DNA from: an uncultured Acetobacteraceae bacterium
Lineage (GTDB): Bacteria > Pseudomonadota > Alphaproteobacteria > Acetobacterales > Acetobacteraceae
Length of the DNA stretch: 64,000 nucleotides
NCBI GenBank assembly: GCA_937873225.1
Contig: CALMVN010000146.1
Span: 335 to 64,334 of the forward strand
Reading direction: 5' to 3'
Shown here: positions 1-64,000 of the stretch, piece by piece
Layout: the number at the start of each line of letters is the position of its first letter
Numbering within the stretch: position 1 is the first letter of the stretch
The notes under the pieces: generated by a model
Told to the model about the DNA's origin: nothing
Seen by the model: only the letters and a program-made list of their open reading frames with translations
Databases searched by the model: none
Made by a program: the position numbers and the translations under genes

Positions 1-782
1 GGGTCGCCTTCGAGGGCGTCGACATCACGGCGACGGCCGAGCGCGCGCTGCGTCCGCTGCGGCCGCGCATGCAGATGGTGTTCCAGGACTCCTACGCCTC
101 GCTGAACCCCCGCCGGCGCGTCGGCGACCTGATCGCCGAGCCGCTGCGGGTGCATCCCGGTCCGGATGGCGGACGTCGCGGGGCGGCGGAGATCCACGAC
201 CGCCTGCACGAGCTGGTCCGGCTGGTCGGGCTGCCCGAGGCGGCGCTCGCGCGCTACCCGCACGAGTTCTCCGGCGGGCAGCGGCAGCGGATCAACATCG
301 CCCGCGCCCTGGCGCTGTCGCCGCGCCTCGTGGTGGCGGACGAGCCGGTCTCGGCGCTGGACGTGTCGATCCAGGCGCAGATCGTCAACCTGTTCATGGA
401 CCTGCAGCAGGGGCTCGGGCTGACCTACGTGTTCATCGCCCACGACCTCAGCGTGGTGCGACAGGTCGCGACCCGGGTGGCGGTGATGTATCTCGGCAGC
501 GTGGTCGAGCTGGGCCCGGCCGACACGGTGCTGCATGCGCCGGCGCATCCCTACACCGCGGCGCTGATCTCGGCGGTGCCGGAACCGGTGGTGGGGCTCG
601 ATTCCCGGCGCATCCTGCTCAGCGGCGACGTGCCCAGCCCGATCTCGCCGCCGCCCGGCTGCCGCTTCCACACCCGCTGCCCGATCGCGCAAGGGCGCTG
701 CCGCACCGAGCGGCCCGCGCTTCGCGATCTCGGCGACGGGCGGGAGGCCGCCTGCCACTTCCCGCTGGGCCACGCCGCCTGA
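1..782 (+). CDS. Oligopeptide/dipeptide ABC transporter ATP-binding subunit (OppF/DppF-like), 5' truncated by the window edge
   Basis: Frame is open from the window start. Q-loop MVFQDSYASLNPR, signature FSGGQRQR, Walker B VVADEPVSALD, H-loop, and the C-terminal PAHPYT...GCRFHTRCP...CH domain are present. Confidence 0.93.
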   Translation, partial: VAFEGVDITATAERALRPLRPRMQMVFQDSYASLNPRRRVGDLIAEPLRVHPGPDGGRRGAAEIHDRLHELVRLVGLPEAALARYPHEFSGGQRQRINIARALALSPRLVVADEPVSALDVSIQAQIVNLFMDLQQGLGLTYVFIAHDLSVVRQVATRVAVMYLGSVVELGPADTVLHAPAHPYTAALISAVPEPVVGLDSRRILLSGDVPSPISPPPGCRFHTRCPIAQGRCRTERPALRDLGDGREAACHFPLGHAA

Positions 783-791
783 CGGACATCC

Positions 792-1724
792 TCACTGCGC
801 CGCGAGCAGGCCGTCAGGCTCGTTCCGGCCACGCCGCCATTGCCGCGGCGGACGGTTCATCACCCGCTTGAAGGTGGTGCTGAACGCGCTTTCCGACTCG
901 TAGCCGAGCGACACGGCGATGACGGACACCGGATCGTCGGTGTTGGCCAGCCTGTCCCCGGCCAGCCGCATCCGCCAGCGCGTCAGGTAGTCCATCGGCG
1001 TGTCGCCCACCGTCTGCCTGAACCGGAGCGCGAAGCTCGACCGCGACATGCCGGCGCGCCCGGCGAGCTCCGCCAGGGTCCAGCGACGCCCCGGCTCGTC
1101 GTGGATCGCGGCGATCGCCGCCCGCATCCGCTTGTCGCCGAGCGCGAACAGCCAGCCGACCCCGTCCCGCTGTTCCGCCAGGTGGAGCCGAAGCGCCTGC
1201 ACCAGCATCAGGATGGCGAGGTGCTGCGCCACCAGGACGCCGCCCGGCTGCGGGTCGCGCAGCTCCTGCTTCATCCGCTCCAGCGACCAGCGCATCGCCG
1301 CCCGGTCCGCCTCGGTGCGGATGTGCACCACCGGCGGCAGCATACGCAGCAGGAGGTCGGCATGATCGCCGTCCAGCGCGAAGTGGCCGCCGATCGCGGA
1401 GAACGTGCCGCCGCCGTTGAACACGGCGATGCCGCCGGCCGACCGGACGGGAAAGATCGTGCCGGCCTCCACCGGCGGGACGGACAGGTCGCTGGCCAGC
1501 CGGAACGGCCGGCCCCGCGGCAGCAGGAAGCAGTCCCCGGACTGCAGCCGCACCGGGTCGGGAACGCCGTCCATCGACAGCCAGCATTCGCCGGACGCCA
1601 CCGCGTAGCACTTGATGCCCGCGTGGGGGCCGAACCGGATCGACCAGGGAGCGCCGGCGTCGAAGCCGCCGACGACGGTGTTGCGCGGCTTCAACAGCGA
1701 CAGCACGTCTGACAAGGGGTCCAT
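792..1724 (-). CDS. AraC-family transcriptional regulator with N-terminal cupin domain
   Basis: Starts MDPLSDVLSLL (ATG 1724, in frame with ORF 792..2417). C-terminal HTH: WTLAELAGRAGMSRSSFALRF...LGYESESAFSTTFKR. Confidence 0.93.
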   Translation of the reverse strand: MDPLSDVLSLLKPRNTVVGGFDAGAPWSIRFGPHAGIKCYAVASGECWLSMDGVPDPVRLQSGDCFLLPRGRPFRLASDLSVPPVEAGTIFPVRSAGGIAVFNGGGTFSAIGGHFALDGDHADLLLRMLPPVVHIRTEADRAAMRWSLERMKQELRDPQPGGVLVAQHLAILMLVQALRLHLAEQRDGVGWLFALGDKRMRAAIAAIHDEPGRRWTLAELAGRAGMSRSSFALRFRQTVGDTPMDYLTRWRMRLAGDRLANTDDPVSVIAVSLGYESESAFSTTFKRVMNRPPRQWRRGRNEPDGLLAAQ

Positions 1725-1734
1725 GGCACCGGTT

Positions 1735-1780
1735 CCGGACGATCGCGAAGATGAACCGGACCCTACGGCATGGAACGTCC
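1735..1780. promoter_or_regulatory. Putative operator of the adjacent AraC regulator
   Basis: CCGGAC occurs at 1735 and 1756 (21-bp spacing), and GGACG (1737) is inverted against CGTCC (1776). It lies in the divergent araC/SDR intergenic region. Confidence 0.35.
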
Positions 1781-1848
1781 TCGCTGCACGCCTATCCTTG
1801 AGGGCGGCCCGGCGACGCGGCCGCCACATCAAGGCAGGGATCCATCGC

Positions 1849-2742
1849 ATGCGTGTTTTCGTGACCGGAGCGACCGGCTTCGTCGGGTCTGCGGTTGTCG
1901 GGGAGCTGGTCGGCGCCGGCCACCAGGTGGTCGGGCTGGCCCGGTCGGACCAGGCCGCCGGCGTTCTCGCGTCCATGGGCGCCGAGGCGCATCGGGGCGA
2001 CCTGGAGAACCTCGACGCCCTGCGCAGCGGCGCCGCCGCGTCGGACGGCGTGATCCACGCCGGCTTCATCCACGACTTCTCCAGGTTCAAGGAAAGCTGC
2101 GAGGTCGACCGCCGGGCCATCGAGACGATGGCGACGGTCCTCGCCGGCTCCGAACGGCTCCTGGTCGTCACCTCCGGCACCGGGCTGCTGTCGCCGGGAC
2201 AGGTGGCGACCGAGGACACCGAGGCGCCGTCCGACACCGGCTTTCCCCGCGTGTCCGAGCAGGCCGCCTTCGCGGCGGCGGCATCGCTCGGCACGCAGGT
2301 CGCGGTGGTGCGGCTGCCGCCTTCGGTGCACGGCGACGGCGACCACGGCTTCGTGCCGATCCTGATCGGCCTGGCGCGGGAGAAGGGCGAGGCGGCGTTC
2401 GTCGGCGACGGGTCCAACCATTGGCCCGCGGTGCATCGGCTCGACGCCGCAACGGCCTACCGGCTGGTGCTGGAAAAGGGCCGGGGCGGGACGCGCTACC
2501 ACGCGGTCGGGGAATCGGGAGTGCCGTTCCGCGAGATCGCGGAGGTGATCGGACGCCGCCTCGGCGTGCCGGTGGTCGGAAAGACCAAAGAGGAAGCGGC
2601 CGGGCATTTCGGCTGGTTCGCGCACTTCGCGGGGATCGACAACCGCGTCTCCAGCCAGAAGACACGGGACGGGCTCGGCTGGCAGCCGACCGGGCCGGGC
2701 CTGATCGCCGACATCGACCGGCCGGTCTACTTCGGAGGCTAG
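1849..2742 (+). CDS. Extended/atypical SDR oxidoreductase (NAD-dependent epimerase/dehydratase family)
   Basis: [13 protein letters not shown] Rossmann motif, [30 protein letters not shown]. Divergent from the AraC gene. Confidence 0.92.
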
Positions 2743-3221
2743 CCGGTCGCGAAGCCCGCCTTGCGCAGGCGCGCCACCGCCGTGTCCAGCGCGTTCAGGA
2801 ACGCCGACCGGTCCTTCGGCCCGAACGGCCGGGGGCCGCCGGTGACCTGGCCCACCGCACGCAGGTCCTCCAGGAGGTTGCGCGTCGCCAGCGTCATGCC
2901 GATCGAGTCGGCGTCGAACCGGCGGCCGGTCGGCCCCAGCACCTCGGCGCCGCTCTTCACGCAGGCGGCCGCCAGCGGCACGTCGGCGGTGACCACGACG
3001 TCGCCGCGCACGGCGCGCTCTGCGATCCACCGGTCCGCCACGTCCGGGCCCGCCTCCACCACCACCCGCTCGACCAGGGCCGAGCGGGGGATTGCGATCA
3101 GGCTGTTCGACACCACGAACACCGCGAGCCGGTAGCGCTCGGCGACCCGGTAGATCTCCGCCTTGACCGGGCAGGCGTCGGCGTCGACGAGGATGCGGAT
3201 CGGCCGTGGCGGTTCGGTCAT
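2739..3221 (-). CDS. yaiI: YaiI/YqxD family protein (UPF0178)
   Basis: [45 protein letters not shown]. Confidence 0.9.
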
Positions 3222-3222
3222 A

Positions 3223-3273
3223 AACGCTGGCTATCGCACCGGGGCAGCGTTGAACACCGTTCACCCGTGCGAT
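3223..3273 (+). other. Candidate structured RNA leader (possible H-type pseudoknot) upstream of ynfA
   Basis: Interleaved pairings AACGCTG 3223-29 / CAGCGTT 3245-51 and ATCGCAC 3233-39 / GTGCGAT 3267-73, plus hairpin TGAAC-acc-GTTCA 3251-63. The structure ends 2 nt before GGAG. Confidence 0.3.
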
Positions 3274-3286
3274 CGGAGCCGCTCCC

Positions 3287-3613
3287 CTGTCCGTCCTGCT
3301 CGTGTTCCCTGCCGCAGCCCTGGCCGAGATCGCCGGCTGCTTCTCGTTCTGGGCGGTCCTGCGCCTGCACCGCTCGATCTGGTGGCTCCTGCCCGGCCTC
3401 GTCGCGCTGGTGCTGTTCGCCGTCCTGCTCACGCGGGTGGATGTCGTGGAGGCCGGGCGCGCCTATGCGACCTATGGCGGCGTCTACATCTGTGCGTCGC
3501 TGGCCTGGCTCTGGGCGGTCGAGGGTGTGCGCCCTGACCGCTGGGACCTGCTCGGTGCCGCCACCTGCCTGCTCGGCGCCGGCATCATCCTGTTCGGCCC
3601 GCGGGCCGGGTAG
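3287..3613 (+). CDS. ynfA: YnfA family small membrane protein (UPF0060, SMR-like)
   Basis: [41 protein letters not shown] at 3275-78 suggests a CTG start at 3287; the alternative is GTG 3302. Confidence 0.9.
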
Positions 3614-3684
3614 GTGCCGTCCCCGATCCGGTCCCCTTCGCCCGGCGGCGTCCGCTCCGTCCCGCGCCGCCGCCGACCGGAACC

Positions 3685-4656
3685 TCAGCTGACGTGCAGC
3701 GCGTCCAGCGTGGTCCGCACCGCGTCGGCAAGCGGCGTGTGCGGTTCCTCGCCGAGGAACGCGACCAGCCTGCGGTTGTCGAGCCGGACGGGGGTCCGCC
3801 ACAGGTAGCGCATCGCGTAGACCTCGCGCGGCGTCTGCCGGACCAGGCCGGCGAGGCCGAGCAGCGGCCAGGGCAGCGGCTTGACCCGGGTGCCGGGGCG
3901 GCCGACGGCGAAGGCGATCGCACGCGTCATGACGGTTCCGTCCGCGTCCCAGGTGCCGGTGAAGTGGAACCGGGCGAACGGATCGAGCTCGTCCGACCGG
4001 TCCAGCAGTTGGGCGATCGTCTCGCCGGCGTCGGGCAGGTAGGCCCAGCTGTGGCCCACGTTCCTGCTGCCCGGGTAGGTGATCGCGGCCAGGGGCCTGC
4101 CCGGCCTGACGAGCCCCTGGCTGAACCAGTTGTTGCCGCCGACCGGGCCGAAGAAGTCGCCGAAGCGGACGATCAGGGCCGGCGCGCCGGCGTGGCTGGC
4201 CGCTTCCAGCCGTCGTTCGAGCGCCACGCGGATGCGGCCCTTTTCCGTCACCGGGTTCTGCGGCGCCTCCTCGACCAGGTCCGGGAAGGCGTCGAAGCCG
4301 TAGTTGTAGATCGTGCCCGGCAGGACGATGCGCGCGCCGGTCGCCCGGGCCGCAGCGATGCTGTTGTCGATCATGGGCAGCACCAGCTCGCCCCAGTTGC
4401 GGTAGCCCGGCGGGTTCACCGCGTGGACGATCGCCGACATGCCCTCCGCGGCCCGGCGCACGTCGGCAGCACGGGTTGCGTCGCCGGCGATCCAGGTCAC
4501 GCTGTTGAGCCGGTCCGCCGCGGCCTTCGCCGCGGCGGCCGGGCGCCGTGCCATCGCCACCACCGACCAGCCATGCCGCAGCAGCGCAGCCGCCGCTTCG
4601 CCGCCGATGCCGCCGGTGGCGCCCAGAACCAGGGCCGTCCTGTTGCTGCTGCTCAT
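3685..4656 (-). CDS. NAD-dependent epimerase/dehydratase (NmrA-like)
   Basis: ALVLGATGGIGG, IVHAVNPPGY, VLPGTIYNYG, HSWAYLPD. ATG 4656 has GGAGG upstream. Confidence 0.9.
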   Translation of the reverse strand: MSSSNRTALVLGATGGIGGEAAAALLRHGWSVVAMARRPAAAAKAAADRLNSVTWIAGDATRAADVRRAAEGMSAIVHAVNPPGYRNWGELVLPMIDNSIAAARATGARIVLPGTIYNYGFDAFPDLVEEAPQNPVTEKGRIRVALERRLEAASHAGAPALIVRFGDFFGPVGGNNWFSQGLVRPGRPLAAITYPGSRNVGHSWAYLPDAGETIAQLLDRSDELDPFARFHFTGTWDADGTVMTRAIAFAVGRPGTRVKPLPWPLLGLAGLVRQTPREVYAMRYLWRTPVRLDNRRLVAFLGEEPHTPLADAVRTTLDALHVS

Positions 4657-4743
4657 CACGTGTCCTCCGTCCGGACCGGAGGGTGCGGCGCGCCGGACAT
4701 GGAAGGAATTGTCAGAACCTGTCCAGCAACTAGCATATTTCCA

Positions 4744-5661
4744 ATGAGCGGCCCGATCGACTGGAACGACCAGCGCGCCTTCCTCGCCGTGCTGGAGGAA
4801 GGCAGCCTGTCCGGCGCGGCCCGGCGCCTCGGCGTCGCGCAGCCGACGGTCCGGGCCCGCGTCGAGGCCCTGGAGCACGCGCTCGGGACCGTGCTGTTCA
4901 TCCGGTCGCCCAGGGGACTGGTGCCGACGGAGGAGGCGCGGGCGCTCGGCACGTCCGCACGGGCGATGGCACGCGCATCGGACGCCTTTGTCCGCGCCGC
5001 GTCGGCCGCGCCGGACCGGGCCTCCGGCGTGGTCCGGCTCAGCGTGTCCGAGTTCGTCGGCATCGAGGTGCTGCCGTCCATGCTGGTGAGGCTGCGGGAG
5101 CGGCACCCGGGCCTGATCCTCGAGGTCGTGCTGAGCAACGCGTCGGCCAACCTGCTGGAGCAGGAGGCCGACATCGCCGTGCGGATGAGCCCGCCCCGGC
5201 AGGAGGCGCTGGTCGCCAGGAAGGTCGCCTCGATCCCGCTGGGCCTGTTCGCGCATGTCGACTACCTGGCCCGCCGTGGCCGGCCGGACAGGCTCGACGA
5301 CCTCGCCCGCCACGACCTGATCGGTCCCGATCGCGCACCGGCCGACCTGAAAACGGCCGCGACGCTGCTTCCCGGTCTCGGTCGCGACCGGTTCGTGGTC
5401 AGGACCGACAGCCATCCTGCCCAGCTGGCGGCGGCACGGGCAGGCCTGGGCATCGCCGCGGTCCAGTGCCCGGTGGGCCTTGCCGACCCGGTGCTGGACG
5501 CGGTCCTGCCCGACCTCGCGATCGGGACGCTGGACACCTGGATTGTCACCCACGAGGACCTGCACGACCTGCCGCGGGTGCGCGCCGTGTTCGACTGCCT
5601 GGCGGACGCGTTCCGGGAGTTCGGCCGGGCGGCCGACCCCGGCTCCCGTGCGGCGCGATGA
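4744..5661 (+). CDS. LysR-family transcriptional regulator
   Basis: DWNDQRAFLAVLEEGSLSGAARRLGVAQPTVRARVEALE HTH, then a substrate-binding domain (ADIAVRM). Divergent from the epimerase. Confidence 0.95.
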   Translation: MSGPIDWNDQRAFLAVLEEGSLSGAARRLGVAQPTVRARVEALEHALGTVLFIRSPRGLVPTEEARALGTSARAMARASDAFVRAASAAPDRASGVVRLSVSEFVGIEVLPSMLVRLRERHPGLILEVVLSNASANLLEQEADIAVRMSPPRQEALVARKVASIPLGLFAHVDYLARRGRPDRLDDLARHDLIGPDRAPADLKTAATLLPGLGRDRFVVRTDSHPAQLAAARAGLGIAAVQCPVGLADPVLDAVLPDLAIGTLDTWIVTHEDLHDLPRVRAVFDCLADAFREFGRAADPGSRAAR

Positions 5662-5662
5662 G

Positions 5663-6181
5663 CTAGACGTCCAGCCGGGCCAGCACGTCCTTCAGGGTGC
5701 CGGCGACCGTGTCCTCCGCCACCACCACCATCACCTGTTCGCCCTCCCCCGGCTCCTCCAGCGTGCGCAGCTGGGTGGGGAGCAGGCTGCTCGGCATGTA
5801 GTGGTGGGTGCGCCGGTCCAGCCGATCCTTGAGCACCGCTTCCGGCACCTTGAGGTAGAGGAACCACACGTCGTCCAGGCCCTGCGACAGGACCTCGCGA
5901 TAGGAGCGCTTCAGCGCCGAGCAGGTCAGGATGCCCGGCTCGTGCTTGTCGTGCCGGGCACGGATCCAGCCGGCGCAGACGGCCAGCCAGGGCGCCCGAT
6001 CGGCGTCGTCGAGCGGGATGCCGTTGCGCATCTTCTCCACGTTGGCCGGCGGGTGCAGCTCGTCGCCTTCCTGGAACTTCCAGCCGAGCGTGTCGTGCAG
6101 GCCCGATGCCACGCTGGACTTGCCGGAGCCGGACACTCCCATCACCACCAGGATCCGCGGTCGCACCATGGGCCCGGTCAT
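5663..6181 (-). CDS. gntK: Gluconokinase
   Basis: VMGVSGSGKS P-loop, EGDELHPPANVEKM, LDDADRAPWL, TCSALKRSYR, HYMPSSLLPTQLRTLE. Start overlaps the rpiA stop. Confidence 0.95.
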   Translation of the reverse strand: MTGPMVRPRILVVMGVSGSGKSSVASGLHDTLGWKFQEGDELHPPANVEKMRNGIPLDDADRAPWLAVCAGWIRARHDKHEPGILTCSALKRSYREVLSQGLDDVWFLYLKVPEAVLKDRLDRRTHHYMPSSLLPTQLRTLEEPGEGEQVMVVVAEDTVAGTLKDVLARLDV

Positions 6182-6870
6182 TCCCGTTCGAGGCGCTGCA
6201 CGCCGTCCGCACTCGCCACCAGGGCGAGGACGGCGCGGTTGATGAACAGCCCGCATTCCAGCACGCCGACGATCGCACGGATCGCGGCCTCGGTGTCCGC
6301 CGGATCGTCGAGCGGGGCGAAGGCGCAGTCGAGGATCATGTTGCCGCCGTCGGTGACGAACAGCGTGCCGCCGCGGTCCCGTCGCGGCGTGGGCCGCGCG
6401 CCCAGCAGGCCGAGTTGGCGCGCCACGGACTCCCAGCCGAACGACGACACCTCGACCGGGACCGGCGCGTGCGTGCCCAGCCGGTCCACCAGCTTGCTGT
6501 GGTCCGCCACCACCACCATGCGCTTCGACGACGCCGCCACGATCTTCTCGCGCAGCAGCGCGCCGCCCAGCCCCTTGACCAGGTTCAGCGTGCCGCGCTC
6601 GATCTCGTCGGCGCCGTCGATGGTGAGGTCGATCTCGGCGTGGTCGGCGAAGCCCGCGATGGCGATGCCGAGCGCGCGCGCCTGCGCCTCGCTGCGCTTC
6701 GAGGTCGGGATGCCGACGAAGCGCAGGCCCTCCCTCACCCGCTCGCCCAGGCTGTCGATCACGCATTCGGCGGTGGAGCCGGTGCCGAGGCCCACCACCA
6801 TGCCGTCCTCGACCAGCCGGGCCGCTTCGGCGCCCACCTGCCGCTTCAGGGCCTGGGCCGGGTCATCCAT
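6178..6870 (-). CDS. rpiA: Ribose-5-phosphate isomerase A
   Basis: VGLGTGSTA, DLTIDGADE, KGLGGALLREK, VPVEV, TDGGNMILD. Confidence 0.97.
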   Translation of the reverse strand: MDDPAQALKRQVGAEAARLVEDGMVVGLGTGSTAECVIDSLGERVREGLRFVGIPTSKRSEAQARALGIAIAGFADHAEIDLTIDGADEIERGTLNLVKGLGGALLREKIVAASSKRMVVVADHSKLVDRLGTHAPVPVEVSSFGWESVARQLGLLGARPTPRRDRGGTLFVTDGGNMILDCAFAPLDDPADTEAAIRAIVGVLECGLFINRAVLALVASADGVQRLERE

Positions 6871-7606
6871 GGGAGGCGGATCCGGCGGCGGCCCGGTCCA
6901 GCACCCAGATCAGCTCGCCCTCGGTCGCGACGTGCGTCGACGGCAGCGTAGCGTCGCCGCCGCGGACCTTGGCCACCACCTCGGCCTTGGCTGCACCCGC
7001 GACCAGGAACAGCACCGCGCGGCTGCTGGCGATCGCCGGGTAGGTCAGGGTCAGGCGCGTGTGCGGGGCGTCGTGCGGCACGCAGGTGCCCACCCAGGCC
7101 TCGCGTTCCTCCAGCACGTCGGTGCCCGGGAACAGCGAGGCGGTGTGGCCATTCTCGCCCAGGCCCAGCAGCACCACGTCGAACAGCGGACGGCCGGGCT
7201 CGATGGTCTCCGCGCCGTACTGCATCCGCAGCTCGCGCTCGTAGCGCCGCGCCGCGTCGGCCGGGTCGCCGTCGGTCGGCATGCGGTGCACCGAGTTCGG
7301 CGGCACCGGCACGTGCGACAGCATCGCCAGGTTGGCCATGTTGTAGTTGCTCGACGGGTCGGCCGGCGGCACGAAGCGCTCGTCGCCGAAGAACAGCTGC
7401 ACCCGGTCCCACGGGAACCGCTTGGCGTAGCTTCCACCGGCCAGGATCTCGTACAACCGCTTGGGCGTCGAGCCGCCGGACAGCGCCACGGTGAACGGCC
7501 CGTCGGCGGCGATCGCCCGCTCGGTCAGGAAGTCGGCGGCGTAGTGCGCGACCGCCTCGGCGTCGTCCAGCACCTCGACACGGCCAGTGGTGGCGTCGCT
7601 GCTCAT
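6863..7606 (-). CDS. pgl: 6-phosphogluconolactonase
   Basis: ALSGGSTP, FFGDERFVP, SNYNMA, FDVVLLGLGENGHTASLFP, RLTLTYP. ATG 7606 is the 3' part of ORF 6863..8947. Confidence 0.96.
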   Translation of the reverse strand: MSSDATTGRVEVLDDAEAVAHYAADFLTERAIAADGPFTVALSGGSTPKRLYEILAGGSYAKRFPWDRVQLFFGDERFVPPADPSSNYNMANLAMLSHVPVPPNSVHRMPTDGDPADAARRYERELRMQYGAETIEPGRPLFDVVLLGLGENGHTASLFPGTDVLEEREAWVGTCVPHDAPHTRLTLTYPAIASSRAVLFLVAGAAKAEVVAKVRGGDATLPSTHVATEGELIWVLDRAAAGSASHG

Positions 7607-8421
7607 GGCGCGTTCCCCAGCACGTAGCGCTCGATCGCCTTGGCGAAGCCCTCCTCCTCGGAGGAGTCGCTCACGTGGGTGGCGGCCTGCTTCACCTCGT
7701 CGCTGGACTGCCCCATCGCGATCGACAGGCCGCTCTTCCTGAACATCAGCACGTCGTTGGGCTGGTCGCCGAGGGTAGCGATCTCCGCAGCCTTGATGCC
7801 GAGCATGCGCTCCAGGCTGGCGACGACGCCGCCCTTGTTCGCCTGCGGGTGCGTCACGTCGAGGTAGTACGGCTGCGAGCGTGCCGCCGAGGCGGTGTCG
7901 CCGAGCGCCTCCTGCGCGTCGCGCTCCACCTTCTTCATCAGCTCGAGGTCGTCGCTGACGCCGACGATCTTCACCGCCGAGTCCAGCGCCGCGCCGAAGT
8001 CGCTCGTCACCTTGGGCGCGAACTTCACCGTCCACTGCTCGCGATCGACGTGCGGCCCCTTGGCGTCCGGAACCAGCCAGTCCTCGCCGCTGTACACCCA
8101 GACGTCGACCTTGTGGTCGCGCAGCACCTGCACGGTCTGGTCCGCCGCCTTGCGCGGCAGCGTCTTCGCCTCGATGATCGACAGGTCCGGATGCACGAAC
8201 AGCCCGCCGTTGAAGCCGGCGATCGGCTCGGTGATGCCGAGCGGCTCGATCAGCATGTTCATCCCCTTCGGCGGCCGTCCGCTGGTGATGGCGAAGCGGA
8301 TGCCGCGCTCGCGCAGGGTGCGCACCGCGCGGATCGCCCGCTCGGTCAGGATCTTCTCCTTGGTCACCAGCGTGCCGTCCACATCGGCCAGCACCAGGCT
8401 GATCTTCATCGGCTCGGCCAT
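7603..8421 (-). CDS. Cof-type HAD-IIB phosphatase (copy 1)
   Basis: Motif I DVDGT, motif II TSGR, ANKG, motif IV GDQPNDVLMF, AMGQS. Confidence 0.93.
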   Translation of the reverse strand: MAEPMKISLVLADVDGTLVTKEKILTERAIRAVRTLRERGIRFAITSGRPPKGMNMLIEPLGITEPIAGFNGGLFVHPDLSIIEAKTLPRKAADQTVQVLRDHKVDVWVYSGEDWLVPDAKGPHVDREQWTVKFAPKVTSDFGAALDSAVKIVGVSDDLELMKKVERDAQEALGDTASAARSQPYYLDVTHPQANKGGVVASLERMLGIKAAEIATLGDQPNDVLMFRKSGLSIAMGQSSDEVKQAATHVSDSSEEEGFAKAIERYVLGNAP

Positions 8422-8439
8422 CCCGTTCCCGTTCCTGTT

Positions 8440-9282
8440 CTAGGCCGTCGGCGCACGCGGCAGGATCAGCTCCTCGACCGCCTGCGCCCAGCCGTTCTCC
8501 GCGTTGGTCGCGGTCACGAAATGCGCCGCCTCGGCCACCTGCGCCGGCGCGTTGCCCATCGCCACGCCGAGGCCGGCGGCCTGCAGCATGGAGATGTCGT
8601 TGTCCATGTCGCCGATGCAGGCGAGCTCGGTCGGATCCACGCCCAGGATCGCGGCCAGGCGCAGCGCCGCACGGCCCTTGTTGGCCTCCGGATGGGTGAC
8701 GTCGAGATACCAGGGCGAGGAGCGGTGCGCGCTGACCTCGCCCGCCAGCATCGCCTGCAGCTCGATCTCCACCCGCTCCAGCAGCGGATAGTCCGTGGTG
8801 GCACCCATGATCTTGCCGATCCGGTCGTAGAACGGCTCGAACGACTCGACCACCGTGGGCTCGAACTGCACCGCCTTCTGCTCGCGCGGCACGAAGGCGC
8901 CGGCGGCGTCGCGTATCACCCACTGGTGTCCGGTGAACAGCCAGCACTCAATGCGGTTGGTGGTCAGCGTCTCGACCGCGAGGCGCGCCGCCTGGGCGTC
9001 GAGCGACTGCAGCTCCAGCACGCTGCCGTCGGCGGCGACGATCTCGCCGCCGTTCAGCCCGGCGGCAGGAGTGTCGATCCCGAGCGGCCCGAGATACATC
9101 CGCATCCCGCGCACCGACCGGCTGCTCGCCAGGCACAGCATGATCCCCGCCTCGCGCAGCCTTTCCGCCGCCGCGAGGGTCGATGGGGCGAGCTGCTTGT
9201 CGGGGCCGATGATGGTGCCGTCGATGTCCGACACCAGCAGCCTGATGCAGGACGACGGGGCCGCGCGCGGCGGGATCATCAT
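8440..9282 (-). CDS. Cof-type HAD-IIB phosphatase (copy 2)
   Basis: DIDGT, ASSR, YLDVTHPEANKG, GDMDNDISML, VAMGNA. Start overlaps the zwf stop. Confidence 0.93.
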   Translation of the reverse strand: MMIPPRAAPSSCIRLLVSDIDGTIIGPDKQLAPSTLAAAERLREAGIMLCLASSRSVRGMRMYLGPLGIDTPAAGLNGGEIVAADGSVLELQSLDAQAARLAVETLTTNRIECWLFTGHQWVIRDAAGAFVPREQKAVQFEPTVVESFEPFYDRIGKIMGATTDYPLLERVEIELQAMLAGEVSAHRSSPWYLDVTHPEANKGRAALRLAAILGVDPTELACIGDMDNDISMLQAAGLGVAMGNAPAQVAEAAHFVTATNAENGWAQAVEELILPRAPTA

Positions 9283-10820
9283 GCGTTCAGCCTCAGCCAA
9301 TGCCGTCCGTCGCGGGCCAGCAACGCATCCGCCGCGTCCGGGCCGGGCCTGCCGGCGGCATAGGGATGCAGGTCCCCGTTCCCCTCGTGCCAGGAGTCGA
9401 GGGCGGGCTGCACCACGCTCCAGCCGGCCTCGATGTTGTCGGCGCGCTGGAACAGCGTGGCGTCGCCGATCAGGCAGTCGTAGATCAGCGTCTCGTAGCC
9501 GGTGCTGGGCCCCTCCTGGAACCAGTCGGCGTAGTCGAACTTCATCCGCACGCCGCCGAGCTTGACGGTCGGACCCGGGACCTTGGCGGAGAACTGCATC
9601 GTCACCCCTTCGCTGGGCTGTATCTGCAGCACCATGATGTTGGGGGTCAGCTTGTCCACGGGGGTCTCGCGGAACAGCGCGTAGGGCGCCTGCTTGAAGT
9701 GGATCGCGATCTCGGTCTTGCGCGTGGTCAGCCGCTTGCCGGTGCGCAGGTAGAACGGCACCCCGGACCAGCGCCAGTTGTCGATCGACAGCTTCATCGC
9801 CACGAACGTCTCGGTGCCTGAATCCGGTGCCACGTCCGGCTCCTCGCGGTAGCCGGCCATCGCCCGGCCGGCGATGCTGCCGGCGGCGTACTGCCCGCGC
9901 ACGATGTCGTCCGCAGCGAGCTTGTGCACCGCCGCCAGCACCTTGGACTTCTCGTCGCGCACCGCGTCGGCCTCGAACGAGATCGGCGCCTCCATCGCCA
10001 CCATCGCCAGCAGCTGCATGATGTGGTTCGGCACCATGTCGCGCAGCGCGCCGGTGGTCTCGTAGAACCGTCCACGCTTCTCCACGCCGACGGTCTCGGC
10101 GGCGGTGATCTGCACGTGGTCGATGTTCTGGCGGTTCCACAGCGGCTCGAAGAACCCGTTGGAGAAGCGCAGCGCCAGGATGTTCTGCACCGTCTCCTTT
10201 CCCAGGTAGTGGTCGATCCGGTAGATCTGGCTCTCGTCGAGCGCCTGTCGGAGCTGGGCGTTCAGCGCCCGCGCAGAGGGCAGGTCGAAGCCGAACGGCT
10301 TTTCCACCACCACGCGCCGGAACCGCGTTTCCGTCTCGCCCGTCAGCCCGGCCGCCTCCAGGCGGCCGACGATGGACCCGAAGAACCGGGCCGCCACCGC
10401 GAGGTAGAACACGCAGTTGCCGACGCCGCAGCGGCTCGCCAGCGTGCGGTAGGTCTGCTCGTCGTCGAAGCTGCCGCGCAGGAACGAGATCCGCTCGCTC
10501 AGCCAGTGCCAGTCGGCCTCGTGCAGCTCCGACGCGCTGGCGCGACGCTGCGACACGAACTGGCGCATGGTGTCGCCGAGTTCGCGTCGCAGGCCCTCGC
10601 TGTCCAGGTCCGACCAGTCGACGGCGATGATCGAGAACGCCTCGTCGAGCAGCCCGGCGCCGACCAGGTTGTAGATCGCCGGCACCAGCAGCCGCCTGGT
10701 CAGGTCGCCGCCGCCGCCGAAGATGACCAGGGTGCAGGGCGGGCTGCGGCGCGGCGCGACCAGCGGCCGGTCGTCGTCCTCCGGTGGCGTGCCGGGCTCG
10801 AGCTCGAGCGATTCCGACAT
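9279..10820 (-). CDS. zwf: Glucose-6-phosphate 1-dehydrogenase
   Basis: IFGGGGDLT, EKPFG, catalytic RIDHYLGKETVQN, GALRDMVPNH, RWSGVPFYLRTGK. ATG 10820. Confidence 0.97.
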   Translation of the reverse strand: MSESLELEPGTPPEDDDRPLVAPRRSPPCTLVIFGGGGDLTRRLLVPAIYNLVGAGLLDEAFSIIAVDWSDLDSEGLRRELGDTMRQFVSQRRASASELHEADWHWLSERISFLRGSFDDEQTYRTLASRCGVGNCVFYLAVAARFFGSIVGRLEAAGLTGETETRFRRVVVEKPFGFDLPSARALNAQLRQALDESQIYRIDHYLGKETVQNILALRFSNGFFEPLWNRQNIDHVQITAAETVGVEKRGRFYETTGALRDMVPNHIMQLLAMVAMEAPISFEADAVRDEKSKVLAAVHKLAADDIVRGQYAAGSIAGRAMAGYREEPDVAPDSGTETFVAMKLSIDNWRWSGVPFYLRTGKRLTTRKTEIAIHFKQAPYALFRETPVDKLTPNIMVLQIQPSEGVTMQFSAKVPGPTVKLGGVRMKFDYADWFQEGPSTGYETLIYDCLIGDATLFQRADNIEAGWSVVQPALDSWHEGNGDLHPYAAGRPGPDAADALLARDGRHWLRLNA

Positions 10821-10822
10821 GC

Positions 10823-11854
10823 CTAGTCCTTCTTGTCCGACACTTCGCTGCCGTGCTTCTTCTCGGTGGAGTGCTGCTCGATGTGGCCGCCGAACTGGAA
10901 CCGCATCGCCGACAGCAGCTTCTCGCCGAAGTTGTTGCCGGACCGGCTGCGGAACCGGGTGAACAGCGCCTGGCTCAGCACCGGCACCGGCACCGCCTCC
11001 TCGATCGCCGCCTCGATGGTCCAGCGGCCCTCGCCGGAGTCCGCGACCTGCCCGGTGAACTCCGACAGGGTGCCGTCCTTGGCCAGCGAGTTGGCGCACA
11101 GGTCCAGCAGCCAGGACGAGATCACGCTGCCGCGCCGCCACACCTCGGCGATGTCGCCCATGTTGAGATCGAAGCGCTGCTCGGGCTGGAGGTCGCCGGA
11201 GTTCTTGTTGCGCAACACGTCGAAGCCCTCGGCGAAGGCCTGCATGATCCCGTACTCGATGCCGTTGTGCACCATCTTGACGAAGTGGCCGGAGCCGGCC
11301 GGGCCGGTATGGAGGTAGCCCTGCTCCGCCTTGGGATCGAGCCCCTCGGCGTCGCGTCCGGGGGTGCGCTCGACCGAGCCGATGCCGGGCGCCAGGGCGG
11401 ACAGGATCGGGTCGATCCGGTCCACCGCCTCCTTGGCGCCGCCGATCATCATGCAGTAGCCGCGCTCGAGGCCGTACACGCCGCCGGAGGTGCCGACGTC
11501 GACGTAGTGGATGCCCTTCTCGCGCAGGGTGGCGGCCCGGCGTATGTCGTCCTTGTAGTAGCTGTTGCCGCCGTCGATGATGACGTCGCCCTCGTCCATC
11601 AGCCCGGCCAGGGTCTCGATCGTTTCCTCGGTGATCCTGCCTGCCGGCAGCATGACCCACACCGCACGCGGCGCGGACAGCTTCGAGACCAGATCCTTCA
11701 GCCCGTCGGCCTCCTGGCTCTTCTCGGCGCGGCCATGCACCTTGGAGACGACCGCAGGGTCGCGGTCGTACAGCACCACCTCGTGCCCGTGCTTCGAAAG
11801 CCGGACGGAGATGTTGCCGCCCATCCGTCCAAGACCGATGATGCCGAGCTGCAT
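10823..11854 (-). CDS. gnd: 6-phosphogluconate dehydrogenase, decarboxylating (short GntZ/YqeC type)
   Basis: [63 protein letters not shown]. Confidence 0.96.
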
Positions 11855-11909
11855 GGGGTGTTCCTCGTTTGCGGGAGCAGGCCGGCCGGCGGCCTTGTCG
11901 GGAGGGGAG

Positions 11910-11935
11910 CCGGCGCGCCCGCCCGGGCGCGCCGG
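11910..11935. terminator. GC-rich hairpin between tal-pgi and gnd (no U-tract; possible mRNA stability or processing element)
   Basis: CCGGCGCGCCC-gccc-GGGCGCGCCGG, a perfect 11-bp stem. Confidence 0.4.
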
Positions 11936-11946
11936 TTACGGGAGGT

Positions 11947-14820
11947 TCAGGCCACGGCGGCCTTGATCGCGGCACCCAGCCGTTCCAGCGCCGCTGGCAG
12001 GCTGCCCCTGGCGTGCACGCGGAGCGCGCGCCGGCCGCGCTCGGCCAGCACGTCGAAGTCGCCGCGCGCCTGCGCCGCCTTGACCACGCCGAAGGTGTAC
12101 TTCTCGCCCGGCACCGGAAGGTCGGCACTGTCGTCGGCGGTGATCTGCAGGAACACGCCGCTGTCCGGGCCGCCCTTGTAGGCCTGGCCGGTGGAGTGGA
12201 GGAAGCGCGGCCCGAACTCGGCCGCGGTGGCGACGTGCCTGGCATCCCGGATCGCCAGGCGCGCCTGCTGGATCCACGCCATCGTCTTCGGGTCGCGCTC
12301 GACATAGGCCAGCAGCGCCACGTAGTCGCCGGCCTTCGCCCGATCGAGATGCGCCTTGAGCACCGCCTCCAGGCTGCCGCCGCCCAGCGCCTTGGCGTTG
12401 CTCTCGTCGGCGAAGAAGCTGAAGTCGCCGTCGGTGGCGAACGGGGTCTCCGCCGGCAGCGAGCCGCTCTGGTTGTAGGCGTCGGTCAGCTTGCGCGTCT
12501 CGATCTTGCTGGCCTCGACGTCCGGCTGGTTGAACGCGTTGATGCCGATGATGGCGCCCGCCACCGCGGTGGCGAACTCCCAGCGGAAGAACTCCTGCGC
12601 GATCTGGATCTTCGACGTCAGCGCGACCGTCACCACCGGCTGGCCGGCCTCCTCCAGCGCCTTGATCGCCGCGTCCTGGGTGGCGTCGGGGCTGTCGGCG
12701 AGGCGCAGATAGGCGAACACCCGGTCGTTGCCGTAGGCCGACGGCGCCGCCAGCGTCTCGCCCTCGATCGGGATCAGGCCCTTGCCGTCCTTGCCGGTGG
12801 ACTCCGCCAGCAACTGCTCCAGCCAGGCGCCGAGGTCGGCGATGCCGGGCGAGGCCTCGATGGTCACCTTGTCGCGCCCGTGCGCCGCCGCCACGCCCAG
12901 CAGGGTGCCGAGCAGCACGCCCGGGTTCTGGTTCGGCGGTGTGCCGGCCGAGCAGGCCTTGGCCATCCGGTCGGCGTTGGACAGGAACTCGTGCAGGTCG
13001 AGGCCGATCGCCGCCGCCGGCACCAGGCCGAAATTGGACAGCACCGAGTAGCGGCCGCCGATCCCCTTGTCGCCGTGGAAGATGCGCCAGAACCCGTCCT
13101 GCTTCGCCACTTCCTCCATGTGCGAGCCGGGATCGGTCACCGCGACGAAGTGTTCGCCCGCCTTGCCGCCGGTCGCCTGCTGCATCTTGTCGAAGAAGTA
13201 TGCCTTGAGGATGTTCGGCTCCAGCGTGCCGCCGGACTTGGAGGAGACGATCACCAGCGTGTTCGCCAGGTCGACCTTGTTCTCGAACGTCTTCACCTGC
13301 TGCGGGTCGGTGCTGTCGAGCACGTGCAGTTCCGGGAAGCCGGCGCGCTGGCCGAACGTTTCCGCCAGCACCTCAGGCCCGAGGCTCGACCCGCCCATGC
13401 CGAGCAGCAGCACGTGGCTGAAGTTCTTTGCCTTGACCTCGTCCTGGAACGCCGTCAGCTCGTCGACGTGCTCGGTGCGCTCGCCGATGATGCTGAGCCA
13501 GTTCAGCCACTTGCCTTCGTCCTGGCCGGTCCAGACCGAGGCGTCTCCCTGCCACAGCTTGCGCACCGTGCCGGCCTTGCGCCACGCTTCCAGACTGGCC
13601 TGCACCGCCTCGTCCAGGTCCTTGGGCAGCTTGAAGGTGCTCCTGGCGACGGTGTCGCCGGCCATGTCCGCCTTCTTGGCCGCCACCGCGCCGAGCAGCG
13701 CGTCAAACGAGTCCGCGAACGCGTCCACGCCGTCCTTGACCAGCTTCGTGGTGACGCCGTCGAGGTCAAGGCCGAGGCGCTCGACCTCGGACAGCACGTG
13801 GCGTGCGCCCTCGACGTCCTCGGTCAGGGCGTTGCGCGGGGTGCCGTGGTCGCGGAACGCGTCCATGGTTGCCGGCGGCATGGTGTTGACGGTGTCGGCG
13901 CCGACCAGCTCGTCACAGTACAGCACGTCGCTGTACGCCTTGTCCTTCACGCCGGTGGACGCCCAGAGCAGGCGCTGCGGGTTGGCGCCGGCCGCCTTCA
14001 GCGCCTGCCAGCGCGGGCTCTGGCTGATCTCCAGGTAGTGCTGGTAGGCCATCTTGGCGTTGGCGATCGCGACCTTGCCGCGAAGCGACTTCAGCGTCTC
14101 GGCCTCGGCGTCGCCGGCCGCGACCCTCTTGTCGATCTCCTTGTCGATCAGCCCGTCGATCCGGCTGACGAAGAAGCTGGCGACGGACGCGATGTGCGAG
14201 ATGTCCTCGCCCTTGCCATGCCGTTCCTCGAGACCGGAGATGTAGGCCTCCAGGACCTTCTTGTACGCGTCGAGCGAGAACAGCAGGGTGACGTTGATGT
14301 TGATCCCTTCGGAGATCACCTGGCGGATCGCCGGCACGCCGGGCTCGGTGCCCGGGATCTTGACCATCAGGTTCGGCTTGCCGACCGCCTTCCACAGGCG
14401 GCGCGCCTCGTCGATCGTCGGCTCGGTGTAGAGCCCGAGATACGGCGACACTTCCAGGCTGACATAGCCGTCGAGCCCTTCGGTCTCGTCCCAGACCGGG
14501 CGCAGCACGTCGGCGGCGGCGCGTATGTCGTCGATCGCCATCGTCTCGTAGATCTCCGAGACGTCGGTGTTGCGCTCGCCCTGCACGATCGACTTGAACT
14601 GGCCGTCGTAGTCGGTGCCGTGGCCCATCGCCTTCTCGAAGATGGCGGGGTTGGAGGTCACGCCCTTGAGCCCGTCCTCCTTCACCAGCCTGGCCAGGCT
14701 GCCGTTCTCGACAAAGGAACGCTGGATGAAGTCGAGCCACGGCGATTGTCCGAACTTCGCCAGGGTCTGCAGTGGATTGCCCGTTTCCTGCATCCCTGAT
14801 GTCTTCTGAACGACGTTCAT
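11947..14820 (-). CDS. tal-pgi: Bifunctional transaldolase / glucose-6-phosphate isomerase
   Basis: N-terminal transaldolase (GVTSNPAIF, VSLEVSP, NLMVKIPGT, NVTLLFS, RLLWASTG). C-terminal PGI (GMGGSSLGP, VSSKSGGTLE, GGRYSVLS, NQPDVE, HSTGQAYKGG). Confidence 0.95.
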   Translation of the reverse strand: MNVVQKTSGMQETGNPLQTLAKFGQSPWLDFIQRSFVENGSLARLVKEDGLKGVTSNPAIFEKAMGHGTDYDGQFKSIVQGERNTDVSEIYETMAIDDIRAAADVLRPVWDETEGLDGYVSLEVSPYLGLYTEPTIDEARRLWKAVGKPNLMVKIPGTEPGVPAIRQVISEGININVTLLFSLDAYKKVLEAYISGLEERHGKGEDISHIASVASFFVSRIDGLIDKEIDKRVAAGDAEAETLKSLRGKVAIANAKMAYQHYLEISQSPRWQALKAAGANPQRLLWASTGVKDKAYSDVLYCDELVGADTVNTMPPATMDAFRDHGTPRNALTEDVEGARHVLSEVERLGLDLDGVTTKLVKDGVDAFADSFDALLGAVAAKKADMAGDTVARSTFKLPKDLDEAVQASLEAWRKAGTVRKLWQGDASVWTGQDEGKWLNWLSIIGERTEHVDELTAFQDEVKAKNFSHVLLLGMGGSSLGPEVLAETFGQRAGFPELHVLDSTDPQQVKTFENKVDLANTLVIVSSKSGGTLEPNILKAYFFDKMQQATGGKAGEHFVAVTDPGSHMEEVAKQDGFWRIFHGDKGIGGRYSVLSNFGLVPAAAIGLDLHEFLSNADRMAKACSAGTPPNQNPGVLLGTLLGVAAAHGRDKVTIEASPGIADLGAWLEQLLAESTGKDGKGLIPIEGETLAAPSAYGNDRVFAYLRLADSPDATQDAAIKALEEAGQPVVTVALTSKIQIAQEFFRWEFATAVAGAIIGINAFNQPDVEASKIETRKLTDAYNQSGSLPAETPFATDGDFSFFADESNAKALGGGSLEAVLKAHLDRAKAGDYVALLAYVERDPKTMAWIQQARLAIRDARHVATAAEFGPRFLHSTGQAYKGGPDSGVFLQITADDSADLPVPGEKYTFGVVKAAQARGDFDVLAERGRRALRVHARGSLPAALERLGAAIKAAVA

Positions 14821-14856
14821 GACGTGAACTCCTTCAAGCGGTTCGCGAAGCGGACC

Positions 14857-14881
14857 GGCTCCGGACCGGTTTCCCGGAGCC
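14857..14881. terminator. Hairpin between tkt and tal-pgi
   Basis: GGCTCCGG / CCGGAGCC 8-bp stem with a 9-nt loop; no U-tract. Confidence 0.25.
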
Positions 14882-14959
14882 GCTCGCCCGCTTCACCGGG
14901 ATCGACCGGCGAGTTGCCGCCGGACGTGCCGAAGCACCTCCGGCTCGGCGCCGAAGCGT

Positions 14960-17077
14960 TTATTCCTTGGCCCCGTTGGCCTGGGCCCGTGCCGTTTCCA
15001 GCACCTTCTCCGGCGTGAAGCCGAACTTGGTCTGCAGGTCGCTCAGCGGCGCGGAGGCACCGAAGGTGTGCATGGCGATGATGGCGCCCTTGAACCCGAC
15101 ATAGCGGTCCCAGCCGAACGAGGCCGCCTGCTCGATCGCCACCCGGCCGGTAACGCCCGACGGCAGCACGCTTTCGCGGTATGCCTCGTCCTGCTCCTCG
15201 AACAGGTCGAAGGAGGGCATCGACACCACGCGCGCCTTGATCCCCTCCGCGGTGAGCGCCTCGTAGGCGCCGACCGCCAGCGACAGCTCCGAGCCGGTGG
15301 CCATCAGGATCACCGCCGGGGTGCCGTCGCAGTCGCCGAGCACGTAGGCGCCCTTGGCGAGACCCGAGGCCGGAGCATACTTGGTGCGGTCCAGCGTCGG
15401 CAGCGCCTGCCGGCTCAGGATCAGCGCCGCCGGCTTCTCCTTCAGCGGCACGATCACGCGCCAGGCTTCCGCCACCTCGTTGGCGTCGCCGGGGCGGATG
15501 GTCATGATGCCGGGCGTGGCGCGCAGCTGCGCCAGCTGCTCGATCGGCTGGTGGGTCGGTCCGTCCTCGCCCACGCCGATGCTGTCATGGGTGAAGATGT
15601 AGACGACCGGCAGCTCCATGATCGCCGACAGGCGGATCGGCGCCTTCATGTAGTCGGAGAAGATCAGGAACCCGGAACAGTACGGCCGGATGCCGGACAG
15701 GGCGATGCCGTTGGTGATCGAGCCCATCGCGTGCTCGCGCACGCCGAAATGCAGGTTTCGCCCGCCATAGCTCCCGGCCTCGAAGCTGCCGGCACCCTGG
15801 AAGGTCAGGTTGGTCTTGGTCGAGGGCGACAGGTCGGCGGCGCCGCCGATCATCCACGGCACGTGCGGCGCGATCGCGTTCAGGATCTTGCCGGAGCTTT
15901 CGCGCGAGGCGACGCCCTTCTTGTCCGCCTCGTAGCTGGGGATCTCCTTGTCCCATCCTTCCGGCAGATGATGCTGGTTGATCATCTCCAGCTCGGCGGC
16001 AAGCTCCGGATACTCGCTCTTGTAGCGGCCGAGCATCTCCAGCCACTCGGCGTTGAGCTTCTGCCCGCGCGCGCCGATCCCCGCCTGGAAGTGCTCCGGG
16101 ACGCCGTCCGGCACGTAGAACGTCTTGTCCTCGGGCCAGCCGTAGAACCTCTTGGTGCCGGCGATCTCCTCGTCGCCGAGCGGCTCGCCATGCGCGGCGG
16201 CGGTGCCCTGCTTCTTCGGCGCGCCCCAGGCGATCTTGCTGTGCACCACGATCAGGGTCGGACGGCCGCCTTCGGCCCCGTCCTGCGCCCGCGCGGCCTC
16301 GAACTGCGTCCGCAACAGGCCGAGGTCGTTGGCGTCGTGCACCTCCAGCACGTTCCAGCCGTAGCCCTCGAACCGTTTGTGCGTGTTCTCGATGAAGGCG
16401 AGCTCGGTGGAGCCCTCGATGCTGATCTGGTTGCTGTCGTAGAGCCAGGTGAGATTGGACAGCTTCAGGTGGCCGGCGATCGAGGCGGCCTCGCTGGAGA
16501 TGCCCTCCATCTGGTCGCCGTCGCCGCTGAAGGTCCAGATGTGGTAGTCGAAGATCGGGAACCCGGGCTTGTTGTAGCGGTCGGCCAGCCAGCGCTGCGC
16601 CATGGCCATGCCGACCGAGTTGCCGCAGCCCTGGCCGAGCGGGCCGGTGGTGGTCTCGACGCCGGAGGTGAAGCGGTACTCCGGGTGGCCGGGAGTCTTG
16701 GAGCTGAGCTGACGGAACTGCTTGAGGTCGTCGATCGTCAGCGACGGCTTGGAGCGGTCCTCGCCCTCGTTGACCGACTTCACTCCGGCCAGGAAGATCA
16801 GCGAGTAAAGTAGCATCGACGCGTGCCCGACCGACAGCACGAAGCGGTCGCGGTTCGGCCAGTTCGGATCCTCCGGGTTGTAGCGGAGCAGCTGGTTCCA
16901 CAGCACGTAGGCGGCGGGCGACAGCGACATCGGCGTTCCGGGGTGGCCGGACTTGGCCTTCTGCACCGCGTCCATCGCCAGGGTCCGCATCGTGTTGATG
17001 CAGAGCTGGTCGATCGCGGCGGGGCCGCCAGAGGAGCCGTCCGGTGCACGCAGGAGGTCACGCTGGCCTGAACCCAT
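14960..17077 (-). CDS. tkt: Transketolase
   Basis: DAVQKAKSGHPG, DRFVLSVGHASML, TPGHPE, TTGPLGQG, GDGDQMEG, FGVREHAM, HDSIGVGEDGPTHQP. Start ATG 17077 is approximate. Confidence 0.97.
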   Translation of the reverse strand: MGSGQRDLLRAPDGSSGGPAAIDQLCINTMRTLAMDAVQKAKSGHPGTPMSLSPAAYVLWNQLLRYNPEDPNWPNRDRFVLSVGHASMLLYSLIFLAGVKSVNEGEDRSKPSLTIDDLKQFRQLSSKTPGHPEYRFTSGVETTTGPLGQGCGNSVGMAMAQRWLADRYNKPGFPIFDYHIWTFSGDGDQMEGISSEAASIAGHLKLSNLTWLYDSNQISIEGSTELAFIENTHKRFEGYGWNVLEVHDANDLGLLRTQFEAARAQDGAEGGRPTLIVVHSKIAWGAPKKQGTAAAHGEPLGDEEIAGTKRFYGWPEDKTFYVPDGVPEHFQAGIGARGQKLNAEWLEMLGRYKSEYPELAAELEMINQHHLPEGWDKEIPSYEADKKGVASRESSGKILNAIAPHVPWMIGGAADLSPSTKTNLTFQGAGSFEAGSYGGRNLHFGVREHAMGSITNGIALSGIRPYCSGFLIFSDYMKAPIRLSAIMELPVVYIFTHDSIGVGEDGPTHQPIEQLAQLRATPGIMTIRPGDANEVAEAWRVIVPLKEKPAALILSRQALPTLDRTKYAPASGLAKGAYVLGDCDGTPAVILMATGSELSLAVGAYEALTAEGIKARVVSMPSFDLFEEQDEAYRESVLPSGVTGRVAIEQAASFGWDRYVGFKGAIIAMHTFGASAPLSDLQTKFGFTPEKVLETARAQANGAKE

Positions 17078-17203
17078 GGGAAACCGCCTTCCGTTATCGT
17101 CAATGTCCGGCCGGATCACGGCCCGCGCCATGTTGCAGCGCAGCGAACGGGCCGGCAAGCCATGGCCCGCATCCGCGTCACGCTGCACCCAATCCGCCCG
17201 TTC

Positions 17204-17231
17204 GGAACGTCCCAATCTCGTCAGGGGTTGC
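17204..17231. promoter_or_regulatory. Possible EcfG-type promoter with an 18-nt spacer (readable on either strand)
   Basis: + strand GGAAC-N18-GTTG; - strand GCAAC-N18-GTTC. Lies between divergent tkt and the S10 peptidase gene. Confidence 0.3.
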
Positions 17232-17389
17232 GCGGGTTCATCACGAAAGCTCGACATCCGGCACGGCCGTTCCCGTCGGCGGCTGCCGAGGCCGATGTTG
17301 GTCGTGTCCCGCGGCCGGGGCAGGATCCGGCGCCGGGCGCCTCATGGCATGGATCGTGCTGCGTCCGCGCCGCCTCGCCAGGGAACCTC

Positions 17390-19054
17390 ATGATCCAGCA
17401 ACGCCCCTCCAGCTGCCTCCGCCACGTCCTTGCCGGGTGGATCCTGTCCGCCGTCTTCTGGTTCATGCAGCCGGCGTTGGCCGCCGGTGCCGTGTCGGCC
17501 GGCGCCAGCCCTGGCGGGTCGGCCTCGACCGGCGGACCACCCGGCCGCCTGCCGGCGGACTCCGTCACCAGCGGCTCGGTCGGCCTCGCGAACGGGCAGG
17601 TGGTCGCCTTCACCGCCGTCGCCGGGCTGCTGGCGGTGGGCGGGACGGACCGGGAGGATGCCCTTCTGGCGCCCGACGGCAGCACCGCGGCGGACGCGGC
17701 GCTGCCGTCGGCGCCGGACGACCAGCCGGCGACGGCGCGCATGTCGTATACCGCCTACTTCGCGAAGGGATCGGCACCGCGGCAGCGGCCGATCGTGTTC
17801 ATCTACGATGGCGGTCCCGGCTCCTCGACCATGAGCCTGCTGATGGAGTCGGTCGGCCCGGTGCGGGCCGTCGTTCCCGACCTGCAGCACCCGGCGGGCG
17901 GCCCGTACCGGGTGCGGGACAACCCGGACTCGCTGCTGGACGCCGCCGACCTCGTCTTCATCGACGCGCCCGGCACCGGCTACGGCAGCATCCAGGGCCA
18001 TGACGCCGCGGCCAGCTTCTACGGCATCGATGGGGACGCGGCCGCCTTCGACCGCTTCATCCGGCGCTTCCTGACCCGGTACGACCGCTGGACCTCTCCC
18101 AAGTACCTGTTCGGCCACAGCTACGGCACGGTGCGCAGCGCGGCGCTGGCGCGGCAGCTGATCGGCGACGACGTGGACCTGAACGGGATCATCTCGCTGA
18201 GCCAGTACCTGAGCATCGACGACTTCATCGACGCGGCACCCTCCAACCCGGGCGTGGAGAACCCCTTCTTCCTGGCGCTGCCGAGCTATGCCGCGATCGC
18301 CTGGTACCACGGCAAGGTGCCGAACCGGCCGGCCACCCTGGAGCCGTGGATCCACCAGGTGGAAGGCTACGCGCTCGGCGAGTACGCGAGCGCACTGCTC
18401 GCCGGCGCGGACCTCCAGCCGGATCGGAAGCAGGCGGTGGCGGCGCGGCTCGCGAGCTATACCGGCATCCCGGCGGGGACCTGGCTGAAGGCTGACCTCC
18501 GCCTCACCGCCGGCGCGTTCGAGAAGATCCTGCTGGAAGACGGCGCACGGACGATCGGCCGGCTGGACGGGCGCTACCAGGGGCCGGCCCTGGACCCGAT
18601 GGCGGCAGAGGCCGAGTACGACCCGTTCTCGACCTCGACCAGCGCGGCGGTCACGGCGGCGATGCACAGCTACGCGCGCGACACGCTGAGGGTCGACGCC
18701 GGCCTCGCCTTCCAGCCGTTCGCCGACGTCCCGGACCTGAAATGGGACACCTACCACGCGACGCCCGGCAAGCCGTGGCTGGGCTTCTACAACGTCATGC
18801 CGGACCTGGCCGAGACGATGAAGCGGAACCCGGCCATGCGCGTCCTGGTGATGGGCGGCTACTTCGACCTGAGCACGACCACCCTCGCCGCGATCTACGA
18901 GATGAAGCACCTGCCGATCCCGCCGTCGCTGCAGGGGAACATCGAGTACCAATTCTTTCCCACCGGTCACGAGGCCTATGTCGACGACGACGCCCTGCAC
19001 GCGATGCACGACCGCATGGCGCAGTTCATCGCGGCCGGCAGCGGCACACGCTGA
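17390..19054 (+). CDS. Secreted S10-family serine carboxypeptidase
   Basis: Signal-peptide-like N-terminus, FIYDGGPGSS, DLVFIDAPGTGYG, nucleophile GHSYG, MGGYFDLST, catalytic-His region GHEAY. Confidence 0.9.
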   Translation: MIQQRPSSCLRHVLAGWILSAVFWFMQPALAAGAVSAGASPGGSASTGGPPGRLPADSVTSGSVGLANGQVVAFTAVAGLLAVGGTDREDALLAPDGSTAADAALPSAPDDQPATARMSYTAYFAKGSAPRQRPIVFIYDGGPGSSTMSLLMESVGPVRAVVPDLQHPAGGPYRVRDNPDSLLDAADLVFIDAPGTGYGSIQGHDAAASFYGIDGDAAAFDRFIRRFLTRYDRWTSPKYLFGHSYGTVRSAALARQLIGDDVDLNGIISLSQYLSIDDFIDAAPSNPGVENPFFLALPSYAAIAWYHGKVPNRPATLEPWIHQVEGYALGEYASALLAGADLQPDRKQAVAARLASYTGIPAGTWLKADLRLTAGAFEKILLEDGARTIGRLDGRYQGPALDPMAAEAEYDPFSTSTSAAVTAAMHSYARDTLRVDAGLAFQPFADVPDLKWDTYHATPGKPWLGFYNVMPDLAETMKRNPAMRVLVMGGYFDLSTTTLAAIYEMKHLPIPPSLQGNIEYQFFPTGHEAYVDDDALHAMHDRMAQFIAAGSGTR

Positions 19055-19085
19055 CGGATCGTGCTCTCCCTGGACATTGCGGCGG

Positions 19086-22000
19086 TCAGTGCTTCCTGTG
19101 CTCGCCGATGCCGAGCTGGCGGTGGAACCATTCCCGCATGGTCTGGAAGGTGACGTAGAGCATCGGGATGATGAAGATGCCGATGCCGCTCGCCGCCAGC
19201 ATGCCAGCGAACACCGGGGTGCCGACGTCGCGCCGGCTGACCGAGGCCGCACCGGTCGCGGTCACCAGCGGCAGCAGCCCGAGGATGAAGGCGAACGAGG
19301 TCATCATCACCGCGCGGAACCGCATGTGCGCACCCTGCCGCGCCGCCTCGCGTATGCTCTCGCCCGCCTCGCGCCGTTCCTTGGCGAACTCGACGATCAG
19401 GATGCCGTTCTTCGCCGCCAGCGCGATCAGCACCACCAGGCCGATCTGCGCGTACAGGTCGAGCGACAGCCCGCCCAGCACGATGCCGACGAAGGCGCCG
19501 AGCACGCCGACCGAGACCGACATCAGCACCGGGATCGGGATGATCCAGCTCTCGTACAGCGCCACCAGGAACAGGAACGCGAACAGCAGCGCCATGGCCA
19601 GGATGATGCCGGTCTTCCCCGACGCCGCCACCTCCTGGTACGCGGTGCTGGTCCATTCGTAGTCGTAGCCGGCCTGCAGGGTGTTGCCGGAGATCCGGGC
19701 CATGGTCGCCAGCGCCGTGCCTGACGACACGTGGGGGGCCGGGGTGCCGTTGACGGTGATGGCGCGGAAGTTGTTGTAGCGCGTGATCGCCTGCGGCCCG
19801 GTGATGATGCGCAAGGTCGCCAGCGCCCGAAGCGGCACGGTGCCGCCGCTCGCGTTGCGTATGTAGAGCCGCCACAGGTCGTCGATCTTCGAGCGGTCGC
19901 GCGCCTCGCCCTCCACGTTGACCTGCCATACCCGGCCGAACAGGTTGAAGTCGTTGACGTAGGAACCGCCCAGCGTGGTCTGCAGCGCGTTGAAGATGTC
20001 GTTGACGTTGACGCCCAGCGCCTGCGCCTTGGCCCGGTCGATGTCGAGATACAGCGACGGGGTGTTGGCGGTGAAGGTGGTGAACACGCGCGCGAGGTCC
20101 GAACTCTTGTTCGCCGCCGCGACCAGCCCGCGCAGCTGGGCCGCGAGCTGGTCGGTGTCCTGCCCTTCCAGCGCCTCCAGCTCGTACTCGAAGCCGCCGC
20201 CGGGCGACAGGCCGATGATCGGCGGCAGGTTGAACGGGAACACGGTGGCCTGGCGTATGCCCTGGCTCTCGCCGAACACGCGGCCGATCAGGGCGGTGGC
20301 GCCCTCGGCCGCGGCGGTGCGGTCCTGGAACGCCTTGAGTCGCACGAACACGAAGCCGGCGTTCGGCTCCTGCACCCCGTCCAGGAAGGAGTAGCCGATC
20401 ACCCCGAAGGTGTGTGCGGCACCCGGCAGGTTGCGCGCGAGCTTTTCCACCTGCGCCACCACGCCGCTGGTGCGCCCGACCGCGGCGCCGTCCGGCAGCT
20501 GCACGTTGATGAAGAAGCCGCCCTGGTCCTCCTCCGGCAGGAAGCCTGCCGGCAGGGAGCGCTGCATCAGCCCGATCAGCACGCCGGCGCCGATCACCAC
20601 CAGGATGCCGCCTAGCGCGAAGCCGAGCAGCCGCGACACCACGCGCGAATAACCGTTGCGCACCGCGTCGATCGCCCGCGACACGCCGCCCATGATGCCG
20701 CGCCTCGGGCCGGAATGGCGCAGGAACACCCCGCACAGCGCCGGCGACAGGGTGAGCGCGTTCAGCGCCGAGATCAGCATGGCGGTGCAGATGGTCAGCG
20801 CGAACTGGCGGAACAGCACGCCGGACAGGCCGGGGATGAACGCGATCGGCACGAACACCGACAGCAGCACCAGGGTGATGGCGATGATCGGGCCGGTGAT
20901 CTGCTGCATCGCCTTCTTGGTCGCGTCCGCCGGCGACAGCTCGGGCTCCTCCTCCATCACCCGCTCGACGTTCTCGACCACCACGATGGCGTCGTCGACC
21001 ACGATGCCGATCGCCAGCACCATCGCCAGCAGCGACACCGTGTTGGCCGATATGCCCAATGCCGTCATGCCGGCGAAGGCGCCGATCAGGCTGACCGGGA
21101 TGGCGATGGTGGGGATGATGGTGGCGCGCAGGCTGCCCAGGAACAGGAACACCACGATCACCACCAGCACGAACGCCTCGATGATGGTCTTGATCACCTC
21201 GTGCACGGTGTCGCGCACGAAGTCGGTGCTGTCGTAGGTGATGTTGTAGGTCAGGCCGGGCGGGAAGCGGTGCGACAGCCGCGACACCAGGCCGCGGATC
21301 GCGGTGGCGGTGTCGAGCGCGTTGGCGCCGGGCGACAGGTAGATCGCCAGCGCCACCGACGGGTTGCCGTCGAAGCGGGACTCCGAATCCAGCGTCTGCG
21401 CGCCGAGCTCCACACGTGCCACGTCGCTCAGGCGGAGCACCGAGCCGTCTGCTTGCGCGCGGATCACGATGGCGCCGAACTGCGCCGGGGTCACCAGCCT
21501 TCCTTGTGTCTGCACGTTGAACTGGTACTGCTGGTCCGGGCCGGTCGGACGCGCGCCGATCCGGCCCACCGCCGCCACCGTGTTCTGCTGCGCGATCGCG
21601 GTGGTGATGTCGGACGGCGACAGGCCGAGGTTGGTCAGCCGGTTGGTGTCGAACCAGATCCGCATCGAGTAGTTCTGCCGCGACAGCAGCGACGCCTGGC
21701 CCACGCCCGGGGTGCGCGACACGCCATCGATGACGTTGATCGTCATGTAGTTGGCGATGAACAGCGGCTTGAACACGTTGGTCGGGCTGTAGAAGTTGAT
21801 GAACATCAGGATCGCCGACGAGCGCTTCTGCACCGTCAGGCCTTCCGCCTGCACCGTCGCCGGCAGCTCGGCGTTGGCGGTCTGCACCCGGTTCAGCACG
21901 TTGACCGTGTTGACGTCGGGGTTGGTGCCGAGCTGGAAGCTGACGGTCAGGCCGTACGAGCCGTCGTTGCCGCTGGCCGAGCGCATGTAGATCATCTTGT

Positions 22001-22220
22001 CGACGCCGACGACCTGCGCCTCGATCGGCTGCGCCACCGACTGCTCGACCACGGAAGCGGACGCGCCCGGAAAGGTCGCCGTCACCTGCACCTGCGGCGG
22101 CACCACGTCGGGGAACTGCGCGACCGGGATCCGGGTCAGGCCGACGATGCCGGCGAGCGTGATGACGATCGCGATCACGATCGCCAGCCGCGGCCGGTCG
22201 ATGAAGACGCCGGAAATCAT
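19086..22220 (-). CDS. RND efflux permease (HAE1, AcrB/BepE-like)
   Basis: [53 protein letters not shown]; 1044 aa. Confidence 0.96.
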
Positions 22221-22229
22221 GGCGGGATC

Positions 22230-23657
22230 CTAGTGCTGGCTCGGGCTGCTGCTGGGCGCGGGCGGAGACGGGTTGCCCTGGCCCGAAGCCGCCTGGTCCT
22301 TCGAGGCCTGGCTGGCGTTCCGGCCAGGCGCCGAATCGACGCCCTGGCCGGCGCCCTGGCCGGCGTTCTGGCCGCTTCCCGGCGCGCCGGTGTTCGCGGC
22401 TCCCCCGGTCGCGGCTCCGCCGGACACGGCGTTGCGTCCGGCGCCCGACTGCTGGCCCTGCGCCACGTCGGGATCGGCCACCACCGGCTGCGGCGTCGTC
22501 GGCGACACCGCACCCCCGTCGCGCACCCGTTGCAGCCCGTCGACGATGATCCCCTCGCCGTCCGTGAGGCCGGACAGCACCACGGAGTCGGTGCCGACGA
22601 TGTCGCCAAGCTTCAGGTTGACCCGCCTGGCATGGTGCTGCGCGTCCACCGTGAAGGCGTAGTCGCCCTGCTGGTCGGACAGCACCGCGGCGCGCGGGAT
22701 CACCAGGCGCTGCACCGGATGCGGGTCCTGCACCGTCACCGTCACGAACTCGCCGTCCACCAGCTCGCGGCTGGTGAGGCCGTTGCCGCCGGTGTCCTGG
22801 CCGCGCTTCGGGTTGGCGATCGTGGCGCGCAGGGTGATGGTGTCCGTGTCGGTGGACACCGTCGGCGACACGTAGTCCAGATGGCCGTCATGGTCGTAGG
22901 ACGAGCCGTCGCCGAGCGTGAGCTTGACCGCCGCCTGTCCCAGGCCGCCGCTGTTCCGGTACTTCCTTTGCAGCCCGAGCACGTCGCGGGTCGCGGCCGG
23001 GAACACCACGTACATCGGGTCCTGGGTGACGATGGTCGCGAGCGTGCCGCTGGTCGGGCTGACCACGTTGCCCTGGTTCACGGCGGTGGAGGTGATCCGC
23101 CCGTCCACCGGGGCGCGTATCTCGGTGTAGCCGAGCTGGATCTGTGCGCTCTGCAGGTTGCCCTGCGCGGTCAGGACGTTGGCGGCGCCGCTCTGCGCGG
23201 TTTCGGCGGCGTTGTCGTAGGCCTGCTTCTGTCCGGCCGGGGTCTTCAGCAGCGCCGCCTGGCGCTGGAAGTTCACCCGGGCGTTGACCACGTTGGCCTG
23301 GGCCTGGGCCAGCGTGCCCTGCTGCGCCAGCACCTGCGCCTGGAACGGCCCCTGCTCCAGCACGTAGAGCAGGTCGCCCTTCTTCACCTCGGCGCCCTCG
23401 TCGAACAGGCGGCGGTCCAGGTAGGCGGTCACGCGCGCGACCAGCGCCACCCGGTCGATCGCCTGGATCCGGCCGATGTACTGCGCGCTCGACGTCACGG
23501 GCTGGCTGTGCACCGCCATCACGCCCACCGCCGGCGGCGGCGCAGCCGGCGGAGCTGCCAGCGCGGCTTGCGTGACCGGGACGACGAGAGAGGCGAGCAG
23601 GGCGGCAAGCGGGCAGAAGGCGGCGAGCGCCACGGCCCGTGCTGATGGACGCGACAT
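22230..23657 (-). CDS. RND periplasmic adaptor (membrane fusion protein) with a low-complexity C-terminal tail
   Basis: VALVARVTAYL, EGAEVKKGDLL, LGYTEIRAPVDGRI, VIPRAAVLSDQQG. AAGGA precedes ATG 23657; the alternative start is 23681. Confidence 0.93.
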   Translation of the reverse strand: MSRPSARAVALAAFCPLAALLASLVVPVTQAALAAPPAAPPPAVGVMAVHSQPVTSSAQYIGRIQAIDRVALVARVTAYLDRRLFDEGAEVKKGDLLYVLEQGPFQAQVLAQQGTLAQAQANVVNARVNFQRQAALLKTPAGQKQAYDNAAETAQSGAANVLTAQGNLQSAQIQLGYTEIRAPVDGRITSTAVNQGNVVSPTSGTLATIVTQDPMYVVFPAATRDVLGLQRKYRNSGGLGQAAVKLTLGDGSSYDHDGHLDYVSPTVSTDTDTITLRATIANPKRGQDTGGNGLTSRELVDGEFVTVTVQDPHPVQRLVIPRAAVLSDQQGDYAFTVDAQHHARRVNLKLGDIVGTDSVVLSGLTDGEGIIVDGLQRVRDGGAVSPTTPQPVVADPDVAQGQQSGAGRNAVSGGAATGGAANTGAPGSGQNAGQGAGQGVDSAPGRNASQASKDQAASGQGNPSPPAPSSSPSQH

Positions 23658-23747
23658 CCGGGAGTTCCTTGGTTCGGCCATGGCCGGGATCGGCCGCAAC
23701 GAGGCTGACCGATCGGTCACTGCATTACAGGGCCGGTCGCGACACGC

Positions 23748-23774
23748 GCAACTGCCGTCGACGGATGACGTTGC
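23748..23774. promoter_or_regulatory. Palindromic EcfG-type promoter (GCAAC-N17-GTTG on both strands)
   Basis: GCAAC tgccgtcgacggatgac GTTGC; symmetric ends, between the divergent RND and NDH-2 operons. Confidence 0.55.
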
Positions 23775-23842
23775 CCTGCACCAGGCACACGCCGCAAGGG
23801 CGCGCGGAGTTCGGCGGCGCCGGCGGAAAGGGTTTCGGGTCG

Positions 23843-25156
23843 ATGCCAAGCCACATGCCGCGCGCCGAAGCGCGGGAGCCTCCAGGCGCGGCGGCAGTTG
23901 CGCCCTCCGCTCACAAGGTCGTGATCGTGGGTGGCGGCTTCGGCGGACTGAACGCGGCACGGATGCTGGCCGGCACGGGATGCGCCGTCATGCTGGTCGA
24001 CCGCACCAACCACACCCTGTTCCAGCCCCTGCTCTACCAGGTGGCGACCGCCGCGCTCAGCGCCACCAGCATCGCGGTGCCGATCCGCTCGGTGTTCCGG
24101 CGCAGCCCCAACGTGTCCGTGCTGATGGCCGAGGTGACGGGGGTCGACCGCGAGCGCCGGACCGTCGCCCTGGAGGGACACCCGCCGCTTCCCTACGACA
24201 CCCTCGTGATGGCGACCGGGTCGGTCTACTCTTGGTTCGGGCATGACGACTGGGCGACGCGGGCGCCGGCGCTCAAGAGCGCCGCCGACGCGCTGTCGCT
24301 GCGTTCCCGCCTGCTCGACGCGTTCGAGCGTGCGGAAGCCGAGGACGACCCCGCGGAAGTGCGACGGCTGCTGACCTTCGTGGTGGTCGGCGCCGGCGCG
24401 ACCGGGGTGGAGATGGCGGGCTCGATCGCGGAGCTCGCCCGCAACACCCTCGCGCGCGACTTCCGGCGCATCCGGCCTTCCACCGCGCGGATCGTGCTGT
24501 GCGACGCCGGAGACCGCGTGCTGGCCGCCTTTCCCCGCCGCCTGTCCGACTACGCCACCGGACGGCTGCAGCGGATCGGGGTCGAGCTGCGGCTCGATGC
24601 CGGGGTGAAGGCGCTGGACGAGCGCGGCGTGCTGGCGGGCAGCGAACGCATCGACGCCGCCTTCGTGTTCTGGGCTGCGGGCACCGCGGCGACGCCGGTG
24701 GCGCGCTGGCTCGGCATCGACGGCAACCGGCGCGGTTTGGTGGCGGTGGAAGGGGATTGCACCCTGCCCGGCCATCCGGAAATCTTCGTGATCGGCGACG
24801 CGGCCGCCCTCGACGGACCGGACGGCAGGCCGCTGCCGGGACTGGGATCGGTCGCCAAGCAGCAGGGCAGGCATGTCGGCCGGGTGATCGCCGCCCGGCT
24901 CGCTGCCAGGCCCTCGCCCGGACCGTTCCGCTATACCGACTGGGGACAGCTGGCGGTGATCGGCCGCTCGGCCGCGGTGGCGGATTTCGGCCGGGTGCGC
25001 CTGACCGGCCTGCCCGCCTGGCTGGTGTGGAGCGCCGTGCACCTGCTGCTGCTGGTGAGCACGCAGAACCGGGTGGCGGTGTACGTGAACTGGGTGTCGG
25101 CCTGGCTCACCTACAGCCGCGGCGCCCGCGTCATCACCGAGCCGCCGCGCGCATGA
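23843..25156 (+). CDS. Type II NADH dehydrogenase-like FAD/NAD(P) oxidoreductase
   Basis: VVIVGGGFGG, FQPLLYQVAT, TFVVVGAGATGVEMAG, IFVIGD, AKQQG, F.YTDWGQLAVIGR. Start is 23843 or 23855. Confidence 0.92.
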   Translation: MPSHMPRAEAREPPGAAAVAPSAHKVVIVGGGFGGLNAARMLAGTGCAVMLVDRTNHTLFQPLLYQVATAALSATSIAVPIRSVFRRSPNVSVLMAEVTGVDRERRTVALEGHPPLPYDTLVMATGSVYSWFGHDDWATRAPALKSAADALSLRSRLLDAFERAEAEDDPAEVRRLLTFVVVGAGATGVEMAGSIAELARNTLARDFRRIRPSTARIVLCDAGDRVLAAFPRRLSDYATGRLQRIGVELRLDAGVKALDERGVLAGSERIDAAFVFWAAGTAATPVARWLGIDGNRRGLVAVEGDCTLPGHPEIFVIGDAAALDGPDGRPLPGLGSVAKQQGRHVGRVIAARLAARPSPGPFRYTDWGQLAVIGRSAAVADFGRVRLTGLPAWLVWSAVHLLLLVSTQNRVAVYVNWVSAWLTYSRGARVITEPPRA

Positions 25157-26175
25157 CCGGACCGACCTTTCCGGTGTCCGACCATTGCGACGGGACCCTG
25201 TTCCACAACCCCGACACCGAGCCCGCCCCGCAAAGGCCGTCCGCTGGCCGCGGCCTGCTGCCGATCCTGCGCTGGCGCCTGGGCGGCACGCGCGCGCCCT
25301 GGCCGACCGCGATCGTCGACCCGCCGCCGACGGGCGATCCACGCGACGAGCCGCCGCCGGACGGCGCCACGCTGACCTTTCTCGGCCATGCCGGCTTCCT
25401 CCTGCGCCTGCCCGGCCTGACGGTCCTGACCGATCCGGTGTTCAGCGAGCGCTGCTCGCCGGTGTCGTGGGCGGGGCCGAGGCGGGCGCGGCCGCCGGGG
25501 CGCCGCCTGGACGCGCTGCCGCCGGTCGACCTGGTGCTGGTGTCGCACAACCACTACGACCACCTCGACCTGCCGAGCCTGTCGGCGATCGTGCGGCGCG
25601 ACGCGCCGGCCTTCGTCACCCCGCTCGGCAACGGGCGGCTGCTGGCGAAGGCGGGGGCCACGCGGATCACCGAGCTGGACTGGTGGCAGTCGCACCGGAT
25701 CGGCGATGCCACGGTCACCGCCACCCCGGCACGGCACTTCTCCGCCCGCACCCCGTTCGACGGCAGGCGGGCGCTGTGGTCCGGCTTCATGATCGAGCGG
25801 GCGCCGATGCGTGTGCTGTTCGCCGGCGACTCCGGCGACGGGCCGCACTGGGGCGAGATCGGCAGGCAGCTGGGCGCGCCCGATTTGGCGCTGCTGCCGA
25901 TCGGCGCCTACGACCCGCGCTCGCTGATGGCGCCGGTGCACATGAACCCGGAGGAAGCGGTCTCCGCCCACCTGTCGCTGGGCGCGCGCCGCTCGGTGGG
26001 CATGCATTTCGGCACCTTCCAGCTGACCGACGAGCCGATCGACGAGCCGGAGCGCCGGCTGGCCGCGTCGTGCCGCGATCGCGGCCTGCCGCCGGACGCG
26101 TTCGTCACCCTCGGCTGCGGCGACACCCGGAGCTTCACGGCGTCATCACCATCGCTGCCGGGCGGAACCGGCTGA
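25153..26175 (+). CDS. Metallo-beta-lactamase-fold hydrolase (NAPE-PLD/RomA-like)
   Basis: FLGHA, LTDPVFS, SHNHYDHLD (HxHxDH), PARHFS, FAGDSG, LPIGAY, HMNPEEA, GMHFGTF. ATGA overlap with the upstream gene. Confidence 0.93.
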   Translation: MTGPTFPVSDHCDGTLFHNPDTEPAPQRPSAGRGLLPILRWRLGGTRAPWPTAIVDPPPTGDPRDEPPPDGATLTFLGHAGFLLRLPGLTVLTDPVFSERCSPVSWAGPRRARPPGRRLDALPPVDLVLVSHNHYDHLDLPSLSAIVRRDAPAFVTPLGNGRLLAKAGATRITELDWWQSHRIGDATVTATPARHFSARTPFDGRRALWSGFMIERAPMRVLFAGDSGDGPHWGEIGRQLGAPDLALLPIGAYDPRSLMAPVHMNPEEAVSAHLSLGARRSVGMHFGTFQLTDEPIDEPERRLAASCRDRGLPPDAFVTLGCGDTRSFTASSPSLPGGTG

Positions 26176-26189
26176 GACAGGGCGGGTTG
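26164..26189 (+). promoter_or_regulatory. EcfG/SigT-type promoter for glgX-treZ-treY
   Basis: GGAAC cggctgagacagggcgg GTTG (N17), ending about 38 nt before the glgX start. Confidence 0.7.
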
Positions 26190-26226
26190 TGTCGCGGACA
26201 CCGCCTCCATCGTCGAAGGACTACCC

Positions 26227-28365
26227 GTGGCCAGCATCGTCAAGAAGAACCTGCGTGAAGGCTACCCGTTCCCGCGCGGCGCCACCTGGGACGGCAAGGG
26301 GACCAACTTCGCGCTGTTCTCCGCCAACGCCACCAAGGTCGAGATCTGTCTTTTCGACAGGGAGGGCAAGGTCGAGGTCGAACGGATCACCCTGCCGGAG
26401 TATACCGACCAGATCTTCCACGGCTGGCTGCCCGATGTCGGCCCCGGACAGATCTACGGGTATCGCGTGCACGGGCCGTACGCGCCGGAGGCCGGACACC
26501 GCTTCAACCCCAACAAGCTGCTGCTCGACCCGTACGCGCCGGCGCATTTCGGCGAGCTGAAGTGGGACCCGGCGCTGTTCGGCTACACGATCGGCCATCC
26601 CGACGACGACCTGAGCTTCGACGAGCGCGACAGCGCGCCGTTCATGGTGAAGTCGGTGGTGATCGATCCGAGCTTCGACTGGAAGGGCCAGCCGAAGCGC
26701 AATCCGATCGCCTGGGACAGGACGGTGCTCTACGAGACGCACGTCCGCGGCTACACCATGAAGCACCCGAAGGTGCCGGAGAAGTTGCGCGGCACCTATG
26801 TCGGCATGAAGACGCCGGAGGTGCTGTCCTACATCAAGAAGCTCGGCGTTACCTCCATCGAGCTGCTGCCTGTGCACAGCTTCATCCTCGACAGCAACCT
26901 GCTGGAGAAGGGGCTCACCAACTACTGGGGCTACAACTCGATCGGCTTCTTCGCCCCCAACACGCGCTACGCCGCCGAGCCCGAGCAGTCGCTGCGCGAG
27001 TTCAAGGAGATGGTGTCGGCGATCCACGAGGCCGGGCTCGAGGTGATCCTCGACGTAGTCTACAATCATACCGCGGAAGGCAACGAGCGCGGCCCGACCT
27101 TGTCGTTCAAGGGCATCGACAACGCGTCGTACTACCGGCTGCTCGCGGACCAGCCGCGCTACTACGTCAACGACACCGGCACCGGCAACACGGTCAACCT
27201 GTCGCACCCGCGCGTGATCCAGATGGTGACCGACAGCCTGCGCTACTGGGCGGAGGAGACGCATGTGGACGGGTTCCGCTTCGACCTCGGCACCATCCTG
27301 GCGCGCGAGCCGAACGGCTTCGACAATCAGTCCGGCTTTCTCAAGGCGTGCAGCCAGGACCCGACGCTGGGCACCGTCAAGCTGATCGCCGAGCCCTGGG
27401 ATTGCGGCCCCGGCGGCTACCAGGTCGGCGAGTTCCCGCCCGGCTGGGCGGAATGGAACGACAAGTTCCGCGACGAGGTGCGGGAGTTCTGGAAGGGCGA
27501 CCTGGTTGCGGCCAAGATCGCGCCGCGCCTGCTCGGCAGCCCGGCCGAGTTCGACCGCCAAGGCCGCAAGCCTTGGGCCTGCGTCAACTTCGTCACCGCG
27601 CATGACGGCTTCACCTTGAACGACTGCGTCACCTACAACGAGAAGCACAACGAGGCGAACGGCGAGAACAACAACGACGGCTCGTCAGACAACCGGTCCT
27701 TCAACTACGGCGTCGAGGGTCCGACCGACGACCTGGAGATCCAGCGCGTGCGCGCGCGCCAGATTCGCAACATGCTGGCGACGCTGCTGCTCAGCCAGGG
27801 CACGCCGATGCTGCTCGCCGGCGACGAGTTCGGGCGCACGCAAGGCGGCAACAACAACGCGTACTGCCAGGACAGCGACATCTCCTGGGTGAACTGGGAG
27901 ATCGAGGAGAAGGGGCAGAGCCTGATCCGCTTCGTGTCCCGGCTGACCGCGCTGCGCCGCCGCTTCCCGATCCTGCGGCGCAACCGGTTCCTCACCGCGG
28001 GCTACAACGAGGAGCTCGACATCAAGGAGCTCACCTGGCTCAACGCCGGCGGCGGCGAGATGATGCCGGGCGACTGGACCGACGCGCAGTGCTTCGGGCT
28101 GATGCTCGACGGGCGCGCGCAACCGACCGGCATACGGCAGCGCGGCCAGGACGCCACGCTGCTGATGGTGTTCAACGCCTGGCACGACCTGGTCGGCTTC
28201 AAGCTGCCGCCCACGGTCGACCAGCGCTGGAAGCTAATCATCGACACCAACCTGTCCGAGGACGAGGAGGAGAAGGAGGACCAGCACTTCACGCCGGAGC
28301 AGGTCTACGGCGTCACCGGCCGCTCGTTCCTGCTGTTCGAACTCATTCCGGACGCCGCGACATGA
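26227..28365 (+). CDS. glgX: Glycogen debranching enzyme GlgX/TreX (GH13)
   Basis: NFALFSANA, NPNKLLLDPY, NYWGYNSIGFF, LDVVYNHTAEG, DGFRFDLG, IAEPWD, NFVTAHDGFTL, GDEFGRTQGGNNNAYCQD. Confidence 0.97.
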   Translation: MASIVKKNLREGYPFPRGATWDGKGTNFALFSANATKVEICLFDREGKVEVERITLPEYTDQIFHGWLPDVGPGQIYGYRVHGPYAPEAGHRFNPNKLLLDPYAPAHFGELKWDPALFGYTIGHPDDDLSFDERDSAPFMVKSVVIDPSFDWKGQPKRNPIAWDRTVLYETHVRGYTMKHPKVPEKLRGTYVGMKTPEVLSYIKKLGVTSIELLPVHSFILDSNLLEKGLTNYWGYNSIGFFAPNTRYAAEPEQSLREFKEMVSAIHEAGLEVILDVVYNHTAEGNERGPTLSFKGIDNASYYRLLADQPRYYVNDTGTGNTVNLSHPRVIQMVTDSLRYWAEETHVDGFRFDLGTILAREPNGFDNQSGFLKACSQDPTLGTVKLIAEPWDCGPGGYQVGEFPPGWAEWNDKFRDEVREFWKGDLVAAKIAPRLLGSPAEFDRQGRKPWACVNFVTAHDGFTLNDCVTYNEKHNEANGENNNDGSSDNRSFNYGVEGPTDDLEIQRVRARQIRNMLATLLLSQGTPMLLAGDEFGRTQGGNNNAYCQDSDISWVNWEIEEKGQSLIRFVSRLTALRRRFPILRRNRFLTAGYNEELDIKELTWLNAGGGEMMPGDWTDAQCFGLMLDGRAQPTGIRQRGQDATLLMVFNAWHDLVGFKLPPTVDQRWKLIIDTNLSEDEEEKEDQHFTPEQVYGVTGRSFLLFELIPDAAT

Positions 28366-30127
28366 GCAGCCCGGTTCCGCTCCGCCAGGGTGCCGTCCTG
28401 GAGGCGGACGGCGTCCGGTTCCGGCTGTGGGCGCCCGGGTGCGACGCGGTGTCGCTGGCGCTGGAGGAGGGTCGCGTGCTGCCGATGCAGAAGCAGCCCG
28501 ACGGCTTCCACGACCTTCACGTGCCGGGCGCCGGTGCCGGCACGCTCTACCGCTACCAGCTTCCCGACGGCCTCAGGGTTCCGGACCCGGCCTCCCGGTT
28601 CCAGCCGCAGGACGTGCACGGCCCGAGCGAGGTGGTCGACCCGGACGCGTATCGCTGGACCGAGCAGTGGGCGGGGCGGCCCTGGGACGAGGTCGTGCTC
28701 TACGAGCTGCATGTCGGCGCGTTCACGCCGGAAGGCACGTTCCGGGCGGCGGCGGCCAAGCTCGACCATCTCCAGTCGCTCGGCGTCACCGCCATCGAGA
28801 TCATGCCGATCTCAGACTTCCCGGGTCGGCGCAACTGGGGCTACGACGGCGTGCTGCCGTATGCGCCGGATTCGAGCTACGGCCGTCCCGACGACCTGAA
28901 GGCGTTGGTGGAAGCGGCGCACGCGCGCGGCGTCGCGGTGCTGCTCGACGTGGTCTACAACCATTTCGGACCCGACGGGAACTACCTGCCGGTGTACGCC
29001 CCCACCTTCTTCACCGACCGGCACGAGACGCCGTGGGGTGCGGCCATCAACTATGACGGCGCGCATGCGGCGCCGGTGCGCGAGTTCATCATCGGCAACG
29101 CGCTGTACTGGGTCGAGGAGTTCCACCTCGACGGGCTGCGCTTCGACGCGGTGCACGCGATCATCGACGAAAGCGGCAGGCACCTGCTCGACGAGCTGGC
29201 GGAACGGGTGCGCGCGTCCACCACCCGGCCGCTGCACCTGCTGCTGGAGAACGAGGACAACGACCCGACCCGGCTCGGCCGCAAGAACGGGCAGCCGACC
29301 CATTACACCGCGCAATGGAACGACGACGTCCACCACGTGCTGCACACCGCAGCGACGCACGAGCGCACCGGCTACTACGCCGACTACGAGGGCGACACCG
29401 GCCTGCTCGGCAGGGCGCTGGCGGAGGGGTTTGGCTACCAGGGACAGATGATGCCGTATCGCGGCAGCGCGCGCGGGGCGCCGAGCGCGGAGCTGCCGCC
29501 CGGCGCGTTCGTCGCCTTCATCCAGAACCACGACCAGGTCGGCAACCGGGCGTTCGGCGAGCGGCTCGGCAGCATCGCCCCGCCCGAGGCGATGCGGGCG
29601 CTGGCGGCGACCTACCTGCTGCTGCCGCAGGCGCCGATGATCTTCATGGGGGAGGAATGGGGGGCGAAGCAGCCCTTCCCGTTCTTCTGCGACTTCGAGG
29701 GCGAGCTGGCGGACGCGGTGCGGAAGGGCAGGCGCGAGGAGTTCGCGCGCTTCCCCGAGTTCCAGGACCCGGAGATGCGCGACCGCATCCCGGACCCGCT
29801 GGCGGACTCGACCTTCGAGTCGGCCAAGCTGGACTGGAACGCGATGGATCACGCCCTGCTGTCGCTCTACCGCGACCTCATCGCCACCCGCCGCCAGCAC
29901 GTCGTGCCGCTGCTGCCGGCGATCACCCGCGGCGGCAGCGCCACGAGCCTCGGCGAAGCGGCGGTCGAACTGCGCTGGCAGGCCGGCGACCGAACGCTGG
30001 TGCTGGCGGCCAACCTGTCCGACCAGGGGGTCGACCTTCCGGCATCGTCGGGCCAGGTCCTGTGGAGCGAGGGCGACACCGGGGCCGGGCTCGGACCCTG
30101 GTCGGTTCGCTGCACCCTGGAGAGCGC

Positions 30128-30131
<4 letters not shown>
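28362..30131 (+). CDS. treZ: Malto-oligosyltrehalose trehalohydrolase
   Basis: FRLWAP, YELHVGAF, NWGYDGV, DVVYNHFGPDGNY, DGLRFDAVHAI, QNHDQVGNR, MIFMGEEWG. ATGA overlap with glgX. Confidence 0.96.
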
Positions 30132-32872
<2,741 letters not shown>

Positions 32873-32962
32873 GCGGGAGGCCCGGCTCCGGGGCCGCGTT
32901 CCGGCGGATGACAACCGTCGGGCCGCGCGCCTATCCTGCCTCCGCCGCCGTGGAGGACGCCG

Positions 32963-33511
32963 ATGACCGATCCGGACGATGCAGGGGTGCCGGGGCCCCT
33001 GCCGGGCTTCACCCACGAGCAGGTCGAGGCGCTCTACTTCGAGGCCGTCCGGCAAGGGCAGGACGACCTGCTCGAACAGTTCCTCGACGCCGGCGCCGAC
33101 CCCAACCGGCCGGACGGACGCGGCTTCACCCCTTTGATCCTCGCGTCCTACAACGGCCACCAGGCCGCCACCGTCCTTCTTCTCCGGCGCGGCGCCGCAC
33201 CCGACCTCGCCGACGCCAAGGGCAGCACCGCCCTGTGCGGCGTCGCCTTCAAGGGCGACCTCGCGATCGCCCGCCTGCTGCTGGACGCGGGGGCTGCGGT
33301 CGACCAGCCCAACCATGTCGGGCGGACGCCGCTGATGTTCGCGGTCATGTTCGGGCGGGAGGCGATGGCGCATCTCCTGCTCGAACGGGGCGCCGACCCG
33401 CTCAAGCGGGATGGCGAAGGCACCACCGCCCTGTTCCTGGCCGAGCGCCATGGCAGCAACGACGTGGCCATGCGGATGCGCAGCCTGCTGCCGGAGCGTG
33501 CCGGCGCCTGA
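32963..33511 (+). CDS. Ankyrin-repeat protein (AnkB-like)
   Basis: About four ankyrin repeats (GFTPLILASYNGH, GSTALCGVAFKG, GRTPLMFAVMFG, GTTAL). GGAGG RBS. Confidence 0.92.
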   Translation: MTDPDDAGVPGPLPGFTHEQVEALYFEAVRQGQDDLLEQFLDAGADPNRPDGRGFTPLILASYNGHQAATVLLLRRGAAPDLADAKGSTALCGVAFKGDLAIARLLLDAGAAVDQPNHVGRTPLMFAVMFGREAMAHLLLERGADPLKRDGEGTTALFLAERHGSNDVAMRMRSLLPERAGA

Positions 33512-33536
33512 CCGGCCGGCGACGCGCTCCGTTACA

Positions 33537-33562
33537 GGAACCCGCGATCGCAGCCGCTGTTG
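33537..33562 (+). promoter_or_regulatory. EcfG/SigT-type promoter
   Basis: GGAAC ccgcgatcgcagccgct GTTG (N17), followed by a GGAG RBS and ATG 33593. Confidence 0.7.
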
Positions 33563-33592
33563 ACCGACCGGCCGCCTGGGCCTGGAGATCAC

Positions 33593-34147
33593 ATGGCAGA
33601 ACCGGTGCGCGGTGCCGACCGGGTCAACGACGATCTGGAGGTCGGCTACGACGAGGAGTTCGAGGCGCGCTGGACCATCGCCCAGCGCATCGGCCTGGTG
33701 GTGATGGTCTCGTTCCTCGTGGTCTGCCTGTCGGGCCTGCTGGGCCGCGGTCCCTTCAGCCATCGCACCGCCACCGCTCCGGACGGGTCGATGCACGTGG
33801 ACTACGAGCCGGCCGCGCGGGAAGGAACGCCCACCCAGATCACGTTCCGCATGGCCAATCCCGGCGACGCGCCGATGCCGGTGAGCGTGTTCGTGTCGGG
33901 CTCTCTGGTGGAGCCGCTCGGGCTCGGCCACACGGTGCCGGAAACGACGGCGGCGATGGTCGGAAGCAAGGGGCTCGTGCTCCGCTTCACGCTGGCGCCG
34001 CAACAGGCGGACGCGAAGATACGGCTCGATGCCATGCCCGCCTCCGCCGGCATCGTCCGGTCCGAGGCGTGGCTCGGCGCCGATGCGACCACGGACCAGC
34101 CGGACCGGCGCCACAGGGTGCACTGGACCCAGGTCGTGCTGCCGTGA
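33593..34147 (+). CDS. Hypothetical single-TM membrane protein
   Basis: RWTIAQRIGLVVM...GLLGRGPFS TM segment, then a beta-rich domain. The ORF-track TTG 33560 falls inside the promoter -10 element, so ATG 33593 is preferred. Confidence 0.75.
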   Translation: MAEPVRGADRVNDDLEVGYDEEFEARWTIAQRIGLVVMVSFLVVCLSGLLGRGPFSHRTATAPDGSMHVDYEPAAREGTPTQITFRMANPGDAPMPVSVFVSGSLVEPLGLGHTVPETTAAMVGSKGLVLRFTLAPQQADAKIRLDAMPASAGIVRSEAWLGADATTDQPDRRHRVHWTQVVLP

Positions 34148-34184
34148 GCCGGCCGCTCCCGACCCGAGGAAGGGCGCGCCGGCC

Positions 34185-34625
34185 ATGAACGTGATCCTGC
34201 GTGCGGCGGCGGCCTACTGGATCCTGCTGTTCGCGCTCCGCTTCCTGGGGCGTCGCACCTCGAGCCAGCTGGCGCCGCTCGACCTCGTGGTGCTGTTCCT
34301 GGTCGCCGGCACCACCCTGACCGGGGTGCTCAGCGACGAGCACTCGGTCACCGCGGGCGTCAGCGTGGTGATCACCTTCGGCCTGATGCACCGGCTGGTG
34401 GGCTGGCTGAAGGTGCACTCGCCCCGGTTCGGGCGCATCGTCGACGGCACGCCGGTCATCGTCTACGAGGACGGCAAGTTCCAGGAGAAGCGGATGCGCC
34501 AGCTGAACATCCAGCAATCGGACATCATGTACGCCGTCCGCCAGCGCGGACTGCACGAGATCGCGCAGGTACGGTATGCGATCGCCGAGCGCGACGGCAA
34601 GATCTCCATCATCGTCCAGGAGTAG
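34185..34625 (+). CDS. DUF421/YetF family membrane protein
   Basis: GRRTSSQLAPLDLVVL, IVDGTPVIVYEDG, IAERDGKISII. Confidence 0.88.
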   Translation: MNVILRAAAAYWILLFALRFLGRRTSSQLAPLDLVVLFLVAGTTLTGVLSDEHSVTAGVSVVITFGLMHRLVGWLKVHSPRFGRIVDGTPVIVYEDGKFQEKRMRQLNIQQSDIMYAVRQRGLHEIAQVRYAIAERDGKISIIVQE

Positions 34626-34658
34626 CGTATCGCGGAGCCAGGGGGCGGGGCCGACCGC

Positions 34659-35102
34659 ATGCAGATCCTCGCCTACGCCTTCGTGGCCTTCGTCGGCCTG
34701 CTCAACGCCGTGCATTCCGGCACCAACGCCACGCTGATGCGCGCCCTCGCCCGCCCGTGGTGGTGCACCCTGTTCGTGTGCGCCATCTCCGGCAGTGCGG
34801 CCGGCCTCGGCCTGCTGCTCAGCCGCGAGCCGTTCCCGACCTCGTCCGGCTTCGCCCAGACGCCCTGGTGGGCCTGGCTCGGCACCGTGATCGCGGTGGT
34901 GCCGATCATCGCCACGATCCTGTTCGCAGGCCGGCTGGGCGCCGCCAGCTTCAACGGCATCGTGGTGACCGCGACCCTGGTCTCGGCCATCCTGCTCGAC
35001 CATTTCGGCATCGTCGGCTTCGAGCGCCATCCGGCGACGCTGTGGCGCATCGTCGGCGGCGCGCTGATGATCGGCGGCCTGACCCTGGTCTGCATCTTCT
35101 GA
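34659..35102 (+). CDS. DMT-family transporter (YdcZ/DUF606-like)
   Basis: About five TM helices, PWWAWLG, LDHFG, RIVGGALMIGG. Confidence 0.85.
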   Translation: MQILAYAFVAFVGLLNAVHSGTNATLMRALARPWWCTLFVCAISGSAAGLGLLLSREPFPTSSGFAQTPWWAWLGTVIAVVPIIATILFAGRLGAASFNGIVVTATLVSAILLDHFGIVGFERHPATLWRIVGGALMIGGLTLVCIF

Positions 35103-35138
35103 CCGTTCCGGGGTTCGCCACGCGTCGCGGTTTGCCGC

Positions 35139-35168
35139 TTGACCGGGCGCGTCTCGTCCGGCCACAGT
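35139..35168 (+). promoter_or_regulatory. Possible sigma70 promoter for the S53 peptidase
   Basis: TTGACC-N18-CACAGT, about 47 nt before the ATG. Confidence 0.35.
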
Positions 35169-35215
35169 TTGTCACAACGGGCGTCGTCCGTCGCACGGTG
35201 CGAGAACGGGATCAG

Positions 35216-37105
35216 ATGAAACACAGCTTCAAGCAGCGGCTTTCCTTGTCGGTCGCCTCGGTCCTCGCCGGGCTGGTGGTGGGCGCGACCGCGAGCCGGG
35301 CCGCGACGGCCGGCGACGTGTCCGTCGGCGACATGCTCGCCCAGACCGTCTACCTGCCGATCCGGAACCCGCAGGCGGCCGAGGCGGCGGCGCAGGCGCT
35401 GCAGACCCCTGGCCCGAACTACCACAAGTTCCTGTCGGTGCAGCAGTTCGTCAGCCAGTACGCGCCGAGCGACGCCCAGATCGCGGAGGTCGAGGCGGCG
35501 CTGGTGCAGCTCGGCTACACCATCGACTACGTGTTCCCCAACCACCTGGCGATCGAGGTGCTCAGCAGCGCCGGCACCGCCGAGGCGGCGACGGGCGTGA
35601 CGCTGCACCGCGTCACCCTGAACGGGCACAGCGGCATGGTGCCGGACCGGGCGCCGACGCTGCCGCGCTCGCTTCGCGGCCTGGTGCGCGGCATCGGCGG
35701 CCTGAACACCTTTTCCCATCCGCATTCGCAGCGCGCGGTGGCGGCGGTCGGCCAGGGCGTGGTTGGCCAGGGCACGACGCGCAGGGCGCTCGGCTCCGCC
35801 ACCCTTACCGGCGGCACTCCAGGCGACTACCTTCCGGCCGATTTCGAGAAGTTCTACCACGTCGATCCGATCTACGCGCTGGGCGTCAACGGCCGCGGCA
35901 CCACGGTCGGCATCGTGACGCTGGCCAACTTCAAGCCGTCCGACGCGTACCTGTTCTGGAAGGGGATCGGGCTGGACGTGTCGCAGACGCGGATCACGGT
36001 CGTGGACGTCGACGGCGGCACCACCATCGCACCGAGCGACGCGCTCGGCGAAGGCGAGACCGACCTCGACGTCGAGGAGTCCGGCGCGATCGCGCCCGGC
36101 GCCAGCGAGCGGGTCTACATCGCGCCCAACAACACCAACGCCAACTTCATCGACGGCTTCGAGGCGGCCGCATCGGACAACATCGCCGACACCGTGTCGT
36201 CCTCCTGGGGCCAGCCGGAGCTCGAATTCTTCACCGACCTCGCCTCGCCCACCAGCAGCCAGACCTTCATGCTCGACGCGTTCCACGACGCCTTCCTCGA
36301 GATGGCGCTGCAGGGCCAGACGGTGTTCATCGCGTCCGGCGACTCCGGATCGTTCGACACCGTGGAGGGCTGCCCCGCCTACGGCACGCCGAGCGCCAAG
36401 AACCCGGTCTGCAACGCGCCCTACGCGGTGGACCATCCGTCCAGCGACCCGTTGGTGACGGCCGCCGGCGGCACCACCTTGCCGTTCTCGTTCAGCCTGA
36501 CCGGCGGGGTGCTCCTGTCGGTGGCACAGCAGCAGGCCTGGGGCTGGGACTACATCTCCAGCGAGGCCGCAGCCCAGGGCCACGCCGCGGACTTCCCCGT
36601 GTCCTCGGTGTTCTCCACCGGCGACGGCGGCGGCGTCAGCTCCTATTTCGGCAAGCCGTACTACCAGAACGGCGTGAACGGCATTACCCTGACCAAGCCG
36701 GGCCAGACCCTGACGCAGGACAACGGCCAGGGCCCGGTGCTGCAGTACGTGCTGCCGGCCAACTTCGCGGGACGCAACTCGCCCGACCTGTCGGCCAACG
36801 CCGATCCGGAATCCGGCTACCAGTACATCGAGGAAGGCGGCGTCGTCGACTTCTACGGCGGCACCAGCTTCGTCGCCCCGCAGCTGAACGGCGTCAACGC
36901 CCTGTTCGTCCAGGGCCTCGGCGGCCGGACCGGCCAGCTCAACCCGATCCTGTACTCGCTGGGCTCGCTGATCTCGACCGACATCAAGGCCGGAGACAAC
37001 TGGGGCTACCAGGCTGCCGGCGGCTACGAGAACGCGGTCGGCAACGGCGTGCTCGACGCGACCAGGCTGGCGATCGGCCTCGCGGCGGTCAAGCTGATCC
37101 ACTGA
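35216..37105 (+). CDS. Secreted S53-family (sedolisin/kumamolisin) peptidase with pro-domain
   Basis: Signal peptide, pro-domain (NYHKFLS...F...YAP), catalytic ExxxD in GETDLDVE, SSSWG, oxyanion ASGDSG, PDLSANAD, catalytic GGTSFVAP. Confidence 0.93.
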   Translation: MKHSFKQRLSLSVASVLAGLVVGATASRAATAGDVSVGDMLAQTVYLPIRNPQAAEAAAQALQTPGPNYHKFLSVQQFVSQYAPSDAQIAEVEAALVQLGYTIDYVFPNHLAIEVLSSAGTAEAATGVTLHRVTLNGHSGMVPDRAPTLPRSLRGLVRGIGGLNTFSHPHSQRAVAAVGQGVVGQGTTRRALGSATLTGGTPGDYLPADFEKFYHVDPIYALGVNGRGTTVGIVTLANFKPSDAYLFWKGIGLDVSQTRITVVDVDGGTTIAPSDALGEGETDLDVEESGAIAPGASERVYIAPNNTNANFIDGFEAAASDNIADTVSSSWGQPELEFFTDLASPTSSQTFMLDAFHDAFLEMALQGQTVFIASGDSGSFDTVEGCPAYGTPSAKNPVCNAPYAVDHPSSDPLVTAAGGTTLPFSFSLTGGVLLSVAQQQAWGWDYISSEAAAQGHAADFPVSSVFSTGDGGGVSSYFGKPYYQNGVNGITLTKPGQTLTQDNGQGPVLQYVLPANFAGRNSPDLSANADPESGYQYIEEGGVVDFYGGTSFVAPQLNGVNALFVQGLGGRTGQLNPILYSLGSLISTDIKAGDNWGYQAAGGYENAVGNGVLDATRLAIGLAAVKLIH

Positions 37106-37118
37106 CGCGGCACCGGTA

Positions 37119-37149
37119 GACGAGGCCAGGGGGCTGCCCCGGCCTCGTC
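37119..37149. terminator. Hairpin between convergent genes (putative bidirectional terminator or REP-like element)
   Basis: GACGAGGCC-a-GGGG-gctg-CCCC-GGCCTCGTC. Confidence 0.55.
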
Positions 37150-37153
37150 GGGA

Positions 37154-37729
37154 CTACCGCCGCTCGTAGGTCCCGACCAGGGTCCCGCGGGCGATCACGT
37201 GCCCCTTCAGCGCCGCGACCAGGGCGCTGCGCCCCGGCACGCTGTCGAACTCGGGCACGGTGTCCAGCGCGAACAGCTGGAACGCGTAGGCGTGCGGCCC
37301 GTGGCCGCGCGGCGGGTCGGGCGGCAGGTAGGCGCGCTGCAGGTAGGAGTTGCGCCCCATGTCGAGCGGCTCGCCCTCGTGCCTCGGGCTGGGCAGCGCG
37401 CCGGCGGCCAGACCGCCATCCACCGCCGCCAGCCCGGCCAGGATGGCGTGCACCAGCGGCCGCGGGGTCGGGCTGTCCTGGTCCTCGATCAGCAGCACCA
37501 GGCTTTCGGCTTCCGGCGGCACCCCGATCCATTCCAGCGGCGGCGACAGCTTGGCGCCGTCCTCCGTGTGCTCGGGCGGGATCGCCCCCCCTTGCGCGAA
37601 GGCGGGCGAGCTCAGCTGGATCACCTCCGGCACCGCCGCGAAGGCCGGGTCGGCCGACACCAGCTTGTCGGCGCCGCTGCGCACGTTCTGGAGCGCGCGT
37701 CCGGCGCCCGCGGGGATGTTCTGCAGCAT
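37154..37729 (-). CDS. YbhB/YbcL family PEBP (Raf kinase inhibitor-like) protein
   Basis: [51 protein letters not shown] precedes ATG 37729. Confidence 0.9.
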
Positions 37730-37859
37730 GGGGGTCTCCTGTCTGGCCGTCCCCTTCACGTCCCGCGCCGGCCAACCGTTCCGCCCCTCGCGACACCGTG
37801 CGGCGGGCGGCCTATACCCTCGACGTCCCGCCCCACGCCAACCATTCGGTGTTTGTTCC

Positions 37860-38939
37860 ATGAGCCGCTTCTGGAGTGACCGCGTCCACGACCTGGTCCC
37901 CTACGTGCCGGGCGAGCAGCCGCATCGTCCGGGGCTGGTCAAGCTCAACACCAACGAATGCCCGTACGGTCCCAGCCCGCAGGCACTCGACGCCATACGC
38001 GCCGCCACCGGCGACACGTTGCGGCTGTATCCCGATCCCGCCAGCCTGTCGCTGCGCGACGCGCTGGCGCGGCACCACCGGATCGACCGGGCGCAGGTGT
38101 TCGTCGGCAACGGGTCCGACGAGGTGCTGGCGCATGCCTTCGGGGGACTGCTCCGGCACGACGCGCCGCTGCTGTTTCCCGACGTCACCTACAGCTTCTA
38201 TCCCGTCTATTGCGGGCTCTACGACGTGTCCTACGAGACGGTGCCGCTGGACGACGGCCTCGCCATACGGGTCGAGGACTATCGGCGGCCCTGCGGCGCG
38301 ATCATCGTCGCCAATCCCAACGCCCCCACCGGCATCGCCCTTCCCCTGTCCGGGATAGAAACCCTGCTCGCCGACCATCCGGACCAGCCGGTGCTGGTGG
38401 ACGAGGCGTACGTGGATTTCGGCGCCTCCTCCGCGGTGCGGCTGATCGACCGGTACCCGAACCTGCTGGTGGTGCACACCCTGTCCAAGTCCAGGGCGCT
38501 GGCCGGGCTCAGGGTGGGGGCGGCCTTCGGCCACCCGTCGCTGATCGAGGCTCTCCTGCGGGTCAAGGACAGCTTCAACTCCTATCCGATCGACCGCCTG
38601 GCCGAGGCCGGCGCGGTCGCCGCGATCGCCGACCAGGCCTGGTTCGAGACCACCCGCGCGCGGATCGTGCGCAGCCGCGGGCACCTCGTCGCGGGCCTGG
38701 AGCGGCTCGGCTTCTCCGTGCTGCCGTCGGCCGCCAACTTCGTGTTCGCCCGCCACGCCCGGCATGGCGGCGCGGCGCTGCAGGCCGCCCTGCGCGAGGC
38801 GGGCGTGCTGGTGCGCCACTTCAACAAGCCCCGGATCGCCGACTACCTCCGCATCACGGTCGGCACCGACGCCGAATGCGCGGTCCTGCTGGACGCCCTG
38901 TCGACCGTTCTCGCCGACCACGCCGCCTTGCCGTCATGA
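37860..38939 (+). CDS. hisC: Histidinol-phosphate aminotransferase
   Basis: [46 protein letters not shown] lysine [20 protein letters not shown]. Confidence 0.95.
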
Positions 38940-39031
38940 GCTGACCTCCCGGTTGCGCGGCATGAGGACCGGTTGCGGTCGGGATGCCTCGTTGCCGCTC
39001 CGGCTGGACAGTTTCCCGCAGGCTCAGGGGA

Positions 39032-39856
39032 TCACGACGGCTTGCGTCCGAAGGCGAAGTTCAAGGCCGTGTCGTTGGGGACCTGCCCGCCGGTCGCCAC
39101 GGCGGCGATGCCGTCGACATAGGCGGACCGGATGGCGTCGCGCGTTGCCGGAGGCGCCTCCTTCAGGGCCTGCCAGGCCGGGTGGTCCATGTGGTCGTCC
39201 CAGAACCCGATCGCCTTCTCGAGCTCGATCGGGGCGGCGTTCGCAAGCTCGGTCGTGACGGCCACGACCTGGAACCCCGCTTCCTCCAGCAACGAGCGGC
39301 ACTTGCCGGGCGTGTCCGCCACGTCGGCGTAGCGGAGCCGGATCCCGTGCCTGGAGGCGATCTCCGCGACCGTCCCGGAGATGCCGAACGGCCTGGCGGG
39401 TGTGTCGAACGCGATGATCCCGCCCGGCTTGAGAAGGTCGTGCCAGTGCCGAAGGGCGCGAGGGATGTCCGACATGAGCACCAGCGCGGACGCGCACACG
39501 AGGCGGTCGAAGCTCGCCGGGGACAGGTCCAGGCGCTCGGCGTCGCCGACGGCGAAGTCGAGGTTCCGCGGCGCCGCTTCCGCGGCCTTCCTGTTCGCCT
39601 CGGCGAGCATGCCTTCCGACACGTCCACGCCGACCACGCGTCCGGCAGGCCCGACCCGTCCGGCTGCCTCGAAGGCGAGGAGGCCGGTTCCCGTGGCGAC
39701 GTCCAGGACGCGAAGCCCTGGCCGCATGTCCGCTCCCGCGGCGAGGATCGCCACGATGCGGTGGTGCACCTCGGCCTGGTCGTAGGTCGTGCCGCGCCGG
39801 TCGAAATGCGACCTGGCGGAATGCTCCCGGCCGGAACGTGCCGGAGGGTCGCTCAT
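39032..39856 (-). CDS. Class I SAM-dependent methyltransferase (UbiE-like)
   Basis: VLDVATGTG, VVGVDVSEGML, GDAE, SFDRLVC, LKPGG. Confidence 0.9.
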   Translation of the reverse strand: MSDPPARSGREHSARSHFDRRGTTYDQAEVHHRIVAILAAGADMRPGLRVLDVATGTGLLAFEAAGRVGPAGRVVGVDVSEGMLAEANRKAAEAAPRNLDFAVGDAERLDLSPASFDRLVCASALVLMSDIPRALRHWHDLLKPGGIIAFDTPARPFGISGTVAEIASRHGIRLRYADVADTPGKCRSLLEEAGFQVVAVTTELANAAPIELEKAIGFWDDHMDHPAWQALKEAPPATRDAIRSAYVDGIAAVATGGQVPNDTALNFAFGRKPS

Positions 39857-40039
39857 GCGGCTGCGTGTCCTTGCATGTGGAGCCTCACGAAAGCCGTCCC
39901 GTCGCGACATCGTGCCGCCGCGGACGGACCGGAACGTCGACAGGCAGCGCATTCTCGACCGGACATCCGCGTCCCGGCAACAGGCTGTTCCGCCGCTGGC
40001 CGTCTGCCGGAGGTCAGGGTCCTGACGGCCTTCAGGCAG

Positions 40040-40660
40040 TCAGGCCGACGCTTCCCGAGCCAGCCGGACGGCACGCCTGCGGGCCGCCAGGCCGGCGACC
40101 GCCAGCAGCAGGGCCGCGATCGGGGTCAGGACGCCGCTCGCCAGCAGGATCCACGAGGCGCCGCCGCACCACACCACCACGGGCACCAGCAGCAGGGCGT
40201 CGTCGGGATCGAACGGGCGGCAGGGCGGTTCCCGGTCCGCGCCGGTCCCCGCCTGGGGCATGTTCAGCCGGAGAAAGATGAACGCGGTCGAGACCGCGGC
40301 CAGCAGTCCCAGGGCGTAGCCGATCCGGGGCGTCGTCCAGCCGGGAGCCAGGCCGATGCCGAGGCCGACAAAGGCGGCCATGGTCGACACGCAATCGGCC
40401 ACGAGGTCGAAGCGGCCGCCGAACCGGCTGAACCGCCCGCGTCGCCGGGCCAGCTCCCCGTCGGCACGGTCCAGCAGCATCGACAGCAGGAACAGCCCGG
40501 CGCCGGCCGACAGGTATCCGCTCCCGCAGGCGAAGCAGGACGCGGCGCCGAGCCCGGTCAGGAGCCGGAGGGCGGTCAAGGCGTCCGGGCTGACAGGCGT
40601 CCGGGCCAGCCGGCCCACCAGCGGCCGCAACGTCCGGTGCAGGATGGTCTGGTGACTCAA
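40040..40660 (-). CDS. CDP-alcohol phosphatidyltransferase family protein
   Basis: Exact DGxxARx8GxxxDxxxD signature (DRADGELARRRGRFSRFGGRFDLVAD), SPDALT, several TMs. TTG 40660 (SHQTILH) is preferred over ATG 40762. Confidence 0.88.
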   Translation of the reverse strand: MSHQTILHRTLRPLVGRLARTPVSPDALTALRLLTGLGAASCFACGSGYLSAGAGLFLLSMLLDRADGELARRRGRFSRFGGRFDLVADCVSTMAAFVGLGIGLAPGWTTPRIGYALGLLAAVSTAFIFLRLNMPQAGTGADREPPCRPFDPDDALLLVPVVVWCGGASWILLASGVLTPIAALLLAVAGLAARRRAVRLAREASA

Positions 40661-40713
40661 CGCTGATCCAACATGCGCTCGACTCCGAGGCGGCATCGCC
40701 AGGCCGGACCCGG

Positions 40714-41064
40714 TTATGAACCCAACTCGCGGCGGCGGCCATGATCGCCGGATGAACCGCATCTGGTCGACGGCATGTTGGACCAGGCGCCATGGCGCCG
40801 CGGGTCGAGGGACACGGCCCGCTCCAGGACGGGCAGCGCCTCGTCGAAGCGCCCGAGCTCCTTGAAGGTACCCCCGAGGTTGAGCAGCAGCCGGACGTCA
40901 TTCGGCCTGGCCGGCACCACCTTGTCCAGGGCCTCCACGGCCGCCGCGTAGTCGCCCGTCCGCAGGGCGGCGTCGGCGGCAGCGGTCAACGTCGCAGGGT
41001 CGATCCCGACCGACCGCGTCTTCGCATGGACAGCCGTCGAAGCGGGCATGGCCTGATCTCCCAT
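40714..41064 (-). pseudogene. Truncated TPR-repeat protein
   Basis: About two TPR units (AALRTGDYAAAVEAL; LLNLGGTFKELGRFDEALPVLERAVSLDP). The pattern collapses after GAWSN. Confidence 0.55.
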
Positions 41065-41541
41065 CGGCTTCGGTATGCCCGCAATGGTTGGACAAGTCGT
41101 TAACCGTTCCCGGACGGCGCCGCGGAACGCGCCGTGGAAGCAGTCGGAACTCGATGCGAGCGTGGTGCGGCCGATCGGTCGCGTGCGCCAGGCCCTCCGG
41201 CGACACCTGTCATCCGCGACACGGGCGTTCCCACGCCGCCTCGGTCGGGAGCCACCTTCACGACCATGTCCGGTTCAAGGCTGCGGGCATGACGCGGCCA
41301 CGCGACGTGAGCCGGGCCCGCGCCTGGTCGAGGCCGGACCGGTTCGGTGCGGCTGCGGCCGGTCCCGCCACGGTCGTCCCGGCGACCAGGCCGGCCAGGA
41401 ACCGGGCCACCTGGCACCCGGGATCGAAAGCTTGGCCGTGCCCCGGGGCGGTGCCATACAATGCGGTCATGGGCCGCCAACAAGGCCCGTTCCGAGACGG
41501 ACGCCGCGCTCCGCCTCAAGGACCAAGGGGGAAAGAAACCG

Positions 41542-41781
41542 ATGCGCGCCTTCCAGGGACAGTTTTCCGACAACCAGCCGATCCGTCGCAACGTGGCGGA
41601 GAAGCAGAAGCAGCTGCGCGAACTGCGCGAAACCCTGGCAGCGATGAAGGCGCACACCGCGCCGGCGCTGCGCGACAGCGTGCGCCGGCGGATCGCCGAG
41701 CTCGAGGTCGAGCTGCGCGGCACGCCTGCGGCCACGGCCGCCGCGTCGGCGCCCGCCCGTCCGCCACGCCCCGCCGGCTGA
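41542..41781 (+). CDS. Hypothetical 79-aa coiled-coil protein
   Basis: Purine-rich RBS AAGGGGGAAAG, GC-rich third codon positions, amphipathic heptads (KQKQLRELRETLAAM; VRRRIAELEVEL). Confidence 0.6.
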   Translation: MRAFQGQFSDNQPIRRNVAEKQKQLRELRETLAAMKAHTAPALRDSVRRRIAELEVELRGTPAATAAASAPARPPRPAG

Positions 41782-41785
41782 GCGC

Positions 41786-42433
41786 TCAGTCGAACTCCGT
41801 CGGCAGTTCCGGCTGCCGATGGTGCGCGAACAGCCGCGCGATCTGGTGCGGCAGTACCCGGCCGGTGGACAGCTCGGCCGGGATCTCGTGCTCGGCCCAG
41901 AACCGGGCGTCGCTGGTCTCGATGTTTGGCCCCGTCGCCACCGGTGCGTCCTCCAGGGGCGTGCACAGGAAGAACAGCTTGTAGATCGAGAACGGTCCGG
42001 CAGGATGATGACCCTGCCGCCCCCGGTCGTGCAGCAGCGCCAGCTTCTCCGCACGCACCACGTAGCCGGATTCCTCCAGCACCTCGCGCACGGCGCATTC
42101 CGACGCGGTCTGGTTCACGTCCGCCCAGCCGCCGGGCAGGGTCCAGCGGCCCCCGTCCGCCAGCTCCCGCACCATCAGCAGACGCCCGCCCGCGTCGAAC
42201 ACGGCGCCGCGCACGTCCACCTTGGGCGTCGCATATCCGGTCTCGGCGACGAACGATTGTTCCAGCGCGTCCGCCGTTGCCGTCCCGCCGCTGGAGGCCG
42301 CCATCATCCGCGCCGCCAGCGCGGTCAGCGCCCGGTAGCGCTCGACGTCGTACGGGTCGCGGGTGAAGGCGAGGCCGCTCTGCGCCAGCGCCTGCACCTC
42401 GCGCGCCCAGGTCAGCCAGGCCGGCTCGTCCAT
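41786..42433 (-). CDS. NUDIX hydrolase with N-terminal helical domain (YjhB-like ADP-ribose pyrophosphatase family)
   Basis: WAREVQALAQSGL, DPYDVERY, GYATPKVDVRG, NUDIX box LPGGWAD...REVLEESG, YKLFFLC. Confidence 0.92.
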   Translation of the reverse strand: MDEPAWLTWAREVQALAQSGLAFTRDPYDVERYRALTALAARMMAASSGGTATADALEQSFVAETGYATPKVDVRGAVFDAGGRLLMVRELADGGRWTLPGGWADVNQTASECAVREVLEESGYVVRAEKLALLHDRGRQGHHPAGPFSIYKLFFLCTPLEDAPVATGPNIETSDARFWAEHEIPAELSTGRVLPHQIARLFAHHRQPELPTEFD

Positions 42434-43527
42434 TCGCGCTCCCTTCCGTTCAGCACCGACACCGACGCCGCCTTCACCAGCGCGACCAGCGTGACCCCCG
42501 CCGCCAGCTCCAGCCGGGCGACGGAGTCCCGTGTCACCCGCGCCAGCAGCACGGCATTCCCGCCCGGACGCGGCTCCAGCACCACCACAGCTTCCGCCTC
42601 TCCTGCGGGGCGTATCGCCCGCACACGCATCGGCAGCGCGTTCTGGGCGCTGGTTCGGAGCGCCGCACCCTCCGGCCGGAGCAGCACCACCTCGTGCGCC
42701 GGGACAGACACCCGCAGCCGCGTGCCCACGTCAAGCGGCAGGATTGCCACCGACAGCGCGAACCCGTCCGCCTCGATCCGGCTCAGCCCGCGTTCCGGCT
42801 CGTGCCCCGATACCACGCCCTCCAGCAGCGCCGCCGCGTCGGGCCGGTCCGCCATCGCACCGGACAGGATCGCCGCCACCGGGCCGCAGGCCACCACGCG
42901 CCCGGCCTCGACCAGCGCCAGCGTGTCGCACAGCTGCATCGCTTCCGCCCGCTGGTGCGTCACGTAGAGGATCGGCAGCCCGGCATGCGCACGCAGCCGG
43001 GCCAGGAACGGCAGGATCTCCGCCCGTCGCGGGGCGTCGAGCGCGGACAAGGGCTCGTCCATCGCCAGCAGCGCCGGCCGCGACAGCAGGGCGCGCCCGA
43101 TCGCCACGCGCTGCCGCTCGCCGCCGGACAGGGCGCGGGTGCGACGGCGCAGCAGCGGCTCCAGCCCGAGCAGCGCCACCACCTCGTCGAAGCCGGGCCC
43201 CGACGCAGAAGCCGGCGCCCGTTTGGCGCCGTAGCGCAGGTTCCCGGTCACCGACAGGTGCGGGAACAGCCGTCCGTCCTGGAACACGGTGCCGATGCGG
43301 CGCGCTTCCGGCTTCAGCCAGGTTCCGGGCCCGGACAGCACACGGTCGCCCAGCCTGATCTCGCTCCAGTCCGGCCGGAACGCGCCGCACAGCGCCGACA
43401 CCAGGGTGCTCTTGCCGGCGCCGGACGGCCCGAACAGCCCGACGATCCCGGGCAGGGGCGCCTGGAGCGACAGGTCCAGCGCCTGCCCGGTCGCGAACCG
43501 GTGCCGCAGCCGCACCTGGAGCGTCAC
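42412..43527 (-). CDS. modC: Molybdate ABC transporter ATP-binding protein
   Basis: GPSGAGKS, VFQDGRLFPHL, LSGGERQR, MDEPLSALD, LYVTHQ, C-terminal TOBE/Mop region. GTG 43527. Confidence 0.94.
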   Translation of the reverse strand: MTLQVRLRHRFATGQALDLSLQAPLPGIVGLFGPSGAGKSTLVSALCGAFRPDWSEIRLGDRVLSGPGTWLKPEARRIGTVFQDGRLFPHLSVTGNLRYGAKRAPASASGPGFDEVVALLGLEPLLRRRTRALSGGERQRVAIGRALLSRPALLAMDEPLSALDAPRRAEILPFLARLRAHAGLPILYVTHQRAEAMQLCDTLALVEAGRVVACGPVAAILSGAMADRPDAAALLEGVVSGHEPERGLSRIEADGFALSVAILPLDVGTRLRVSVPAHEVVLLRPEGAALRTSAQNALPMRVRAIRPAGEAEAVVVLEPRPGGNAVLLARVTRDSVARLELAAGVTLVALVKAASVSVLNGREREWTSRPG

Positions 43528-44213
43528 CGACGACGCAGCCGGCGCAGCAGCAGCTCCGACAGGAACAGCCCGAGCAGCGCCAGGACGATCGACACCGTGG
43601 CCAGCCGCCCGGCCACCGCCTCGCCGCCCGGCACCTGCAGCGCCTGATAGATCGCCAGGGGCAGGGTCTGCGTGCGCCCCGGGATGCTGCCGGCAAAGGT
43701 GATCACCGCGCCGAACTCGCCGAGGCTCGCGGCATAGCCGACCGCCGCCGCGGCCAGCACGCCGGGAGTCGCCAGCGGCAGCGTCACGGTGGCGAAGCGG
43801 TCCAGCCGGCCGGCACCGAGCCCGGCCGCCGCCGCCTGCAGCCCCGGGTCGATCGCTTCCAGCGACAGCCGGATCGTGCGCACCATCAGCGGCAGCACCA
43901 TCACGCCGGTCGCCAGCGCCGCGCCTGCGCCGGTGAACACCAGCCGCGCCCGGAACAGCCGCCACAGCACCGCCCCGGCCGGCCCGTGCAGCCCGAACAG
44001 CAGCAGCAGCAGCCATCCGGTGACCACCGGCGGCAGCACCATCGGCAGGTGCACCAGCGCGTCCAGCAGCGGCCGGCCCGGCAGCACCGGACGCGCCAGC
44101 AGCGAGGCCAGCAGCAGCGCCACCGGCAGCGCCCCCCCGACCGCCATCAGCGCCACGCGCAGGGTGAGCCGCACCGCCTCCCATTGCCCGGGATCGAGCA
44201 GGGGACCGGGCAT
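43524..44213 (-). CDS. modB: Molybdate ABC transporter permease
   Basis: LVHLPMVLPPVVTG, LPLMVRTIRLSLE, EAA-like loop, SLGEFGAVITF, TLPLAIY. Confidence 0.95.
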   Translation of the reverse strand: MPGPLLDPGQWEAVRLTLRVALMAVGGALPVALLLASLLARPVLPGRPLLDALVHLPMVLPPVVTGWLLLLLFGLHGPAGAVLWRLFRARLVFTGAGAALATGVMVLPLMVRTIRLSLEAIDPGLQAAAAGLGAGRLDRFATVTLPLATPGVLAAAAVGYAASLGEFGAVITFAGSIPGRTQTLPLAIYQALQVPGGEAVAGRLATVSIVLALLGLFLSELLLRRLRRR

Positions 44214-45013
44214 CAGGGGCGGGTCTGGAACCCGGCGTCGCGGAACGCCGCGGTGGCGGGTGCTGCATGGAGGAAGCGCAGGAACGCCGTCGCCTCGGGG
44301 GCCGCCGTCAGCGCCGCGGCGGGATACAGGATCGGCGGATGGCTCCCTTCCGGAAAGGTTCCGGCCACCGACAGCCCCGGCGCCGCCCGGACGTCGCTGC
44401 CGTACACGATCCCGGCGCGGACCTCGCCGCGTTCCACCAGCAGCAGCGCCGCCCGGACGTTCTCCGCCGGGGCCAGCCGGTCGGCCACCGACGCCCACAG
44501 CCCGAGCTTCCGCAGCGCCGCCTCCGCGTAGATCCCGGCCGGCACCGAACGCGGGTCGCCGACCGCGAGCCGGCCGCCCGGTCCGAGCAGCCCGGCAAGA
44601 TCGAGCTGCGGCCCGATCGTCACCGACGGCTGTCCCCGCTTCTCCACCAGCACCAGTGTGTTGCCGAGCAGGTCGCCGCGCGTGCCGGGCCGCACCAGCC
44701 CGCGGGCCGCCAGCCAGTCCATCCACTTCTCGTCCGCAGACACGAACAGGTCGGCCGGCGCGCCCTGTGCCGCCTGCTGCGCCAGCACGGCGCTGGAGGC
44801 GAAGGACAGGGCCGGCATCGGATGCCCCTGCGCCACCCACAGACGCGCGACCCTGCCCATCGCGTCGGTCAGGCTGGCGGCGGCGAACACCGTGATCGGC
44901 CGCTCCGCGGCACGAACCCGGCCGGCAAGCCCCGGCAGGAGCGCCAAGGCCAGCCCGAGGACGAGCGTCACCGTTCCCACGCCGCCGCGTCCGCCCGTCC
45001 TGCCCGACACCAT
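44213..45013 (-). CDS. modA: Molybdate ABC transporter substrate-binding protein
   Basis: VFAAASLTDA, SFASSAVLA, GAPADLFVSAD, LLGNTLVL, GDPRSVPAGIYA, NVRAAL, GIVYGSD. Confidence 0.95.
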   Translation of the reverse strand: MVSGRTGGRGGVGTVTLVLGLALALLPGLAGRVRAAERPITVFAAASLTDAMGRVARLWVAQGHPMPALSFASSAVLAQQAAQGAPADLFVSADEKWMDWLAARGLVRPGTRGDLLGNTLVLVEKRGQPSVTIGPQLDLAGLLGPGGRLAVGDPRSVPAGIYAEAALRKLGLWASVADRLAPAENVRAALLLVERGEVRAGIVYGSDVRAAPGLSVAGTFPEGSHPPILYPAAALTAAPEATAFLRFLHAAPATAAFRDAGFQTRP

Positions 45014-45044
45014 GTCCCGCTTCCCCACCGTTCGCTGCAACCCC

Positions 45045-45095
45045 GGTGTCCTGCCCCTGAATTCGCAGGCGAATTCCAGGGATGAGCAGGCCACC
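45045..45095. repeat. Long imperfect palindrome, copy 1
   Basis: GGTGTCCTGC-CCCTG-AATTCG-cagg-CGAATT-c-CAGGG-atga-GCAGGCCACC. Confidence 0.7.
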
Positions 45096-45113
45096 ACCTC
45101 AATGAAACGACCC

Positions 45114-45163
45114 GTGTCCACTGAGATCCTGAAGTCCGACGGACTTCAGGATCGGGACACTAG
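45114..45163. repeat. Long imperfect palindrome, copy 2 (ends in CTAG)
   Basis: GTGTCC-actgag-ATCCTGAAGTCC-gac-GGACTTCAGGAT-cg-GGACAC-TAG, with a perfect 12-bp inner stem. Confidence 0.75.
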
Positions 45164-45217
45164 ATCGGACCGCCTCGCGCGACCAACTCCCGGAACGACC
45201 GCACGGGGAAACCGTCC

Positions 45218-46054
45218 ATGACCCAGCCGAGCCCGTCCGCCGCCCTCGTCGCCGACACCCTGGACCGCCTGCGGGCGCAGGGCCCGCTGGTGCACAGCAT
45301 CACCAACCTGGTGGTCACCAACAGCACCGCCAACGCCCTGCTGGCGGTCGGCGCCTCGCCCGCCATGGTCGAGTCGGCCGAGGAGGCCGGCCCGTTCGCG
45401 CGGGTCGCGGACGCGCTGGTGATCAACCTCGGCACCATGACCGCCGAGCGCGCCCGCGGCATGCACGCCGCCGCCTCGGCCGCCCGGGACGCCGGCACGC
45501 CCTGGGTCCTCGACCCGGTCGCGGTGGGGGCGCTGGCGTTCCGCTCGACCGTCGCGGTCGAGCTGCTGGCGCACCGGCCGCAGGCGATACGCGGCAACGC
45601 GTCGGAGATCCTCGCCCTCGACGCCCTGCTTGGCGGCGCGCCGGCGATCGCCGGCCGGGGTGTCGATGCCGCACACGACGCGGCGTCGGCGCTGGATGCC
45701 GCCCGTCGGCTGGCGGAACGGAGCGGCGCCGTCGTCACCGTCAGCGGGCCGGTGGACCGGGTGACGGACGGGCGCCGCCTGGCCGAGGTCGCCAACGGCC
45801 ATCCCCTGATGCCGCGCGTCACCGGGCTCGGCTGCACGGCGACGGCGCTGGTCGGCGCCTGCCTCGCGGTCGAGCCCGACCCGCTGCTGGCGTCCGCCTG
45901 CGGCATGACGCTGATCGGCCTGGCCGGGGAGCTCGCCGCGGAACGCGCCCGCGGCCCCGGCTCGCTGCAGGTGGAGCTGCTGGACGCGCTGCATCGCCTC
46001 GACCGGCCGACGATCCTGGCCCGTGCGCGCCTCCAGCTGCACCCGCTTGCCTGA
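45218..46054 (+). CDS. thiM: Hydroxyethylthiazole kinase
   Basis: PLVHSITNLV, NALLAVGASPAM, INLGTM, WVLDPVAVG, IRGNASEI, VTGLGC, GPGSLQVELLDAL. Confidence 0.96.
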   Translation: MTQPSPSAALVADTLDRLRAQGPLVHSITNLVVTNSTANALLAVGASPAMVESAEEAGPFARVADALVINLGTMTAERARGMHAAASAARDAGTPWVLDPVAVGALAFRSTVAVELLAHRPQAIRGNASEILALDALLGGAPAIAGRGVDAAHDAASALDAARRLAERSGAVVTVSGPVDRVTDGRRLAEVANGHPLMPRVTGLGCTATALVGACLAVEPDPLLASACGMTLIGLAGELAAERARGPGSLQVELLDALHRLDRPTILARARLQLHPLA

Positions 46055-46064
46055 GCCCGATCTG

Positions 46065-46080
46065 GAACATATGGTGAACA
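46065..46080. promoter_or_regulatory. Alphaproteobacterial LexA (SOS) box
   Basis: GAACA-tatggt-GAACA, equal to GAAC-N7-GAAC, in the intergenic region 51 nt before ATG 46131. Confidence 0.7.
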
Positions 46081-46130
46081 CCGTCCGGCCGCCGTGCGCC
46101 GGACGCCCTGCAACGACGAGGCTTCCCGCG

Positions 46131-46382
46131 ATGTCGATGACCACCCGGATCATCTACCAGCCCTACCACCATGCCGGCCATGCCTCGCTGCGCGCCGGCA
46201 CGCCGGTCGCCTGCCGCACCGCGGAGGAAGGCCTGCGACGGGCCGAGCGCGCCTTTTCCGCGGGCCTGGTGGCGGGCGCGGACGTGGTGCTGGTGCGGCA
46301 CGACGAGGATGCGGACGAGTTCGGCGATCCCGAGTTCATCGGCCGGCTGGGCGACACGCCGGATCCGGCCGAACCGTCCTGA
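46131..46382 (+). CDS. Hypothetical 83-aa protein, probably SOS-regulated
   Basis: Codon usage matches neighbouring genes; sequence IYQPY...D.DADEFGDPEFIGRLGDTP. Start is 46131 or 46137. Confidence 0.7.
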   Translation: MSMTTRIIYQPYHHAGHASLRAGTPVACRTAEEGLRRAERAFSAGLVAGADVVLVRHDEDADEFGDPEFIGRLGDTPDPAEPS

Positions 46383-46397
46383 TCCGGCCGGAAACGC

Positions 46398-48785
46398 TCA
46401 GCCCGCCGGGCGTCGCGGCAGCTGGCGCCGCAGCAGCTCCTCGAACTGCCTGAACACCGGCGCGCGGGCTATGGTGAAGTCGGTGCGACCCGGCTCCGCC
46501 GCCGGCTCCGCGTCCTGGACATCGCCCGGGGCGACGAACTGCATCTCCGAGGACCCTTCCAGCAGGACAGGCGAGTCGTAGATGTGCAGGTCGGGGCGGT
46601 TCTGGAGGTTCCAGCGGCTGGTCAGCACCAGGCCGGGCGTGTTGCAGATCCAGCGGTACTTCGCGAGTGCCGCACCCAGGAGGGCGATGAAGCCGTCGGC
46701 GCGGGAACACCACAGCACGCTGCGCAGCGCCGAACGGTTGATGTTGTCGACGAACCGCACGCCCGACCGCCCGGCGACGTCCGCCAGCGCACGCCCCAGC
46801 GCCAGCTCGTGCGCCAGGTCGCTGCCGGCCGGGGCCTGCCCCGCCTGGCCGTGGTCGTGAACGTCGTTCAAGCCGTCCAGCACCACCGTGCAGCCGGGAA
46901 AGGCGCGCGCGAGGTGGCGGAGCAGGGCGGTCGCGAAGTCGTCCAGGTCGACCATGGTGCGGTTGCCGGTCCGGATGCCGAGCAGGATCACCGGCGCCGG
47001 CCGCCGCCTGGCCGCATCCGCTTCCCGGCGCGCCGCCTGCAGCTCCGGCCTCGCCTCGGCCGCTGCCAGCACCGCGCCGCGGAGCGAGGCCGGCACGCTG
47101 ATCGCGGTGTACTTGATGACGCGCTGGCGGCGCCGGTAGAACGCGTCGACGTGCGATGCGAACGGTGCGGCCTGGCGGGCGATGCGTCCGTCCAGCGACG
47201 GGAAGATGCGCTCCTCCGGCCCGAAGAACTGCTGCGTGCGGTCCAGCTCGAACATCTGCAGCTGCGGCAGCCGGTCCGTCGGCAGGTTCTGGCGCAGCAT
47301 GGCGGCGAGCCCCGACAGGTCCTGCCACACGTAGTGCCCGATGTGCATGGCGCAGCCGCCGAACACCAGCTGCACGGCGGGGTCCACCGGCCGGTCCCGT
47401 CCTTCCGCCAGCGCCGCGTCGAACCGGCTGAGATGGCGCAGCATCGTGTCGCCGACCCGGGGGATGGGCACGAAGTCGTGGGCGGTGGCCGGCGTCTGCA
47501 TCACCAGCAGCTCCGCGGTCGGAAAGTACAGCGCGTAGTTGCGGAAATGCCCGCCCGAGCAGATCACGTAGAACACCAGCCCGGTCGCCTCCTGGAGGAA
47601 GCGGTAGGCGAAGCAGTCCCGCTCCAGCAGAAGCGCGAACCCGTCGCTGTCCACCGGGTCGCCGTCCGCAGGCGAGGGCCACTGCATGCGCCCGGTCCGG
47701 AGCAGCCGGTTGGCTTCCTGCTCGAGGGGGTGCAGCACGGCGCGGCGCATCAGCTCCGGCTCGAAGCCGCGCAGGCCGCGCCGCGTCGGCACCAGGTAGC
47801 CGAGCCCGGGCGGCAGGGTGTCGCTGAGCGCCCAGATCCGCGTCTCGCCGCCCCGTCCGGTCGCCTCCATCCAGGCCGGGGCCAGGCTGCCCAGGTCGGC
47901 GGACGGCACGCCGCCGGTCACCGCGGCGAGCGGCGGGGACGGCCCGTCGCGGCCCAGCACCCCCTGCTCCCACAGCCCCTCGAACGCCGGCATCGCCTGG
48001 CGCAGCACGTGCTCCCGCAGGGCGGGCGGCAGGTGGCCCAGATGATGTCCGACCACGCGCCCGTGCAGGTCGGCGAACCAGGCCGCCCGTTCCCCGTCGC
48101 GGTGGCGCAGCGCGATCGTCAGCATCGGCGCGAAACCGGTCTCGATCGCCTCGACCCGCCACCCGTCCTGCAGCTCGGCAGGGGTTCCGCCGGGGCCGAG
48201 CGGCACCATCGCGCCGGGATGGCCGATGCGGTAGCCGCTGGTGCCGGCGACGGGCTCGAAGCGGAGCGGCGGCGGCGGACCCTGCCAGGTCTGCGCGGCC
48301 TGCACCGACGGTGCCGGCGCGTCCAGCAGCGCGTCCAGCCCGTGCCGCACCACCTGCGGCAGCCGGAGATAGGCCTGCACCGCGGGCGGCATGGCGATGC
48401 GGATCGGCGCGTCGCGGGTCATGGACAGCCACAGCGCCACCTCGCGCATGCGGGCGGCCGAGCGGGCGCGCTCCGCGTGCGGCCGCTCGTGCGGCGGCGG
48501 CGCCATCCGGCCGGTGTTGTCGATGTTCCACCAGGCGAACTCGCCGTTCTCGTGTCGCAGCACCAGCAGCCATAGCGGGTCCAGCAGCGTGAACAGGCTG
48601 TCCGCCCGCCAGCCCGGGTTGAACAGCCGCACCGGCCGCTCCGCGCTCATCAGCGCGATCGGCGGGCGGCCGGGGATGCGCAGGAGCATCCCGTCCGGGC
48701 CGTGATGCACCGGACGCTCGACCAGCAGCGGCAGCGCTCCGCCGACGGCATCGTCGGCCAACCTGGTTCCGGTTCCTTCAAACAC
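46398..48785 (-). CDS. Large hypothetical protein: two 40-aa N-terminal repeats plus a C-terminal GT61/DUF563-like glycosyltransferase-type region
   Basis: Protein-like sequence runs from about 48785 (GTG) or 48761 (TTG) to the stop. C-terminal motifs HIGHYVWQDL, LLGIRTGNR, TVVLDG, ADGFIALLGAALA. The frame stays open to 49640, so the start is uncertain (ATG 49280 is possible). Confidence 0.75.
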   Translation of the reverse strand: MFEGTGTRLADDAVGGALPLLVERPVHHGPDGMLLRIPGRPPIALMSAERPVRLFNPGWRADSLFTLLDPLWLLVLRHENGEFAWWNIDNTGRMAPPPHERPHAERARSAARMREVALWLSMTRDAPIRIAMPPAVQAYLRLPQVVRHGLDALLDAPAPSVQAAQTWQGPPPPLRFEPVAGTSGYRIGHPGAMVPLGPGGTPAELQDGWRVEAIETGFAPMLTIALRHRDGERAAWFADLHGRVVGHHLGHLPPALREHVLRQAMPAFEGLWEQGVLGRDGPSPPLAAVTGGVPSADLGSLAPAWMEATGRGGETRIWALSDTLPPGLGYLVPTRRGLRGFEPELMRRAVLHPLEQEANRLLRTGRMQWPSPADGDPVDSDGFALLLERDCFAYRFLQEATGLVFYVICSGGHFRNYALYFPTAELLVMQTPATAHDFVPIPRVGDTMLRHLSRFDAALAEGRDRPVDPAVQLVFGGCAMHIGHYVWQDLSGLAAMLRQNLPTDRLPQLQMFELDRTQQFFGPEERIFPSLDGRIARQAAPFASHVDAFYRRRQRVIKYTAISVPASLRGAVLAAAEARPELQAARREADAARRRPAPVILLGIRTGNRTMVDLDDFATALLRHLARAFPGCTVVLDGLNDVHDHGQAGQAPAGSDLAHELALGRALADVAGRSGVRFVDNINRSALRSVLWCSRADGFIALLGAALAKYRWICNTPGLVLTSRWNLQNRPDLHIYDSPVLLEGSSEMQFVAPGDVQDAEPAAEPGRTDFTIARAPVFRQFEELLRRQLPRRPAG
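48054..48623 (-). repeat. Internal protein repeat (48504-48623 and 48054-48173)
   Basis: Gapless 40-aa alignment with 15 identities: GWRxxxxxTxxxPxxxxxLRHxxGExAxWxxDxxGR. Confidence 0.8.
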
Positions 48786-49494
48786 GCCATACCTCGCAGC
48801 AGGACACGCAGCCGCGTCCGGATCGCCCGTCCTCGGGCCGCCGGATGCCGTCGCACCAGCCCGGTAGATGCCGCGAACAATGCCGAACGGTCCACGACGA
48901 AGTTGATGTCGTGGCGCAGCGGCGGCGCGGCGTCCCGCCGGCGACCGGCAGCACCCGGCCGGGATCGGCGATCCGGCCGCTCGAACCGTCGCCGGTGCGC
49001 GCGATGACGAGCGGCGACGCGGCCGCATCCGGCCGGGATCCGGCAGACAATCGCGCCCTTCCGCCGCTTCCGGCAGGCCGTCCGGCCCGGACGGCGGGTC
49101 GATTGCGCGACGCACCGGCACCCGGACAGGGTCGAACAGGTGGACGGGCCTGTCGCGCCATCCCGGCCCGAACGACCGCACCGGCCCCGCACCGCGAGGG
49201 ATCGCGACCGGGAACGGCCGAAAGGGCGGAGCCCGGGCCCGCTCCGCCCGTTGCCGAATCCGGAGCGGAACAGGATCCATGTCGATCCCCGTGAAGCCGC
49301 CTTCCGTCGCGGAGCCATGGCTTCCGCGGCGCGGGCCGCTTCCGCGAGGAACGGTCGGCACGCGAGTCCGCCCGGCTTCAGGCGGGCGACCTCCGGGACG
49401 CCGCGCATCGCCGGCAGGCGGTTTGACAGGACGGATCGCCCGTGTTGGGTGCGGCGCCGCCCCTTTCGACCCGCGCGTCCAGGATCCGCCGCCG

Positions 49495-52234
49495 ATGAAC
49501 CAGCCTTCCGCGACCGGACCAGGCGCCCTTGTTCCGTTGTTCCGGCGATGCGGCCGGATCCTGGCGCTCCTGCTGGTGGTCGGCGGATGGCTGCTGCCGG
49601 GCTGTGCGGCAACGGCCCAGGACCGCTCCGACGCCGGCACGGGCGCGACCGGTCATGCCCGGAGCGTCGACCCGCTGGCCGGGCTGACCCCGATCGAGCG
49701 GCAACGGCTGCGGGCGATCCTGGACGCGCCGGTCCCGGCCGCCGCCGGGGCGCCCCCTGCCGCCGCCAAGGCCGCGGCACCGGCCGCCGCGCCCAAGCCG
49801 AAAACGGTCAGCGTGGCGCCGGACAGCCTGGCCGGCCAGGTGCTGGTCGAGGCGACGGTGTTCCGGCGCGGGCTTCTGGCGGACGGCTCCACATTTCTGC
49901 GCCTGTTCGGCGACATCGCCCTGTCCGGCCGCTGGCTGCAGCGCGAGATGGTGGACCCGGCCGCGCGTGCCGCCCTGTTCGACGCGTTCTGGCGCAGCGC
50001 GCTGGTGGTGCTGGTGGGACTCGGCGCCGAGCACCTGCTTCTCCTGGCGCTGCGCCGTCCGCTGCGCGGGCTCGGCCGCGAGGCCGTCCTAGCCGACGAG
50101 GAGGCGGTGGACCCGCCGCTCCGGGACGCCGCCGTGCCCGGCCTGGTCCAGGCCGGGCCGCCGGCGCCCCCCCCCCCGGCGGGCCCCGCGCCCCAGCCGG
50201 GGGCCCGTCGGCCCCGCCCCCCCCTCCTGCCGCCGCCCCCCGGGCCCGGGCGGGGCCCGGCGGGGGCCGCCGGCTCCCGCCGACGCGGCGGACACGGCGC
50301 CGCTGCCGGGAGCCGTTCTGCCCGGCACCCCGATCGTGCCGACGCCCCCGTTGCCACAGCCGGCCGGAAGCGCTTCCGGCTCCCTGCCGGTCGACCCGCC
50401 ATCCGCCGACACCCTGCCGTCCGGCGAGGCGGCGTCCGCAGAGGAGAACCAGGCGGAGAACCAGGCGGAGAACCAGGCGGAGCACCGGTCGCGCGACGCC
50501 GCCCACAGGCGCAACACGCTGCGCGTGCTCCGCCGCGTGCCCTTCGCGCTGCTTCGCCTCGTGTTGAAGCTCCTCCCGCTCGGCGCCTTCCTGCTGATCG
50601 GCAACGGCGCCGCCACCCTTGTCGCCACCGCACCGCACACGCAGCTGGTGATCCTGGCCGTCACCAGCATCTACGGCGTCAGCCGCAGCCTCTGGCTCCT
50701 GATGGACATGCTGCTGGCGCCCCGCGCGCCAGGGGTGCGACTGGTCGAGGTATCGAACGAGACCGCACGCTTCCTGATCGGCTGGTGGGGCTGGCTGGTG
50801 GCGGTGCTCACGGTCGCCATCTGCATCACCGATGTCGGCCGGATCCTGGACCTGCCGGCACGCGCAGGGCTGGCGATCACCCGCCTGGTGGTGCTGGTGG
50901 AGCACGTCCTGGTCGCGGTGCTGATCTGGCAGACCCGTCGCAAGGTCGCGGAAAGCCTTCATCCGCCGCGCCGCCTGCGACGGCGCTCCTTCGGCCGGGT
51001 GCTGACGGTGCTGGCCGACCGCTGGTGGGTCCCGGCGCTGTTCTTCGACGCCGCCCTCTGGTTCGTCTGGGCGGCGCAGATACGCGGCGGCTACGCCAAG
51101 ATGTGGCAGCTGTTCCTGTCGAGCTGCATCGTCATCCTGGTCTGCCGCCTGATCGCGGTCATGCTGCTGGGCGGGCTGGACCGCCTGTTCCGGGTCGAGC
51201 CAGGCGTCGAGCTGCAGCATCCCGACCTGTTGCGGCGCGCCGGCCGCTACTACCCGGTGCTGCGCCGCATCGTGGTATGGGCGCTGAGCGTGGCCGGCGC
51301 CGTCGTCCTGCTGCAATGGTGGGGCATCCCGGCGCTCGGCTTCTTCACGCACGGCACCCTGGGGACCCGCCTGGTCTCGGCGCTGGTGACGGTTCTGGTC
51401 ACGGTGGTGGTCGGCGTGCTGGTCTGGGAGCTGGTCAACGGCGCGCTCGACCGGCAGATCGGCCGGTTCAACGACACCAACCAGGCCATGCGCGCGATCC
51501 GGCTGCAGACCCTGCTGCCGATCCTGCGCACGCTGCTGTTCGTGGTGCTGGGCGCGATCCTGCTGCTGACGGTGCTGAGCGAGATCGGCGTGGACATCGC
51601 GCCCCTGCTGGCCGGCGCCGGCATCCTGGGCGTCGCGGTCGGCTTCGGCTCGCAGAAGCTGGTGCAGGACTTCATCACCGGCATCTTCCTGCTGGTCGAG
51701 AACGCGATGCAGGTGGGCGACAGCGTCACCGTGGCCGGGATCAGCGGCACCGTCGAGCACCTGTCGATCCGCACGCTGCGCCTGCGCGGCGGCGACGGCT
51801 CGATCCAGATCATCCCGTTCTCCTCGGTGTCCACCGTGGCCAACATGAGCCGCGACTTCGCGGTGGCCACGGTCAGCATCGCCATCGCCTTTTCCGAGGA
51901 CACCGACCGGGTGTGCACCATGCTGGACGCGATCGGCGCCGAGCTGCGCGCGGATGAGGGGTTCGGGGACAAGATCCTGGCCGACTTCGCCCTGAACGGC
52001 ATCGACAGCCTGGGCGAATACGCGGTGGCGATCAGCGGCACGATGCGCTGCACCGTGGCCGGGCGCTGGCCGGTGCAGCGCGAGTTCAACCGCCGCCTGC
52101 GTGCCCGCATGATGGAGGACAGCATCGCCCTGCCTCAGGTGCATCGCACCCTCGACCTGCCGGCCTTGCCCGGCCTGCTCGATCGGGCGCAGCCTCGCAC
52201 GGCGACTTTCGACCAGGACACGAGCCATGGCTGA
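49495..52234 (+). CDS. Large MscS-family mechanosensitive channel, frameshifted near 50160-50280
   Basis: The N-terminal half (TM plus APDSLAGQVL) is in ORF 49279..51957. The C-terminal half (LAGAGILGVAVGFGSQKLVQDFITG, QVGD, GTVEHLSIRTLRLR, IIPFSSV, QREFNRRL) is in ORF 50336..52234. The frames differ by one. Confidence 0.85.
50155..50280 (+). repeat. Nearly A/T-free tract with C11 (50167-77) and C8 (50217-24) homopolymers
   Basis: Only 5 A/T bases in about 126 nt; coincides with the frame change in mscS. Confidence 0.85.
50443..50482 (+). repeat. 12-bp tandem repeat x3.3 encoding (ENQA)3
   Basis: GGAGAACCAGGC x3 followed by GGAG. Confidence 0.9.
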
Positions 52235-52949
52235 CCCCGCCGCCGCTCCGGAACAGCTGCTCGCCGCGGACGGCTACGCGTTCGTTCCGGCGCTACGGAT
52301 GCGGGCGCTGCTCGGGGCCGCGGCGCTGGAGCGCTGGGACGGGTTCGCGTCGAGCTGGGACCATCTCGGCATCGACCGCTACATGGCCGATGGCGGCCGC
52401 TACCGGCGGCGGCGGCACGCGGTGTTCGCCGCCGGCGCCGCGGGGTTCGAGCGCAAGCCGCACCAGCCGCACTACCAGAGCCGCGACCACAACGCCCTGA
52501 ACGGCGGCATCGAGCGCTGGTTCACCCCCGTGGAGGACCAGGTCGCCACCCATCCGGTGCTGCTGGCGATCCTGTCCGCCTGCCGCTCCCTGTTCGAGGA
52601 GCTGACCCCGCCGGGCGCGCGACCGGACACCTGGCACGTCGAGCTGCACCAGTTCCGGATCGAGCCGAGCGGGAACGAGGACGGCCATCCGACCCCCGAG
52701 GGCCTGCACCGCGACGGCGTCGACTGGGTGCTGGTGCTTCTGGTGGCGCGCGAGAACATCGCCAGCGGGGTCACCAGCATCCACGACGCGCAGCGCCGCC
52801 TGCTCGGCAGCTTCACCCTCGAGCAGCCGCTGGACGCCGCCCTGGTCGATGACGGCCGCGTCTACCACGGCGTCACCGCGATCCGTCCGCTCGACCCGGC
52901 GCTGCCCGCGCATCGCGACGTGCTCGTGGTCACCTTTCGCCGGCAGTGA
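52227..52949 (+). CDS. 2OG-Fe(II) dioxygenase family protein (2OG-Fe_Oxy_2/BsmA-like)
   Basis: D.YMADGGRYRRRR, HYQSRDHN.LNGG, HQFRI, PEGLHRDG (HxD), VYHGVT (His), RDVLVVTF (Arg). 8-bp overlap with mscS. Confidence 0.9.
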   Translation: MADPAAAPEQLLAADGYAFVPALRMRALLGAAALERWDGFASSWDHLGIDRYMADGGRYRRRRHAVFAAGAAGFERKPHQPHYQSRDHNALNGGIERWFTPVEDQVATHPVLLAILSACRSLFEELTPPGARPDTWHVELHQFRIEPSGNEDGHPTPEGLHRDGVDWVLVLLVARENIASGVTSIHDAQRRLLGSFTLEQPLDAALVDDGRVYHGVTAIRPLDPALPAHRDVLVVTFRRQ

Positions 52950-52977
52950 TGCGGCAGGCGCCAGGACGACCGGACAT

Positions 52978-53002
52978 GGAACCGGGCCGGCCGGCCGGGG
53001 TT
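52978..53002 (+). promoter_or_regulatory. EcfG/SigT-type promoter for a small ORF
   Basis: GGAAC cgggccggccggccggg GTT (N17), followed by GGAGG at 53017. Confidence 0.7.
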
Positions 53003-53032
53003 TGAAGACGCGCATCGGAGGCAAGGCATCGC

Positions 53033-53155
53033 GTGTCCGGCATCATCAAGACCTTCCTGCTCGGCGTGGGCCTGGCCGGTCTCTCCACCCTCGTCTGTCC
53101 GCACATGTGGTCCGGTCTGCGCCGGCGCGGCACGAACGTCCGGCCACAAGCGTGA
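53033..53155 (+). CDS. Unannotated 40-aa single-TM peptide
   Basis: GTG...TGA encoding MSGIIKTFLLGVGLAGLSTLVCPHMWSGLRRRGTNVRPQA. It has a promoter motif, GGAGG/AAGG RBS and GC-ending codons, and lies below the ORF-track size cut-off. Confidence 0.6.
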   Translation: MSGIIKTFLLGVGLAGLSTLVCPHMWSGLRRRGTNVRPQA

Positions 53156-53185
53156 CCGGCGGCCGGAACCACCCCGGGGAACGGC

Positions 53186-54202
53186 TCAGCGCCTGATCCC
53201 GAGGCCGGGCTTGATCGTCGACCGGGCGACGGTGAAGCGGTTCAGCATGTCGAACCAGAACGGCGCGCCCAGCGTCACCGCGAACGCCGTGACGGTCCAG
53301 CCGATCAGCATCTGCAGCACGGCGCCAGGATCGAGCGCACCGGGCCTCCCGCCGGCGCCCGGACGGCGGAGCTGTTGCGGCGGCGGGTCGCCCCAGCCGC
53401 ACGGGAAGCGTATCTGCGCCAGCTCGTCGCGCAGGGCGGCGAACCCTTCCCTGGCCTGTTCCGGCACCCCGCCCGCGTCCTGCGGCACCAGGGAGGCGGC
53501 CTGCGCCACCGCCCCGTCGCGCAGCGCCTTGTCCTCGAACAGGGCCTTGCCGACGCTGAACGCGTCGACGTTCATCACGCCCGCCATCAGGAGCCCGATC
53601 CCGAACAGCATCACCTGCGTGCGGCGCTTGTACCAGCCGGATACCCGCTCCATGCAGCTGTCGAACCAGCGCTCGATCGCCTCCCGGACGCGCCCGAGGT
53701 CGTCTTCCGCCCCGTCCAGCGCGCTCAACAGCGCCCGCCTGGTGCGGCTGTCCGGCATTGCCTGCGCCCGTGCCGACAGCGCCCGGACCGTGACCGGCTC
53801 GCCCGTTTCCGAACCTGCGCCGCCGATCGGTCCGCGCACCACGAGGTCCAGGAATGCGCGCGCGAAGTTCCCGGCCGGGATGTAGGCGGGCAGGTTGCCA
53901 CGCCGCCTGATCGGCATGCGCAGCGACCGGGTCCCGGTCAGCAGGCTTCGGTGCGGCCGCAACTGCCCGGGCGCGTAGGACCCGTCGAACAGGGCGAACA
54001 CCATCGGGTGGGAATACAGGGCGCGCGCCGCTCCCTGTCCGGCGGGATCGTCCAGCATCTCCCGTATCCCGCGCTCCAGGTCCGAGGCACGGGTGTTGAG
54101 CACGGCCTCGATCGCCTCGCGTATCGCCGAGCACACCAGGCTGACGAACAGGAACAGCAGGCAGAGCCCGATCGCGACGTCAAGAACCACCGAGCCGAAC
54201 AT
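53186..54202 (-). CDS. Hypothetical membrane protein
   Basis: AAGG RBS. N-terminal TM (MFGSVVLDVAIGLCLLFLFVSLVCSAIRE), a central hydrophobic segment, and a C-terminal GWTVTAFAVTLGAPFWFDMLN. Confidence 0.8.
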   Translation of the reverse strand: MFGSVVLDVAIGLCLLFLFVSLVCSAIREAIEAVLNTRASDLERGIREMLDDPAGQGAARALYSHPMVFALFDGSYAPGQLRPHRSLLTGTRSLRMPIRRRGNLPAYIPAGNFARAFLDLVVRGPIGGAGSETGEPVTVRALSARAQAMPDSRTRRALLSALDGAEDDLGRVREAIERWFDSCMERVSGWYKRRTQVMLFGIGLLMAGVMNVDAFSVGKALFEDKALRDGAVAQAASLVPQDAGGVPEQAREGFAALRDELAQIRFPCGWGDPPPQQLRRPGAGGRPGALDPGAVLQMLIGWTVTAFAVTLGAPFWFDMLNRFTVARSTIKPGLGIRR

Positions 54203-54422
54203 CGCCTTCCTTCCGCCAACGGGCAGCACGCACGCGGCGATCCTGACCGGTTCAACGCACCGGAACAATGAACCGGAACGATCCCGTCCGCGTCCGGAGC
54301 CTTTGGCGGCACGAGGCGCCGGGGTCGTTAGCGATCCGTAAGGGAATTCTTCCTATCGTGGCGGCAACCGAAACCGATCGGGTGGTCCGGCAGGAACGGG
54401 CCGGCCCGGAAGCGGAGCCAGC

Positions 54423-56219
54423 GTGTTGCCGTATCCTTCCCAATCCCTGCCCTTCCAGCCCGTGGACGATGCCGGGCCGGACGACTCGGGCGAGGCGCGC
54501 GCGCCGGTTGCGGGCCTGCACCTGCGCGCCGCACTTGACGGCCTGGAAGCGGGCCTCGTCACCTTCAACAGGACGCTCGACATCCTGTTCGTCAACAGCC
54601 GGCTGCGCTCCATGCTGGAGATCGATCCTGCCGTGGCCGGCGGAGTCGGGTCGCTGCTGATGCTGATGGAGGCCAGCGCCGTTCTGTCCACGACGGTCGT
54701 GCAGCAGGTCCACGAGGCCTGCCAGGGCGCGGTCGACACCCGGACCCCCCAGGAGGTCACGCTTGCGGCGCCGGGGGCACGCTTCTTCTCGCTGCGCGTG
54801 GGCGGGCTCGTCGACCGGCACTGGATGGCCTCCTTCACCGAGGTGACCGCGCAGCGCACCGCGGAAGCGCAGGCGGTCGAGCGGGCGAAGTGCGATCCCT
54901 TGACCGGCCTGCTCAGCCGCACCCTGTTCCACGACCGGATCAGCGTTCTTCTCGACACCGGGCCCGACCACGAGCCGACGGGCCAGCCCGCGGCCGATCC
55001 GCCGCACCCGGTGCGGCACGCGGTGATGGCGGTCGATCTGGATCGCTTCAAGAGCGTGAACGACACGCTGGGCCATTCCACCGGCGACGGGCTGCTCTGC
55101 CTGGTCGCCAGGCGGCTGCGCTCGGTGCTGCGCCAGCACGACGCCCTGTCCAGGCTCGGCGGCGACGAGTTCGCCCTGCTGGTGTCGCCGGCACCGGACC
55201 GGACCGTGCTGGACCAGCTGGCGCGACGGATCACCGACGTGATCGGCCGGCCCTACCTGGTCGACGGGCACCTGGTGAACATCGGCGCCAGCATCGGCAT
55301 CGCCGTCTTTCCGGAGGATGGCGCCACGCGCGTCGAGCTGCTGCGCAACGCCGACCTGGCGCTCTACGACGCCAAGGCCATGGGCCGCAGCACCCACAGC
55401 TTCTTCAGGCCGGAGATGGACGCGCGCGCGGTGGCGCGGCGCCTGATCGAGATCGACCTGCGCAAGGCGCTGGCGCTGCGCCAGTTCGAGCTGCACTACC
55501 AGCCGCAGATCGACCTGGAGCGCCATGCCATCGTCGGCTTCGAGGCGCTGCTCCGCTGGCGCCATCCCGAGCGCGGCATGGTGTCGCCGGCCGAGTTCAT
55601 CCCGCTCGCCGAGGAGATCGGGCTGATCGTGCCGCTCGGCGAGTGGGTGCTGAACCAGGCCTGCCTGGAAGCGACGCACTGGTCGGAGCCGGTCACCATC
55701 GCGGTCAACGTGTCGCCCTACCAGTTCGAGGACACGAACCGGCTGGTCGAGGCGGTGGGCCGGGCGCTCAGCCTGTCCGGCCTGCCCGGCCGCAGGCTGG
55801 AGATCGAGATCACCGAAAGCGTGCTTCTGCGCAACGCCGAGCCGGTGCTGGCCGCACTGCACCGGCTGCGCGGGATGGGCGTGCGGGTGGCGATGGACGA
55901 TTTCGGCACCGGCTATTCCTCGCTGAGCCAGCTGCACAGCTTCCCGTTCGACAAGATCAAGATCGACCGGTCGTTCGTGAAGGACCGCGACGACGATGTC
56001 GGGCAGAACGCGATCATCCGGGCGATCACGGCGCTCGGCGCCAGCCTGGGCATGGCCACGATCGCCGAGGGGGTGGAAACCGCCGGCCAGCTGGAGCGGA
56101 TACGCGACGGCGGCTGCACCTCCGTGCAGGGCTACCTGTTCAGCCGGCCGGTCCCGGTCGCGCAGGTGGCCGGGCTGATCGCCGGCTACAACCAGTTCCA
56201 ACCCACCCCCGCTTACTGA
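54423..56219 (+). CDS. PAS-like + GGDEF + EAL hybrid diguanylate cyclase/phosphodiesterase
   Basis: DPLTGLLSR, DLDRFKSVNDTLGH, RQHD I-site, GGDEF, YQPQ, EALLRW, EITES, DDFGTGYSSL, KIDRSFV, EGVET, QGYLFSRP. Confidence 0.96.
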   Translation: MLPYPSQSLPFQPVDDAGPDDSGEARAPVAGLHLRAALDGLEAGLVTFNRTLDILFVNSRLRSMLEIDPAVAGGVGSLLMLMEASAVLSTTVVQQVHEACQGAVDTRTPQEVTLAAPGARFFSLRVGGLVDRHWMASFTEVTAQRTAEAQAVERAKCDPLTGLLSRTLFHDRISVLLDTGPDHEPTGQPAADPPHPVRHAVMAVDLDRFKSVNDTLGHSTGDGLLCLVARRLRSVLRQHDALSRLGGDEFALLVSPAPDRTVLDQLARRITDVIGRPYLVDGHLVNIGASIGIAVFPEDGATRVELLRNADLALYDAKAMGRSTHSFFRPEMDARAVARRLIEIDLRKALALRQFELHYQPQIDLERHAIVGFEALLRWRHPERGMVSPAEFIPLAEEIGLIVPLGEWVLNQACLEATHWSEPVTIAVNVSPYQFEDTNRLVEAVGRALSLSGLPGRRLEIEITESVLLRNAEPVLAALHRLRGMGVRVAMDDFGTGYSSLSQLHSFPFDKIKIDRSFVKDRDDDVGQNAIIRAITALGASLGMATIAEGVETAGQLERIRDGGCTSVQGYLFSRPVPVAQVAGLIAGYNQFQPTPAY

Positions 56220-56231
56220 AGGAGTTTGATC

Positions 56232-56678
56232 GTGTCCGAGTTGTACCAGGTGATCTATTGCAGCCGAAACCGCATCCCGGGCGCGCCGGATACGGTATCG
56301 GAGAACATCGGCGGGATCCTTGCCAGGTCGCGCGAGAACAATGCCCGCGACGGGGTCACCGGCGGGCTGCTGTTCAGCGACGGATGCTTCGCCCAGGTGC
56401 TGGAAGGGCCGATGGAGGCGGTGACGGCGGCCTTCGAGCGCATCCAGTGCGACGAGCGGCATGGCGAGATCGTCGTGCTGCAGTCCGGTCCGATCGCCGA
56501 GCGGCACTTCGCCGACTGGTCGATGGCGTTCACCGGGACACGCGCGCTCGGCGCGGGCAAGGTGGCCGGGCTCGGCCTCAGCGACACGCTGACGACCCGC
56601 TCCGGCGGCGGCGACACGGTGCTCGGCCTGTTGCGGTCGGTGGTGGTGCGCGAAACCGAGTGGCTGGAGTCGGTCTAG
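56232..56678 (+). CDS. Stand-alone BLUF blue-light photoreceptor
   Basis: VIYCSRN (Tyr), SRENNARDGVTGGL, FAQVLEG (Gln), IQCDERH, RHFADWSM. AAGGAG overlaps the upstream stop and favours GTG 56232. Confidence 0.93.
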   Translation: MSELYQVIYCSRNRIPGAPDTVSENIGGILARSRENNARDGVTGGLLFSDGCFAQVLEGPMEAVTAAFERIQCDERHGEIVVLQSGPIAERHFADWSMAFTGTRALGAGKVAGLGLSDTLTTRSGGGDTVLGLLRSVVVRETEWLESV

Positions 56679-57991
56679 CCCCCGTCATCCACCCGGACCA
56701 GCCGCCACCGCGCTGCGATGATCGCGGCGCCGGCCGCCAGCCACAGCCCCCACGGCAACAGCAGCCGAACCGGCAGGTCGCGCAGGAGCAGCACGATCGT
56801 CAGCCCCTGCGACGCGATCGCCAGCCCCGCCGCCAGTAGCCGCAGGCCTATCGGCAGCGGCAGCGGCGAGGCGCGGTAGGCGGCAGGATCGGCGCGCGCG
56901 TTGAGCGGCGCGCTGGCGACGGACAGTATCGCCGAGATGCTGGCGCCGAGCCCGCTCACCCGGATGATGCTGCCCACGTCCAGCCCGGCCAGCAGCGGCA
57001 CCGCACCGATCGATCCCAGCAGCAGCAGCGGCCAAACCGGCACGCCGCGCCGGCTGGTGCGTCCGAACGCCTGCGGCAGCCAGCCGTCCGCGGCCGCCAT
57101 CAGGATGCTGCGGCTGCCCCAAAGCATGTGCGCGTTCATGATCCCCAGCATGCTGACGATCCCCGCCCCCAGCTCGAACAGCGCCAGCGGCACCGGCCGC
57201 ATCACGGTTGCTGCCACCGCGATCAGCGACCGTTCCCCCGGGCCTGCCGGCGGCACGCCGGCCGCCACCAGCGCCACCAGGACGTAGAGCAGGGCGGCGC
57301 AGGCGGTGGCGCCGAGGATGGCGACCGGAACGTCGCGCCCCGGCCGTCGCATCTCGCCCGACAGCTCCGACACCAGCGTGGCGCCGCTGATCGGGAAGGT
57401 CAGCAGGGCCGCCGCCGACAGCAGCCCGTGCCAGCCATGCGGCAGCATGTGCCCGAGCCGCCCCGGCACCACGTGCGGCGCCCCGGCCACGGCCAGGGCG
57501 CCCAGCGACAACGCCACCGCCGCGGTGATCGCGATTCCCGCCCGGGCCGACACCGCGGTGCCGAGCAGGTTCAGCCCCAGCACCAGGGCGAGCGACGCGA
57601 CCCCGCCGGCCCGGGCGGGCACCGCCGGCAGCAGCGCGTGCAGGGTGTCGCCGAAGGTGGCGGCATAGGCCGCGAGCCCGACATGGGTGCTCAGCACCAT
57701 CCAGAAGGCGATGAACCCGGCCGATGGGCCGATGAACCGGCTCGGCCATCGGTACAGGCTGCCCGACACCGGCCGCGCCGCGCCCAGCACCGCGTAGGGC
57801 AGGCTGACCAGCAGCACCACGACGCAGGCCAGCCCGTAGGCGGGCGCGGCGCCTGCGCCGGTCAGCGCCACCGCGGTGCCGGTCAGCACCACCACGCCGC
57901 CGCCGATCACCTGCTTCAGCGACACGCAGAACGCCATCGGCAGGGTCAGCGTCCTGCCCAGCCCACGACCGGCGGAACCGGGATCCGTCAT
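56675..57991 (-). CDS. APC-family amino acid permease
   Basis: About 12 TM helices, QVIGGGVV in TM1, SGSLYRW, TFPISGAT...SELSGEMRRPGRDVP, SRSILMAAADGWLP. Confidence 0.85.
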   Translation of the reverse strand: MTDPGSAGRGLGRTLTLPMAFCVSLKQVIGGGVVVLTGTAVALTGAGAAPAYGLACVVVLLVSLPYAVLGAARPVSGSLYRWPSRFIGPSAGFIAFWMVLSTHVGLAAYAATFGDTLHALLPAVPARAGGVASLALVLGLNLLGTAVSARAGIAITAAVALSLGALAVAGAPHVVPGRLGHMLPHGWHGLLSAAALLTFPISGATLVSELSGEMRRPGRDVPVAILGATACAALLYVLVALVAAGVPPAGPGERSLIAVAATVMRPVPLALFELGAGIVSMLGIMNAHMLWGSRSILMAAADGWLPQAFGRTSRRGVPVWPLLLLGSIGAVPLLAGLDVGSIIRVSGLGASISAILSVASAPLNARADPAAYRASPLPLPIGLRLLAAGLAIASQGLTIVLLLRDLPVRLLLPWGLWLAAGAAIIAARWRLVRVDDGG

Positions 57992-58098
57992 CAACAGCCG
58001 CTCTCCTCAGCGTCGTGATTTATCGCCGGCAACGAGGCAACCGGCCAGGCCGCGGGCCGGTTCAAGCCGTCGGACCAGCACGGGACCAGGGGCGAGGC

Positions 58099-58584
58099 AT
58101 GGACCAGACGACGCGACGGGTCGGTTCGGGCGCACTGGGCGGCGTCGTCGCCGGAAGCGTGCTGACCGCCCTGCTGCTCGGCATCGAGCGGAGCAGCAAC
58201 ACCCCGTCCGACATCGTCAGGCTCGGCCGGAAGACCGCCAACGCGCTCGGCTCCCCCTACCTGCACCAGGACTCGATGCCGGCGCTCGACGAGCAGCTCC
58301 GCTACCACGGCGGCCACCTCGCGCTCTCGGCGGCGATGGGCGTCACCTATCCGGCGCTGCGATCGCTGCCGGTGCTGCGCGGGCCGGGCGGGAGCCTGTT
58401 GTATGGCGCGGCGTTCTACCTGCTGTTCTGGGGCCTGCTCGGTCCCCGGCTGCGCCTGACGCCGACGCCGCGGCAGGAGGGTGCCGCCACGGTCGCACGG
58501 CGGGTCGGCCTGCACGCGCTGTTCGGCCTGGTCACCGGACTGGTGACGGACGCCCTCGCGCCCCGTGGCCGGAAACCGGGCTAG
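58099..58584 (+). CDS. Hypothetical membrane protein (3-4 TM)
   Basis: GAGG RBS; hydrophobic helices; YHGGHL and GLHALFG motifs. The 3' end overlaps convergent metW by 53 bp. Confidence 0.7.
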   Translation: MDQTTRRVGSGALGGVVAGSVLTALLLGIERSSNTPSDIVRLGRKTANALGSPYLHQDSMPALDEQLRYHGGHLALSAAMGVTYPALRSLPVLRGPGGSLLYGAAFYLLFWGLLGPRLRLTPTPRQEGAATVARRVGLHALFGLVTGLVTDALAPRGRKPG

Positions 58585-59182
58585 AACGGCGTTCCAGCAG
58601 GAACAGGGCCTGCTCGCCGAACAGGTTGGCGAGCTGCACCGAACGGCGCCATGGCGCGCGGTCGCCCTTGTCGTCCACCGCCATCCAGCGCCGGATCGCG
58701 TAGCCCTCCTCCGCGCACAGGGCGAAGAAGTCGCGCACCGTGCAGGGATGGATGTTCGGGGTCTCGTACCAGGGCCGGCCCCACACCTCGGTCATCGGCA
58801 TGCGGCCGCGCAGCAGCAGCTGCATCCGCAGGCGCCAGTAGCCGAAGTTCGGAAACGACACCACGGCGTGCCGGCCGATCCGGAGCATCTGGCGCAGCAC
58901 CTCCTGCGGCCGCTCCACCGCCTGCAGCGTGCGGCTCAGCACCACGTAGTCGAACGCGCCGTCGGGGTAGTGCGCGAGGTCGGTGTCGGCGTCGCCGTGC
59001 ATCACCGGCAGGCCGTGCGCCACCGAGCGCGTCACCTCGCCCATGTCGAGCTCGATCCCGCGCGCGTCGCAGTTGCGGGTGCGGAACAGGTGCTCGATCA
59101 AGGAGCCGTCGCCGCTGCCGATGTCCAGCACGCGCGTGTTCGGCTCGATCATCTCCGCGATCAGCTTCTGGTCGAGGCGCAT
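58532..59182 (-). CDS. metW: Methionine biosynthesis protein MetW
   Basis: MRLDQKLIAEMI, VLDIGSGDG, FDYVVLSRTLQ, VSFPNFGYW, GRMPM, WYETPNIH.CT. Adjacent to metX. Confidence 0.95.
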   Translation of the reverse strand: MRLDQKLIAEMIEPNTRVLDIGSGDGSLIEHLFRTRNCDARGIELDMGEVTRSVAHGLPVMHGDADTDLAHYPDGAFDYVVLSRTLQAVERPQEVLRQMLRIGRHAVVSFPNFGYWRLRMQLLLRGRMPMTEVWGRPWYETPNIHPCTVRDFFALCAEEGYAIRRWMAVDDKGDRAPWRRSVQLANLFGEQALFLLERRSSPVSGHGARGRPSPVR

Positions 59183-59191
59183 CCCCGGGGC

Positions 59192-60409
59192 TCAGGCCAG
59201 CCCGGCATGCTCGGCGCATCCCGACAGGAAGCCGCGCACCGTGCGGTCGAAGTCCGGCTCGTCGAGCAGGAACGCGTCGTGCCCCTTGTCGGTCTCGATC
59301 TCGACGAAGCTGACGTTGGCGGCCGCCTTGTTCAGCGCGCGCGCCACCGCCCGGCTCTGCGCGGTCGGGAACAGCCAGTCGGAGGAGAACGACACCACGC
59401 AGAACCGGGTGGACGTGCCGGCGAACGCCGCCGCCAGGTCGCCGCCATGGTCGGCGGCCACGTCGAAATAGTCCATCGCCCGGGTGATGGTCAGGTAGGA
59501 GTTGGCGTCGAACCGGCGCACGAAGCTCGACCCCTGGTGGCGCAGGTAGCTTTCGACCTCGAACATCTCGCCGAACAGGCCGATGCCGGCGCCGTTGCCG
59601 GTGGGTGCTGCCGGGTCGGTGCGGACACGCCGGCCGAACTTCCGGGTGAGCGCCTCCTCCGACAGGTAGGTGATGTGCGCCATCATGCGCGCCACCGCCA
59701 GGCCGCGCGCCGGCACCAGCCCGTCCTGCCAGTAGCGCCCGCCATGCCAGTCCGGATCGGCGAAGATCGCCTGCCGGCTGACCTCGTTGAAGGCGATGTT
59801 CTGCGCCGAATGGAACGAGGCGGTGGCGATCGGCACGGCGGCGAACACCCGTTCCGGGAAGGTCGCGGCCCAGCTCAGCACCTGCATCCCGCCCATGGAG
59901 CCGCCCACGACGGCGAACAGCCGGTCGATGCCGAGCCGGCTCACCACCAGCGCCTGGGCGCGGACCATGTCGCGCACCGTGACCGGCGGGAAGTCGGTCC
60001 CCCAGGGCTCGCCGCCGTCCTCGCTGCGCGCCGAGCGCGGGCCGGTGGAGCCCATGCAGCCGCCCAGCACGTTGATGCACACCACGAAGAAGCGGTCGGT
60101 GTCGATCGGCAGGCCCGGCCCGACCAGCCGGTCCCACCAGCCGGGCTTGCCGGTGACGGGATGGACCTCCGCCACGTACTGGTCTCCGGTCAGCGCGTGG
60201 CAGACCAGGACGGCGTTGTCGGCCGCCTCGCTCAACCGGCCATAGGTGCGGTACGCCATGGTCAGTGGCTTCAGCGTCGCGCCGCATTCCAGCTCCAGCC
60301 CGTCAATGAAGCGGGCGTGCTGGTGTCCGGTCGATTGCGGCGGGTTCTGGTCCATGGGCCCGATCGGTTGCGCCTGCGCGTCCACCGGGACCGAAGGCGG
60401 CGGCACCAT
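59192..60409 (-). CDS. metX: Homoserine O-acyltransferase (MetX family)
   Basis: [17 protein letters not shown]...[15 protein letters not shown], nucleophile GGSMGG, RFDANSY, DWLFP, GHDAFL. Start uncertain (60355, 60409 or 60433). Confidence 0.95.
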
Positions 60410-60445
60410 GCCGCAGCGAGGCGGTACCGTCACCTTGCCTGGTGC

Positions 60446-61291
60446 TCAAACCGGACCTGCACCCACGACGATCCGGCCCGCCTGGATGGCCGCGGCGGCG
60501 ATCGCGCGGTTGCCGGGACGGTCGGGATCGAACGAGGCGATCGTCATCGCGACCGGATGGGCCCGCGCGCGCAGCCGGTCCAGGCAGGCGCAAAGGTCCT
60601 CGGCGCTCAGCCCGCCGGGCGCCGCGTAGTCGTTCGCCTGTCCCACCGCGGTGTCGAGGCAGTCGAGATCGAGATGCACCATCACGCGCGTGGGCATCCC
60701 GGCGAAGGCATGGTCCAGCTCGCGCGCAAAATCCACCGCCTGCCCGGTCGAGCCGCAGACGGCGCGGATGCCGTGGCGCTCCACCTTGTCGCGCTGGCCG
60801 GGCTCGAAGTCGCGTATGCCGCAGAAGAGCAGCCGGTCGAGCGCAAGCGGCCGGAAGCCCGGCACGCTCGCGGCAAGCCGGTGCCAGCACTGGCCGGCGA
60901 GGGTGGCGACGCCCATGCCGTCGAGATAGCCGCCGGTGGCCTCGTCCGGGGTGTTGAAGTCCGGATGCGCGTCGAACCACGCCACGCCGATGCCGGGGTC
61001 GCCCAGCCCGGCATAGGTGCCGACGCTGGCGTTGCAGTTGCCGGCGAGCACCAGCGGGAACCGATCGGCGCGGACCGCGTCGGCCACCGCGACCGCCACC
61101 CGCCGCATCACCTCGAAGCTGCGGCCGATCTCGCCCTCGTGGCGGTCGACGTCGCCGAGTCCGACCAGCCTCGGCTCGGCGCCGCCGCCGCGCAGCGCGT
61201 CCAGCAGCCCGGCCGCGAGCAGGCGGTCCGGCCCCTTGCCGACGCGCACCTCCCGCATGCCGGCATGGAACGGGGCGACCACGACGTCCAC
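60446..61291 (-). CDS. Arginase/ureohydrolase-family protein with a non-canonical active site
   Basis: GKGP, WFDAHPDFNTP, GM, HLDLDCLD, PGGL are kept. GNCN replaces GDHS, YLDGM replaces LHGM, and ASFDP replaces xEvNP. Start GTG 61291 is approximate. Confidence 0.85.
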   Translation of the reverse strand: MDVVVAPFHAGMREVRVGKGPDRLLAAGLLDALRGGGAEPRLVGLGDVDRHEGEIGRSFEVMRRVAVAVADAVRADRFPLVLAGNCNASVGTYAGLGDPGIGVAWFDAHPDFNTPDEATGGYLDGMGVATLAGQCWHRLAASVPGFRPLALDRLLFCGIRDFEPGQRDKVERHGIRAVCGSTGQAVDFARELDHAFAGMPTRVMVHLDLDCLDTAVGQANDYAAPGGLSAEDLCACLDRLRARAHPVAMTIASFDPDRPGNRAIAAAAIQAGRIVVGAGPV

Positions 61292-61311
61292 GCCGAAGGC
61301 AGCGGGACGGC

Positions 61312-63912
61312 TCAGAACTCTGGCTCCGGCCCGGTGCCGGTGCGCTTGCGCGGCGGCCCCATCAGCGCCGGCTGGAACAGCACGGCGGCGGCCAGGGTGC
61401 AGGCGAGCGCCAGCGCCATCAGCTTGCCCATGCTGGACAGGCCGGGCTGGCTGGACAGCCAGAGCGAGCCGAAGGCGGTGGCGGTGGTCAGGGAGGAGAA
61501 CACGATCGCCCGGGTCAGCGCGGTTTCCAGCAGGTGGGTGGCGCCGGCGCGCCAGGCGGTGATGTAGTAGATCTTGAACGCGACGCCGACGCCCAGCAGC
61601 AGCGGCAGGGCGATGATGTTGGCGAAGTTGAGCGGCTCGCCAATCAGCGACACCAGTTCCAGCGTGACCAGCGCCGCCACCAGCAACGGCAGCAGGGTCA
61701 GCAGCACGTCGCCCAGCCGGCGCAGCGTCACCCACAGGATGGCCGCGATCGACAGCACCGCGACCGCGCCCGCCTCGAGGAAGGCATGCGTCACCGTGCG
61801 CTCCGAACCCACCAGCGCCACCGGCGCGCCGCTCGCCTCCGGCGCCACCGCCAGCACGGCGCGGGCGAAGCGGGCCATGGTCCGGGTGTCGTTGGCGTCG
61901 CCGCGCGGCACCACCTCCACCCGCGCCTGCCCGTCCGGGGCCAGCCAGTCGCGGCGCAGCTCGGCCGGCACGTCGGAGACGCTGGCATGCTCCGGACGCA
62001 GCATGTCGCGCAGCAGCGCGAGATCCGCACGCAGCGGCACCACGAGCGCGGTGGCGGCACGGCGGCGGGTCTCGACGTCCGCCTCCGCCAGCCGCAGGAG
62101 CAGCGGCCGCAGCCGATGGGCAGCCGCACCGGCGTCACCCCCGTCGCGCTCGATCGGCGCCAACCCCGTGGCCGCCTGCCGGATCGCCGCGATGTCGTCG
62201 GCATCGGTCGGCGCCGGCTTGACCTCGCGCGGCATCAGCGCCGGCCCCAGCGGCACCGCCGCGCGCTCCACCAGCGGCAGCTTCGCCGCCTGGTCCGCCG
62301 GCACCAGCACGTCCACCGTCCGCACCTCCGACACCTGCTTCAGGCCACGCAGCCGCTCCGCCAGCGTCCGCGCCGCCGCGAGCGAGGGGGCGGCCACGTT
62401 GATCGCCTGGATGTTCGCCAGCGGGTCGCGCGCCAGCTGGTGGTAGGCGCGCACCGCCGGGGCGTTCGGCGGCTGCATGTGGGTGGCATCGAAATCGAGC
62501 CGGAGCCGAAGCAGCAGCGGCGACGCCAGCAGCACCACGCCGATGGTACCCGCCACCACCGCCACCCGGTGCGCGGCCAGAAACCGGTCCACCGGGGCCA
62601 GCGCCTTGAAGCCGAGCCGGTCCGGCTCGCCCGGCGGCTTGAGCACCGTCAGCAGCGCCGGCAGGAGGGTCAGCGTCATGGTGAACGCGGCCAGCATGCC
62701 GACGCCGGCGATCTGTCCCAGCTCCGCCATGCCGCGATACGCGGTGGGCAGGAACGAGAAGAACCCGGCCGCGGTGCCGGCGGTCGCCAGCAGCAGCGGC
62801 ACCCCGGCCTTGAGCGCCGCTCCCCGCAGCGCCTGGTGCACCTCGTCGTGGTCGTGTCGCTCGGAGCGGTAGCGCACGCTGAACTGGATGCCGAAATCCG
62901 CGCCCAGCCCGACGAACAGCACCGCGAAGGCGACCGAGATCAGGTTGAAGCTGCCGACCATCAGCAGCCCGAGTGCTGCCGTCACCGCGAACCCGGCGCC
63001 GAGGCTCAGCGCCACCGCCAGGATGATCCGCCCCGAGCGCAGCGCCAGCCACAGGATCACCAGCACCGCCAGCGCCGTGCCGAGCAGGGTCCACTTGCTT
63101 TCGCGCTGCAGGGTGGAGAACTGCTGGTCGTTGATCGGCGCGGTGCCGGTCAGCCGCAGGGTGGCGCCGAAGCGGCCGGCGATGTCGGTCCGCGCCGCCG
63201 CCTGCTCGATCGCCGCAGTCGCCGCGTGGCCCGGCTGCAGCGAGTGGGTGTCCAGCACCGGGTCGATCTGGATGAAGCCGCGGCGGCTGTCGGCCGGCTC
63301 CGGGCCGCCCATCAGGGTGCGCCAGGAGAAGCTCGCGAACCGGCCGGCGAACACGTCGTCCAGCGTGTCCGACAGCGCCTGCATCGGCCTGGTCAAGCCC
63401 TCCGGCTTCGCCTGCCCGCCTTCCACCGCCCGCTCGCCGAAGATCAGCGCGCCGGCCGCACCGCGTAGGGTGGGATCGGCGGCCAGCTCCGCGAACAGCG
63501 GCTGCGCGCCGCCGAGCTGCCGCGCGGTCTGCGCCACCTGGGCCGGGCTGCGGAACAGCAGCGCCTCCCGGCGCAGGAACAGGTCGTCCTGCGCCCGGTG
63601 CACCGAGTGGAACCGGTCGTGCTGCGTCGACAGCGCCGCCATCAGGGTTTCGGTGGCGAGGTCGGTCAGCTCCGCCGTCGGCGCCTCCACCACGGCCAGG
63701 ATCGCGCTCGGCGGAAACGCACGCTCGTAGGCGATCTGCGTGCGGCGCCACGGCAGGCTGTCCGGCATGATCCGCATGGTGTCGGTGTTCACCGTCCAGT
63801 GCGTCGCCGCGTAGCTGCCCGCCGCCAGCGTGACGACCAGCGCCAGCACGATCACCACCCAGGGCCGCCGCACCGAGACCCCCACCACGCGCGCGATCGT
63901 CGACTTGAGCAT
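61312..63912 (-). CDS. hpnN: Hopanoid-associated MMPL/RND transporter HpnN
   Basis: RRPWVVI, NLISVAFAVLFVGLGADFGIQFSVRYR, ANIIALPLLLGVGVAFKIYYITAWRAG, TTATAFGSL, SMGKLM; 866 aa. Confidence 0.9.
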   Translation of the reverse strand: MLKSTIARVVGVSVRRPWVVIVLALVVTLAAGSYAATHWTVNTDTMRIMPDSLPWRRTQIAYERAFPPSAILAVVEAPTAELTDLATETLMAALSTQHDRFHSVHRAQDDLFLRREALLFRSPAQVAQTARQLGGAQPLFAELAADPTLRGAAGALIFGERAVEGGQAKPEGLTRPMQALSDTLDDVFAGRFASFSWRTLMGGPEPADSRRGFIQIDPVLDTHSLQPGHAATAAIEQAAARTDIAGRFGATLRLTGTAPINDQQFSTLQRESKWTLLGTALAVLVILWLALRSGRIILAVALSLGAGFAVTAALGLLMVGSFNLISVAFAVLFVGLGADFGIQFSVRYRSERHDHDEVHQALRGAALKAGVPLLLATAGTAAGFFSFLPTAYRGMAELGQIAGVGMLAAFTMTLTLLPALLTVLKPPGEPDRLGFKALAPVDRFLAAHRVAVVAGTIGVVLLASPLLLRLRLDFDATHMQPPNAPAVRAYHQLARDPLANIQAINVAAPSLAAARTLAERLRGLKQVSEVRTVDVLVPADQAAKLPLVERAAVPLGPALMPREVKPAPTDADDIAAIRQAATGLAPIERDGGDAGAAAHRLRPLLLRLAEADVETRRRAATALVVPLRADLALLRDMLRPEHASVSDVPAELRRDWLAPDGQARVEVVPRGDANDTRTMARFARAVLAVAPEASGAPVALVGSERTVTHAFLEAGAVAVLSIAAILWVTLRRLGDVLLTLLPLLVAALVTLELVSLIGEPLNFANIIALPLLLGVGVAFKIYYITAWRAGATHLLETALTRAIVFSSLTTATAFGSLWLSSQPGLSSMGKLMALALACTLAAAVLFQPALMGPPRKRTGTGPEPEF

Positions 63913-64000
63913 GCGCGGTCCGATCCCTGGCCGAAAGTTCCGTACGGCAAGCCGCCCGGCCGCCCGTGCCGCGGGCTTGCGCGACCGGCGTCCGGTCTAC

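Follow-up and report, generated by a model that had tools for sequence, protein, structure and literature searches.

The 76-nt gap that follows thiM in the genome of an uncultured Acetobacteraceae bacterium raises the question of whether the GAAC-N7-GAAC repeat found there is an operator of LexA, and what kind of protein is encoded by the small gene that begins just downstream from it. The window, that is, the whole stretch of DNA that was analysed, is 64,000 nucleotides long (C146:335-64334), and belongs to an assembly of 4.06 Mb in 348 contigs, with a G+C content of 70.5%. The original prediction, made from the sequence of this window, proposed an alphaproteobacterial LexA box in front of an uncharacterised 83-aa protein, which would be a candidate new member of the SOS regulon. 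Outside E. coli and Caulobacter, many of the genes in SOS regulons are still unstudied, and the small SOS regulators, such as DinI, RecX, SulA, and the antirepressors, are lineage-specific, with no counterpart known to us in the Acetobacteraceae.

Architecture of the locus and its putative promoter

The box is present as it had been described, with GAACA-TATGGT-GAACA at 46065-80 (GAACATATGGTGAACA at 46065-46080), which reads as GAAC (46065-68), ATATGGT, GAAC (46076-79), and a final A (46080), and provides an exact match to GAAC-N7-GAAC at 46065-46079. The stop codon of thiM, TGA, is located at 46052-54, and the distance of 51 nt between the box and the ATG of the small reading frame is exact (Table 1). 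The box lies within the 76-nt intergenic gap, and the long gene on the minus strand, which ends at 46398, is convergent, so that only the small gene of the plus strand can be served by it.

Table 1. Features annotated at the locus downstream from thiM, with positions counted from the first letter of the window.
Feature	Position	Strand	Basis or remark
thiM (hydroxyethylthiazole kinase)	45218..46054	+	PF02110, E 1.4e-76; same-strand gene located upstream, given for context
Putative -35 hexamer TTGCCT	46047..46052	+	Overlaps the final thiM codons and the stop codon
Predicted LexA operator, alphaproteobacterial type, GAACA-TATGGT-GAACA	46065..46080	+	Exact GAAC-N7-GAAC direct repeat; weight matrix; footprint
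Putative -10 hexamer TATGGT	46070..46075	+	Within the operator spacer; TAT invariant, spacing constant
7-bp hairpin GTCCGGC...GCCGGAC in the 5' leader	46083..46104	+	Part of a 26-29-nt segment
Shine-Dalgarno core AGG (in GACGAGG)	46119..46121	+	9 nt before the ATG; invariant in 11 orthologues
83-codon gene, soluble acidic protein	46131..46382	+	Homologues and purifying selection; ATG 46131, TGA 46380-82

The 83-codon reading frame, whose product ends in ...HDEDADEFGDPEFIGRLGDTPDPAEPS, exactly as quoted in the original prediction, is a real gene, with purifying selection among nine orthologues of the genus (pN approximately 0.019 vs. pS approximately 0.26). The start is placed at 46131 because conservation of the N-terminal sequence MxxTTxIIYQPY extends across the family. 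An in-frame ATG at 46071 was considered as an alternative start and was rejected, given that it is replaced by ATA in four orthologues.

The phylogenetic footprint was based on the alignment of 11 gaps, which comprise those of the nine genus orthologues, a metagenomic relative with 86% identity (two near-identical contigs), and Rhizosaccharibacter, with 73% identity. Four islands are invariant in all 11 orthologous gaps, that is, CTTGC, GAAC.TAT...GAAC, AGG, and ATG. The 12 nt that separate the -35 hexamer from the box are variable, as is the leader between the box and the AGG, in both its sequence and its length (20-49 nt). The box is kept at 11/11 orthologous loci with varying flanks, at a synonymous divergence of approximately 0.26. 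One of the checks suggested at the outset was whether the homologues also carry the box, and this proved to be the case in 9/9 of the genus orthologues, in the metagenomic relative, and in Rhizosaccharibacter, where the neighbourhood is different. In this last genome, the upstream gene encodes an ABC permease rather than ThiM, and the box, GAACGTATGGAGAACA, is located 68 nt before the ATG, which indicates that the box moves with the gene.

In the genus orthologues, as in the metagenomic relative, 17 nt separate TTGCCT from TATGGT, and in Rhizosaccharibacter, TTGCGG is found 18 nt upstream from TATGGA; in three orthologues, the -10 variant is TATAGT. The conservation of the -35 element is due in part to coding constraint on thiM, since the hexamer overlaps the thiM coding sequence in most of the orthologues, and CTTGC also persists where it is not coding for thiM, in G017, where thiM ends earlier, and in Rhizosaccharibacter. 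A scan of positions 45900-46600 for promoters and terminators did not call TTGCCT-17-TATGGT, which matches 8/12 positions, for a threshold of 9/12. From the footprint, we infer a promoter of the sigma-70 type, in which the spacer and the -10 element would be covered by the operator. This is the usual geometry of repression by LexA.

The same arrangement may be read in another way, with the box as a chance or non-LexA site, the gene either constitutive or read through from thiM, and the conservation attributable to the -10 element TATGGT rather than to an operator. The TAT within the box could indeed be kept as part of a -10 element, and no terminator was found after thiM in the scan of 45900-46600, which is also in keeping with this reading, given that LexA-independent expression by read-through from thiM could take place. 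Both GAAC cores, however, are invariant in the 11 orthologues, while the neighbouring positions vary, and a -10 element alone needs neither of the cores.

The leader also contains a segment of 26-29 nt with a hairpin, which is present in 5/9 and absent from 4/9 of the genus orthologues, with stem sequences that differ from one genome to another. The stability of this hairpin does not exceed that of shuffled sequence (z -0.61), and it is probably of no consequence.

The LexA motif in this genome

The bare GAAC-N7-GAAC motif has a single match in the window, where 0.8 matches are expected by chance and one or more are found in 48 of 100 shuffles. This expectation favours the reading of the box as a chance site, and the box is therefore not significant by itself; its significance derives from how it ranks when the whole genome is searched with a matrix and from its conservation in the orthologues.

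The motif appears to be functional in this genome, which has 74 exact matches, with boxes with an A/T-rich spacer located directly 5' of lexA (C205), uvrA (C311), imuA (C286), and parE (C221), and further boxes of this type at a second imuA-imuB locus (C307) and at a radical SAM gene of DNA modification or repair, TIGR03916 (C337). When the products of the box genes were checked against NCBIfam, LexA, UvrA, ParE, and rSAM_link_UDG were above the cut-off, and ImuA was the best match but fell below its cut-off. The weight matrix was built with the candidate left out, from 11 sites at lexA, uvrA, parE, the radical SAM repair gene, and imuA, five of them from this genome and six of them imuA boxes of relatives. 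The candidate has a score of 21.99, which is rank 8 among the approximately 8.1 million positions of the 4.06-Mb genome, in comparison with 21.1 at lexA, 21.9 at the radical SAM gene, 24.5 at uvrA, and a range of 21.1-32.9 for the training sites. A score like those of the lexA and uvrA boxes argues against a chance site.

The direct repeat GTTC-N7-GTTC is the SOS box of Caulobacter and the Alphaproteobacteria, and is common to related bacteria (PMC9578287); in the account of da Rocha et al. (2008) that is given in PMC9578287, the GTTC-N7-GTTC / GAAC-N7-GAAC operator is assigned to Rhodobacter, Sinorhizobium, and Caulobacter. The box described here shares the direct-repeat cores of this operator and their spacing, its spacer is likewise A/T-rich, and it overlaps the promoter as well, with no difference at the level of the operator. 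It is a standard alphaproteobacterial LexA box, and the new part is its target gene. The assignment made in the original prediction is thus upheld by the occurrence of the same motif at lexA, uvrA, the two imuA loci, parE, and the radical SAM gene, and by the rank of the candidate, and the conservation of the box at the orthologues, together with the boxes of canonical SOS genes, supports the small gene as a candidate new member of the regulon.

A number of other sites were recorded in the same search. The two imuA(-imuB) loci have exact boxes just upstream, at C286:12172-12186 and C307:1584-1598, the latter on a contig of 2.3 kb. At recA, there is no exact GAAC-N7-GAAC, and a box with one mismatch, GAACAAATAGGGTAC, is found approximately 130 nt upstream (C125:8021-8035), with a matrix score of 17.5. 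An exact box, GAACAAAGGGTGAACA, is located approximately 130 nt upstream from mraZ, at the head of the division and cell-wall cluster (C209:2133-2147). The box at C206:18623, which is rank 2 in the genome, lies without a clear gene, and other high-scoring boxes are found at the start of a topB-like topoisomerase III (C185:6708), 52 nt before a REC-PAS-GGDEF-EAL protein (C123:2910), inside a low-GC stretch (C233:1290), and between a cheW-like and a glyoxalase-fold gene (C178:34609). A contig with a gene for a Tn3-family transposase also has a box-like site at each end (C58:181 and C58:6735), and these two sites are probably part of the terminal repeats of the transposon, rather than LexA sites.

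The reading favoured here, with a probability of roughly three in four, is that the 83-codon gene is repressed by LexA through the box over its promoter. We infer the binding of LexA at 46065-46080, and in undamaged cells, LexA on this operator, over the spacer and the -10 element, would block RNA polymerase. When the DNA is damaged, RecA filaments would trigger the self-cleavage of LexA, which would, in turn, release transcription. The 83-codon gene, as a monocistronic unit, would then be transcribed, leading to the synthesis of a small, soluble, acidic protein, which, judging from the predicted operator and from its occurrence at relatives of the gene in other genomes, very probably represents a new protein induced by DNA damage.

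A family found on chromosomes and in prophages

Homologues of the 83-aa protein were found in 17/21 genomes of its own genus, in 23 of the 143 genera sampled from the Acetobacteraceae, including Rhizosaccharibacter radicis, and in 7/400 genomes of other alphaproteobacterial families, and an exhaustive profile search recovered 104 clusters at 50% identity. No second copy was found in this genome, including the vicinity of both imuA loci. These proteins of approximately 80 aa constitute an unnamed family, found mostly in the Acetobacteraceae, with scattered members elsewhere in the Alphaproteobacteria. An in-frame TAG, which may represent decay, is found in some of the paralogues (at L020, of genome G005, and at L010 and L011, of G006 and G015).

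The family was surveyed for exact GAAC-N7-GAAC matches within 450 nt upstream. The box was found at 6/29 Acetobacteraceae loci, 1/7 loci of other families, and 3/8 distant members, in comparison with a background of 1.3% of the genes of this genome; these rates are descriptive, given that kin genomes are not independent, and they overstate the enrichment. No box was found within 450 nt at approximately 40 of the 66 family loci examined, so that the family is not defined by SOS control.

The boxes found occur in a variety of settings. At two loci (L048 and L049), the box follows a histidine kinase gene and is located approximately 61 nt before the ATG, whereas it is 287 nt before the ATG at L042. 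In one member from another alphaproteobacterial family (L058), the distance to the ATG is 51 nt, and a TTGACG hexamer is found just upstream from the box, while in Arenibaculum, of the Azospirillaceae (L066), the box is 30 nt before the ATG. In a prophage of Methylobacterium soli, of the Hyphomicrobiales (L068), the distance is 54 nt, and in a second Hyphomicrobiales prophage (L067), two family paralogues form a tandem pair behind the box GTTCTTTGTTTGTTC. A relative that is 90% identical to the L067 protein was found on a viral contig from IMG/VR (L073), where the only GAAC-N7-GAAC match precedes the same tandem pair. In both cases (L067:2233-2752 and L073:2685-3252), two very divergent tandem paralogues lie behind a single box and are followed by a phrog_4506 protein. 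The more distant members with exact boxes are found in at least five additional contexts, among which are two prophages and one IMG/VR contig.

On the family tree, the presence of the box requires at least four to seven changes, and its distribution reaches from the deepest branch, which is prophage-borne, to the clade of the window, in which 11/11 members have the box, with a support of 100/100. LexA control would then be recurrent in the family, whether ancestral or repeatedly gained, and not universal. The lack of the box in most family members favours a chance or non-LexA site in the window. The recurrence of boxes in unrelated contexts, at rates of approximately 20-40% against the background of 1.3%, points the other way, and when these observations are taken together with the invariant cores and the matrix score, a chance or non-LexA site is considered improbable.

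A second connection to the damage response is found in the neighbours of the family. At five loci (L019, L020, L021, L030, and L041), the small gene is arranged head to head with imuA, with the LexA box of imuA in the shared gap, and at L047, it is adjacent to imuA, just upstream from the box of that gene. Two other loci, L012 and L043, have an eroded version of this arrangement, in which a remnant of imuA persists beside the small gene and the box has been lost. The six adjacencies to imuA are far beyond chance. Where the gene is divergent from imuA, a distance of 116-186 nt separates the box from the start of the small gene, and the box may serve imuA only.

This arrangement, in which a single box is shared with imuA, suggests that the protein might assist or regulate the error-prone polymerase system ImuA-ImuB-DnaE2 as an accessory factor that binds ImuA, ImuB, or DnaE2 and modulates damage-induced mutagenesis, a role that would also be compatible with the existence of two imuA loci in this genome. 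Only six of approximately 66 loci adjoin imuA, however, and in this genome, the small gene is far from both imuA loci, while no imuABC is found near the prophage copies. The protein has no significant Pfam match, and hence none to a family of the ImuB-C/DUF6504 type, if the Pfam copy includes one, and the available part of a survey of the mutasome module in more than 3000 genomes does not include such a small partner (PMC12926913). A role in the ImuA-ImuB-DnaE2 system is therefore regarded as doubtful.

The third connection is to prophage immunity. Three of the distant members (L066, L067, and L068) adjoin genes of CI/LexA-like repressors with HTH and Peptidase_S24 domains, and the surroundings of L067 and L068 include an ERF recombinase, a YqaJ exonuclease, and a YdaS/Cro-like gene, which together represent a prophage early or immunity region. 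The deepest branches of the family tree are prophage-borne. The family would thus appear to have been wired repeatedly into the SOS network, through its own boxes, the imuA-divergent loci, and the prophage immunity regions. The overlap of the box with the promoter, the links to imuA and prophage immunity, and a connection to LexA that appears recurrent but not universal are additions to what had been proposed originally.

The protein and its possible role

The protein has no relatives among the families searched. No match was found for it, or for 22 members of the family, in Pfam (E up to 1), and none was obtained in NCBIfam or PDB sequence searches with the protein and the family alignments. 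In particular, no family-profile match was found to DinI (PF06183), YebG (PF07130), SulA (PF03846), PsiB (PF06290), or ImuB-C/DUF6504. Nine family members had no match in the PHROGs, and a tblastn search of 50,697 deposited phage records recovered none. The literature searched contained no description of the family, nor of a small imuA-divergent protein in the Alphaproteobacteria.

The AlphaFold2 model based on 75 homologues has a pLDDT of 87.5 and a pTM of 0.74. It predicts a beta-beta-beta-alpha-beta-beta topology, with a hairpin at residues 3-22, a strand at 26-28, a helix at 31-43, and strands at 49-58 and 68-74, followed by a disordered acidic tail. The positions most conserved in the family are G49, P67, G74, and P77, within the motif D..x(G/D)(D/E)(Y/F)GEP..L.R.G.VP, and the composition of 14 acidic and eight basic residues results in a net charge of approximately -6. 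A Foldseek search of the PDB with the 75-sequence model returned nothing significant (best E 0.19), and DinI was absent among the matches listed. In BFVD, a weak similarity was found to uncharacterised phage proteins (best E approximately 7e-3, TM 0.4-0.67), and this says nothing on function, given that the best viral matches are themselves uncharacterised. An initial model, based on 17 sequences (pLDDT 70), had only a weak resemblance in Foldseek to the RbcS-like fold (E 0.085, TM approximately 0.4), which was rejected as non-significant.

No hydrophobic or transmembrane segment is found in the 83-aa sequence, and the model is that of a soluble alpha/beta domain. Nothing in the sequence or the predicted fold suggests an enzyme or a membrane protein. 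From its small size, its solubility, its acidity, its predicted LexA control, and its occasional neighbours imuA and prophage repressor genes, it may be speculated that the protein is a modulator of the SOS response that acts by binding another damage-response protein, which would be the RecA filament, a repressor of the LexA/CI type, or the ImuA-ImuB-DnaE2 complex.

The first two of these partners define a role as a modulator of RecA filaments or of S24 repressors of the LexA/CI type, as an analogue of DinI or Tum, of prophage origin, which has been domesticated on chromosomes. DinI is a LexA-regulated modulator of RecA filaments in E. coli, with 81 aa, prophage-borne paralogues, and a Pfam family of its own (PF06183). 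The family resembles it in its size, solubility, acidic C-terminal part, and predicted LexA control, as well as in having both chromosomal and prophage copies. It differs from DinI in having no match to it in sequence or fold, with a predicted beta-beta-beta-alpha-beta-beta arrangement that lacks the acidic C-terminal helix of DinI. By analogy, DinI would be the nearest counterpart in lifestyle, although membership of its family fails on both sequence and fold.

The antirepressors represent the other side of this comparison. Tum of coliphage 186 and the Gifsy antirepressors are phage antirepressors under the control of LexA, and the distant members of the family are similar to them in that a small gene lies behind a box and directly beside a repressor gene, in prophage early regions. 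The prophage-borne position of the deepest branches is also in keeping with such a role, and there are documented cases of small phage proteins under SOS control whose target is LexA or a phage repressor, such as gp7 of GIL01, which acts on LexA (PMC4551915), and an SPbeta-like SOS antirepressor (bioRxiv 10.1101/2025.11.27.690993). The copy in the window, however, is chromosomal, with no surrounding prophage and no sequence relationship to phage antirepressors. The prophage repressors beside the family also carry S24 self-cleavage domains, which is a difference from the phage antirepressor systems, given that these repressors may cleave themselves with no need for an antirepressor. The absence of any match to the DinI family or any other in Pfam, to DinI or any other structure among the PDB matches listed, to the PHROGs, or to sequenced phages also counts against this role, which is put forward here as a tentative possibility.

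A further possibility is that the protein inhibits division while DNA is repaired, as in the case of SulA or the prophage proteins Kil and DicB, with its induction by the SOS response delaying division. SidA of Caulobacter is restricted to its lineage, and genes for small cytosolic inhibitors of division are typically found among the early genes of prophages, both of which are compatible with this role, as is the lack of a SulA-like Pfam match here, while the LexA-type box before mraZ suggests that division is tied to the SOS response in this organism. There is, however, no likeness to any known inhibitor in Pfam or in the Foldseek search of the PDB, no membrane segment of the type found in the division inhibitors SidA and DidA, and no genomic link to division genes. 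The inhibition of division is thus an unlikely role for the protein, and, in this rough division of the possibilities among a modulator of RecA or the repressors, a partner of the ImuA-ImuB-DnaE2 system, and a division inhibitor, the remainder corresponds to some other function.

In its broadest form, the proposal is that the family is an unrecognised SOS effector of the Alphaproteobacteria, common to chromosomes and temperate phages, which binds RecA filaments, LexA/CI-type repressors, or ImuA-ImuB-DnaE2, and this is advanced with considerable reserve. The gene is, nevertheless, a concrete and conserved candidate with three independent ties to the damage response, that is, its own operator, its adjacency to genes of error-prone polymerases, and its prophage-repressor neighbours. 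The protein is short, soluble, and easily tested, and its confident structural model has no known relative, which means that an unnamed family could enter the databases. The survey of boxes also offers a first view of the probable LexA regulon of this genus, with lexA, uvrA, the two imuA loci, parE, and the radical SAM repair gene, and possible further sites at recA (with one mismatch), mraZ, and topB. If the broader proposal is true, the family would modulate the SOS response, in its strength or its duration, or else damage-induced mutagenesis or the induction of prophages, and would fill the role that is played in the enterobacteria by DinI, RecX, or the antirepressors.

Follow-up and report, generated by a model that had tools for sequence, protein, structure and literature searches.

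Glycosyltransferase family GT61 is known mainly from animals, in the form of EOGT and POMGNT2, which are both encoded by disease genes, and from plants, where its members decorate xylan. To our knowledge, the bacterial relatives of these enzymes have barely been studied. The signatures of the family are NxxHxxxD, RxxxRxxxN and HGAxxT (bioRxiv 10.1101/2025.07.18.665579; PMC13123520), the first of which is also described in PMC8360118. The distance between the His of the first signature and the Arg of the second is 128 residues in POMGNT2, 124 in EOGT and 118 in the plant enzyme SbXAT (PMC8360118; PMC13123520; bioRxiv 10.1101/2025.07.18.665579). The bacterial protein described here is, in our judgement, rather likely to be a soluble, cytoplasmic and metal-independent GT-B glycosyltransferase from an undescribed family that is very remotely related to CAZy GT61.

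The gene is located at positions 46398–48785 of the reverse strand of the window, a stretch of 64,000 nucleotides from an uncultured Acetobacteraceae bacterium. The reading frame is the one proposed in the initial annotation: it encodes 795 amino acids followed by a stop codon, and begins with a GTG codon at 48785 with a GAGG sequence 6 nt upstream. This start is backed by a 795-aa protein on record which is 100% identical, and the starts of the orthologues align with it. The GC3 is about 0.95 within the gene, compared to 0.63–0.83 upstream of 48785. A longer ORF of 1080 aa, with an upstream start and a possible third repeat at FGPGWR, was rejected on the basis of this drop in GC3, of the orthologue starts, and of the nature of the additional stretch, which is what a deletion has left of a tandem paralogue. 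The protein has no predicted signal peptide and no predicted transmembrane segment; it is probably soluble and cytoplasmic. The features of the locus are collected in Table 1.

Table 1. Features of the gene and of its upstream region (positions in the window, strand in brackets)
Feature	Position	Residues	Description
Decayed 5' remnant of tandem paralogue	48920..49355 (-)		Reading frame coincides with that of the gene by chance; low GC3
N-terminal module 1	48306..48728 (-)	~20-160	Strands 21-89, helices 103-153 (DSSP of the model)
N-terminal module 2	47856..48263 (-)	~175-310	Strands 175-246, helices 254-308
Bridge	47691..47855 (-)	~311-365	Short strands and two helices
GT-B N-lobe	47001..47690 (-)	~366-595	Beta-rich sub-domain (WPSPxDG, FAYRF), then Rossmann-like part opening with HxGH
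H481-I-G-H484	47334..47345 (-)	481-484	Family HxGHxLW(N/Q)(E/D)
GT-B C-lobe and C-terminal helix	46401..47000 (-)	~596-795	Model and Foldseek
R605-T-G-N-R609-T-M-V-D613	46947..46973 (-)	605-613	Family RxxNRTxxD
D637-G638-L-N640	46866..46877 (-)	637-640	Family DGHN; E660 follows
L703-G-A-A-L-A-K-Y-R-W712	46650..46679 (-)	703-712	Family WGAGLAKYRW; counterpart of GT61 HGAxxT/HGAGL

The structure predicted by AlphaFold2 from an alignment of 145 sequences has a pLDDT of 93.6 and a pTM of 0.89. The catalytic part is predicted with high confidence to adopt the GT-B fold: in the model, beta strands and alpha helices alternate at residues 471–558 and 599–721, and a terminal helix spans residues 774–791. 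When the PDB was searched with Foldseek, ranks 1 to 11 were all occupied by POMGNT2 (E values of 7e-5 to 6e-4, probability of 1.0), followed by a GT41 OGT homologue, a GT9 heptosyltransferase, a UDP-GlcNAc 2-epimerase, FUT8 and EarP. Dozens of GT-B structures match with a probability of 0.8–1.0. In E value, GT61 leads the remaining GT-B families by a factor of about ten, and this lead is modest because the TM-scores are low (0.23, 0.31–0.34), with an rmsd of about 10 Å.

The sequence itself gives a different answer. The protein has no match in Pfam, in NCBIfam or, with phmmer, among PDB sequences, and the family profile retrieves no PDB sequence at E≤10. Against the Pfam GT61 model, PF04577 (gathering score of 27 bits), there is no match at E≤1; the best score among the paralogues of the genome is 16.9 bits (E 0.017, paralogue C345). 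PF04577 is the only Pfam family to match more than one of 72 family members; it matches four of them, all below the threshold (best E 0.0061). Conversely, an HMM built from 29 bona fide GT61 sequences finds nothing better than E 0.24 among the 145 family members. Comparison of the C-terminal domain of the family with GT61 by hhalign gives a probability of 1.9% with a 5-sequence profile and of 7.6% (P 0.0046) with a 29-sequence profile, the latter over the C-lobe only. None of the sequence criteria applied assigns the protein to GT61 or to another GT family. As a control, the animal enzymes POMGNT2 and EOGT were searched for with a profile of bona fide GT61 proteins from bacteria, which retrieves them with no better than E 0.045–0.09, so that GT61 itself spans a comparable divergence. 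The divergent GT61-like domain seen in the initial annotation is therefore upheld as regards the GT-B model, the rank of POMGNT2 and the colinearity of the motifs, but not as regards membership established from sequence.

The proposed catalytic motifs were examined in the 145 family sequences, which share 20–30% identity. The three strings of letters that had first drawn attention to the C-terminal region, starting at residues 481, 601 and 696, fall in the blocks where the family varies least, and the protein keeps all the near-invariant positions (H481, H484, R605, R609, D637, G638, E660, G704, K709 and W712). The three blocks are colinear with the signatures of GT61 and their spacing is GT61-like. 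In the model, HxGH sits at the N-terminus of helix 482–497, after strand 471–475. Based on this secondary-structure position, on its order and on its spacing, we propose that it is the counterpart of NxxHxxxD, in which the Asn binds the beta-phosphate and the His is the proposed base: this His is retained (H484, 139/145), a second His takes the place of the Asn (H481, 137/145), and the acidic residue lies one residue further along (N/Q488, E/D489). Gly483 is present in 137 of the 145 sequences.

The segment R605...D613 comes immediately after strand 599–603, with which the C-lobe begins, and is proposed to be the counterpart of RxxxRxxxN, the diphosphate-binding motif that supplies the two Arg of the N-R-R constellation in GT61, with its final Asn changed to Asp. 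The two arginines are almost invariant (R605, 144/145; R609, 143/145), as is T610 (139/145), and D613 is found in 117 of the 145 sequences. The distance from H484 to R605 is 121 residues. Both hhalign and the Pfam model, however, align the 'RLFVSR' strand of GT61 with strand 633–637, which conflicts with this mapping of the motif onto R605 and R609. The DGxN block (D637, 142/145; G638, 145/145; N640, 132/145; E660, 140/145) belongs to a stretch which is about 48 aa longer than in GT61: R609 and W/L703 are 94 residues apart, the corresponding spacing in GT61 being 45–47 residues (PMC8360118; PMC13123520; bioRxiv 10.1101/2025.07.18.665579).

The third block, GAxLAKYRW, is the only stretch which is aligned by both the Pfam GT61 model and hhalign. 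Its most conserved positions are G704 (144/144), K709 (137/143) and W712 (142/143). The His of HGAxxT, which in GT61 lies near the donor sugar, is absent; position 703 is occupied by Trp in 111 and by Leu in 25 of 144 sequences. The Leu that had been seen in place of the HGAG histidine is indeed there, but it is not special, since the family has Trp or Leu at this position and the five bona fide GT61 proteins of the same genome also lack the His, which is therefore not universal in bacteria. Compared with GT61, three residues are thus substituted: the Asn of the N-R-R constellation, the final Asn in RxxxRxxxN and the initial His in HGAxxT.

The N-terminal part of the protein is duplicated. The two 40-aa stretches noticed initially, at 48623–48504 and 48173–48054, are exactly where they had been placed (residues 55–94 and 205–244) and align without gaps at 15/40 identities. 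Each forms the core of one copy of a larger unit. A BLASTP comparison of the N-terminal 160 aa with the following 200 aa gives E 4e-8, and a profile–profile alignment of module 1 with module 2 by hhalign gives a probability of 99.5% (E 3.6e-23, 81 columns), or 99.6% (E 3.9e-24, 136 columns) when longer pieces of the modules are used. Because these alignments are far beyond chance and extend over up to 136 columns, the repeated unit is not 40 but about 136–150 aa long, and consists of a six- to seven-stranded, sandwich-like beta module and a helical segment. The repeat is therefore real, although the '40-aa module' first described is a unit of about 140 aa, and no Pfam or NCBIfam model matches it. 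The N-terminal region alone has no credible structural match in the PDB or BFVD according to Foldseek.

Module 2, whose conserved residues are G208, W209, H228, G231, W236 and D239, is the copy present in most family members. Module 1, with its core FNPGW...LRHxxGxxAxW, is confined to a two-module subfamily; short homologues lack it. The bridge is confident only if it is modelled jointly with the catalytic domain (pLDDT of 86–97 in the full-length model, compared to about 68 in the N-terminal-only model). The family comprises at least 644 clusters at 50% identity, and its usual form has one module and a catalytic domain of about 440 aa, our protein being part of the two-module clade. Among 187 homologues, the architecture is module–catalytic in 110 and module–module–catalytic in 42, and none has an unrelated catalytic domain. 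The tandem 'binding module' that had been envisaged is thus not a free one: the N-terminal module is an integral and obligatory domain of one family.

The family has a scattered distribution that centres on lichen-associated Acetobacteraceae; the source genome has six full paralogues. In ten distant members, the names given by the source are all absent or 'hypothetical protein'. The gene is surrounded by modABC, thiM, a small conserved ORF, the gene of an MscS-type channel and that of a 2OG-Fe dioxygenase, none of which gives a clue to its function, and no polysaccharide or glycan gene is found near it, in agreement with the initial annotation. The surface-glycan role which that annotation nevertheless suggested is unsupported, because the protein lacks a predicted signal peptide and transmembrane segment and has no glycan genes nearby. 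Upstream, the remnant of the tandem paralogue still reads ...PVAIPRGAGPVRSFGPGWRDRPVHLFDPV (FGPGWR at 49155–49172). Five relatives (L001, L003, L005, L007 and L008) have two tandem paralogues at the corresponding locus; according to blastn, about 1.7 kb of the upstream copy is missing from the window, and the remnant matches the upstream copy of L003 with E 9e-12 in blastp. The idea of an 'empty' upstream gap of 1.5 kb was rejected, about half of it being the N-terminal part of a frameshifted MscS-type gene.

Across 79 loci there is no universal neighbour gene, the synteny being specific to each group of paralogues. One relative (genome G421) belongs to an operon with a GT2-WsaF protein, a TPR-GT2 protein, an SDR/epimerase-like gene and RmlC, and another (genome G009) has an RgpF-GT1 neighbour. 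Other relatives are fused to Sulfotransfer_3, or to TPR and GT-D-like domains. A family member also lies next to, or is divergently transcribed from, a conserved cassette whose products are of the FAD type, SDR-like and an AP_endonuc_2 TIM barrel. The context of the relatives does point to carbohydrate work.

The nature of the acceptor can be approached from several sides. It is possible that the enzyme decorates polysaccharides, oligosaccharides or small-molecule glycosides in the cytoplasm, either as side chains of EPS, LPS or capsule precursors or as part of glycoside metabolism. This is the glycan-modifying role of the initial annotation, moved into the cell. Bacterial GT61 proteins carry the annotation 'capsular polysaccharide biosynthesis protein', a distant family member lies within a rhamnan-type cluster, a paralogue is part of the cassette with the FAD-type protein, the SDR-like protein and the xylose-isomerase-like TIM barrel, and sulfotransferase fusions occur in relatives. 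However, there are no glycan genes within about 8–10 kb of the gene and of most of its paralogues, and six scattered paralogues would be unusual for a single glycan pathway. The solitary position of most paralogues among housekeeping genes fits with a protein glycosyltransferase whose modules dock a specific cytoplasmic protein, the six paralogues having different targets, in the manner of EOGT, POMGNT2, EarP, HMW1C or OGT-like enzymes. This is also consistent with the closest structures, which are protein O-glycosyltransferases, with the predicted cytoplasmic location, with the relatives fused or linked to TPR-bearing transferases, and with the precedent of POMGNT2, whose accessory beta domain serves its peptide acceptor (PMC8360118). 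We nonetheless regard it as somewhat unlikely: there is no linked gene for a candidate substrate, the module is unlike known peptide-binding folds, and the plant and bacterial GT61 enzymes work on polysaccharides. The more ambitious form of this idea, a new CAZy-level family in which a module of new fold reads a protein acceptor, and whose growth to at least six paralogues per genome in Acetobacteraceae from lichens would have produced cytoplasmic protein-glycosylating enzymes with distinct targets, as a bacterial counterpart of EOGT and POMGNT2, appears improbable.

That the protein has the GT-B fold without being a glycosyltransferase, and is instead, for example, an epimerase or hydrolase of nucleotide sugars, an enzyme similar to phosphorylases or a binding protein devoid of catalytic activity, would agree with the presence of UDP-GlcNAc 2-epimerases and glycogen phosphorylases among the fold matches and with the substitutions in all three GT61 signatures. 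But the glycosyltransferases outrank the epimerases and phosphorylases, the almost invariant His, Arg, Asp and Lys positions favour catalysis, and the arrangement of RxxxR and HxxH is GT61-like rather than epimerase-like, which makes this reading very unlikely. The protein is probably a glycosyltransferase that works in the cytoplasm with inversion and belongs to a new family related to GT61. If POMGNT2, EOGT and plant XAT are taken as a guide, a nucleotide-sugar donor would be held in the cleft between the lobes, its diphosphate being gripped by Arg605 and Arg609 together with His481. His484 could be the base which deprotonates the hydroxyl group of the acceptor, resulting in an inverting transfer, and the insertion with DGxN and E660 and the GAxLAKYRW block may finish the donor pocket. 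The N-terminal module is predicted to pack on the catalytic domain and would most likely take part in acceptor selection or oligomerisation, in the way that the FnIII domain of POMGNT2 does.

This work defines a sizeable and wholly unannotated bacterial family, always with a previously unseen N-terminal domain, which is a candidate for inclusion in CAZy and Pfam as a new glycosyltransferase family. It keeps the proposed GT61-like catalytic His and the double Arg, replaces the remaining signature residues, with H-R-R in place of N-R-R, has additional conserved residues inserted into the donor lobe, and offers a natural test of which signature residues of GT61 are truly required. It is also a marker family that has expanded in Acetobacteraceae associated with lichens, and the glycobiology of these bacteria may be of importance for the symbiosis. 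Mutants and constructs can be designed directly from the models, whose confidence is sufficient for this purpose.

Among the known systems, the GT41 OGT homologue XCC0866, the GT9 heptosyltransferases and the GT104 enzyme EarP are, like our protein, cytoplasmic bacterial GT-B enzymes, some of which glycosylate proteins, but they come further down in the fold search, and the arrangement of HxxH and RxxxR is missing from them. Five bacterial GT61 proteins (PF04577, Glyco_transf_61, formerly DUF563) are encoded elsewhere in the source genome. They share the order of the motifs (YGHW...D; SRxxxxxxR; GxxGSGLxN), a C-lobe segment which aligns weakly, and the lack of the HGAG His. In contrast, they are only 350–400 aa long, have no N-terminal module, and score 55–90 bits against PF04577, whereas our protein has no score and its paralogues reach at most 16.9 bits. 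The triad of the plant GT61 enzymes (SbXAT, XAX, XYXT) is mirrored in the family by HxxHxxx(N/Q)(E/D), RxxxRxxxD and [W/L]GAxLA (bioRxiv 10.1101/2025.07.18.665579), although the plant enzymes are Golgi type II membrane proteins which act on xylan and have no N-terminal beta modules.

The best structural match is with POMGNT2 (AGO61) and EOGT, the metazoan GT61 protein O-GlcNAc transferases (PDB 7E9J/7E9K, 6XI2, 8KB7, 9WJK). These are ER-lumenal whereas our protein is predicted to be cytoplasmic, there is no detectable sequence homology, the Asn of N-R-R is a His in our protein, and its C-lobe has an extra 48 aa or so with the invariant DGxN...E. The GT-B fold is shared, as are, at the level of sequence and predicted secondary structure, a His with which the first helix of the N-lobe opens, RxxxR just past the first strand of the C-lobe at a similar distance from this His (121 residues, compared to 124–128), a G-A-x-L block later in the C-lobe and the lack of a DxD motif. 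In both cases an accessory beta domain is found beside the catalytic domain; it is a C-terminal FnIII domain in POMGNT2 and EOGT, and in our protein it is N-terminal, of another fold, and duplicated.

The AlphaFold2 model of the target protein, built with 145 aligned homologues, has a mean pLDDT of 93.6 and a pTM of 0.89, and in it the C-terminal region takes up a GT-B fold, as the initial annotation had anticipated. When the model is compared with the PDB using Foldseek, ranks 1–11 are all chains of the GT61 enzyme POMGNT2 (E 7e-5 to 6e-4, prob 1.0), followed by other GT-B proteins: a Xanthomonas OGT homologue, heptosyltransferase II, UDP-GlcNAc 2-epimerase, glycogen phosphorylase, FUT8 and EarP. 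The TM-scores are low (0.23 and 0.31–0.34), which is expected since the two-lobed enzyme carries 365 extra residues. The predicted fold favors GT61 over the other GT-B families only moderately.

Sequence searches of Pfam, NCBIfam and the PDB with the target gave no match, the Pfam GT61 model included. This model gives 16.9 bits with one paralogue (the cut-off is 27) and matches four of 72 family members below threshold, GT61 being the only Pfam family matched by more than one of the 72. The hhalign comparison of the family with a 29-sequence GT61 profile reaches 7.6% (P 0.0046) and is confined to the C-lobe, and the HMM-versus-sequence search for a GT61 link returned noise only. As a yardstick, a bona fide bacterial GT61 profile reaches POMGNT2 and EOGT at just E 0.045–0.09. 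The "GT61-like" reading largely holds in terms of structure and motif logic, but membership of GT61 itself fails the sequence tests, so that the proteins are best described as a new GT-B family related to GT61. The source genome (4 Mb) also has genes for five bona fide GT61 (PF04577) proteins, on contigs C333, C68, C29, C318 and C22, of about 340–410 aa when trimmed to their likely starts; it has eleven GT61-type or GT61-like genes in total.

With the target as query, a word-indexed search recovered 39 clusters (90% identity), and phmmer run exhaustively against 1.84 billion representatives recovered 644 at E<=1e-3, 146 of them at E<=1e-30. All the members named by any source are labelled hypothetical. 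Six full-length members are encoded in the source genome (contigs C146, C45, C44, C218, C345 and C240), along with two further ORFs which have the module and lack the catalytic domain. Scanning 185,579 species genomes with a pattern gave 224 places; nearly all of the best 79 are in Acetobacteraceae MAGs associated with lichens (Lichenicola, Lichenicoccus), together with Endosaccharibacter, and a single genome often has five or six. In even samples, 19 of 151 Acetobacteraceae genomes had a match, as did 1 of 400 from elsewhere in the phylum.

The repeat described in the initial annotation is real: the two 40-aa strings are found at residues 55–94 and 205–244 with 15/40 identities. Its size was underestimated, as the unit is an integral domain of about 140 aa. 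By BLASTP, the first 160 aa of the target match the following 200 aa at E 4e-8, and hhalign of the two modules, with profiles built from homologues, gives 99.5% (E 3.6e-23, 81 columns), or 99.6% (E 3.9e-24, 136 columns) with longer pieces. The model shows a beta module with six to seven strands in each unit (21–89; 175–246) and helices after it (103–153; 254–308), and the 40 aa correspond to the three strands that are best conserved (PGW...LxHxxGxxAxW). The repeat matches no Pfam family, in agreement with the earlier impression of novelty. The N-terminal 365 residues modelled on their own (pLDDT 86.6, modules above 90) have no credible structural match in the PDB (best E 0.72) or BFVD (best E 0.048, prob 0.03).

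Of 187 homologues compared, 110 combine a single module with a catalytic domain and 42 carry two modules; the catalytic part stands alone in 28 (fragments among them), and 5 are head-to-tail double enzymes. The latter hint that the family may be dimeric. The metagenomic proteins P0041, P0046, P0083 and P0096 (1230–1310 aa) have the order module-catalytic-module-catalytic. Since none of the 187 joins the module to an unrelated catalytic domain, the module appears to behave as an obligatory N-terminal domain of the family, although the ORFs on C45 and C300 of the source genome carry it without the catalytic domain. In a tree of the catalytic domain, proteins with one module and proteins with two fall into almost perfectly separate groups (49/50 versus 44/45, support 0.98–0.999), so the module duplication arose essentially once.

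Coordinates of the target gene, its neighbors and related features
Feature	Location	Strand	Remarks
Small ORF, ~82 aa	46134-46382	+	MSMTTRIIYQPYHH...; convergent with target, stops 16 nt apart
Target ORF	46398-48785	-	795 aa on translation
Decayed tandem-paralogue remnant	48920-49355	-	in frame with target; still reads ...PVRSFGPGWR...LFDPV
MscS-type channel gene	49495-52234	+	one frame to ~50100, another from ~50330
Module-only ORF, 446 aa	C300:12453-13790	+	no catalytic domain; tail disordered, acidic, proline-rich
Module ORF, 583 aa	C45:496-2244	+	one module and a different, unannotated C-terminal domain; convergent with full paralogue
Conserved cassette with one-module paralogue	C44:571-5348		source genome
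Locus L090, with a distant family member (603 aa)	G421:C1:2945000-2964999		member in glycan island; its GC3 is 0.53, lower than neighbors

The GTG start of the target is supported by a 795-aa protein on record (100% identical), the N-termini of aligned orthologues, a GAGG string 6 nt ahead and a GC3 of about 0.95 inside the gene versus 0.63–0.83 upstream. The protein is predicted to be cytoplasmic, since it has no signal peptide and no hydrophobic segment (maximal Kyte-Doolittle 19-residue mean 1.46). The surface-glycan role proposed earlier is unsupported.

The target lies among modC, modB, modA, thiM, a small conserved ORF, an MscS-type channel gene and a 2OG-Fe dioxygenase gene, in the same order as in the orthologous loci L001–L009. 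The small ORF has no Pfam match, and its identity across orthologous loci is 87–98% (93–98% in 6/7), versus 78–91% for adjoining genes. Loci L001, L003, L005, L007 and L008 carry a tandem pair of paralogues; the upstream copy is mostly or wholly lost in L002, L004, L006 and the window, from which about 1.7 kb of it is gone. The MscS-type gene has a signal-peptide-like N-terminus (MNQPS...LLPGCAA) and is a single 875-aa ORF in the Lichenicola locus L006. Its frame change in the window spans an extremely GC-rich Pro/Ala stretch and may reflect either a fault in the assembly or a real frameshift.

Most paralogue groups lie amid unrelated housekeeping genes (pyruvate kinase, DAO, GST, dienelactone hydrolase, 5'-nucleotidase, sugar transporter); in one, the gene directly downstream encodes a pectate-lyase-like beta-helix protein. 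A conserved cassette encodes a 367-aa FAD/NAD-binding protein, an SDR-like protein (~250 aa) and an AP_endonuc_2 TIM barrel (~270 aa). It resembles a pathway for sugars or glycosides, is kept in at least two alphaproteobacterial families and accompanies a one-module member on contig C44 of the source genome and at L047, L066, L067, L069, L072, L090 (in the distant genome G421) and L091 (genome G009). The family gene adjoins it in most loci and is divergently placed in L091. The cassette is flanked in G421 by a 1397-aa GT2-WsaF protein, a TPR-GT2 protein, two PhyH dioxygenases and RmlC, and in G009 by an RgpF-GT1 protein, a UbiA prenyltransferase and a HAD hydrolase; the L090 island also holds an IS integrase. 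Sulfotransfer_3 is fused to members P0066 and G110, and TPR plus a GT-D-like domain to P0086. The cassette, its flanks and these fusions tie the family to carbohydrate chemistry.

GT61 enzymes have the published signatures NxxHxxxD, RxxxRxxxN and HGAxxT; an Asn and two Arg (the "N-R-R constellation") grip the UDP diphosphate and the signature His has been proposed as the base. These residues are N163, H166, R294 and R298 in POMGNT2, N245, H248, R372 and R377 in EOGT, and N394, H397, R515 and R519 in SbXAT (PMC8360118, PMC13123520, bioRxiv 10.1101/2025.07.18.665579). The three C-terminal strings first likened to GT61 motifs are present, beginning at residues 481, 601 and 696, and the best-conserved blocks of the family run colinear with the three signatures. 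These are, respectively, H481-x-G-H484-x-x-W-(N/Q)-(E/D) (H481 in 137/145, H484 in 139/145), R605-x-x-N-R609-T-x-x-D613 (R605 in 144/145, R609 in 143/145) and [W/L]703-G-A-x-L-A-K-Y-R-W (G704 in 144/144, W712 in 142/143). All the near-invariant residues are kept in the target, which should therefore be active. Two registers compete for the GT61 "RLFVSR" strand: hhalign and Pfam put it on strand 633–637, the motif mapping on 599–603. The conservation of R605, R609 and D637, together with the spacing, favors the motif mapping. H484 and R605 are 121 residues apart in the target, compared to 118–128 in the three solved GT61 enzymes, whereas R609 and position 703 are separated by 94 residues, compared to 45–47 in GT61; the insertion of about 48 aa between them holds the almost invariant D637-G638-x-N640 and E660.

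What the first reader, a model, noticed from the sequence alone, without database searches (positions are those of the whole stretch)
52978..53155. Hidden 40-aa membrane peptide with its own general-stress promoter
This apparently empty intergenic gap holds a complete small gene. Seen in sequence: GGAAC-N17-GTT (52978-53002), GGAGG (53017) and AAGG (53023), then GTG 53033 to TGA 53155. The product is MSGIIKTFLLGVGLAGLSTLVCPHMWSGLRRRGTNVRPQA, with a ~19-aa hydrophobic helix, a basic RRR cluster and mostly G/C-ending codons. Established: GGAAC-N16/17-(C)GTT is the alphaproteobacterial EcfG/SigT (PhyR-NepR) promoter. Inference: an unannotated stress-induced small membrane protein, perhaps modulating a transporter or channel such as the upstream MscS.
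Basis: partly seen in the sequence, partly recalled or inferred. Interest (0 to 1): 0.75.

Follow-up and report, generated by a model that had tools for sequence, protein, structure and literature searches.

The report
Uncalled 40-residue membrane peptide gene
The gap between two converging genes holds a real, conserved gene for a 40-residue membrane peptide that this assembly's gene calling missed; a general-stress promoter in front of it is plausible but not shown, and such small stress-regulon peptides are already a known kind.

Summary
In detail: every element is at the stated coordinates.

**The gene.** The 40-codon ORF (53033-53155, +) is a real gene.
- It is intact, single-copy and 39-42 codons long in 16 of 22 species of the genus (Lichenicola/Endosaccharibacter, Acetobacteraceae) and in Rhizosaccharibacter.
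- It varies mostly at third codon positions (dN/dS 0.25).
- It is as conserved as the flanking genes, while the spacer around it is full of indels.
- Gene callers call it in relatives (RefSeq: 'hypothetical protein') but not in this assembly.
- It encodes a single-pass membrane peptide of an unnamed, lineage-restricted family with no Pfam or NCBIfam model.

**The promoter.** An EcfG promoter is plausible (about 0.55) but not shown.
- For: the genome has PhyR-NepR-EcfG. GGAAC-N16/17-CGTT precedes CsbD, DUF1328, DUF3072, DUF892 and an rpoH-like gene, and a GGTT variant precedes DUF4142. Well-placed GGAAC-N16-GGTT sites number 4 against 0.8 expected. A hairpin or terminator reading fails.
- Against: **The MscS idea.** It rests on incomplete synteny. 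A convergent 338-aa unknown membrane protein is an equally steady neighbour.

This is a solid but ordinary result.

The parts
52978..52982 (+). Candidate -35 element GGAAC of an EcfG-type (ECF) promoter
   Evidence: Read. G(G/A)AACC is the most conserved non-coding block among 9 orthologous loci (0.96 majority identity against 0.63-0.82 in the rest of the spacer). Only 2 of the 9 read GGAAC; 7 read GAAAC.
52999..53002 (+). Candidate -10 element GGTT, 16 nt after the -35 (consensus is CGTT)
   Evidence: The spacer length of 16 is kept in all 9 type-A loci. Well-placed GGAAC-N16-GGTT sites number 4 in the genome against 0.8 at control spacings. GGTT and CATT variants occur at EcfG-dependent genes of Sphingomonas melonis (PMC6599016).
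53017..53026 (+). Shine-Dalgarno region (GGAGG 11 nt and AAGG 6 nt before the start)
   Evidence: Orthologues carry GGGGGAGG, GGAGAAG or GAAGGAG 6 nt before the same start codon.
53033..53155 (+). 40-codon gene for a single-pass membrane peptide (GTG start, TGA stop)
   Evidence: Intact and 39-42 codons long in 16 of 22 genus species plus one other genus. dN/dS is 0.25, and variable sites by codon position are 7/4/17. AlphaFold2 gives a helix over residues 2-35 with pLDDT about 90 for residues 1-20. Kyte-Doolittle mean is 1.9 over residues 4-22, and the C-flank has net charge +4.
52227..52949 (+). Upstream neighbour: 2OG-Fe dioxygenase (PF10014), overlapping the end of the MscS-like gene by 8 nt
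   Evidence: Pfam E = 2.6e-67. It lies directly upstream of the peptide gene in types A and B and in Rhizosaccharibacter.
50336..52234 (+). MscS-like mechanosensitive channel gene, C-terminal part as an open frame here
   Evidence: Pfam MS_channel_TM1, MS_channel_1st and MS_channel_2nd. The orthologue is 826 aa in the closed Lichenicola chromosome.
53186..54202 (-). Convergent neighbour: 338-aa membrane protein with no family, its stop 30 nt from the peptide's stop
   Evidence: No Pfam or NCBIfam hit. The called product is 338 aa from this contig. Present in 22 of 22 genus genomes. Adjacent to the peptide gene in type A and in the 'MQDDAGNPAPG' subtype, at 71% identity.

Best explanation
The ORF at 53033-53155 is a genuine protein-coding gene that this metagenome-assembled genome's gene calling missed. 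It encodes a 40-residue single-pass inner-membrane peptide. Residues 4-22 form the membrane helix. The positive-inside rule places the N-terminus outside and the basic tail (RRR) in the cytoplasm; this is inferred. The peptide belongs to an unnamed family of 39-42-residue peptides confined to the Lichenicola/Endosaccharibacter/Rhizosaccharibacter clade of Acetobacteraceae. What the family shares is the helix with a face of small residues (FLLG-x-G/A-L-A/S-G). The tails fall into at least four subtypes. By analogy with other small membrane proteins, the most likely mode of action is binding to a larger membrane protein through that helix; this is inferred, not shown. The two candidates by conserved linkage are the convergent 338-aa unknown membrane protein and the MscS-like channel of the upstream mscS/2OG-Fe operon. 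In this genome the gene is most likely transcribed from its own EcfG-type promoter (GGAAC-N16-GGTT, predicted start near 53010), which would make it part of the PhyR-NepR-EcfG general stress response. I put that step at about 0.55; read-through from the upstream operon is the alternative. The confidence of 0.85 given below is for the gene and its product, not for the promoter or the partner.
For: **Coding.**
- The frame is intact, with the same start and nearly the same length, in 10 type-A species at 73-88% identity.
- It is also intact in 2 type-B species, in 4 species with the 'MQDDAGNPAPG' tail and in Rhizosaccharibacter.
- dN/dS is 0.25 in frame, against 1.3-3.4 in four other frames. Variable sites by codon position are 7/4/17.
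- The one antisense frame with a similar ratio has stop codons in type-B loci.
- ORF codons 1-33 have 0.95 majority identity. The flanking genes have 0.94 and 0.89, and the non-coding parts 0.63-0.82.
- Gene callers call it in relatives.

**Membrane helix.**

**Promoter.**
- The genome carries phyR, two ECF sigma genes, nepR and a kinase. GGAAC-N16-CGTT lies before nepR.
- Non-coding GGAAC-N16/17-CGTT sites precede DUF1328, two CsbD genes, DUF3072, DUF892 and an rpoH-like gene. A GGAAC-N17-GGTT site precedes DUF4142.
- Well-placed sites number 8 and 6 against a mean of 1.4 at control spacings for CGTT, and 4 against 0.8 for N16-GGTT.
- GGTT and CATT -10 variants occur at EcfG-dependent genes of S. 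melonis.
- The -35 block is the best-conserved part of the spacer.
Against: In 7 of 9 close orthologues the -35 reads GAAAC, whereas the csbD promoters of the same genomes all keep GGAAC-N16/17-CGTT. The -10 block is no more conserved than its surroundings. The 'MQDDAGNPAPG' subtype and Rhizosaccharibacter lack the motif. GGAAC-N17-GTT alone is common: 4 in the window and 108 in the genome. No neighbour is universal. mscS/2OG-Fe is absent next to the gene in 4 genus species, and the 338-aa gene is absent from the Rhizosaccharibacter locus. The striking CPHMW motif is not kept outside type A.
Confidence: 0.85

Rival explanations
1. The gene is real but has no promoter of its own. It is the last cistron of the mscS/2OG-Fe operon, transcribed by read-through, and the GGAAC...GTT match is fortuitous or has some other role.
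For: No terminator lies between the 2OG-Fe stop and the ORF, and the gap is only 83 nt. A conserved TTGACA-type element precedes mscS in both the window and the closed Lichenicola chromosome. Orthologues mostly read GAAAC. Rhizosaccharibacter has the same gene order without the motif.
Against: The -35 block and the 16-nt spacing are conserved, while the rest of the spacer is not. Well-placed GGAAC-N16-GGTT sites are about five times over background in this genome. The 'MQDDAGNPAPG' subtype sits behind unrelated upstream genes, so the peptide gene can stand alone as a unit.
Confidence: 0.35
2. The GGAAC...GGTT stretch is a hairpin (terminator of the 2OG-Fe gene) or a palindromic operator, not a promoter.
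For: AAC and GTT are complementary, and the G+C-rich spacer can pair. The window's segment folds to -13.5 kcal/mol. In one type-B locus (L011/L052) the outer arms GGGGAACC...GGTTTCCCC pair across a longer spacer.
Against: Folding energies of 11 orthologous segments do not differ from shuffles (z from -1.6 to +2.2), and one locus (L004) has no hairpin yet carries a perfect GGAAC-N16-CGTT. The T-run is only 2-3 bases, and the terminator scan finds nothing. Canonical csbD promoters show the same partial palindrome.
Confidence: 0.1
3. The ORF is a chance open frame in G+C-rich non-coding DNA, or the conserved stretch is a non-coding RNA or an antisense-strand gene.
For: High-GC DNA gives many spurious ORFs here: one search lists several overlapping ones. 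One antisense frame also has a low dN/dS of 0.19.
Against: The sense frame keeps its start, SD, stop and length across subtypes that share only about 25-40% identity. The antisense frame has stops in type-B loci and no conserved start. There is no Rfam match. The substitution pattern is codon-like.
Confidence: 0.04
4. The product is a lipoprotein or secreted peptide cleaved before the invariant Cys22, rather than a membrane-anchored peptide.
For: Cys22 is invariant in the ten type-A species and follows a hydrophobic stretch.
Against: T-L-V-C does not fit the lipobox [LVI][ASTVI][GAS]C. This comparison is with the motif as I know it, not a tool test. Type B, Rhizosaccharibacter and most of the 'MQDDAGNPAPG' subtype have no Cys at that place. 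The basic cluster after the helix fits a cytoplasmic tail.
Confidence: 0.03

Closest known systems
Small, often unannotated ORFs of alphaproteobacterial general-stress regulons (RpoE2/EcfG), for example the newly identified protein-coding genes in rpoE2-dependent intergenic regions of Sinorhizobium meliloti (PMC3616915)
   Same: A short gene in an 'empty' gap, preceded by an ECF15-type GGAAC...GTT pattern at 25-60 nt, with a product of unknown function. Most genes of these regulons lack a known function.
   Different: There is no sequence relationship. Dependence on the sigma factor is shown there by arrays and 5' RACE, and is only predicted here. In most orthologues the -35 here departs from the consensus.
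DUF1328 (PF07043) and CsbD-DUF883_C small stress proteins with a membrane helix
   Same: Both are small proteins with a membrane helix. In this same genome they sit behind GGAAC-N16/17-CGTT.
   Different: There is no Pfam match of the 40-aa peptide to these or any other family. Those families are widespread, whereas this one is confined to one clade.
Regulatory small membrane proteins of enterobacteria (AcrZ, MgtS, KdpF, CydX, MgrB); from general knowledge, not tested here
   Same: Size (30-50 residues), a single helix, short tails, and action expected through binding to a larger membrane protein.
   Different: There is no homology. No partner is known here. In those cases the genes are often in the partner's operon or regulon, whereas here the linkage is split between two neighbours.

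Membership tests
EcfG (ECF15) dependent promoter | -35 element GGAAC | tested here: met
   GGAAC at 52978-52982. Among type-A orthologues only 2 of 9 keep GGAAC and 7 read GAAAC. Both type-B loci keep GGAAC.
EcfG (ECF15) dependent promoter | Spacer of 16-17 nt, then -10 element CGTT | tested here: inconclusive
   The spacer of 16 is met. The -10 is GGTT, not CGTT. GGTT variants precede DUF4142 and GlgX-like genes in this genome and occur at EcfG-dependent genes of S. melonis.
EcfG (ECF15) dependent promoter | Placed within about 100 nt upstream of a coding sequence, in non-coding DNA | tested here: met
   The -10 ends 30 nt before the start. Other candidate sites in this genome lie at 24-60 nt.
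EcfG (ECF15) dependent promoter | The organism has the PhyR-NepR-EcfG system and uses the motif | tested here: met
   Two NepR matches over the cut-off. A phyR-like gene lies divergent from two ECF sigma genes, nepR and a kinase on contig C324. Sigma domains were confirmed for the sigma gene next to nepR. The motif is enriched at spacings 16-17 before typical stress genes.
EcfG (ECF15) dependent promoter | Transcription start downstream of the -10, and dependence on ecfG/phyR | not testable with these tools
Genuine protein-coding small ORF | Frame, start and stop kept in relatives | tested here: met
   No stops, and 39-42 codons, in 17 genomes.
Genuine protein-coding small ORF | Purifying selection on the encoded residues | tested here: met
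   dN/dS 0.25 in frame against 1.3-3.4 in four other frames. Variable sites by codon position are 7/4/17.
Genuine protein-coding small ORF | Evidence of translation | not testable with these tools
   No ribosome profiling or proteomics is available. The SD and start codon are conserved.
Single-pass small membrane protein | One hydrophobic helix long enough to span the membrane | tested here: met
   Kyte-Doolittle mean of 1.8-2.0 over 19 residues in all four subtypes. AlphaFold2 gives a helix over residues 2-35.
Intrinsic terminator of the upstream gene | Stable G+C-rich hairpin followed by a T-run | tested here: not met
   No terminator-like site in 52700-53500. Hairpin energies are not below shuffles, and the T-run is 2-3 bases.
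Any named protein family (Pfam-A, NCBIfam) | Significant profile match | tested here: not met
   No hit for three subtypes of the peptide. A profile search of 1.84 billion representatives found only its own cluster.

The most novel reading that the evidence does not exclude
The peptide is a stress-induced accessory subunit that tunes the MscS-like channel, or the convergent 338-aa unknown membrane protein, during drying and rewetting in lichen-associated Acetobacteraceae. It would be a lineage-specific small regulator of osmotic-shock protection. Its subtype-specific cytoplasmic tails (CPHMW...RRR, MQDDAGNPAPG) would carry the regulatory contact.
Probability: 0.1. Interest if true: 0.55.

Novelty: new member of a known kind. 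Interest (0 to 1): 0.3.

Why it matters
It adds a verified, lineage-restricted small-protein family of 39-42 residues, with no Pfam or NCBIfam model, to the genomes of lichen- and plant-associated Acetobacteraceae. It also shows once more that gene callers treat such genes inconsistently: this one is called in relatives and missed here. If the EcfG dependence and a membrane partner were confirmed, it would be a tractable small-protein regulator in a stress response that matters for life on drying surfaces. Cultured relatives that carry the gene exist. As it stands, it is a good annotation correction, not a surprise.

Tried and rejected
- **Rfam.** A scan of 52000-54500 found no match.
- **Scans for sigma-70 promoters and terminators.** Both found nothing.
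- **Profile search of 1.84 billion representatives** with close homologues found only its own cluster, plus one spurious repeat protein.
- **Wider association with PF10014.** I asked whether the peptide gene generally follows the 2OG-Fe dioxygenase gene. That gene is in 246 of 301 family genomes. In 40 loci from other genera, and from two genus members, nothing similar follows it. The association is clade-specific.
- **Metal-binding reading of CPHMW (Cys, His, Met).** Rejected as a family feature because it is absent from type B, Rhizosaccharibacter and the 'MQDDAGNPAPG' subtype.
- **Lipoprotein reading.** Rejected: the lipobox fit is poor and the Cys is not conserved.
- **Hairpin or terminator reading.** Rejected on folding statistics.
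- **Whole-genome motif counts without context** were uninformative, because coding periodicity inflates spacings 13, 16, 19 and 22. Only counts restricted to non-coding sites with an SD-ORF behind them were useful. My gene mask for those counts is crude, being based on GC3.

Full report
**1. The observation**

- GGAAC at 52978-82.
- Sixteen bases, then GGTT at 52999-53002.
- GGAGG at 53017-21 and AAGG at 53023-26.
- GTG at 53033 and TGA ending at 53155.

The product is MSGIIKTFLLGVGLAGLSTLVCPHMWSGLRRRGTNVRPQA. GC by codon position is 0.65/0.55/0.88.

The 236-nt gap lies between two converging genes. One is a PF10014 2OG-Fe dioxygenase gene (52227-52949, +). It overlaps an MscS-like gene (50336-52234, +) by 8 nt. 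The other is a gene with no family (53186-54268 as the longest ORF, -). A PAS-GGDEF-EAL gene follows.

The promoter pattern alone is not rare. The window holds 4 copies against 0.63 expected, and the genome holds 108.

**2. Is the ORF a gene? Yes.**

*Presence in relatives.*
- A six-frame search of relatives found the frame intact in nine other species of the genus, at 73-85% identity and in the same place.
- A word-indexed protein search found four 40-residue proteins that gene callers had already predicted. Cluster members map to three of those genomes, including a closed 4.2-Mb chromosome.

*Conservation in the DNA alignment (quantified).*
- ORF codons 1-33 have 0.95 majority identity. The ends of the two flanking genes have 0.94 and 0.89.
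- The spacer before the ORF has 0.71-0.82, and the 30 nt after the stop have 0.63, with many indels.

*Substitution pattern.*
- Variable sites fall 7/4/17 on codon positions 1/2/3. dN/dS is 0.25 in frame and 1.3-3.4 in four other frames.
- The antisense frame that shares wobble positions also scores low (0.19). It has no conserved start, and it carries stop codons in the more distant loci.

*More distant members, found by following the synteny.*
- Type B is 40 aa (MSTLIKIFLLGVALSVGG...). It occurs in two genus species, one of them Endosaccharibacter trunci.
- A 40-aa form occurs in Rhizosaccharibacter radicis.
- A 41-42-aa subtype has a conserved tail, MQDDAGNPAPG.

*Distribution.* With a profile of all subtypes the gene is found once per genome in 16 of 22 species of the genus. 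Among 401 sampled genomes of the family it is in only one of 142 other genera.

*Annotation status.*
- RefSeq names two homologues 'hypothetical protein'.
- There is no Pfam or NCBIfam family.
- A profile search of 1.84 billion representatives found only its own cluster.
- In this assembly the products of three neighbouring genes on the same 67-kb contig are on record, but the 40-aa product is not. It was missed here.

*Organism.* Record titles identify the relatives as Acetobacteraceae genomes assembled from metagenomes, plus 'Lichenicola sp.'.

**3. The product**

- A 19-residue stretch (residues 4-22) has a mean Kyte-Doolittle hydropathy of 1.9. The C-terminal flank has net charge +4.
- AlphaFold2 gives one helix over residues 2-35, with pLDDT about 90 for the first 20 residues.
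- The positive-inside rule (established knowledge) then puts the N-terminus outside and the tail in the cytoplasm. This is an inference.
- The family shares M-x-x-x-x-K/R-x-F-L-L-G-x-G/A-L-A/S-G. This helix has a face of small residues, which suits helix-helix packing. The tails differ by subtype.
- The CPHMW motif of type A is not a family feature.

**4. The promoter**

*Evidence for.*
- The genome has the general-stress system. Two NepR matches pass the cut-off.
- On contig C324 a phyR-like gene lies divergent from two ECF sigma genes, nepR and a kinase. GGAAC-N16-CGTT lies about 60 nt before nepR.
- Genome-wide, non-coding GGAAC-N16/17-CGTT sites precede DUF1328, two CsbD genes, DUF3072, DUF892, an RpoH-like sigma gene and GH15-type genes. 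GGTT variants precede DUF4142 and a GlgX-type gene. These are typical members of published EcfG/RpoE2 regulons (PMC6599016, PMC3616915).
- I counted only non-coding sites with an SD-ORF 15-70 nt downstream. GGAAC-N16-CGTT gives 8 and N17 gives 6, against a mean of 1.4 at ten control spacings. GGAAC-N16-GGTT gives 4, including this site, against 0.8.
- In S. melonis, experimentally EcfG-dependent genes carry GGTT and CATT -10 variants. The motif derived there is GGAAC-N17-20-GTT.
- Among nine type-A loci the block G(G/A)AACC is the best-conserved part of the spacer (0.96). The 16-nt spacing is invariant while the spacer sequence varies. One species has a perfect GGAAC-N16-CGTT.
- Type B has GGAAC-N16/17-CGTC.

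*Evidence against.*
- Seven of the nine type-A loci read GAAAC. The csbD promoters of the same genomes all keep GGAAC-N16/17-CGTT.
- The -10 block is no better conserved than its surroundings.
- The MQDDAGNPAPG subtype and Rhizosaccharibacter lack the motif.
- No transcript data could be obtained.

*Rivals.*
- The hairpin or terminator reading fails. Folding energies of 11 orthologous segments do not differ from shuffles (z from -1.6 to +2.2), and the T-run is 2-3 bases.
- Read-through from the upstream operon remains a live rival, because no terminator separates the genes. That operon has a conserved TTGACA-type element and no EcfG motif.

I put an EcfG-dependent promoter in this genome at about 0.55.

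**5. Partner and function**

Linkage is split between two neighbours.
- mscS/2OG-Fe lies directly upstream in types A and B and in Rhizosaccharibacter. It does not in the four MQDDAGNPAPG species, where the upstream genes vary.
- The convergent 338-aa membrane protein has no family and is present in all 22 genus genomes.
  - It is adjacent, with a 25-30 nt gap, in the window and in the MQDDAGNPAPG loci (71% identity). It is also adjacent in the other type-A loci, with variable spacing.
  - It lies within 3 kb in type B.
  - It is absent from the Rhizosaccharibacter locus.
- The PF10014 gene is in 246 of 301 family genomes. In 40 loci, nearly all from other genera, no such peptide gene follows it.

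The proposal that the peptide modulates MscS is therefore possible but rests on incomplete synteny. The 338-aa protein is an equally good candidate. The mechanism I commit to is a helix-mediated accessory or regulatory subunit of a larger membrane protein. This is an inference by analogy with characterised small membrane proteins.

**6. Verdict**

The gene is real (0.9). It encodes a membrane peptide of an unnamed, clade-restricted family, and it was missed by this assembly's gene calling. A general-stress promoter is plausible but unproven, and the function is unknown. Small hydrophobic ORFs behind EcfG-type motifs are a known and recurrent kind (PMC3616915; earlier notes of this scan). I therefore rate it as a new member of a known kind, of modest interest.

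Noticed in passing
window 49279-52234: The MscS-like gene is a single 826-aa product in the closed Lichenicola chromosome and 978 aa in Rhizosaccharibacter. In the window only the last 632 codons are open in one frame, and the N-terminal part reads in another frame.
   Followed up: partly
window 53186-54202 (-): A 338-aa protein with about three hydrophobic helices and no Pfam or NCBIfam family is present in all 22 species of the genus. One species has a 35%-identical second copy. The called start is the Met 22 codons inside the longest ORF.
   Followed up: partly
genome contig C324, about 6900-9200 (-): General-stress locus. A phyR-like gene lies divergent from two tandem ECF sigma genes, followed by nepR and a histidine kinase. 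GGAAC-N16-CGTT, which also forms a GGGCCC hairpin followed by TTTT, lies between the second sigma gene and nepR. A second NepR-like ORF is on contig C325.
   Followed up: partly
window 26164-26188 (+): GGAAC-N16-GGTT lies 38 nt before a 712-aa GlgX-like ORF (debranching enzyme type, judged from its N-terminal sequence only). It is a likely general-stress promoter for glycogen or trehalose metabolism in the same window.
   Followed up: no
genome contig C314, near 3508 (-): GGAAC-N17-CGTT lies 130 nt before an RpoH-like sigma factor gene (Sigma70_r1_2, r2 and r4). This echoes the RpoE2-to-rpoH2 cascade of Sinorhizobium.
   Followed up: partly
loci L114-L117, L129, L130, L132, L144: A subtype of the peptide family (41-42 aa) ends in a strongly conserved acidic tail, MQDDAGNPAPG (LQDDAGNPAPV in L132). 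In the five closely related loci (L114, L116, L117, L129, L144) it is preceded by a conserved block (gcgacgcatcgattgc...cgttcgcgccggag) that is not an EcfG motif. In L114/L144 a transposase-like gene (DDE_5) lies a few kb upstream.
   Followed up: partly
window 49430-49470 (+): A TTGACA-type element (GGTTTGACAGGAC...GTGTTGGGTGC) upstream of the mscS start is conserved between the window and the closed Lichenicola chromosome. It is probably the housekeeping promoter of the mscS/2OG-Fe operon.
   Followed up: no
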